The translations under genes and the position numbers were made by a program. Source: Polyangiales bacterium (lineage in GTDB: Bacteria; Myxococcota_A; Polyangia; Polyangiales; Houyiibacteriaceae). From it: a DNA stretch of 10,996 nt. Within the stretch, counting starts at the first letter, position 1, and the number at the start of each line of letters is the position of its first letter. Location: NCBI GenBank assembly GCA_045106895.1, contig JBGCFM010000126.1, positions 1 to 10,996 on the forward strand, written 5' to 3'. Positions 1-10,996 of this stretch are shown here, one piece after another. The notes beneath the pieces were generated by a model. The model was given only the letters and a program-made list of their open reading frames with translations, did no database searches and was not told where the DNA came from.

Positions 1-334
1 CATCGAGCTCGACCAGCCTCTCCTCGTGGGCACACGTCGTCGCTACATCGCGGGGCTGGCGATGCTTGGCGGCGTCGCCGCGGTCGGCGCGGTCGGGTTC
101 TACGAGCTTGCACATCAGTGGGAGTGGCCCGAAGACGAGCCCAGTCGTGCGGTGCGCGGGCGACGCACGGCGATCAGCGTGGCGCTCCTGGGCCCAACTT
201 TGCTCATCACGGGCCTGATACTCTTGGTCCGCGCTCATCGCATGCAGGACGCCGCCGAGGCTCCTGCGTTTGCGCGCTACCAGGCGCTTCGTGAACGGCG
301 CCGGGAAATCCTCCGCGCGACAGCGACACGTTAA
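1..334 (+). CDS. 3' end of a hypothetical membrane protein (partial, start lies upstream of the window)
   Basis: The frame is open from base 2 (IELDQPLLVGTRRR...) to TAA at 332-334. It has two hydrophobic stretches (YIAGLAMLGGVAAVGAVGF; IAISVALLGPTLLITGLILLV region) and is followed immediately by a terminator hairpin. No family recognised. Confidence 0.6.
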   Translation, partial: IELDQPLLVGTRRRYIAGLAMLGGVAAVGAVGFYELAHQWEWPEDEPSRAVRGRRTAISVALLGPTLLITGLILLVRAHRMQDAAEAPAFARYQALRERRREILRATATR

Positions 335-335
335 A

Positions 336-367
336 GAACAAAGCCCGCGTCTCCGCGGGCTTCGTTC
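336..367. terminator. Rho-independent, probably bidirectional terminator between convergent genes
   Basis: AAGCCCGCG (341-349) / CGCGGGCTT (354-362) form a perfect 9-bp stem with a 4-nt loop, extended by GAAC (336-339) / GTTC (364-367). On the minus strand the loop is GAGA (GNRA) followed by TTTGTTCTTT; on the plus strand the stem runs into TTCGTTC. Confidence 0.85.
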
Positions 368-394
368 AGTGTGTAGATAGCGACTTCGGAGGCG

Positions 395-1786
395 CTAGTT
401 CTGAAGTGTGGTCAGGTTGTAGGAAGGCAACGAGTCCGTGTAGTTCGTGAAGGACTCGACGCCTTCCAGCGTCACGCTCACGACCTCTGCATCTTCCCCC
501 GCGGTGTGTCCGACGTGGAACATATCGTCGAACCAAACGCCCTGGCCCATGGAGAAAGCACCTTCGGATTCCCAGAGGGAGGTCGCGGTTCCGGCGGTGA
601 GGTCGACGAGGACGATCTCGTCGCTTGTGCCCGCGCCGAAGTCACCAAGGGCGAGGCCCACGATCTTGTCGGTGTCGACGGCGACGATGCTCCAGACCGC
701 CACGAGCTCGTCTTCGCCGGGCTGCCACATGGCGGTGATGGATCCGACTCCGTCGTCCGAGACGGCGAGGCGGTAGATACCGGAGGTCTCGCGGACGCCC
801 GGTCCGCCAAAGCCCACGGTGGAGTAACCCTTGCAGGCGACCATGATGTCCGTGCCGAAGCGCGCGACCTGGCCGCAGTTGGCGCCACCGGGAAGGTCCA
901 CGGCGGTGACTTCGAGCGTCGTGAGGTTCACAAGCGCGACCTGGCCTGGGCCAAAGCCGCGCGCCGCACCGGCTTGGTCGCCGGGGAGACGGTCGAGTCC
1001 GACGACGAGGGTGTTTTCGTTCGCGAGGACCATGCGGTCGGGGCGGGCGGCGATGGCGACGTCAACGACGGCGTCGCCTTCCATGCCGCTGACGGTTCCG
1101 CCGAACGCGCTCAGGTCGATGCGCATGCCGTTGCGTTCCATCGTCACGGGGTTGAAGCCGATGACATCGGAGCCGGCGTCTTCGGGCTCAGCGCCGGGGG
1201 CCGTGTTCGGATCGTAGCGCGTGACCCATGCGGTGTCCGGGCCCGTGACGGCGACGTCGTGGGGGTTGCCACCGAAGGAGTCCGTGCCGACGTTCAGCTG
1301 TCCGATGACGCCGCCGGACAAGCAGAGGTTCGTCACGACGTTCTTGCCGAAGCGATCGATGATGATGAGCTGGCCCGCCGGGGAAGCCTCCGTAGGAAAG
1401 ACCACGTCGCCGCCGAGGGTGGCGGTGAGCGATGGCGCCGTGGTGCCGCTGGTGATCCAGTCCGCCGCGGTCGTTCCGCCTCGGCTCACGACGGAGACTG
1501 CGGAGCTCGTAAAGTCGGTGCTGATCAAGGCCAACTGGGCGCCCTCGTCGATGGGGCTGAGGATCGCTTCGAGGCCGTCACAAGCGCTCACAACGGGTCC
1601 GGCGTCGGGGCCGCCGTCTACGTCGGGGCCGCCGTCTTCATCAGGGCCGGAGTCACCAGGACCGGCGTCGATGCTCAGGCCGTCGAAGCCGCCGTCCATC
1701 GGGACGCTGGAATCCATGCTCGCGTCGTCGTCGCCACAGGCGACCATGGAGAGAGCCAAAAGAAGAAGAGAAGTTATTCGAAGCAT
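395..1786 (-). CDS. Lipoprotein, predicted YncE/BtuG-like beta-propeller, partner of the cobalamin TonB receptor (463 aa)
   Basis: ATG at 1786-1784 overlaps the upstream TGA (TGATG), so it is preferred to the TTG at 1789. Signal peptide with lipobox (MLRITSLLLLALSMVA-C), acidic DGG/DAG linker, then beta-strand-rich blade-like segments (LIIIDR, NPHDVAV, AWVTRY, RPDRMV, IMVAC). Second gene under a B12 riboswitch. The fold is inferred. Confidence 0.75.
   Translation of the reverse strand: MLRITSLLLLALSMVACGDDDASMDSSVPMDGGFDGLSIDAGPGDSGPDEDGGPDVDGGPDAGPVVSACDGLEAILSPIDEGAQLALISTDFTSSAVSVVSRGGTTAADWITSGTTAPSLTATLGGDVVFPTEASPAGQLIIIDRFGKNVVTNLCLSGGVIGQLNVGTDSFGGNPHDVAVTGPDTAWVTRYDPNTAPGAEPEDAGSDVIGFNPVTMERNGMRIDLSAFGGTVSGMEGDAVVDVAIAARPDRMVLANENTLVVGLDRLPGDQAGAARGFGPGQVALVNLTTLEVTAVDLPGGANCGQVARFGTDIMVACKGYSTVGFGGPGVRETSGIYRLAVSDDGVGSITAMWQPGEDELVAVWSIVAVDTDKIVGLALGDFGAGTSDEIVLVDLTAGTATSLWESEGAFSMGQGVWFDDMFHVGHTAGEDAEVVSVTLEGVESFTNYTDSLPSYNLTTLQN
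1603..1637 (-). repeat. Short tandem repeat (17-nt identical copies, period 18) encoding the DGGP linker
   Basis: CGTCGGGGCCGCCGTCT occurs at 1603-1619 and 1621-1637 and encodes part of ...DSGPDEDGGPDVDGGPDAGP... Confidence 0.8.
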
Positions 1787-3729
1787 CAAAGGTCACTTTC
1801 TATTTGCAGAGTCGCCATCACCTGGCGGCCTGGAAGGGGGTATCCGATAAAGTCCTGCCCACGTTCATCGAGGGCGTCCCGAACGCTCAGGCCAAAGGCG
1901 AGTCCGTTCTGCATTTGAATTTGCCCGGCGAAATCGAGCCAGGTGTTCGCGGGAAGCTCGACGAAGTTCGCCGGGTCCTGAAAGAACGACGAGCGGTGTC
2001 GCAGCTGCACTTCGATGTGCGCGTTTCGTATGTTGCCCAGCGGGCCACTTTGAAGCCGCGCGCGGACACGTCCGCTGAGCGAAGGTCGCCAGTTGAGCTC
2101 CCGCTCGCGGCCGTCGTCGGTGGACAGCCAAGTGCCGTTCGCGTCGAGGACAACATGGCGCGCGAGGGTGAGCCGTGAACCGAACTCGGCTCCGGCGATG
2201 ATCGCTTCATCCACGTTTCGTGCGGCGGCTGTGTACTGGGAAGTGGGGATGAAGCGAATCAGGTCTTCGGCGCGCGTGTGAAAGCCGCGTACTTCAACGC
2301 CGACCTGCGCGAATGCCCCGGCGCTCTGAAGCACGATGCCAGCGTCCAAGGTGCGGCCCGTTTCGGCGCGAAGATCGGGGCTACGAACGACGGCGCCGCG
2401 ATCGCCAAGGAGCTCCTGGAGCGTAGGAAGCCGGCGCCCCCGCGAGGCGCTCGCGCTCACGGAGAGCCAGGAGACCGGCGCTACGAGGAGCCCAATGCGG
2501 TAGCTTGGCTGCGTGCTGGAGCTTGGGACCTGCGTGTCTGGGCCTGTCTCGCTGACGCGCGTTCGTTCGAGACGAATGCTCGGCCGCAGCTCGAGGCGGA
2601 CCGGGCCGAGCGCACCGTGAAGCCGAGCCTCCACACTGCCGAAGCCTGTCCAGCGTTGAACGCTGGGGAGCGAGGGGCCGACGGAGTCCGTGGGCGCGTA
2701 CCCGTCGAGGCGCCCGCCGCCCACGACGGTGATGTCGAGGGCGCGGTGGGGGCGAAGCACGCTCCCGGCGCGAATGAACCCGCTCGTCCATTGGTCCACG
2801 GCTTCTTCACGGCCAAAGCCAATCTCGTTGAAGCGGTCGCTGAACTTTCGCCGGTCGCTTCCCGCGCCGGCGGTGACGAAGAGCTCGTGGGCGCCCAGGT
2901 CTACGTCGTAACGGAGGGCGCCGAAGGTGTGTACGTCGTGGCGCTGCGCGTGCTGCGCGCGCGTGAGACCCGCGCCGGGTTCTCCGCCGAGGCGAGACCC
3001 CGCCATGACGAGCGCGGTGAGTCGACCCTCGTCGAGGTCGCGTTCGAGGAGCGCGATGAGCGCCGTGCGCGTTTGCTGCGCGTTGGCCCTGCGGAGCGTC
3101 CGGTCATCGTCGGTGTTGAACGCGGTGCCGTGGTCGTCCAAATAAGGGTAGTCGTTGTCGCTGCCTTCCAGGGCCAGGCGGGCGCTGAACCTCGTTCGGC
3201 CATGGTCGCGCACAAGGTTTGCGCCGCCGCCAACGCCCCACGTGGAGAACGTGCCTCCGGCAGCAAAAGCGCTCACGCTGGACTCTTGGGCGCGGTGAGG
3301 CTCTAGAACCAAGACCCCGCCGAGCGCCGCCGTGGACAGCTCCGCGGGCGCGCCGCCGCGATACACCCGGAGCGATTCGAACATGTGCGCGGAGAGCAGC
3401 CCGAGATCGAAGGCGCCGCTGTCTGGGCCTCGCAGGGGAATGCCGCCAAGGACGACTTCCGTCTGCGCGAGTTCCGCGCCACGCAGCCGCAAATAGCTCG
3501 CCGCGCCAAGGCCACCGGTCTGGGCGACCTGGGCTCCTGGCACACGCGCGAGGGCCGTATTCAGGTCGTCGCTCTCCTCGATCTCCACGCTGCTGCCGGC
3601 GGCGGTTCGGTCCGCGTCGTCGCTCGCCACCGGCGGCGCTTCGACCTCGGCACGTGCGCCGTACTGCGCATGGGTGCGTCCACTCCAGAGGAGTGCGAGG
3701 ACGGCCAGTAGTGCAGGGAGGTGTTTCAA
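1786..3729 (-). CDS. btuB: TonB-dependent outer membrane receptor, BtuB-like (cobalamin uptake), 647 aa
   Basis: TTG start with signal peptide (MKHLPALLAVLALLWSGRTHA-Q). Plug motif LARVPG...GGLG...LRLRG...VVLGGIPL...LRVYRG...ALGGVLVL; barrel motifs GRRLPTLQEL, PDLRAETGRTLDAG; terminal SVRDALD...GYPLPGR. The substrate is assigned from the cobalamin riboswitch directly upstream. Confidence 0.85.
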   Translation of the reverse strand: MKHLPALLAVLALLWSGRTHAQYGARAEVEAPPVASDDADRTAAGSSVEIEESDDLNTALARVPGAQVAQTGGLGAASYLRLRGAELAQTEVVLGGIPLRGPDSGAFDLGLLSAHMFESLRVYRGGAPAELSTAALGGVLVLEPHRAQESSVSAFAAGGTFSTWGVGGGANLVRDHGRTRFSARLALEGSDNDYPYLDDHGTAFNTDDDRTLRRANAQQTRTALIALLERDLDEGRLTALVMAGSRLGGEPGAGLTRAQHAQRHDVHTFGALRYDVDLGAHELFVTAGAGSDRRKFSDRFNEIGFGREEAVDQWTSGFIRAGSVLRPHRALDITVVGGGRLDGYAPTDSVGPSLPSVQRWTGFGSVEARLHGALGPVRLELRPSIRLERTRVSETGPDTQVPSSSTQPSYRIGLLVAPVSWLSVSASASRGRRLPTLQELLGDRGAVVRSPDLRAETGRTLDAGIVLQSAGAFAQVGVEVRGFHTRAEDLIRFIPTSQYTAAARNVDEAIIAGAEFGSRLTLARHVVLDANGTWLSTDDGRERELNWRPSLSGRVRARLQSGPLGNIRNAHIEVQLRHRSSFFQDPANFVELPANTWLDFAGQIQMQNGLAFGLSVRDALDERGQDFIGYPLPGRQVMATLQIESDL

Positions 3730-3754
3730 GGATGGCGATGGAGGGGCGCCGACC

Positions 3755-3793
3755 GAAGAAACTCCTGGATTGGCACGGACCGATGCCAGGATC
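3755..3793 (-). terminator. Candidate riboswitch-controlled terminator/attenuator hairpin
   Basis: The mRNA reads TCCTGG-catcggtccgtgccaat-CCAGGA-GTTTCTTC (arms 3791-3786 and 3768-3763); an alternative inner pairing TGGCA/TGCCA is possible. The U-tract is imperfect. Confidence 0.45.
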
Positions 3794-3835
3794 GTCTCCA
3801 GCTGCCATCCCCGAGGCAGAGTTCAGAGGTTGATC

Positions 3836-4026
3836 CTGGGTAGGTGTCCGGGCTCGTGGCCATGGTCTTCTCCGCCTTCCCACGCTTTCGCGCAGTGACA
3901 TATTGGAGAGGACATTGGGCCACATACCGTGGCGGGTCCGCGTCGGCGTCACACCGACTTCCCTATTCAAGGCCTGGTTTTCTCTCCAGTGCCCCTGTCT
4001 CCGACTTCGAAAAGTCATCGACCCAG
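3836..4026 (-). ncRNA. Cobalamin (B12) riboswitch aptamer
   Basis: The minus strand shows the consensus blocks in order: AATAGGGAA-gtc-GGTG..CCG (AGGGAA = 3964-3959), GCGGACCCGCCACGGT, GTCACTG (3899-3893), GGGAAGG (3881-3875) and the B12 box GAGCCCGGACACCTACCC (3855-3838). Probable closing helix CTGGGT (4026-4021) / ACCCAG (3841-3836). It lies upstream of a TonB receptor. Confidence 0.93.
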
Positions 4027-4036
4027 TTCAGGCGCC

Positions 4037-4065
4037 ACCCTGCGGCCACGTCATGCCTTGGTCAA
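4037..4065 (-). promoter_or_regulatory. Putative sigma70-type promoter for the riboswitch-btuB transcript
   Basis: TTGACC (4065-4060), 17-nt spacer, CAGGGT (4042-4037). The predicted start near 4030 falls just 5' of the riboswitch closing helix. Confidence 0.45.
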
Positions 4066-4070
4066 GGCAT
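4053..4070. promoter_or_regulatory. Perfect 8-2-8 inverted repeat, candidate operator
   Basis: ATGCCTTG-GT-CAAGGCAT in the divergent intergenic region, centred on the putative -35 box. Confidence 0.5.
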
Positions 4071-4096
4071 TCCCTTGTGACGCATCCTTGGCGACC

Positions 4097-4124
4097 TTGC
4101 AGTCGTCCTCTTGGGTGATAACCT
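4097..4124 (+). promoter_or_regulatory. Putative sigma70-type promoter for the leader ORF/czc operon
   Basis: TTGCAG (4097-4102), 16-nt spacer, extended -10 TG-A-TAACCT (4116-4124). It predicts a start near 4131, upstream of the SD GGAG (4159-4162) and ATG 4168. Confidence 0.45.
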
Positions 4125-4167
4125 TTCCCCTGTGCTGGGGACCCTGAATATCCGATATGGAGCGCGA

Positions 4168-4620
4168 ATGATCGCGCTTGGGGTCCTCGTCCTGTCGGTG
4201 TTTTTCGGGCCCGCTGTGCTCGGCGGTCCGGCCTTCGCAGACGCGGACTGTTGCGCCTCCTGTCACAGCGATGAGCCCGGCTCACAAACCGCGAACTACG
4301 CCAAAAACGTCCACGCGGAGCCGGACGACTGCTGTCCAAGTGCGACGACCAAGCACACTGCGAATGCCAGCGCTTCCTCGCATGGCCACTCGCATGCGAG
4401 TGACCACAGCGATCACAGCGACGACACGGCTCCCGATCATGACTGCCCCGACGACTGTCCGGGCTGCGATCTGGGGTTGAGTTTCGCCGTCACGATGAAC
4501 TCGTCTTTGCGCGTGAACTTTGTGCCTCTGATGTCGGACACCTGTGCTCTGGCTTCGCACGAGACGCCGGCGACGGGCACTTGCGCCGGCATCTATCGAC
4601 CGCCGCGATCTCTCTCCTAA
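4168..4620 (+). CDS. Small exported Cys/His-rich protein, DUF2946/CzcI-like leader ORF with C-terminal RPP motif (150 aa)
   Basis: SD GGAG lies 5 nt before ATG 4168 (preferred to TTG 4111). Hydrophobic signal ending AFA-D; 10 Cys and 10 His (CCASCH, DDCC, HGHSHASDHSDH, CPDDCPGC); ends GIYRPPRSLS. First gene ahead of a metal RND operon. Confidence 0.75.
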   Translation: MIALGVLVLSVFFGPAVLGGPAFADADCCASCHSDEPGSQTANYAKNVHAEPDDCCPSATTKHTANASASSHGHSHASDHSDHSDDTAPDHDCPDDCPGCDLGLSFAVTMNSSLRVNFVPLMSDTCALASHETPATGTCAGIYRPPRSLS

Positions 4621-4718
4621 CCAATTGCGCAGTATTTTGAGTTTGGATAGGAGTCGTCACTCGCTTCGGGCCGCCGTGCCGCGATAGCTCTGAGTGTGCG
4701 CTCCGCAGGGAGTTTGAG

Positions 4719-5939
4719 ATGTTTAGATGGAGCCTCATTGGCTTCCTGTGTGTCGTGTCGTGGCAGCTGCCGGCACGCGCGCAGGACCAAGCAATGGACA
4801 TAACGCTTGAGAGGGCGCTCGCGATGGCGCGCCAAAGCTCGCCCGAAGCCGCGGGCAGGGAGGCGCGCGCTCGTCTCGCTTCGAGTCGTCTCGAGGCGGC
4901 CTCCGTTCGCCCGTTCAACCCACAGATCTCGGGTTCGCTGGGCCCGCGCTTCGGTGAAGCAGGGACGAGGCTCAACGGCTCGGTGCAGATTCGGCAATGG
5001 TTTGAGTTAGGCGGCCAAAGAGGCGACCGCCAAGACATCGCTCGCGCCGGAGTCGAGTCCCAAGAAGCGCGAAGCGCTCGCCGGATGCACCTCGTCGAGC
5101 GTGATGTGAGCCTGGCTTTCTTCCGCGCTTTGTACTGGGAGCAGCGCGTGGAACTATTCGAGGAGAGCCTCCGCGTCGCGAACGCTGTCCTCGCGAGCGC
5201 GAGGAGTCGCCACGAGCTTGGCGACGCCGGCGGGCTGGAGTCGTCCCTCGCGACCATCGCCGCGGCGCGCGCTGACACGGAGATGCAGAGCGCCCGCGTC
5301 TCCTCGCTCCGCGCCCTTGGCGAGTTGAAGGTCCTCCTCGGAGTTCGCGCTGACGTTTCGCTTCGAGTGCGTGGAGACCTTCGAGCTCTCGGCGTGGCGC
5401 CTGTGGAGCCTCGACCTTCCGATGGTGCGGAGCGCGCCGATCTGCGTGCTTTGCGTGCCGAGGTCCGCGGCGCCCGCGCCGAGGCGGAGCTGGGACGCGC
5501 GAGCCGTTGGCCGAACTTCGCCCTCGGCGCTCGCTACGCCAGGGACGAGGCCGACGACGTTGTCCAAGGCATCTTCAGTATCCAGCTGCCCTTCTTCGAC
5601 CGTGGCCAGGGGGAAGTCGCCATCGCCTCCGCGCGCGAAGAGGTGGCCCAACGACAGCTCGAATCGGCGACGATGGCCGCATCCGTGGAGCTGGACACAT
5701 CTCAGCGTGCCGCGCGCGCTCTCTCCCGCGCCGCGCGCCAGTTTGAAGCCACGGGCTTGCCGGCGCTTGCGCGGGCCGAAGAGCTAGCGACGGGAAACTA
5801 CGAAGCCGGCGCGGTTCCCCTCGCGGAGCTTCTCCTCATTCGGCGTGAGCTCCTTCACGCCAGAACAACGTATCTCGACCAGCTCTTTGAAGCCGCAGCG
5901 GCGCAAGCCGAACTCGTCGCCCAAAGAGGTGCGCGATGA
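4719..5939 (+). CDS. czcC: TolC-family outer membrane efflux protein, CzcC-like (406 aa)
   Basis: SD GGGAG at 4708-4712; signal peptide; OEP motifs ITLERALAMARQSSP, NPQIS, IRQWFELGGQRG, RADLRAL, SIQLPFFDRGQG, NYEAGAVPLAELL. Upstream of MFP and RND genes. Confidence 0.88.
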   Translation: MFRWSLIGFLCVVSWQLPARAQDQAMDITLERALAMARQSSPEAAGREARARLASSRLEAASVRPFNPQISGSLGPRFGEAGTRLNGSVQIRQWFELGGQRGDRQDIARAGVESQEARSARRMHLVERDVSLAFFRALYWEQRVELFEESLRVANAVLASARSRHELGDAGGLESSLATIAAARADTEMQSARVSSLRALGELKVLLGVRADVSLRVRGDLRALGVAPVEPRPSDGAERADLRALRAEVRGARAEAELGRASRWPNFALGARYARDEADDVVQGIFSIQLPFFDRGQGEVAIASAREEVAQRQLESATMAASVELDTSQRAARALSRAARQFEATGLPALARAEELATGNYEAGAVPLAELLLIRRELLHARTTYLDQLFEAAAAQAELVAQRGAR

Positions 5940-6337
5940 CTACGAATACTGAATCCAGAACGAAAGAATCACTCATGTACTTTGCTCGACTCCGCTGTGC
6001 CCTTCGAGTCTCTTCACTTCTGACCTTGGCGCTCCTCGCCGCCTGCGAGGAAGTCCCAGAGCCAACAGAACAAACCGTGAATGCGGAAGAGGGCGTGCAA
6101 ACGAGCGCCGTCGAACACGCACCTGCCGGCGCCGTCCCGGGCTCTCACGAAGATTGGTGCGGAGGCCACGGCGTCCCGGAGTCTTTGTGCACGCGTTGCA
6201 ACCCGAGGCTCATCGGTGCGTTCCAGGCCACGGGTGATTGGTGCCCCGAGCACAACTTGCCGGAATCGCAGTGCACCATCTGCAACCCAGACCTGGTCAT
6301 CGAGCGTCCGCCCCGCACAAACGAAGCAGCCCCATGA
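5936..6337 (+). CDS. Small lipoprotein carrying one pair of C-x2-H-x6-C-x2-C motifs (putative periplasmic metal-binding accessory protein)
   Basis: ATGA overlaps at both ends (5936-5939, 6334-6337); alternative start ATG 5975. Lipobox LLAA-C (Cys at 6044). Contains DWCGGHGVPESLCTRCNP-RLIGAFQATG-DWCPEHNLPESQCTICNP at 6152-6289. Confidence 0.85.
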   Translation: MTTNTESRTKESLMYFARLRCALRVSSLLTLALLAACEEVPEPTEQTVNAEEGVQTSAVEHAPAGAVPGSHEDWCGGHGVPESLCTRCNPRLIGAFQATGDWCPEHNLPESQCTICNPDLVIERPPRTNEAAP

Positions 6338-8087
6338 AGCGCGACCGCGCTCAGCGCTATTCTAACTTCGCGCGCGTGCTCTTCCTGGCTTTGGCGCTCT
6401 GCGGCGCATGCGAAGAGCCCGTGCAGCCCGACGTGGAAGCCGCCGCTGCGGTGGAAGCCGCTGCGGCAGCATCTCACGCCGCCGAGCCACGCGCCGACGG
6501 CGCGTGCGAACACCACTTGCCAGCGGGGCTCTGTCCAAAGTGCGAGCCGTCTTTGGCGGCGGTCTACCAAGCCCAAGGAGATTGGTGTGACGAGCACGGT
6601 TTTCCGGAGTCGTTCTGTCCCGTGTGCAATCCGGGCGCCGTGATCCCGGCAGTGGACGCGCCCGCGCCTTCGGGTGGAACCACGCCAAGTGACTGGTGCG
6701 GAGGCCACGCCCTGCCCGAGTCCCAGTGCACCAAGTGCAACCCTTCGCTCATTCCGCGCTTCCGCGCCGCCGGCGACTACTGCGAAGAACACGGCTTCCC
6801 GGAATCCGTGTGTCCTGTGTGTAATCCTCAAACGCCGCCGGCTGGACCCGTCTCCGATTGGTGCGTCGAACATGGTCTTCCGGAGTCCAGCTGCACCTTG
6901 TGCAACCCCTCGCTCACTCCGCGCTTTGTGGCCGCCGGAGACTACTGCGAGGAGCACGGTTTCCCCGAGTCTTTGTGTCCCGTCTGCAATCCCCAAGCGG
7001 CGCCTCCTGGCGCGGAGCGAGCGTCCATCGAAGCGCGCGTCGTTCGCTTTCGCACGCCGGACATTGAATCGTCCGCCGGCATCGACACCGTCGTGGCCGT
7101 CGCCGCCGAAGCGTCGGCTTCCATCGAATGTACCGGACGCATCGCCTTTCACGGTGACCGCATTGCGGAAGTTCGGGCCATCGTCCCCGGCATCGTTCGG
7201 GGTGTTCGCGTCGCTCTTGGCGAGGAGGTCGAAGCCGGCGCTCGACTCTTCGACTTGGAAAGCACGCAGGTCGGCCAGACCCAAGGGATCCTCGTTGCTG
7301 CGCGAGAGCGCGTTCGAGCGGCGGAGCTACATCTCGCACGGCAACGTGAGCTACAAGGGAGAGATATCGCCTCGGCGAGACAGGTAGAGATCGCCGAACA
7401 AGAACTGAGCGTAGCTCAAGCCGAAGCGCGAACAGCCACGGCGACATTGCGGATGGCTGGCGCTGCGCGTTCGGGTTCGTCCGGTCGCTACTCTCTGACT
7501 GCGCCCATTGCCGGGACCGTCGTGCGACGGCCGGCGGTCATCGGGCGTTTGGCAACGGAGAGCGAATCCCTCGCGACCATCGCCGACACAAGCGTCATGT
7601 GGGTGATGTGTGACATCCCTGAAGCCGCCGCATCGCGCATCGCGCTCGGCCAGCGCGTCGTCGTGAACGTGGATGGTCAAGGAAGCGAGACCGTGGGCGA
7701 GATCACCTGGGTATCGACGGAAGTCGACCCTCGTTCACGAACCGTCACGACACGCGCCGAGTTGCCCAACCCCGATGGAACGTTGCGCGCAAACCAGTTC
7801 GCCCAAGCGCGGGTGCAAACCGGCGCGCCGAGGAACGCTGTGGCCGTTCCTCGTAGCGCCGTTCAGCGGGTAGATCACCTGGAGGTCGTCTTCGTCCGCG
7901 TCTCGCCCGGCGTCTTTGAGCCACGCGTCGTCGAGCGTCACGGTGGCGGCGAATCCGTACAGGTGGTGGGACGCGTTCGCGCCGGCGATTCCGTGGTCAC
8001 GACCGGCGCGGTGTTGCTTCGAACGGAGATCATGCCTGGCAGCATCGGGGCTGGCTGCTGCGAAGTAGAGACCGGAAGCGCGGACTG

Positions 8088-8088
<1 letters not shown>
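6334..8088 (+). CDS. czcB: RND periplasmic adaptor (membrane fusion protein), CzcB-like, with N-terminal Cys/His repeat array (584 aa)
   Basis: ATG 6334 overlaps the upstream stop (the ORF-track start at 6238 is unlikely). N-terminal anchor/possible lipobox LALALCGA-C. MFP motifs GRIAF..EVRAIVPGIVRGVRVALGEEVEAGARL, LTAPIAGTV, IADTSVMWV, VDPRSRTVTTRAELPNPDGTLRANQF, VAVPRSAVQ, GDSVVTTGAVLL. Confidence 0.9.
6499..6993 (+). repeat. Intragenic repeat array: three paired Cys/His modules (six motifs)
   Basis: Module A 6499-6633, module B 6691-6828, module C 6856-6993 (B and C are 165 nt apart). Consensus D[WY]C-x2-H-x-[FL]PES-x-C-x2-CNP; the first motif is one residue shorter (CEHHLPAGLCPKCEP). Confidence 0.92.

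Positions 8089-10996
<2,908 letters not shown>

Follow-up and report, generated by a model that had tools for sequence, protein, structure and literature searches.

The DNA analysed here (the window) is a stretch of 10,996 nt from a Polyangiales bacterium of the phylum Myxococcota. A small Cys-rich ORF, a candidate metal sensor, lies directly upstream of a czcCBA-type efflux operon, and alternative helices are predicted in the RNA that connects them. An earlier note on this DNA had proposed an attenuator-like RNA switch at this place; the feature that it described is real, and its interpretation is partly supported. The following features are referred to throughout.

4168..4620, plus strand: sensor ORF, 150 aa (P0005), Cys/His-rich, exported as judged by eye from its signal
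4444..4467, plus strand: CPDDCPGC codons, putative metal-binding motif (CxxC = residues 97-100)
4594..4608, plus strand: Y-R-P-P-R codons TAT CGA CCG CCG CGA, proposed ribosome pause/arrest site
4608..4612, plus strand: 5' strand of a closing helix, AUCUC, pairing over the czcC start codon with GAGAU 4716-4720
4614..4653, plus strand: hairpin 1 (helix 1:2), formed by CUCCUAACCAA and UUGGAUAGGAG and running across the stop codon 4618-4620
4656..4699, plus strand: hairpin 2, central and imperfect (CACUC/GAGUG plus inner pairs), present in the MFE structure
4700..4713, plus strand: local anti-SD hairpin (helix 3:4), GCUCC / loop GCAG / GGAGU, covering the czcC SD GGGAG 4708-4712
4719..5939, plus strand: czcC-like outer-membrane efflux protein gene, the proposed target (Pfam OEP, E = 2e-29)
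5936..6337, plus strand: second small Cys-rich lipoprotein-like ORF, ending in IERPPRTNEAAP, its stop overlapping the czcB ATG 6334-6336
6334..10994, plus strand: czcB (adaptor with N-terminal Cys-rich repeats) and czcA (CusA/CzcA-family RND pump), czcA running off the contig end

The distance from the sensor gene to czcC is 98 nt, and the N-terminus of czcC (MFRWSLIGFL) agrees with homologous starts in at least 11 loci. The products of czcB and czcA match HlyD_D23 (E = 8.8e-36) and ACR_tran (E = 2e-261), respectively, and czcA scores 1070.6 bits against TIGR00914 (cut-off 701). The second Cys-rich protein is unrelated to the sensor; its RPPR (6305-6316) follows the last CxxC by 8 residues, without a 40-45 residue ruler, and RPP is found near the C-terminus in 114 of the best 120 of its 878 homologues (E<=1e-3). 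No Rfam family was matched at the sensor-czcC region, the sole match in the window (E<=1) being a minus-strand cobalamin riboswitch (3822-4012). A terminator scan of 3900-5000 gave two terminator-like sites, none inside the sensor-czcC spacer. The earlier note had named an own czcC promoter in the spacer as evidence against its switch; a scan of 3900-5000, which covered the sigma-70 consensus only, found no promoter-like site.

The small ORF upstream of czcC and its family

The sensor protein consists of a hydrophobic N-terminus ending in AFA/D, a Cys/His/Asp-rich middle part, the CPDDCPGC motif and a C-terminal IYRPPRSLS. Its open frame extends upstream to TTG 4111, and a start at GTG 4132 or TTG 4111 would give 162-169 aa, vs 150 aa from ATG 4168, which is preceded at 5 nt by GGAG 4159-4162. 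Third-position GC peaks in the sensor frame from 4140 to ~4520, and full-length homologues show 54-100% identity. The signal peptide was assessed by eye: the hydrophobic N-terminus ends in AFA/DAD and has no preceding basic residue if ATG 4168 is the start. Neither NCBIfam nor Pfam provided a name for the protein. Its ESM Atlas model is of low confidence (pTM 0.13, mean pLDDT 0.45), and the nearest Atlas look-alikes, at 0.93-0.95, include DUF2946 and CzcI clusters. The earlier note had read the frame ending at TAA 4618-4620 as a leader. The position of the stop was right, but the short-leader reading was rejected because this frame is coding from ~4140 and has full-length homologues; the "leader" is the 3' end of the gene for a 150-residue protein.

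At E<=1e-3 the family numbers 208 or more cluster representatives; motif counts given here are based on 154 members examined, and spacing on 149. In Myxococcota genomes the gene is found directly upstream of czcC or czcB, and this synteny spans families and classes of the phylum. Among 25 loci examined, 16 have a czcC-like start 76-243 nt downstream of the sensor gene, and in others a czcB-like gene or a small Cys-rich ORF comes next. With the narrower alignment A2, a search recovered 7 loci from genomes and 2 from metagenomes, and a search of the family of genome G137 gave matches in 4 of 138 genomes and no locus new to the set. Loci L017-L019 were discarded as false, being without the family ORF, and L013 and L016 are duplicates of L003 and L004.

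The R-P-P codons occupy 4597-4605, with Pro-Pro (residues 145-146 of 150) at 4600-4605. R144, P145, P146 and R147 are invariant in protein alignment A1, as are C93, P94, C97 and P98. Across the family, [FYW]RPP[RK] lies 0-9 residues from the C-terminus in 146/154 members, most commonly 3 residues before the end (96 of the 146 motif carriers). CPxxCPxC is present in 103/154 members; C93, C97 and C100 are at least 90% conserved, the CXXC of the window protein being C97-P-G-C100. The spacing from CxxC to RPP is 39-50 residues in 148 of 149 members, with peaks at 40 and 43, over a linker that is poorly conserved in sequence; in the window protein the CxxC lies 43 residues before the Arg of RPPR. 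The first Arg of the motif is encoded by CGA, CGT, CGC, CGG, AGA or AGG, varying across loci, which argues for selection at the peptide level. Among the first 10 loci this codon is CGA or CGT (15% and 17% of the genome's Arg codons); the idea of a codon bias was mostly dropped, since later loci use CGC, CGG, AGA, AGG and AAG. EF-P is encoded in the source genome.

RNA helices in the spacer and their predicted rearrangement

Folds were computed for the free RNA and with the stall footprint 4594-4618 masked, as by a ribosome held at Pro-Pro. All RNA segments of the earlier note were confirmed in position. Segment 1 (CTCCTAACCAA, 4614-4624) runs across the TAA stop and, as claimed, pairs at 10 of 11 positions, with a single A/A mismatch, with segment 2 (TTGGATAGGAG, 4643-4653). 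The further segments are GGAG 4650-4653, CACTC 4658-4662, GAGTG 4692-4696, CTCC 4701-4704, GGAG 4709-4712 and the start codon ATG 4719-4721. The hairpin of helix 1:2 (4612-4655) has an energy of -13.9 kcal/mol (z = -3.42) and is matched by 1/200 shuffles; of ~30,000 sites drawn at random from the same genome, 2.7% have an ungapped 10/11 partner 3-50 nt away. For the 3:4 hairpin (4700-4713) the energy is -7.2 kcal/mol (z = -2.0; matched by 8/200 shuffles). The earlier note had called the stability of this short helix uncertain; its free-state probability is 0.61-0.90.

The central hairpin (4654-4701) does not stand out (z = -0.29; 68/200 shuffles as stable), and its CACUC:GAGUG helix has a probability of 0.99 in both free and masked RNA. 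Pairing of GGAG 4650-4653 with CUCC 4701-4704 (helix 2:3) lengthens hairpin 2 once segment 1 is masked. The element as a whole is at chance (4594-4724, z = -0.05, 95/200 shuffles; 4590-4740, z = 0.03, 96/200): helices 1:2 and 3:4 exceed chance, but overall stability does not. The OFF state of the earlier note, 1:2 with 3:4, proved incomplete. A second OFF conformer, 1:4 + 2:3, is predicted besides it, and the closing helix over the start codon had been missed. This helix (4608-4612:4716-4720) belongs to the MFE structure, with a probability of 0.83-0.90 free and 0 masked, and it lies where the family RNA model aligns its anti-SD:SD helix.

In the free RNA, the probabilities are 0.83-0.90 for 1:2, 0.61-0.90 for 3:4 and 0.08-0.15 for 2:3; on masking of 4594-4618, 2:3 rises to 0.94-0.99 and 3:4 falls to at most 0.05. 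The ensemble therefore switches in silico from 1:2 + 3:4 to 2:3, as the earlier note had expected. Its further claim, that the SD is hidden in the free RNA and exposed on masking, holds in three of four contexts, where the probability of an unpaired czcC SD goes from <=0.01 to 0.36-0.46; in the fourth context the SD stays paired to downstream coding sequence despite masking, and 3' ends 4748-4780 show no opening gain. Averaged over eight 3' ends, masking lowers the SD opening energy from 6.0 to 3.3 kcal/mol. The SD-to-AUG opening cost changes by -3.4 kcal/mol, which 6/120 dinucleotide shuffles reach (shuffle mean 0.08 +/- 1.72), and a single-context run of the window gave no opening (6.9 to 8.1 kcal/mol). 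Since removal of 4560-4593 brings no change (7.43 vs 7.58), the masking effect is specific to the last codons. Free-state sequestration of the RBS amounts to 7.4 kcal/mol, vs 7.48 +/- 2.16 in shuffles, 42.5% of which reach it. In these models, the predicted opening of the czcC SD depends on 3' context.

A masking test of 21 loci, with two contexts and shuffles, gave a mean drop in the opening cost of the next gene's RBS of 3.10 kcal/mol, vs 0.25 in shuffles. The drop was above the locus's own shuffle mean in 17/21 loci, 81/420 shuffles reached the observed value, and no gain was seen in four loci (L031, L035, L033 and L011). The Wilcoxon p = 4e-5 over the 21 loci is overstated, the loci being related. 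The same-genus locus L003 displays the same four-segment logic in a different sequence, including an equivalent local anti-SD hairpin, and local folds with a stop-spanning hairpin were obtained for L003, L022, L021, L023, L024, L015, L035, L036 and L031. In alignment A7 (model-fitted, 12 rows, window excluded), paired cells make up 87.4%, vs 78.1 +/- 1.2 when shuffled and 37-50% when slid, and both-side changes are found in 15/27 pairs, vs 5.2 +/- 1.6 expected (0/500 shuffles). The relatives' equivalent of hairpin 2, which is GC-rich, shows both-side changes in 11/15 pairs. In the RNAalifold structure, CUCCCU, which encodes the residues following RPPR, pairs with the SD (AGGGAG), and more distant relatives pair the SD directly with the last part of the sensor gene, in which the codons for RPPR are often involved. 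Being C-rich, Pro codons pair with G-rich SDs in any case, and part of this coupling may therefore be compositional, a component that shuffles leave in place.

The exact helices are kept only within the genus. Helix 1:2 of the window gained no support on the MAFFT alignment A3 (9 loci), where it was 50% paired and the register of the 3' strands differs from the structural register; 71/500 shuffles were as high, and slid controls gave 34-46%. An ungapped 13-nt stop-centred helix reaches 10/13 in the window (background P = 0.24), 13/13 in L022 (P = 0.0003) and 11/13 in L021, L023, L015 and L035 (P = 0.048, borderline). With the family RNA model the window site is recovered only when filters are switched off, scoring 12.9 bits in a local alignment that skips the interior. 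The pairings that the earlier note had suggested looking for in homologous spacers are present as a logic in L003, and as exact helices are not retained beyond the genus.

Proposed mechanism and alternatives

The evidence leans towards a CutF/CruR-like nascent-chain metal sensor that switches the czcC RBS by RNA rearrangement, a reading built on the sequence features, their conservation and the predicted refolding. The gene at 4168-4620 would encode the sensor, with its CxxC ~43 residues before the C-terminal YRPPR. As a ribosome decodes Pro-Pro (4600-4605), the metal site would be just out of the exit tunnel, and metal binding, or export status, may lengthen the pause. The paused ribosome would cover ~4594-4618, including the closing-helix strand 4608-4612 and CUCC 4614-4617 of segment 1. 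Helix 1:2 would open, GGAG 4650-4653 would capture the local anti-SD CUCC 4701-4704, and the czcC SD (4708-4712) and AUG would be freed, allowing translation of czcC and, by coupling, of the rest of czcCBA. With no ribosome present, the RNA would refold to 1:2 + 3:4 (or 1:4 + 2:3) and hide the RBS. Stalling at RPPR, metal dependence and its sign, and co-transcription of the genes are what we infer.

A bolder extension, which we put forward tentatively and regard as doubtful, is that [FY]RPPR represents a third type of arrest or pause motif beside RAPP-like and PPP. Its own C-rich codons, with the next two or three, would serve as anti-SD for the next gene, so that the paused ribosome would sit on the repressing strand. 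Used twice in the myxobacterial czc operon, before czcC and before czcB, the device would place an RND pump under staged metal control that is purely translational, no transcription factor being adjacent on the 11-kb contig.

Several other explanations were weighed. [FY]RPPR may act at the protein level, in partner binding, in sorting or in proteolysis, as a motif of a periplasmic protein that binds metal or assists the pump, with no regulated arrest and with a spacer that serves ordinary translational coupling or mRNA stabilisation. The aromatic residue and the flanking Arg/Lys are as conserved as the prolines, beyond the needs of EF-P-type pausing; RPPR also occurs, without the ruler, in the operon's second, unrelated Cys-rich protein; and CzcI of Cupriavidus metallidurans, also encoded upstream of czcCBA, has no proline motif according to the available text of PMC9973294. 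This explanation is nevertheless unlikely: the motif is restricted to the last 0-9 residues in 146/154 members, a nascent-chain ruler would be expected to show a fixed CxxC spacing over a linker that is not conserved, the Atlas model of the protein is of low confidence (pTM 0.13, mean pLDDT 0.45), and many loci pair the codons just after RPPR with the SD of the following gene.

The same sensor ORF could have a CruR-like transcriptional output, with RPPR occupancy controlling Rho access or polymerase pausing in the spacer. CruR, besides CutF the characterised member of DUF2946, acts by Rho-dependent termination in a 162-bp intergenic region (PMC9426467, available portions), and C exceeds G in the last 121 nt of the sensor ORF (42 vs 33). 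The spacer, however, has more G than C (33 vs 24) and is almost fully paired by prediction, which makes it poor for Rho loading, and it is devoid of intrinsic terminator-like sites. A transcriptional output also needs no coupling between ORF end and downstream RBS, yet such coupling is seen over 21 loci, and the CutF polarity (metal turning expression ON) is simpler for an efflux pump; we consider this output quite improbable. Chance complementarity in a GC-rich spacer, with czcC driven by a promoter of its own or reached by constitutive read-through, is highly improbable in view of the z-score of hairpin 1 (-3.42), the P = 0.027 of the 10/11 helix, an ORF-end dependence in the top 5% of shuffles, a spacer architecture kept with compensatory changes in relatives, and the sensor-ORF synteny across families and classes of the phylum. 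It would agree with the whole-element z-scores (-0.05 and 0.03) and with shuffled spacers that hide the RBS equally well, and the promoter scan was limited to the sigma-70 consensus.

Comparison with known systems

In ermC/ermCL attenuation, helices 1:2 + 3:4 form in the idle RNA; once a ribosome held in the upstream ORF covers segment 1, the RNA adopts 2:3 and the SD (segment 4) is freed. The earlier note had classed the present switch as ermCL-type, and the pair probabilities bear out this four-segment logic; the short dedicated leader of that class is replaced here by the gene of a conserved 150-aa protein. The presumed ligand differs as well, being a metal sensed outside the ribosome here and an antibiotic in the tunnel in ermC. 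Because the upstream ORF encodes a 150-residue, putatively exported Cys/His-rich protein, the closest analogue is nascent-protein sensing of the CutF/SecM type, not drug-dependent ermCL.

To our knowledge, nascent-chain metal sensing has been demonstrated in only two proteobacterial systems, CutF and CruR. The locus described here would place the same design, with stalling as its presumed core, in another phylum and in a family missed by the Pfam model. If this is true, it enlarges the set of arrest motifs, makes many small ORFs of hypothetical function upstream of metal-efflux operons candidates for sensors that act in cis rather than for pump subunits, and turns the constant distance from CxxC to PP into a testable ruler for relaying an outside event to the peptidyl-transferase centre.

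In CutF (Rhodobacter capsulatus, cutFOG, DUF2946), as described in the available text of PMC9973294 and bioRxiv 10.1101/2025.02.05.636593, a C-terminal PPPRL acts in an EF-P-dependent manner and melts a stem-loop covering the cutO SD; OEP (CusC/CzcC) genes are the commonest downstream neighbours of CutF-like proteins reported there. The present system resembles CutF, so described, in three respects: a small Cys-motif protein, exported in CutF and putatively so here, whose gene immediately precedes one for metal detoxification; a proline motif after which come Arg and 1-3 further residues to the stop (PPPRL in CutF, RPPRSLS here); and a short-spacer RNA that shields the downstream SD and is opened (here by prediction) by a ribosome at the prolines. 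Compared with the rules for CutF-like proteins in the accessible part of PMC9973294, the window has a protein of <=150 residues, a C-terminal PP, 98 nt to czcC and, in silico, an SD-shielding structure that is opened from the end of the ORF. It differs from CutF as portrayed in these sources by its [FY]RPPR with two prolines, without the third Pro, by CPxxCPxC instead of CxxxC, by a target that is an RND pump rather than a multicopper oxidase, and by its origin in Myxococcota, the published lists being mostly of Pseudomonadota and Bacteroidota. CutF directly melts one stem-loop, whereas here the SD lies ~105 nt from the pause site, so that opening needs a relay of alternative helices. The supplement text of PMC9973294, its large lists (list D) being outside the comparison, mentions neither RPPR nor any of the five taxon names looked for, myxobacterial ones among them. 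Pfam DUF2946 (PF11162) does not match the sensor protein; among family members it gave weak matches only, in 2/11 (best E = 0.35) and 7/110 (best E = 0.029), and none of 21 genomes, source genome included, has a DUF2946 match.

For CruR (Bp2923, Bordetella pertussis), the available portions of PMC9426467, and of PMC12992588 for the arrest, describe an output by Rho-dependent termination in which copper relieves arrest and an importer is switched off, independently of signal peptide and EF-P. As far as these portions go, CruR shares with the sensor a CXXC and an Arg/Pro-Pro motif situated close to the C-terminal end, and it heads a metal-homeostasis operon as a cis-acting upstream ORF, to which the sensor ORF can be likened. 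Its motif is RAPP, whereas RPPR has no residue between Arg and Pro-Pro; the place of the two is similar, RAPP lying about three residues from the end and RPPR being followed by 3 residues in 96 of the 146 motif carriers. Its CXXC-to-motif distance is close to, not identical with, the 43 residues of the window or the 39-50 of 148/149 members. RPP is not mentioned in PMC12992588. RAPP-like arrest peptides (ApdA, ApdP, SecM class) have the core R-[AG]-P-[PG]; the present R-P-P-R is without Ala/Gly. CzcI (C. metallidurans, PF28244) is likewise a small protein encoded directly upstream of czcCBA, and differs in having no C-terminal proline motif in the account of it in the available text of PMC9973294. 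No match to Pfam CzcI was obtained with the sensor protein (E<=0.01), nor with any of 110 family members (E<=1), provided that the Pfam set included PF28244. The elements that are new with respect to CutF and CruR are the different C-terminal motif, a CzcCBA heavy-metal pump as proposed target and, as predicted, an ermC-like relay in place of a single stem-loop.

The putative sensor gene and the czc operon

The window is the entire contig of 10,996 nt and is part of a 7.7-Mb assembly. What the earlier note had read as a leader is the 3' end of a gene for a 150-residue protein: the frame with its stop at 4620 is open from 4111, coding-type third-position GC bias begins at ∼4140, and GGAG lies at a suitable distance upstream of ATG 4168. 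Its hydrophobic N-terminus runs to AFA/DAD, an acidic middle rich in Cys and His leads to CPDDCPGC, and the C-terminus is GIYRPPRSLS; neither Pfam nor NCBIfam supplied a name.

Genes and elements of the window (position, strand, description)
395-1789, −, 464-residue ORF downstream of the TonB-dependent receptor gene; no match in Pfam or NCBIfam
1786-3729, −, TonB-dependent receptor gene, preceded by a cobalamin riboswitch and divergent from the czc operon
3822-4012, −, cobalamin riboswitch RF00174 (83.2 bits, E = 8.9e-20)
4168-4620, +, putative sensor ORF
4719-5939, +, OEP/CzcC gene (czcC), downstream of the sensor ORF
5936-6337, +, small Cys-rich ORF between czcC and czcB
6305-6316, +, RPPR codons of this second small ORF, C-terminus IERPPRTNEAAP
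from ATG 6334-6336, +, CzcB adaptor (czcB) and CusA/CzcA-family pump, the pump matching TIGR00914 (1070.6 bits)

The CzcB N-terminus (6334-7200, +) carries ∼5 tandem Cys-rich repeats, DWCxEHGxPESxCxxCNP, ahead of the HlyD domain, an unusually long putative metal-binding extension. The second small ORF encodes a lipoprotein-like signal together with two DWCxxHxxPESxCxxCNP repeats resembling them, and its TGA overlaps the czcB ATG (ATGA). It has 878 homologues at E ≤ 1e-3, with RPP 1-9 residues from the C-terminus in 114/120 among the matches listed. A ribosome held at this second RPPR would cover the czcB ribosome-binding site, so that its effect may oppose that of the first motif or be staged with it.

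The putative sensor protein family

A family profile search over 1.84 billion cluster representatives recovered 208 sensor-family representatives at E ≤ 1e-3, 61 at E ≤ 1e-10 and 4 at E ≤ 1e-30, whose source names, where present, were "hypothetical protein". Motifs were counted on 154 family sequences. [FYW]RPP[RK] plus 0-9 residues formed the C-terminal end in 146 of them, with three residues following in 96 of the 146; the eight exceptions include single-residue variants (FKPPR, FHPPR, FIPPR, FRRPR, FRPSR), and in two the C-terminal end is missing. CPxxCPxC was present in 103/154. The last CxxC lay 39-50 residues from the Arg of RPP in 148 of 149 scorable members, with peaks at 40 and 43, despite a mean column identity of only 17%. 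The nearest look-alikes in the ESM Atlas, DUF2946 and CzcI clusters (0.93-0.95), are a lead only. Pfam DUF2946 gave just sub-threshold matches, to 2/11 members (best E = 0.35) and 7/110 (best E = 0.029), and matched 0/21 genomes.

With the window's own genome counted, the family occurs in 8/61 relatives' genomes (E ≤ 0.01), 21/401 genomes of the class (E ≤ 0.001) and 13/401 of the phylum (E ≤ 1e-4). Of 25 loci examined, 16 have the start of a czcC-like gene 76-243 nt past the sensor stop; among the rest, the next gene can be czcB-like or a small Cys-rich ORF. At L021 / L004 (G040:C70), what is left of czcC is an ORF of ∼40 codons (MFRRRLIGLLLG… then stop), with the sensor gene before it and a czcB-like gene after it; this looks like decay of czcC while the sensor was kept. 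The first 10 loci encode the first Arg of RPPR (4597-4599 in the window) with CGA or CGT, codons that make up 15% and 17% of the genome's Arg codons; CGC and CGG also occur in later loci of the class, and AGA, AGG or AAG in other classes. The CGA/CGT bias probably reflects inheritance, not function.

Predicted rearrangement of the spacer RNA

Segments between the RPPR codons and czcC (position, strand, description)
4594-4608, +, Y-R-P-P-R codons, in the frame ending at TAA 4618-4620
4614-4624, +, segment 1 CTCCTAACCAA, spanning the TAA stop
4643-4653, +, segment 2 TTGGATAGGAG, complementary to segment 1 at 10/11 positions
4701-4704, +, CTCC, with GGAG 4650-4653 or the czcC SD GGAG 4709-4712 as alternative partners
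4719, +, czcC start ATG

All segment coordinates of the earlier note, and the 10/11 pairing, were confirmed on the sequence. Its scheme of 1:2 and 3:4 when idle and 2:3 when segment 1 is covered was reproduced by folding. In the unconstrained ensemble, 1:2 had a probability of 0.83-0.90, 3:4 of 0.61-0.90 and 2:3 of 0.08-0.15, and a closing helix, AUCUC 4608-4612 with GAGAU 4716-4720 (0.83-0.90), covered the first two bases of the czcC start codon. With 4594-4618 masked as single-stranded (Pro2 in the P site plus ∼15 nt), outer 1:2, 3:4 and the closing helix all fell to ≤0.05 and 2:3 rose to 0.94-0.99.

SD accessibility did change on average, as the scheme predicts, to a moderate and context-dependent degree. 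Masking raised P(SD unpaired) from ≤0.01 to 0.36-0.46 in three of four contexts; in the fourth, which includes 40 nt of czcC, the SD paired with a downstream partner and stayed at 0.01, and a single-context folding run gave the window no opening. As a mean over 8 alternative 3' ends, SD opening cost 6.0 kcal/mol without the mask and 3.3 with it; the figure was 3.1 with segment 1 alone unpaired and 5.3 with the closing helix alone masked. Removal of 4560-4593 made no difference.

Conservation of the pairings was borne out in logic at L003, a locus of the same genus (protein identity 44%), whereas the window's 1:2 was unsupported when mapped onto the sequence alignment of loci. L003 keeps the four-part logic in a different sequence: 1:2 is extended, the anti-SD lies in a local hairpin (GCUU-G-CC with GG-GAGU), and masking of the ORF end lets a 2:3 pairing take up the anti-SD. 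The OFF state of this locus is mainly 1:4 plus 2:3 (1:4 at 0.36-0.62), and P(SD unpaired) went from 0.15-0.19 to 0.26-0.61 on masking.

RNAalifold gave, for a core set of more distantly related loci, a three-way structure in which post-RPPR codons (C-UCC-CU) pair with the SD (AGGGAG), followed by a stop-spanning hairpin and a GC-rich second hairpin; its covariance model found 11 loci at E ≤ 0.003. In A7, a 12-row spacer alignment fitted to this structure, with one reverse-strand hit among its rows and the window left out, paired cells reached 87.4% (78.1 ± 1.2 in shuffles, 37-50% when slid), and 15/27 pairs, 11 of them in hairpin 2, showed both-side changes (5.2 ± 1.6 in shuffles, 0/500). The window's site scored only 12.9 bits against the model with filters off, in a local alignment retaining the closing helix alone. 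At L026, L029 and L045, the MFE structure pairs the R-P-P-R codons themselves with the downstream SD (CCU-CCN complementary to GGAGG), so the arrest codons would double as anti-SD.

Masking from the aromatic codon to Pro1 plus 15 nt in 21 loci, excluding L034 and L015 with their spacers >200 nt, lowered the cost of opening the ribosome-binding site by a mean of 3.10 kcal/mol, against 0.25 in shuffles. The drop exceeded the locus's own shuffle mean in 17/21, seven loci had 0/20 shuffles as high, and 81/420 shuffles overall reached the observed drop; the Wilcoxon p = 4e-5 is overstated because the loci are kin.

Proposed mechanism and known systems

Beside the sequence features, conservation and predicted rearrangement established here, the best reading, favoured with modest confidence, is a CutF-type nascent-chain sensor joined to an ermC-like RNA relay. 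While delayed at Pro-Pro, a ribosome would occupy the strand that keeps the czcC ribosome-binding site paired, a strand that would repress directly in relatives and through 1:2 to 2:3 in the window's genus. The CxxC-to-PP distance of ∼43 residues would put the metal site just beyond the tunnel when the pause occurs, and the polarity expected for an efflux pump is that metal prolongs the pause and turns expression ON. That translation arrests at RPPR, that metal governs this and in which direction, that the protein is exported and that the genes are co-transcribed are inferences; an EF-P gene is present in the window's genome.

That the complementarity arose by chance seems very improbable, although comparison with chance gave mixed results. 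The hairpin at 4612-4655 is clearly more stable than shuffled sequence, with −13.9 kcal/mol (z = −3.42, 1/200 shuffles as stable), and 2.7% of random genomic positions have an ungapped 10-of-11 partner ≤50 nt away. The 3:4 helix, whose shortness had raised doubt, is less marginal than feared, since its hairpin has −7.2 kcal/mol (z = −2.0, 8/200 shuffles as stable). The central hairpin is at shuffle level (z = −0.29), and the whole element shows no extra stability over shuffles (z = −0.05 for 4594-4724, 0.03 for 4590-4740). Free-state sequestration of SD-to-AUG is ordinary (7.4 against 7.48 ± 2.16 kcal/mol in shuffles). Its opening cost dropped by 3.4 kcal/mol on masking; when 4594-4706 was dinucleotide-shuffled 120 times the drop was 0.08 ± 1.72, and six of the shuffles reached 3.4. 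RPPR might instead have a protein-level role, the coupling being only passive, which we hold to be unlikely. A transcriptional output like that of CruR, which controls Rho-dependent termination (PMC9426467), seems less likely than such a protein-level role.

The kind of system is already known. CutF (R. capsulatus, DUF2946) is exported co-translationally, binds Cu via CxxxC and pauses, in an EF-P-sensitive manner, at a C-terminal proline motif (…GPPPRL), so that a stem-loop shielding the cutO SD can unfold (PMC9973294; bioRxiv 10.1101/2025.02.05.636593). Genes downstream of CutF-like proteins are most commonly OEP (CusC/CzcC), with spacers usually <100 nt, and CzcI of C. metallidurans is described as being without the proline motif (PMC9973294). 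CruR arrests in vitro with Pro-Pro in the P and A sites (PMC12992588). In the published accounts of the CutF/CruR design, the large supplementary lists of PMC9973294 aside, we found no RPPR motif or Myxococcota family, and a literature search for further papers on such a system found none. Compared with CutF and CruR, the window's family combines an RPPR motif with a CPxxCPxC site, escapes the Pfam model and belongs to a different phylum. The proposed geometry is that of a relay, with ∼105 nt between pause site and SD, and the window's operon has a second RPPR-ending ORF, ahead of czcB.

Follow-up and report, generated by a model that had tools for sequence, protein, structure and literature searches.

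A conserved cysteine-rich leader gene ahead of a heavy-metal RND efflux operon in Myxococcota: a candidate metal-sensing nascent peptide

Control of metal efflux pumps is usually ascribed to two-component systems or to MerR/ArsR-type regulators. Work on CutF and CruR showed that a nascent exported peptide can take the regulator's role (PMC9973294; PMC9426467). For CutF of Rhodobacter capsulatus (cutFOG), copper is described as prolonging a ribosome stall at a PPP motif and melting the stem-loop over the cutO Shine-Dalgarno (SD) sequence, with the polarity that metal turns detoxification on (PMC9973294; bioRxiv 10.1101/2025.02.05.636593). The relevant sections of the CutF study define CutF-like proteins as shorter than 150 aa, with PP within the last 15 residues, a signal peptide and, within less than 1000 nt downstream, a gene on the same strand, and the commonest downstream neighbours of the 5,334 published examples are RND outer-membrane factors (PMC9973294). 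These sections also label SilD as a CutF-like node and suggest that CzcI, encoded by a small ORF upstream of czcCBA and lacking a C-terminal Pro motif, is a metal-sensing regulator; Myxococcota are not mentioned in the main text (PMC9973294).

CruR (Bp2923) of Bordetella pertussis, as described in the sections that concern it, is 145 aa long and carries CXXC at residues 90-93 and RAPP at 139-142, three residues before its end; the CXXC-RAPP spacing is conserved and mutants abolish control (PMC9426467). It stalls in vitro with Pro codons in the P and A sites, and the same source, where it deals with arrest motifs, gives the RAPP-type cores as R-[AG]-P-P, RAPG, RAGP or RxPP, where x is G, A, S or P (PMC12992588). 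RAPP-type peptides are further described as needing a conserved, N-terminally adjacent stretch of about 15 residues in the tunnel (PMC12992588; PMC10951233).

Here we analysed a window of 10,996 nt from a Polyangiales bacterium, in which a small ORF at 4168-4620 on the forward strand (ATG 4168 to TAA 4618-4620; 150 aa by ORF calling and translation) lies 98 nt upstream of czcC and on the same strand (Table 1). Matches to OEP, HlyD_D23 and ACR_tran on one strand mark the genes that follow as an HME-RND operon of the CzcCBA/CusCBA type. A search with an eight-sequence alignment returned seven loci, of which four from Myxococcota (L001-L004) were kept; the others (L005-L007, from Methanoregula, Woeseiaceae and Patescibacteria) match only the pattern CPxDCPxC, encode no such ORF and were set aside. 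At the window locus and at four of the four related ones, the leader ORF immediately precedes genes for a CzcC-type outer-membrane factor and an RND pump. An outer-membrane efflux protein is the product of the next gene in the window and also in L001-L003, and in L004 the leader is followed by a 41-codon remnant of an outer-membrane factor and then by the adaptor. The genes on the upstream side are different in every case.

Table 1. Features of the leader gene and the pump operon (positions in the window).
Feature	Coordinates	Strand	Basis and remarks
Leader ORF	4132..4620	+	150 aa from ATG 4168; 162 aa if the start is GTG 4132
Signal-peptide-like hydrophobic segment ending in AFA, residues 1-24	4168..4239	+	By inspection; G14, P15 and L18 nearly invariant
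Cys cluster 1 (C28, C29, C32); family consensus CGxSCPCDE	4249..4263	+	C32 invariant, C28 nearly so
Variable acidic linker with His and Cys	4264..4443	+	Family length 23-89 residues; pLDDT <50
C-x3-C-x2-C, CPDDCPGC (C93, C97, C100), candidate metal site	4444..4467	+	C97 and C100 invariant; C93 nearly so
Moderately hydrophobic segment right behind CxxC	4471..4506	+	Kyte-Doolittle
Candidate arrest segment LAxxxxPAxGxxxG[IV][FY], then R144-P145-P146-R147	4549..4608	+	R144, P145 and P146 invariant; R147 nearly so; G137 conserved
Predicted hairpin: 5' arm, last codons and stop; 3' arm, conserved motif with AGGAG (4649-4653)	4614..4653	+	MFE folds
Conserved non-coding motif GTYYRGRTMGG, 14-21 nt after the stop	4641..4651	+	Window and L001-L004
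czcC ribosome-binding region: hairpin GCUCC/GGGAG(U), SD GGGAG 4708-4712, ATG 4719	4700..4721	+	Sequence; MFE folds
Outer-membrane factor, CzcC/TolC-like	4719..5939	+	Pfam OEP, E 2e-29; best NCBIfam match IhpA, below cut-off
Small ORF with lipoprotein-like N-terminus and two C-x2-H-x2-P-x3-C-x2-C-N-P repeats	5936..6337	+	Translation; no Pfam or NCBIfam family at its cut-off
Periplasmic adaptor, CzcB-type, six N-terminal Cys/His repeats	6331..8088	+	Pfam HlyD_D23, E 7.8e-36; TIGR01730 above cut-off
CusA/CzcA-family heavy-metal RND permease, running off the window end	8088..10994	+	TIGR00914, 1070.6 bits against a cut-off of 701; Pfam ACR_tran

The first-pass annotation had remarked that no transcriptional regulator gene is visible here, and the Pfam and NCBIfam scans bear this out for the window, which ends inside the RND gene: none of the ORFs scanned matched a regulator. 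A scan of 3650-4800 found no sigma-70-like promoter. When CzcC was searched against plasmids by tblastn, eight Pseudomonas records were returned; the two examined (H2 and H6) have no annotated leader beside their pump genes, and the regulators found there are a response regulator in H2 and a response regulator with a sensor kinase in H6.

The leader ORF is a real, conserved gene. At 65% GC the window holds many spurious overlapping ORFs, and a chance ORF or a mis-called frame might be suspected on that account; against this stand 53 homologues, with identities down to about 25% and with conserved motifs and stop position, and a GC3 of 0.74, similar to the 0.77 of the neighbouring genes. Those homologues led us to discard the chance reading, whose probability we consider negligible. 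On re-reading the sequence, the positions previously assigned to the ORF, to CPDDCPGC and to the RPP codons (4597-4605, followed by the four codons R S L S and the stop) were all correct, as was the distance of 44 residues from C100 to R144. The N-terminus, MIALGVLVLSVFFGPAVLGGPAFA followed by DADCC, was judged by inspection to be signal peptide-like. Because the N-termini of the family in alignments A2 and A5 reach about 12 residues beyond M1 of the window protein and bear Arg, the true start may be the in-frame GTG at 4132 (MLGTLNIRYGAR...); as a counterpoint, ATG 4168 has GGAG (4159-4162) 5 nt upstream. The motif spacing is the same with either start.

Homologues were gathered by similarity. 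A phmmer search of 1.84 billion representatives gave 20 proteins at E<=1e-3, and a profile search of a 5.8-billion-protein set with alignment A2 gave 40, all from a single unnamed family and with no Pfam-annotated bridge to DUF2946. The family set comprises 53 collected proteins (24-81% identity), and alignment A5 holds 50 sequences, at 26-81% identity to the window protein. A C-terminal [FY]RPP[RK] is present in 53/53 and RAPP in none, and C-x3-C-x2-C and an apparent signal peptide are likewise kept throughout, counts to be read in the light of a retrieval that may favour motif-keeping members. Six columns of A5 are invariant (C32, C97, C100, R144, P145 and P146). The last Cys precedes the Arg by 44 residues (43 intervening) in 45 of the 53, with a range of 41-46, and four residues follow RPP in 49, the remaining four proteins ending 2-3 residues past it in variable tails. 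Frequent last residues are S-L-[TSVI]. The 43-residue spacer is fixed in length and variable in sequence in its middle; among the 45 proteins that have it, the best 12-residue window averages 1.9 on the Kyte-Doolittle scale. Upstream of the Cys motif, the linker of 23-89 residues contains 32% D+E and 7.7% H family-wide, and single proteins carry up to 14 Cys.

It had been proposed that orthologues might share only the signal, the CxxC and the RPP tail at constant spacing, and that loss of RPP among homologues would refute the idea of an arrest peptide. The alignment agrees with the first point: conservation is confined to the export signal, the Cys motifs and an [IV][FY]RPPR tail, which keep a constant spacing, and RPP is lost in none of the 53. 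In these alignments the motif pattern exceeds chance expectation, and C-x3-C-x2-C is the likely metal site of the peptide. The His-rich tract pointed out in the window protein does exist there (10 His), yet the family as a whole does not share it, the number of His ranging from 0 to 10 among the 53. An AlphaFold2 model built from 50 sequences predicts a largely unstructured peptide (mean pLDDT 56, pTM 0.19): the signal helix and a short helix of four residues (H105-108) are the only secondary structure modelled, and apart from the tail, with a pLDDT of 80, the chain is predicted to be disordered.

The layout of the leader is nearly superimposable on that published for CruR, with 150 aa, CxxC at 97-100 and RPP at 144-146, four residues from the end, and in both families the spacing from Cys to C-terminal motif is constant within a few residues (PMC9426467, sections on CruR). 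They differ in the motif itself, RAPP in CruR and xRPPR in the leader, and in the distance from Cys to the first Pro, 48 against 45 residues. The first-pass annotation had read the leader as a variant of the DUF2946-type upstream ORFs. At the level of design the resemblance holds, with a putative signal, CxxC and a C-terminal RPP; at the level of the Pfam family it does not, as none of the 53 proteins reaches the DUF2946 (PF11162) gathering score. The window protein itself has no match at E<=0.1 or E<=10. Weak matches were seen in 5/24 members and 9/47 proteins, the best at 17.8 bits (E 0.0059) against a gathering score of 23.7; they are co-linear, covering profile positions 2-110 of 117, and DUF2946 is the sole recurring Pfam match. 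Among language-model clusters, 'DUF2946 domain-containing' lies nearest (0.95), followed by DUF2946/CzcI/DUF6660 clusters. Compared with the DUF2946 design, in which the distance from CXXC to the Pro motif varies by no more than 1-2 residues, the CXXC is invariant in A5 (C97-x2-C100) and its spacing to the C-terminal motif is constant, but 2-3 residues shorter than the 45 intervening in CruR; in place of a RAPP about three residues before the end there is [FY]RPP[RK]. No myxobacterial title was found among the DUF2946 papers listed.

Like the RAPP-type peptides (ApdA, ApdP, ApcA, and SecM with RAGP), as these have been described, the leader encodes a small exported protein whose C-terminus has Arg and Pro-Pro close to the stop, and it lies ahead of what in those systems is the regulated gene (PMC12992588). 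Unlike in them, the Arg of the leader abuts Pro-Pro and an invariant Arg/Lys follows, giving Y-R-P-P-R, and the described peptides monitor Sec/YidC activity, not metals. The core xRPPR falls outside the RAPP/RxPP definition.

CutF, compared by its published description, resembles the leader as a small Sec-exported protein with two upstream Cys, a Cys motif and a C-terminal Pro motif near the stop, ahead of a metal-detoxification gene. The motifs are CxxxC and PPP in CutF and C-x3-C-x2-C and [FY]RPPR in the leader family, the target is a multicopper oxidase there and an HME-RND pump here, and for the SD-shielding stem-loop described for CutF we found no significant equivalent. Set against the CutF-like rules, the leader has PP 5-6 residues from its end, a same-strand czcC 98 nt downstream, a length of 150 or 162 aa, on or slightly past the limit, and a signal peptide by eye. 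SilD of Cupriavidus metallidurans pMOL30 is a further parallel: this 131-aa protein, encoded 72 nt upstream of a TolC-family gene, has an N-terminal hydrophobic segment, CxxxC and RPPPRP, and its last Cys and the Arg stand 47 residues apart. SilD/CusD, ahead of silCBA/cusCBAF, hold a position similar to that of the leader, and SilD has a similar layout, with 10 residues after its Pro motif. It matches no Pfam family, shows no detectable homology to the leader family (hhalign probability 0.3%) and was given up as a sequence bridge. C. metallidurans CzcI is likewise encoded by a small ORF ahead of a czcCBA-type operon, and its only other tie to the leader is as an Atlas feature neighbour at 0.93; none of the 53 proteins matches the CzcI family (PF28244) at E<=10. 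As SilD is not detectably homologous and the DUF2946 threshold is not reached, the analogy to known sensors is one of design and not of ancestry.

The RNA that follows the stop codon was compared in the window and L001-L004. The motif GTYYRGRTMGG occurs once in the window (0.14 copies expected by chance) and once, at the same relative place, in each of L001-L004, and is absent from six other loci, the pattern having been derived post hoc from the same five sequences. In L004 it overlaps the ribosome-binding region directly. The stop-codon hairpin is predicted in 5/5 loci, with z scores of -1.4, -0.4, -2.3, -2.2 and +0.2 (window -1.38). The RNAalifold consensus has 12 pairs, two of them with a compensatory change, and an unfavourable covariation term (+1.28); five of the 12 are non-standard in both the window and L001, and a further two are lost or interrupted by gaps in two of the five sequences. 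A z score of -0.51 was obtained for the fold of 4585-4745, and folding overall gave no significant or consistent structure. A modelled stalled ribosome makes the czcC start region more accessible in three of the five only (window, L002 and L004). We treat the hairpin and the motif as leads only to possible regulatory elements. A stem between the Arg-Pro codons (CGACCY) and a downstream RGGUCG was also considered; it fits L002-L004, with one compensatory change, and is broken in the window and L001. The stop-codon hairpin, itself weakly supported, took its place as the candidate.

Judged by these analogies, the leader ORF most likely belongs to the class of leader peptides that sense metal on the ribosome. 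We lean towards the reading in which it would be a cis-acting regulatory leader of the czcC/small lipoprotein/czcB/czcA operon, its exported and largely unstructured peptide sensing metal on the ribosome as CutF does. The pause would catch the ribosome centred on the Pro-Pro (possibly Pro-Pro|Arg) codons; C-x3-C-x2-C would then lie about 45 residues from the peptidyl-transferase centre, having just passed from the tunnel to the translocon, and by that time the first Cys cluster would already be outside the cytoplasm. With no metal present, export, folding or disulfide formation would pull on the chain and release the pause, and a thiophilic metal (Zn, Cd, Co or Cu) bound to the cysteines would lengthen it. 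The paused ribosome would cover the 5' arm of the predicted hairpin, made up of the final codons and the stop codon, and so free the purine-rich motif 14-21 nt downstream; the intergenic RNA could then rearrange, in the window by a four-segment switch like that of the erm leaders, and make czcC translatable. The net outcome would be that metal switches the pump on.

Some observations count against this scheme. A lone Pro-Pro stall is normally relieved by EF-P; an intergenic range of 32-243 nt (98, 121, 110 and 243 nt, and 32 nt in L004) is awkward for one RNA mechanism; and the conserved first Cys cluster and the acidic linker would also suit a mature periplasmic metal binder. The tail also differs from the RAPP/RGPP/RxPP core that the sections consulted define for strong arrest (PMC12992588). 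Even so, the metal-dependent nascent-chain mechanism first suggested for this ORF is plausible by analogy, and its claimed novelty is not, because the design matches the published CutF/CruR ("DUF2946-like") sensors. Control of an efflux pump with a polarity opposite to that of CruR had been put forward as a new variant; in the published account, however, CutF is already switched on by metal and RND outer-membrane factors are already the commonest neighbours (PMC9973294). CruR, for its part, is described as acting on a TonB-dependent importer through Rho, with copper relieving the stall and the signal peptide dispensable, which sets it apart from the scheme proposed here.

Were the product instead an ordinary exported or membrane-associated metal binder (a chaperone, buffer or pump accessory in the sense of CzcI, CusF or SilE), it would act in trans after release, [FY]RPPRSL would tag it for docking or degradation, for instance as a C-terminal ligand of a PDZ protease in the periplasm or of the pump, and the fixed spacing would reflect a metal-dependent fold. 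The signal peptide, the numerous Cys with two conserved clusters, the acidic/His linker, the Cys/His repeats of the operon partners and the lack of significant RNA structure all suit such a protein, as do the S-L-[TSVI] ends, which resemble a class I PDZ ligand. However, no fold is predicted despite a 50-sequence alignment, the spacer is constant in length and not in sequence, and conservation peaks at R-P-P and not at the terminal residues, which vary where the tail is shorter. The conserved non-coding motif shortly after the stop codon also speaks against it, and the closest characterised designs, CutF and CruR, are described as undetected as proteins and acting only in cis (PMC9973294; PMC9426467). 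We regard a trans-acting binder as rather unlikely. The Pfam and NCBIfam scans assigned the leader ORF to no family, with zf-HC2, CzcI, CusF and CopK-type profiles all unmatched; an anti-sigma reading of C-x3-C-x2-C was dropped because zf-HC2 was not among the matches.

The same nascent-chain sensor could also be read out at the level of transcription. The stalled ribosome would then block Rho, or an attenuator, in the intergenic region, and metal-dependent stalling would let transcription continue into czcCBA in place of unmasking a ribosome-binding site. Rho-dependent control is described for CruR (PMC9426467), the long and variable intergenic regions fit polarity better than direct melting of a ribosome-binding site, and the predicted unmasking of the start region is inconsistent among loci. 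Yet four of the five intergenic regions are G-rich and not C-rich (C 0.23-0.34 against G 0.34-0.37), unlike rut sites, the scan of 3650-4800 found no intrinsic terminator between the leader ORF and czcC, and the gap in L004 is merely 32 nt, and we consider this read-out quite improbable. Doubtful, too, is a bolder form of the nascent-chain reading, in which a Myxococcota-restricted sensor family, undetected by Pfam and maybe independent of DUF2946, would use an arrest core of Arg-Pro-Pro with an obligatory incoming Arg/Lys and a 44-residue ruler to gate a divalent-metal HME-RND pump by an erm-like four-segment switch (stop-codon arm, decoy SD, anti-SD and czcC SD). If true, no RND efflux pump would have been shown before this one to be turned on through transmembrane-controlled stalling of the ribosome.

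In the parts of the CutF/CruR literature considered, we found no tested leader that precedes an RND pump, though such leaders are the most numerous class. The present family offers a clean natural case, with six invariant residues, a 44-residue ruler, a fixed stop and an RNA motif after it, in a phylum outside the CutF/CruR work. It is suited to asking whether the ruler equals the length of tunnel plus translocon, whether xRPPR represents an arrest core of a new, metal-tunable kind, and to which metal the peptide responds. For annotation, 'hypothetical' Cys-rich mini-genes before Myxococcota czc/cus operons become candidate regulatory leaders. As a minor observation, the candidate arrest segment (4549..4608) includes the minor codons TAT, CGA, CGA and TCT.

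The leader ORF, which lies directly upstream of czcC, is genuine and conserved as a gene, and its conservation follows a highly particular pattern. A word-indexed search gave five close relatives of the window leader, phmmer against 1.84 billion cluster representatives gave 20 proteins at E<=1e-3, and a profile built from 24 sequences gave 40 proteins at E<=1e-27. The first-pass annotation had supposed that homologues would keep RPP, with the Cys motif at constant spacing from it, and both expectations were largely borne out: RPP is present in all 53 collected proteins, always inside [FY]RPP[RK], and the last Cys of C-x3-C-x2-C stands exactly 44 residues before its Arg in 45/53 (range 41-46), with a variable linker and mid-spacer. 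Aligning 50 sequences that share 26-81% identity with the window protein leaves six columns invariant (C32, C97, C100, R144, P145 and P146), and the nearly invariant ones include C28, C93, G137 and R147. The distance between the two Cys clusters ranges from 37 to 77 residues, and the linker (23-89 residues) is acidic (D+E 32%) and variable in His-richness. The 43-residue spacer is moderately hydrophobic at its start and poorly conserved in its middle, and ends in a semi-conserved LAPxDxPAxGxxxG[VI][FY].

The positions read earlier for the ORF, CPDDCPGC and RPP, the four codons to the stop (R-S-L-S) and the C100 to R144 distance of 44 residues are all correct. The His-rich tract pointed out at the same time is present at the window locus but is no family trait, and therefore belongs to this locus, as homologues carry 0 to 10 His per protein. 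By eye, the N-terminus looks like a signal peptide, with a hydrophobic core ending in AFA. Family members have about 12 extra, Arg-bearing residues relative to ATG 4168, a comparison by which translation may really begin at in-frame GTG 4132; GGAG (4159-4162) precedes the ATG, and the motif spacings are independent of the choice. As exactly four residues follow RPP in 49 of the 53 proteins, all of which keep the motif, a chance ORF is excluded.

Features of the window and their coordinates
Feature	Position	Strand	Basis or remark
464-aa protein, lipoprotein-like N-terminus, acidic Gly/Asp-rich region, downstream of TonB receptor	398-1789	-	
TonB-dependent receptor, divergent from leader, downstream of riboswitch	1789-3729	-	partial BtuB-like matches
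Cobalamin riboswitch, full-length	3822-4012	-	RF00174, 83 bits, E 9e-20
Leader ORF	ATG 4168 to TAA 4618-4620	+	150 residues, translation
CPDDCPGC (C93, C97, C100)	4444-4467	+	read from sequence
Minor-codon cluster TAT CGA CCG CCG CGA TCT	4594-4611	+	
R144-P145-P146	4597-4605	+	read from sequence
Outer-membrane efflux protein (czcC)	4719-5939	+	family scans
Small lipoprotein-like ORF between czcC and czcB, two C-x2-H-x2-P-x3-C-x2-C-[NE]-P repeats	5936-6337	+	
CzcB-type adaptor	6331-8088	+	family scans; six N-terminal C-x2-H-x2-P-x3-C-x2-C-[NE]-P repeats (6331-~7000)
CusA/CzcA-family RND permease	8088 to window end	+	TIGR00914, 1070 bits

Scanning GTDB genomes turned up seven candidate loci. Four of them (L001-L004) are genuine relatives and belong without exception to Myxococcota, coming from two Polyangiales MAGs, Paraliomyxa miuraensis and a Myxococcales MAG. 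The other three matched the Cys pattern alone, without a leader-type ORF, and were rejected. An outer-membrane efflux protein gene directly follows the leader in L001-L003, while in L004, a Polyangiales MAG, this gene is a 41-codon remnant (3438-3560; the N-terminal signal fused to C-terminal residues) followed by the adaptor. Upstream genes differ at every locus (a cytochrome-c-peroxidase-like protein, a Ser/Thr kinase and, in the window, the TonB-dependent receptor), so the conserved unit is leader plus pump. The leader-to-pump gaps measure 98 (window), 121, 110, 243 (L003) and 32 nt (L004). The L003 gap (3349-3591) contains a ~45-nt repeat (GGACCGGAWCCGGATTGAGCCGAGGCTCTAACCGRTCGGCATT) twice, which looks like an inserted repeat element.

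Around the stop codon, a conserved motif, a hairpin and a cluster of minor codons point to a cis element. The window and each of L001-L004 carry a single copy of the 11-nt motif GTYYRGRTMGG, a pattern derived post hoc from the same five sequences; it starts 14-21 nt past the stop in all five (4641-4651 in the window, where 0.14 copies are expected) and is absent from six other loci scanned. The reduction in L004 therefore leaves it directly upstream of the remnant's start codon. In the minimum-energy local fold of every locus the motif pairs with the stop codon and the sense codons just before it, with z-scores of -1.4 (window), -0.4, -2.3, -2.2 and +0.2; folded as 4585-4745, the window RNA is no more stable than shuffled sequences (z -0.51). 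RNAalifold recovers this hairpin as well, as 12 pairs of which two show compensatory changes; in the window and L001 alike, five of the 12 are non-standard, two further pairs are broken or gapped in 2/5 sequences, and the covariation term is unfavourable. The Arg codon of RPP is CGA in four of the five loci, which are not independent samples, and CGT in the other; across the large genes of the window CGA makes up 13% of Arg codons. Minor codons clustered beside it are TAT (17.5% of Tyr), TTT (28% of Phe) and TCT (5% of Ser), and there could be selection here for slow decoding or RNA pairing.

In the free window RNA, hairpins are predicted at 4614-4624/4642-4653 and between 4700-4704 and the SD (4708-4712). 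When the stretch that a ribosome would occupy with Pro146 in its P site was removed before folding, AGGAG 4649-4653 switched to pairing with the 4700-4704 anti-SD and the unpaired probability of the AUG rose from 0.11 to 0.84, a modelled switch that follows erm-leader-like logic. In the same model the start region became more accessible in L002 and L004, with no rise in L001 or L003; an earlier variant including upstream coding RNA gave inconsistent results.

Comparable leaders have been described. Bordetella pertussis CruR, a DUF2946 protein of 145 aa, carries CXXC (90-93) and, three residues from its end, RAPP (139-142), with the spacing kept across >2000 family members; copper relieves its stall, and the TonB-dependent transporter encoded downstream escapes copper control once RAPP, CXXC or their spacing is mutated (PMC9426467). 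In the PURE system CruR stalls with two Pro codons occupying the P and A sites (PMC12992588). Rhodobacter capsulatus CutF combines a Sec signal, two upstream Cys, CxxxC and a C-terminal PPP, and periplasmic copper prolongs its stall so that the cutO SD stem-loop melts (PMC9973294; bioRxiv 10.1101/2025.02.05.636593). RND-pump outer-membrane factors are the commonest downstream neighbours in a survey of 5,334 'CutF-like' proteins, where SilD, CusD, CopL and CzcI are labelled relatives (PMC9973294). Given this metal-ON polarity and these neighbours, the efflux pump of opposite polarity, earlier put forward as a variant, had already been described (PMC9973294), although in the available text of PMC9973294, PMC9426467, PMC12992588 and bioRxiv 10.1101/2025.02.05.636593 pump control by such leaders is described bioinformatically alone.

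Collected homologues are annotated 'hypothetical protein' throughout and carry no precomputed Pfam domain; the window protein has no Pfam match at E<=0.1, nor at E<=10. DUF2946 is the sole recurring weak Pfam match (5/24 and 9/47 members), co-linear over almost the entire profile and at best 17.8 bits against a cut-off of 23.7. In a language-model Atlas the nearest cluster is 'DUF2946 domain-containing' at 0.95, a score reached by about 1 in 100 shuffled queries, followed at 0.93 by DUF2946, CzcI and DUF6660 clusters. SilD of pMOL30 (131 aa, 72 nt upstream of a TolC-family gene) has CxxxC and RPPPRP with 47 residues from Cys to Arg, whereas the window family has C-x3-C-x2-C and [FY]RPP[RK] with 44; SilD has no Pfam match and no profile similarity to the leader family (hhalign probability 0.3%). 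On these comparisons the CutF-like class is therefore a design shared across families, with common ancestry not demonstrable by sequence, and the window leader family appears to be one more of that design. Its core sets Arg directly before Pro-Pro and then an invariant Arg/Lys, unlike RAPP/RGPP/RxPP (PMC12992588). The family is new, Pfam-invisible and Myxococcotal, and probably belongs to an already described class instead of embodying a new regulatory principle; its six invariant residues, 44-residue ruler and conserved post-stop motif make it a sharply defined test case.

We lean towards the leader being a cis-acting metal-sensing peptide, and the arrest mechanism proposed in the first-pass annotation is, at slightly better than even chances, the best reading. 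Conservation, ruler, synteny and the missing fold are observations, whereas we infer pausing, metal binding, the direction of control and the RNA step as follows: a ribosome translating the leader would pause at RPP, for a time set by metal bound to the cysteines while these emerge from the tunnel or translocon, and would remodel the RNA past the stop codon, allowing expression of the pump genes. AlphaFold2, run with the 50-sequence alignment, predicted no fold for the leader (mean pLDDT 56, pTM 0.19), with helices at the signal peptide (residues 2-13) and a four-residue turn (105-108) only, and reached pLDDT 80 over the last ten residues. That the leader is an ordinary exported metal-binding accessory protein, its C-terminus a conserved tag, seems unlikely to us. 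The same nascent-chain sensor read out through Rho is more doubtful still: the leader-pump intergenic regions are G-rich, not C-rich, in 4/5 loci and the window leader-czcC gap contains no terminator, which lends no support to Rho or an attenuator.

For the pump itself, the best NCBIfam neighbours are the divalent-metal systems IhpA, IhpB and CzcB/NccB, all below cut-offs. The permease carries AIDFGLVVDSSVIMVEN in its fourth transmembrane region (~9280-9330, +; residues ~395-412), and its DFG...D...EN pattern we take to mark divalent-cation HME-RND pumps, not Cus-type Cu/Ag pumps. The Cys/His repeats of the adaptor and the small ORF match no Pfam/NCBIfam family at cut-off and are possibly metal-capturing modules feeding the pump. 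On the opposite strand, Pfam/NCBIfam scans of the 464-aa protein gave no match, and the receptor, judging by its partial matches, probably imports B12 and has nothing to do with the metal leader. A 100-residue N-terminal extension of one 250-aa homologue (P0006) matches a window ORF (3844-4080, +) that crosses the riboswitch in antisense, so conserved non-coding DNA was almost certainly miscalled as coding there.

Follow-up and report, generated by a model that had tools for sequence, protein, structure and literature searches.

How does metal in the periplasm reach the zinc/cadmium-type efflux pumps? The route is still argued, and to our knowledge, as well as in the reviews, the sole well-studied chaperone-adaptor-pump relay in RND metal efflux is that of CusF, CusB and CusA, which serves Cu(I)/Ag(I). 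In the DNA analysed here (10,996 nucleotides in all, referred to as the window), a small lipoprotein gene, hereafter S, lies between genes of the czcC and czcB type. A preliminary description had taken S for a membrane-tethered analogue of CusF, built from the same module as the adaptor and serving a CzcA-type pump. The host system is a tripartite HME-RND operon, the pump, adaptor and outer-membrane factor (OEP) of which all score above the curated cut-offs. The genes concerned are as follows:

4168 to 4620, plus strand: U, a small Cys/His-rich protein (open reading frame; no Pfam or NCBIfam family).
4719 to 5939, plus strand: czcC-type outer-membrane factor (Pfam OEP, PF02321, E 2e-29, score 103 against a cut-off of 22).
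5936 to 6337, plus strand: gene S, a lipoprotein precursor of 133 aa (list of open reading frames; ATGA overlap at each end; 878 homologues).
6334 to 8088, plus strand: czcB-type periplasmic adaptor of 584 aa with its own lipoprotein-type signal (HlyD_D23, 7.8e-36; TIGR01730, 142.2 bits against 94.9).
8088 to 10994, plus strand: czcA/zneA-type HME-RND pump, which runs off the window (TIGR00914, 1070.6 bits against 701).

The pump had been described as CzcA-type, and this is borne out by the TIGR00914 score and by the solved structures, among which the closest chain is ZneA 4k0e (1.7e-70), ahead of CusA (6e-50). In an alignment read by eye, the positions of CusA Met573/623/672 are occupied by I/V/E. 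The fourth transmembrane helix carries DFG-x3-DSS-x3-VEN. For the divalent-cation pumps HME1/HME2, the motif is given as DFG-x3-DGA-x3-VEN in PMC3637150; the present pump has the same charged residues D, D and E, with SS in place of GA. Judged by similarity only, the pump would be of the ZneA/CzcA type with a divalent cation as its substrate, with DSS rather than the canonical DGA. The czcC product also gives weak NCBIfam matches to IhpA/NodT/TolC. As for U, it combines a signal or transmembrane segment with CC/CxxC motifs, a stretch rich in His and Asp, the sequence CPDDCPGC, another hydrophobic stretch and IYRPPR at its C-terminus. With tblastn (E<=1e-4), 14 of 80 loci have U ahead of (C-)S-B-A and in the same orientation, and its motifs are conserved. 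U also resembles DUF2946/CzcI clusters by language-model likeness, which is a lead only. U is possibly a CzcI/DUF2946-like fifth component.

Is S a gene at all? It is indeed a real lipoprotein gene, coupled to both czcC and czcB as first described, since it overlaps both of them. The genes czcC and S share an ATGA, in which the ATG of S occupies 5936-5938 and the stop TGA of czcC 5937-5939. At the other end, the stop TGA of S (6335-6337) overlaps the czcB ATG (6334-6336), again as ATGA. A candidate ribosome-binding site precedes S:

5924 to 5931, plus strand: Shine-Dalgarno-like AAGAGGTG, 4 nt ahead of ATG 5936 (read from the sequence).

Within the AAGAGGTG stretch, contigs of two other runs carry A5924G. 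The public protein collection starts S at the second ATG, at 5975, which gives a form of 120 aa; the mature protein is identical from either ATG (5936 or 5975). Runs from three further studies gave contigs in which the gene is intact, with zero indels. Five differences are seen in those contigs: two are replacements that fall in the signal or the tether, and the other three are silent and lie in the folded domain. The parts of the protein are:

5936 to 6046, plus strand: signal peptide ending in the lipobox L-A-A-C (from the sequence; the Cys is conserved in homologues).
6047 to 6115, plus strand: tether E38-E60, about 23 residues (no conserved columns; AF2 pLDDT 44-68).
6116 to 6316, plus strand: folded domain H61-R127, about 70 residues (AF2 pLDDT; conservation of ligands and flanks).
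6158 to 6199, plus strand: half-site 1, with C75, H78, C85 and C88 (sequence coordinates).
6242 to 6283, plus strand: half-site 2, with C103, H106, C113 and C116 (sequence coordinates).

Mature S is predicted to begin with a lipidated Cys37 (6044-6046). This residue ends the LAAC37 that follows a hydrophobic stretch and fits the bacterial lipoprotein pattern [LVI][ASTVI][GAS]-C, the lipidation being predicted only; the Cys is invariant in 25 S homologues, and in a set of 128 its conservation is at least 90%. The half-sites repeat the pattern Cys-x2-His-x6-Cys-x2-Cys twice and are joined by a helical linker of 10 residues, RLIGAFQATG; the unit with both Cys3His half-sites measures 46 residues. 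The make-up described at the outset, a lipoprotein signal, a linker and a single paired module with this 10-residue linker, is thus what the sequence holds. In the AF2 model (pLDDT 95-98 across residues 48-117 of the 120-aa form), two knuckles are joined by one helix; otherwise, there are only beta-bridges and no beta-barrel.

The eight ligand residues are invariant or at least 90% conserved among 128 sequences, and non-ligand surface residues (W, P-E-S and N-P) are also nearly invariant. No Met is conserved in the 128 homologues. Further, S has an N-terminal flank ahead of the module (H61-A62 and P68-G69-S70-H71-E72-D73) and a C-terminal tail past it (L120-x-I122-x-R124-P125-P126), both of which are nearly invariant across the 128 homologues and missing from the adaptor modules. 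The preliminary description did not mention these flanks. A C-terminal RPP[RK] motif is common to U and S. Of 902 candidates, 878 proved to be homologues of S at E<=0.001. All 878 are unnamed, and with so many relatives S is not a chance reading frame. These homologues, the conserved ligands and flanks, and variation that is mostly silent and free of indels together confirm S as a real and constrained gene.

The adaptor was said to bear modules homologous to S at its N-terminus, and it does so in three pairs, each with a 10-residue linker:

6505 to 6987, plus strand: three paired CHCC modules (six half-sites) in the N-terminal extension of the adaptor (coordinates from a regular expression).
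8047 to 8061, plus strand: G-A-G-C-C at the adaptor C-terminus (G572, A573, G574, C575 and C576, invariant in 43 of 43 aligned adaptors).

The S profile matches the adaptor at 6376-6645, 6667-6831 and 6844-6996, and the first pair is invariant in the 43 aligned adaptors. The C-terminal Cys-Cys may form a further thiolate site near the pump.

The module is carried by 878 small proteins and by 679 clusters at 50% identity. S has no Pfam match at E<=0.01 and none in NCBIfam, and scans of the S family gave no HMBD and no CusF Pfam match. A sequence search of the PDB with hmmsearch yielded no match (best E 0.41), Foldseek with the AF2 model returned 0 matches at E<=10, and VIA-align against 48,161 chains returned 0 with Z>=2; fold aligners have difficulty with small metal knuckles that contain little secondary structure, and such a null search does not prove a new fold. 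A likeness to the eukaryote-type B-box zinc finger PF25287 (Trim66) stays below threshold in 24 of 25 S members (best E 2e-4; 19.2 bits against a gathering cut-off of 27) and reflects the knuckle pattern only. In the ESM Atlas, a structural look-alike cluster is annotated as a TlpA-type thiol-disulfide reductase, at TM 0.42 where the bar is 0.5; a TlpA-type thioredoxin fusion was not confirmed, and no thioredoxin domain occurs in any of the 47 representatives scanned. Full-text searches outside the subscription journals found no description of the S module, nor did look-ups of terms in the reviews PMC8277102 and PMC13328181 bring one up. S is a member of a widespread unnamed domain family, and annotation pipelines label such proteins 'hypothetical'. 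Record titles and Atlas taxa, both unchecked, suggest phyla beyond Myxococcota for the module.

If S works with the pump, it should be found with it in other genomes. Eighty of the 189 S loci were compared. Downstream of S, 73 of the 80 have an adaptor core in the same orientation, and in the remaining 7 the contig ends 135-655 nt past S. S sits immediately 5' of a module-bearing adaptor, followed by a CzcA/ZneA-type pump, in 73/73 informative loci; the pump itself was seen after the adaptor in 70, the other three running out of sequence. The stop of S and the start of the adaptor overlap by 4 nt in 23 of 71 calls and are 1 nt apart in 20 of 71, the adaptor start-codon calls being heuristic and the 'gaps' of -52 to -68 being artefacts of upstream GTG codons. 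A strict paired module is present in at least 68 of 71 downstream adaptors; of the other three, two have a pair with a Cys-to-His variant, and one is mis-called.

The upstream side is different. By tblastn, 27 of 80 loci have a czcC gene ahead of S (two of these matches are only partial), and Pfam adds one more, which makes about 28 of 76 informative loci, four being uninformative. Where czcC is missing, S is the first gene of S-B-A or stands behind a CzcI-like gene. The conserved unit is therefore S-B-A, and of the gene order first proposed (C, small lipoprotein, B, A), the last three places hold throughout the informative loci whereas that of czcC does not. Multicopper oxidase, MerT-HMA, P-type ATPase, CDF and ArsR genes are neighbours at other S loci and point to mixed metals. 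The context of S consists exclusively of heavy-metal pumps.

The module also occurs in fused form. At one locus (L018), S with its own flanks is fused in frame to an adaptor that lacks a signal peptide, and two adaptors (P0217 and P0232) begin with S-type pairs. Among the 47 longer or mid-length representatives scanned, the sole real domain was the HlyD_D23 of the adaptor (with or without HlyD_3 or Biotin_lipoyl_2), in 20 of them; the module is N-terminal in most and C-terminal in two (P0226 and P0239). In the phylum sample, only 22 of 40 module-bearing genomes have a full-length S-type protein, and module-bearing adaptors can therefore work without S.

How far does the likeness to CusF go? 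In the E. coli cusCFBA system for Cu(I)/Ag(I), a small periplasmic accessory stands beside the HME-RND adaptor gene, just as S does. According to PMC4446572, CusF, the CusB N-terminus and the C-terminal CusF-like domain of SilB exchange metal, and the domain exists in free and fused forms. The S module is likewise both free and adaptor-fused (L018, the N-terminal arrays and the two C-terminal copies), and the likely role in both cases is feeding metal to the adaptor (PMC4446572 and PMC8277102). The differences are in the fold (an OB-type beta-barrel in CusF, two knuckles and one helix in the AF2 model of S), in the ligands (Met2His with Trp as against Cys3His), in the anchoring (CusF is soluble, S is predicted to be lipid-anchored) and in the pump (CusA as against a ZneA/CzcA-like partner). 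The place of CusF, between the C and B genes, is also that of S in the window, but among the informative loci it holds in only about 28 of 76. Membership of the CusF family was rejected: no Pfam match at E<=0.01, no beta-barrel in the AF2 model and no conserved Met.

Another candidate was HMBD (PF19335; C-x-M-H...C-P-x-C-G-M), which occurs in CusB-like adaptors and P1B ATPases. It resembles S in its ligand order, Cys-x2-His...Cys-x2-Cys, and its small size, and it too is found at the N-terminus of metal-pump adaptors and in small stand-alone forms, one of which is an 82-aa frame in this genome. However, the His-to-Cys loop has 10 residues in HMBD and 6 in S, the flanking consensus differs, and the S sites, unlike those of HMBD, come as fixed pairs with a helical linker. 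The PF19335 model matches two other places in the genome (54 and 48 bits) and zero in the window or operon, and when the profile of 128 S proteins was compared by hhalign with that of 24 HMBD segments, the probability was 3.8%, over 13 columns around one CxxC; kinship with HMBD was not found. The MerP/MerT mercury relay offers a parallel of another kind, in which a periplasmic Cys binder hands a thiophilic metal to Cys pairs on a membrane partner. MerP has a ferredoxin-like HMA fold and works in import, not in RND export, and no sequence relation to S was found for this system. On the adaptor side, the N-terminal region of CusB (Met21/36/38) is a flexible extension that takes metal from the chaperone to the pump, according to PMC4446572; it is methionine-based, short and single-sited, whereas the adaptors here carry one to three folded Cys3His pairs.

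The ligands themselves were examined through half-sites at canonical spacing in which all four positions are Cys or His (n=345). C-H-C-C was found in 338 of these, and Cys is exchanged for His at ligand 4 in four half-sites and at ligand 1 in one. Such swaps keep a metal ligand and would break a disulfide, which favours metal ligands over disulfides. S probably binds metal for the pump. It is proposed, at about even confidence, that S binds metal in the periplasm as a partner of the adaptor, trading Zn/Cd-type ions with the adaptor modules, CusF-like in its working and not a member of the CusF or HMBD families. S would be a periplasm-facing lipoprotein with two tetrahedral Cys3His sites in its 70-residue domain, and it would be produced along with the adaptor and with a ZneA/CzcA-type RND pump for divalent cations. 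At the membrane surface, it would most likely bind a thiophilic divalent metal (of the Zn2+/Cd2+/Co2+ type) and exchange it by swapping ligands with the homologous adaptor sites, which would then present the metal to the pump. The logic would parallel the path from CusF through the CusB N-terminus to CusA, with a different, unnamed domain. We infer in this scheme the metal binding, the type of metal, the transfer and its direction, and the membrane that holds the anchor. In its favour are the constrained gene, the Cys-to-His swaps, the S-B-A linkage with its overlapping ends, the paired modules of the downstream adaptors, the fusion, the narrow range of accompanying domains, the pump type and the Cus precedent. 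Against it count the neighbouring genes for mixed metals, the DSS of the pump, the adaptors that do without S, the tightness expected of Cys3His sites, the possible oxidation of thiols and the His flank as another candidate for the labile site. Of the idea of a membrane-tethered CusF analogue, the coupling, the construction from the module and the tie to a CzcA/ZneA-type pump stand, and a CusF-like accessory is the most economical reading; the C-to-B position is not conserved.

A Cys3His site is typically a tight structural zinc site and a poor donor unless ligands are exchanged directly. S could be a permanently metallated pair of mini-fingers for protein-protein contact, a stoichiometric assembly or gating subunit. 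It would dock on the adaptor modules or the pump, possibly via its His flank and RPPR tail, and would tune pump assembly or activation as a 'switch', carrying no substrate metal. The ligand set is the classic one for structural zinc, the non-ligand surface residues and the S flanks are nearly invariant, the sub-threshold Pfam likeness is to zinc fingers, the RPP[RK] common to U and S looks like a docking peptide, and adaptors without S exist. Nevertheless, one to three pairs per adaptor, with flexible linkers and at either adaptor end, resemble an array for capturing metal rather than a place for docking, only heavy-metal pumps make up the context, and periplasmic structural zinc fingers are rare. 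We regard such a role as rather unlikely. The S-specific His flank (H61, H71) could be a labile site instead, or a docking surface.

S may also hold toxic metal at the membrane as a buffer, like SilE, PcoE or CopK, and pass nothing on. A small lipoprotein of an abundant type, with two sites of the high-affinity type and set among metal-resistance genes, would suit this role. Two sites per molecule, though, make for a low capacity, and the strict adjacency of S to the adaptor gene, their overlapping ends and the naturally occurring fusion indicate that S acts with the pump and not alone, which makes a mere sponge quite improbable. In the oxidising periplasm, the free thiols of S may be oxidised, and its six Cys could serve as disulfides or as a CxxC redox pair with a redox or folding role for the pump. 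S is an exported protein with two CxxC motifs, and the TlpA-type look-alike offers a lead only. Against this, the His is invariant, the five Cys-to-His cases are the only substitutions at ligand positions, and the Cys number is odd, three per half-site; we consider a redox domain very improbable.

The last reading concerns the origin of S. It had been suggested that S may stem from a duplicated 5' end of czcB, and that the mature N-termini of the two proteins (CEEVPEP in S, CEEPVQP in the adaptor) are alike. The likeness exists in the window and in its closest relative (L001) but not elsewhere, the residue after the lipidated Cys being equal in 10 of 58 loci, and is lineage-specific. A branch with an SH-aLRT of 97 separates all 79 S pairs from the adaptor pairs, the lone intruder being an 'adaptor' row on a long branch from a frameshifted gene (L010_B1). 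The S modules form one old clade, with S an anciently separated paralogue of the adaptor modules and no recent offshoot of the czcB 5' end; a recent duplication is unsupported. Nor is S a frameshifted piece of a longer adaptor, as S and B each have a gene of their own in 72 of 73 loci. That S is a recently duplicated or split piece without a function of its own is scarcely credible, since the matching module and linker length and the local N-terminal likeness are set against the old clade, the conserved flanks absent from adaptor modules and the separate genes.

Returning to metal exchange by S with the adaptor, a more ambitious version may be drawn, in which U, S as chaperone, the adaptor arrays and the adaptor Cys-Cys would together form an entire thiolate relay that serves a divalent-metal RND pump, with parts found in no domain library and with U and S docking via RPP[RK]. 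We hold this to be distinctly unlikely; if true, the domain would represent a new class among periplasmic metallochaperones, and the relay would be the first in which a chaperone feeds a Zn/Cd-type RND pump. The 46-residue unit with two Cys3His sites may interest those who design metal-binding proteins. For the Myxococcota, the S module, which is free, arrayed on adaptors and fused, and strictly linked to pumps, is a concrete candidate for such a relay.

S is a lipoprotein precursor whose two Cys3His sites are conserved, and the gene beside it is always that of an adaptor that carries the module and belongs to a ZneA/CzcA-type pump. The S and adaptor genes usually overlap and, in one case, are fused. 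In the window, S is part of a metal operon with the following genes.

Genes of the metal operon in the window
4168-4620, forward strand: U, a small Cys/His-rich open reading frame (signal/TM segment, CC/CxxC motifs, His/Asp-rich stretch, CPDDCPGC, second hydrophobic stretch, C-terminal G-I-Y-R-P-P-R), 98 nt upstream of czcC
4719-5939, forward strand: czcC, outer-membrane factor gene (Pfam OEP)
5936-6337, forward strand: S, small lipoprotein open reading frame
6334-8088, forward strand: RND adaptor gene (HlyD_D23; TIGR01730 above cut-off)
8088 to window end, forward strand: CusA/CzcA-family pump gene (TIGR00914, 1070 bits against a cut-off of 701)

The czcC stop shares bases with the S start ATG in an ATGA at 5936-5939, the adaptor ATG shares bases with the S stop in another at 6334-6337, and the pump ATG overlaps the adaptor stop by one base. 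AAGAGGTG lies 4 nt 5' of the S start. Divergent from this operon, on the reverse strand, are a TonB-dependent receptor gene (Plug and beta-barrel; 1786-3729) and, downstream of it, the gene of a 464-aa predicted lipoprotein (MMLRITSLLLLALSMVAC...; 395-1789), which has no family in Pfam or NCBIfam.

The signal peptide of S terminates in the lipobox L-A-A-C37 and is followed by around 23 residues without conservation. The stretch H61-A-P-A-G-A-V-P-G-S-H71-E-D-W precedes site 1 (C75-x2-H78-x6-C85-x2-C88), which is joined by a 10-residue linker to site 2 (C103-x2-H106-x6-C113-x2-C116), and the tail reads D-L-V-I-E-R-P-P-R. The preliminary description of a lipoprotein signal, a linker and one paired CHCC module is, therefore, correct by sequence, though it overlooked the S-specific conserved flanks. 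An alignment of 128 small proteins shows invariance, or conservation of at least 90%, at the lipobox Cys, at all eight ligand residues, in the flanks H61/A62 and P68-G-S-H71-E-D73 (window numbering) and at the tail residues L120, I122 and R124-P-P126. The His flank (H61, H71) could be a labile site or a docking surface. In the public collection, S starts at the second ATG, giving 120 aa and an unaffected mature protein. AlphaFold2, supplied with 128 sequences, reached a pLDDT of 95-98 over residues 48-117 of this form; the linker is the single helix, beta-bridges make up the rest, and the signal and tether are of low confidence. The gene is free of indels in run contigs of three other studies, where it carries five differences: A22V in the signal, Q46R in the tether and three silent ones in the folded part, small numbers that are compatible with purifying selection.

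A scan of one genome per species gave 195 candidate stretches, out of which 189 encode a relative, and the best 80 of these 189 were kept. In 73 of the 80 loci, a same-strand adaptor core lies 3' of S; the other seven stop 135-655 nt after S, with the start of a module-bearing gene visible in five. A CzcA-type pump gene comes next in 70 of the 73, and the sequence runs out in the remaining three. In 23 of 71 calls, the S stop shares 4 nt with the adaptor start, and in 20 the two lie 1 nt apart, most other spacing values being artefacts of the start-codon heuristic. A czcC-like gene was found upstream by tblastn in 27/80 loci (two as partial matches), with upstream DNA too short to judge in four. 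For the 51 loci lacking such a match, 102 upstream ORFs were scanned against Pfam, which added one more czcC (L027). The other upstream genes are unrelated, several being metal-related (CDF, P-type ATPases, ArsR, ArsP permease, multicopper oxidase, MerT-HMA, chromate transporter). As adaptor and pump follow S while czcC is upstream in a minority, the conserved unit is S-B-A (S, adaptor, pump), with no fixed czcC. Thus, of the C-S-B-A order proposed earlier, the placement of S directly before adaptor and pump holds across genomes, and the CusF-like position between C and B, seen in the window, is one arrangement among several. Beside an intact S, the adaptor gene of L057 (4257-5630) carries an in-frame TAG, and in those of L010, L047 and L080 the N-terminal or core region is frameshifted or truncated; assembly errors or operon decay may account for this.

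The window adaptor has six CHCC half-sites (C-x2-H-x6-C-x2-C), forming three pairs with 10-residue linkers. At locus L018, one frame runs from a signal and tether through the whole S domain, both of its S-specific flanks included, to an adaptor-type pair and then the core of the adaptor. It has no second signal peptide and is a true S-adaptor fusion, with no read-through of the overlap. Two adaptors (P0217, P0232) start with S-type pairs. In two others (P0226, P0239), the modules lie C-terminal, after the HlyD core, mirroring the C-terminal CusF-like domain of SilB. Among 47 mid-length and long representatives, the sole real domain is the adaptor's HlyD_D23 (sometimes HlyD_3/Biotin_lipoyl_2), present in 20; two gave sub-threshold, chance-type matches only (Ish1, DUF5363), and no domain was found in the rest, many of them contig-end fragments. 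As no other domain stands beside it, the module appears restricted to heavy-metal adaptors and their small partners. The window adaptor ends in S-I-G-A-G-C-C-E-V-E. Its G-A-G-C-C (8047-8061, forward strand) is invariant in 43/43 aligned adaptors downstream of S, and also ends many module-bearing adaptors of other lineages.

ZneA is the nearest match of the pump fragment (1.7e-70), followed by CusA (6e-50). Its TM4 (9261-9305) reads DFG-x3-DSS-x3-VEN, keeping D, D and E, with SS in place of the GA in the divalent-cation HME motif DFG-x3-DGA-x3-VEN, as given in a passage of PMC3637150. Positions aligned with CusA Met573/623/672 were read, by eye, as I, V and E. By similarity, the pump likely has a Zn/Cd/Co-type substrate.

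A metal relay from CusF through the CusB N-terminus to CusA, and a CusF-like domain fused to SilB, are described in parts of PMC4446572 and PMC8277102. By analogy, at the membrane surface on the periplasmic side, S would bind a thiophilic divalent metal and exchange it with the adaptor's own tethered, homologous sites, and these would hand it on to the pump; this reading is given about an even chance. S may instead be a structural-zinc docking or switch subunit, which is rather unlikely though the foremost of the alternatives. That it is a metal sponge is more doubtful still.

A redox or disulfide domain is improbable. In half-sites filtered for canonical spacing and Cys or His at all four positions, C-H-C-C occurs in 338 of 345; His replaces the fourth Cys in four and the first in one, and two are a one-residue register variant. 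Such Cys-to-His changes retain a metal ligand yet destroy a disulfide, and the cysteines per half-site are odd in number. Sites missing a ligand are invisible to this filter; ligand loss is covered by the alignments, with ligands invariant or at least 90% conserved.

S is hardly to be taken as a recent by-product of czcB. In a tree of 182 paired modules cut from S and adaptors of 81 loci, of low resolution with its 48 columns, all 79 S pairs fall on one side of a branch (SH-aLRT 97), the only other row there being a frameshifted adaptor on a long branch. The closest relatives of the window S pair are S pairs from other genomes, and those of the window adaptor's pairs are likewise adaptor pairs from other genomes. 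The likeness of the mature N-termini (CEEVPEP/CEEPVQP), real in the window, recurs in the nearest relative only, and in 10/58 loci the two proteins share the residue that follows the lipid Cys. As S pairs cluster apart and N-termini are seldom alike, any shared ancestry of S and the adaptor array would imply an old split, and the duplication of the czcB 5' end suggested earlier is unsupported as a recent event.

By the tests run, S is no member of CusF or HMBD. HMBD (PF19335), at first sight the likeliest relative, has the same C-x2-H...C-x2-C order, but its His-to-Cys spacing is 10 versus 6 in S; a profile-profile comparison gave a probability of 3.8%, and the PF19335 model matches nothing in the S operon. 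It matches two other places in the window's genome (G000), namely classical HMBD units at C73:25311-25391 (L086) and C240:17177-17257 (L085), of which one lies in an open frame of 82 aa, a small HMBD protein standing alone, and the other begins a 582-aa frame. Two different CHCC-type systems, thus, coexist in this genome. S has no Pfam or NCBIfam family and no solved-structure match by sequence (best E 0.41), and a recurrent weak match to the B-box zinc finger stayed below cut-off. With the S model, Foldseek gave 0 matches and an aligner against 48,161 chains gave 0 with Z>=2; given how small this metal knuckle domain is, a new fold does not follow from these nulls. No description of module or protein turned up in full-text searches of literature outside subscription journals or in term look-ups in two reviews.

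A word-indexed search of 5.8 billion proteins gave 902 candidates, including 878 of 73-233 aa at E<=0.001; sources that name them say 'hypothetical protein' and give Myxococcota and Polyangiales as taxa. When 1.84 billion cluster representatives were searched exhaustively, 679 matched at E<=0.001, with 369 reaching 1e-10 and 38 reaching 1e-30, a mixture of small proteins and 450-850-aa adaptors. Record titles and Atlas taxa, labels only, name Planctomycetota, Gemmatimonadota, Bdellovibrionales and others. The window's genome (7.7 Mb, 96% complete) has the module in the metal operon only. Two same-genus genomes were searched: the 83%-complete one has S and an open frame of 650 aa that bears the module and is presumably the adaptor, and the 74%-complete one has no module match. 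Of 301 genomes in an even phylum sample that counts G000, 40 match the module at E<=1e-20 and 22 have a full-length S-type match (rows read by eye), two of them with two copies; in the window's own family, it is 1/18 other genomes. The S system is patchy and accessory across the phylum, and module-bearing adaptors occur without S.

U lies upstream of (C-)S-B-A on the same strand in 14/80 loci (E<=1e-4). It has no family in Pfam or NCBIfam; by language-model features, which serve as a lead only, its neighbours are small proteins of the DUF2946/CzcI type. The tails of S (6299-6316; L-x-I-x-R-P-P-R) and U (4588-4605; [VI]-[FY]-R-P-P-R) have a common, conserved hydrophobic-x-R-P-P-[RK] motif, which may be a shared docking peptide. 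S is classed as a putative accessory metal-binding partner of HME-RND pumps whose domain is undescribed, and U, the shared RPP[RK] and the adaptor GAGCC together suggest a possible longer thiolate relay.
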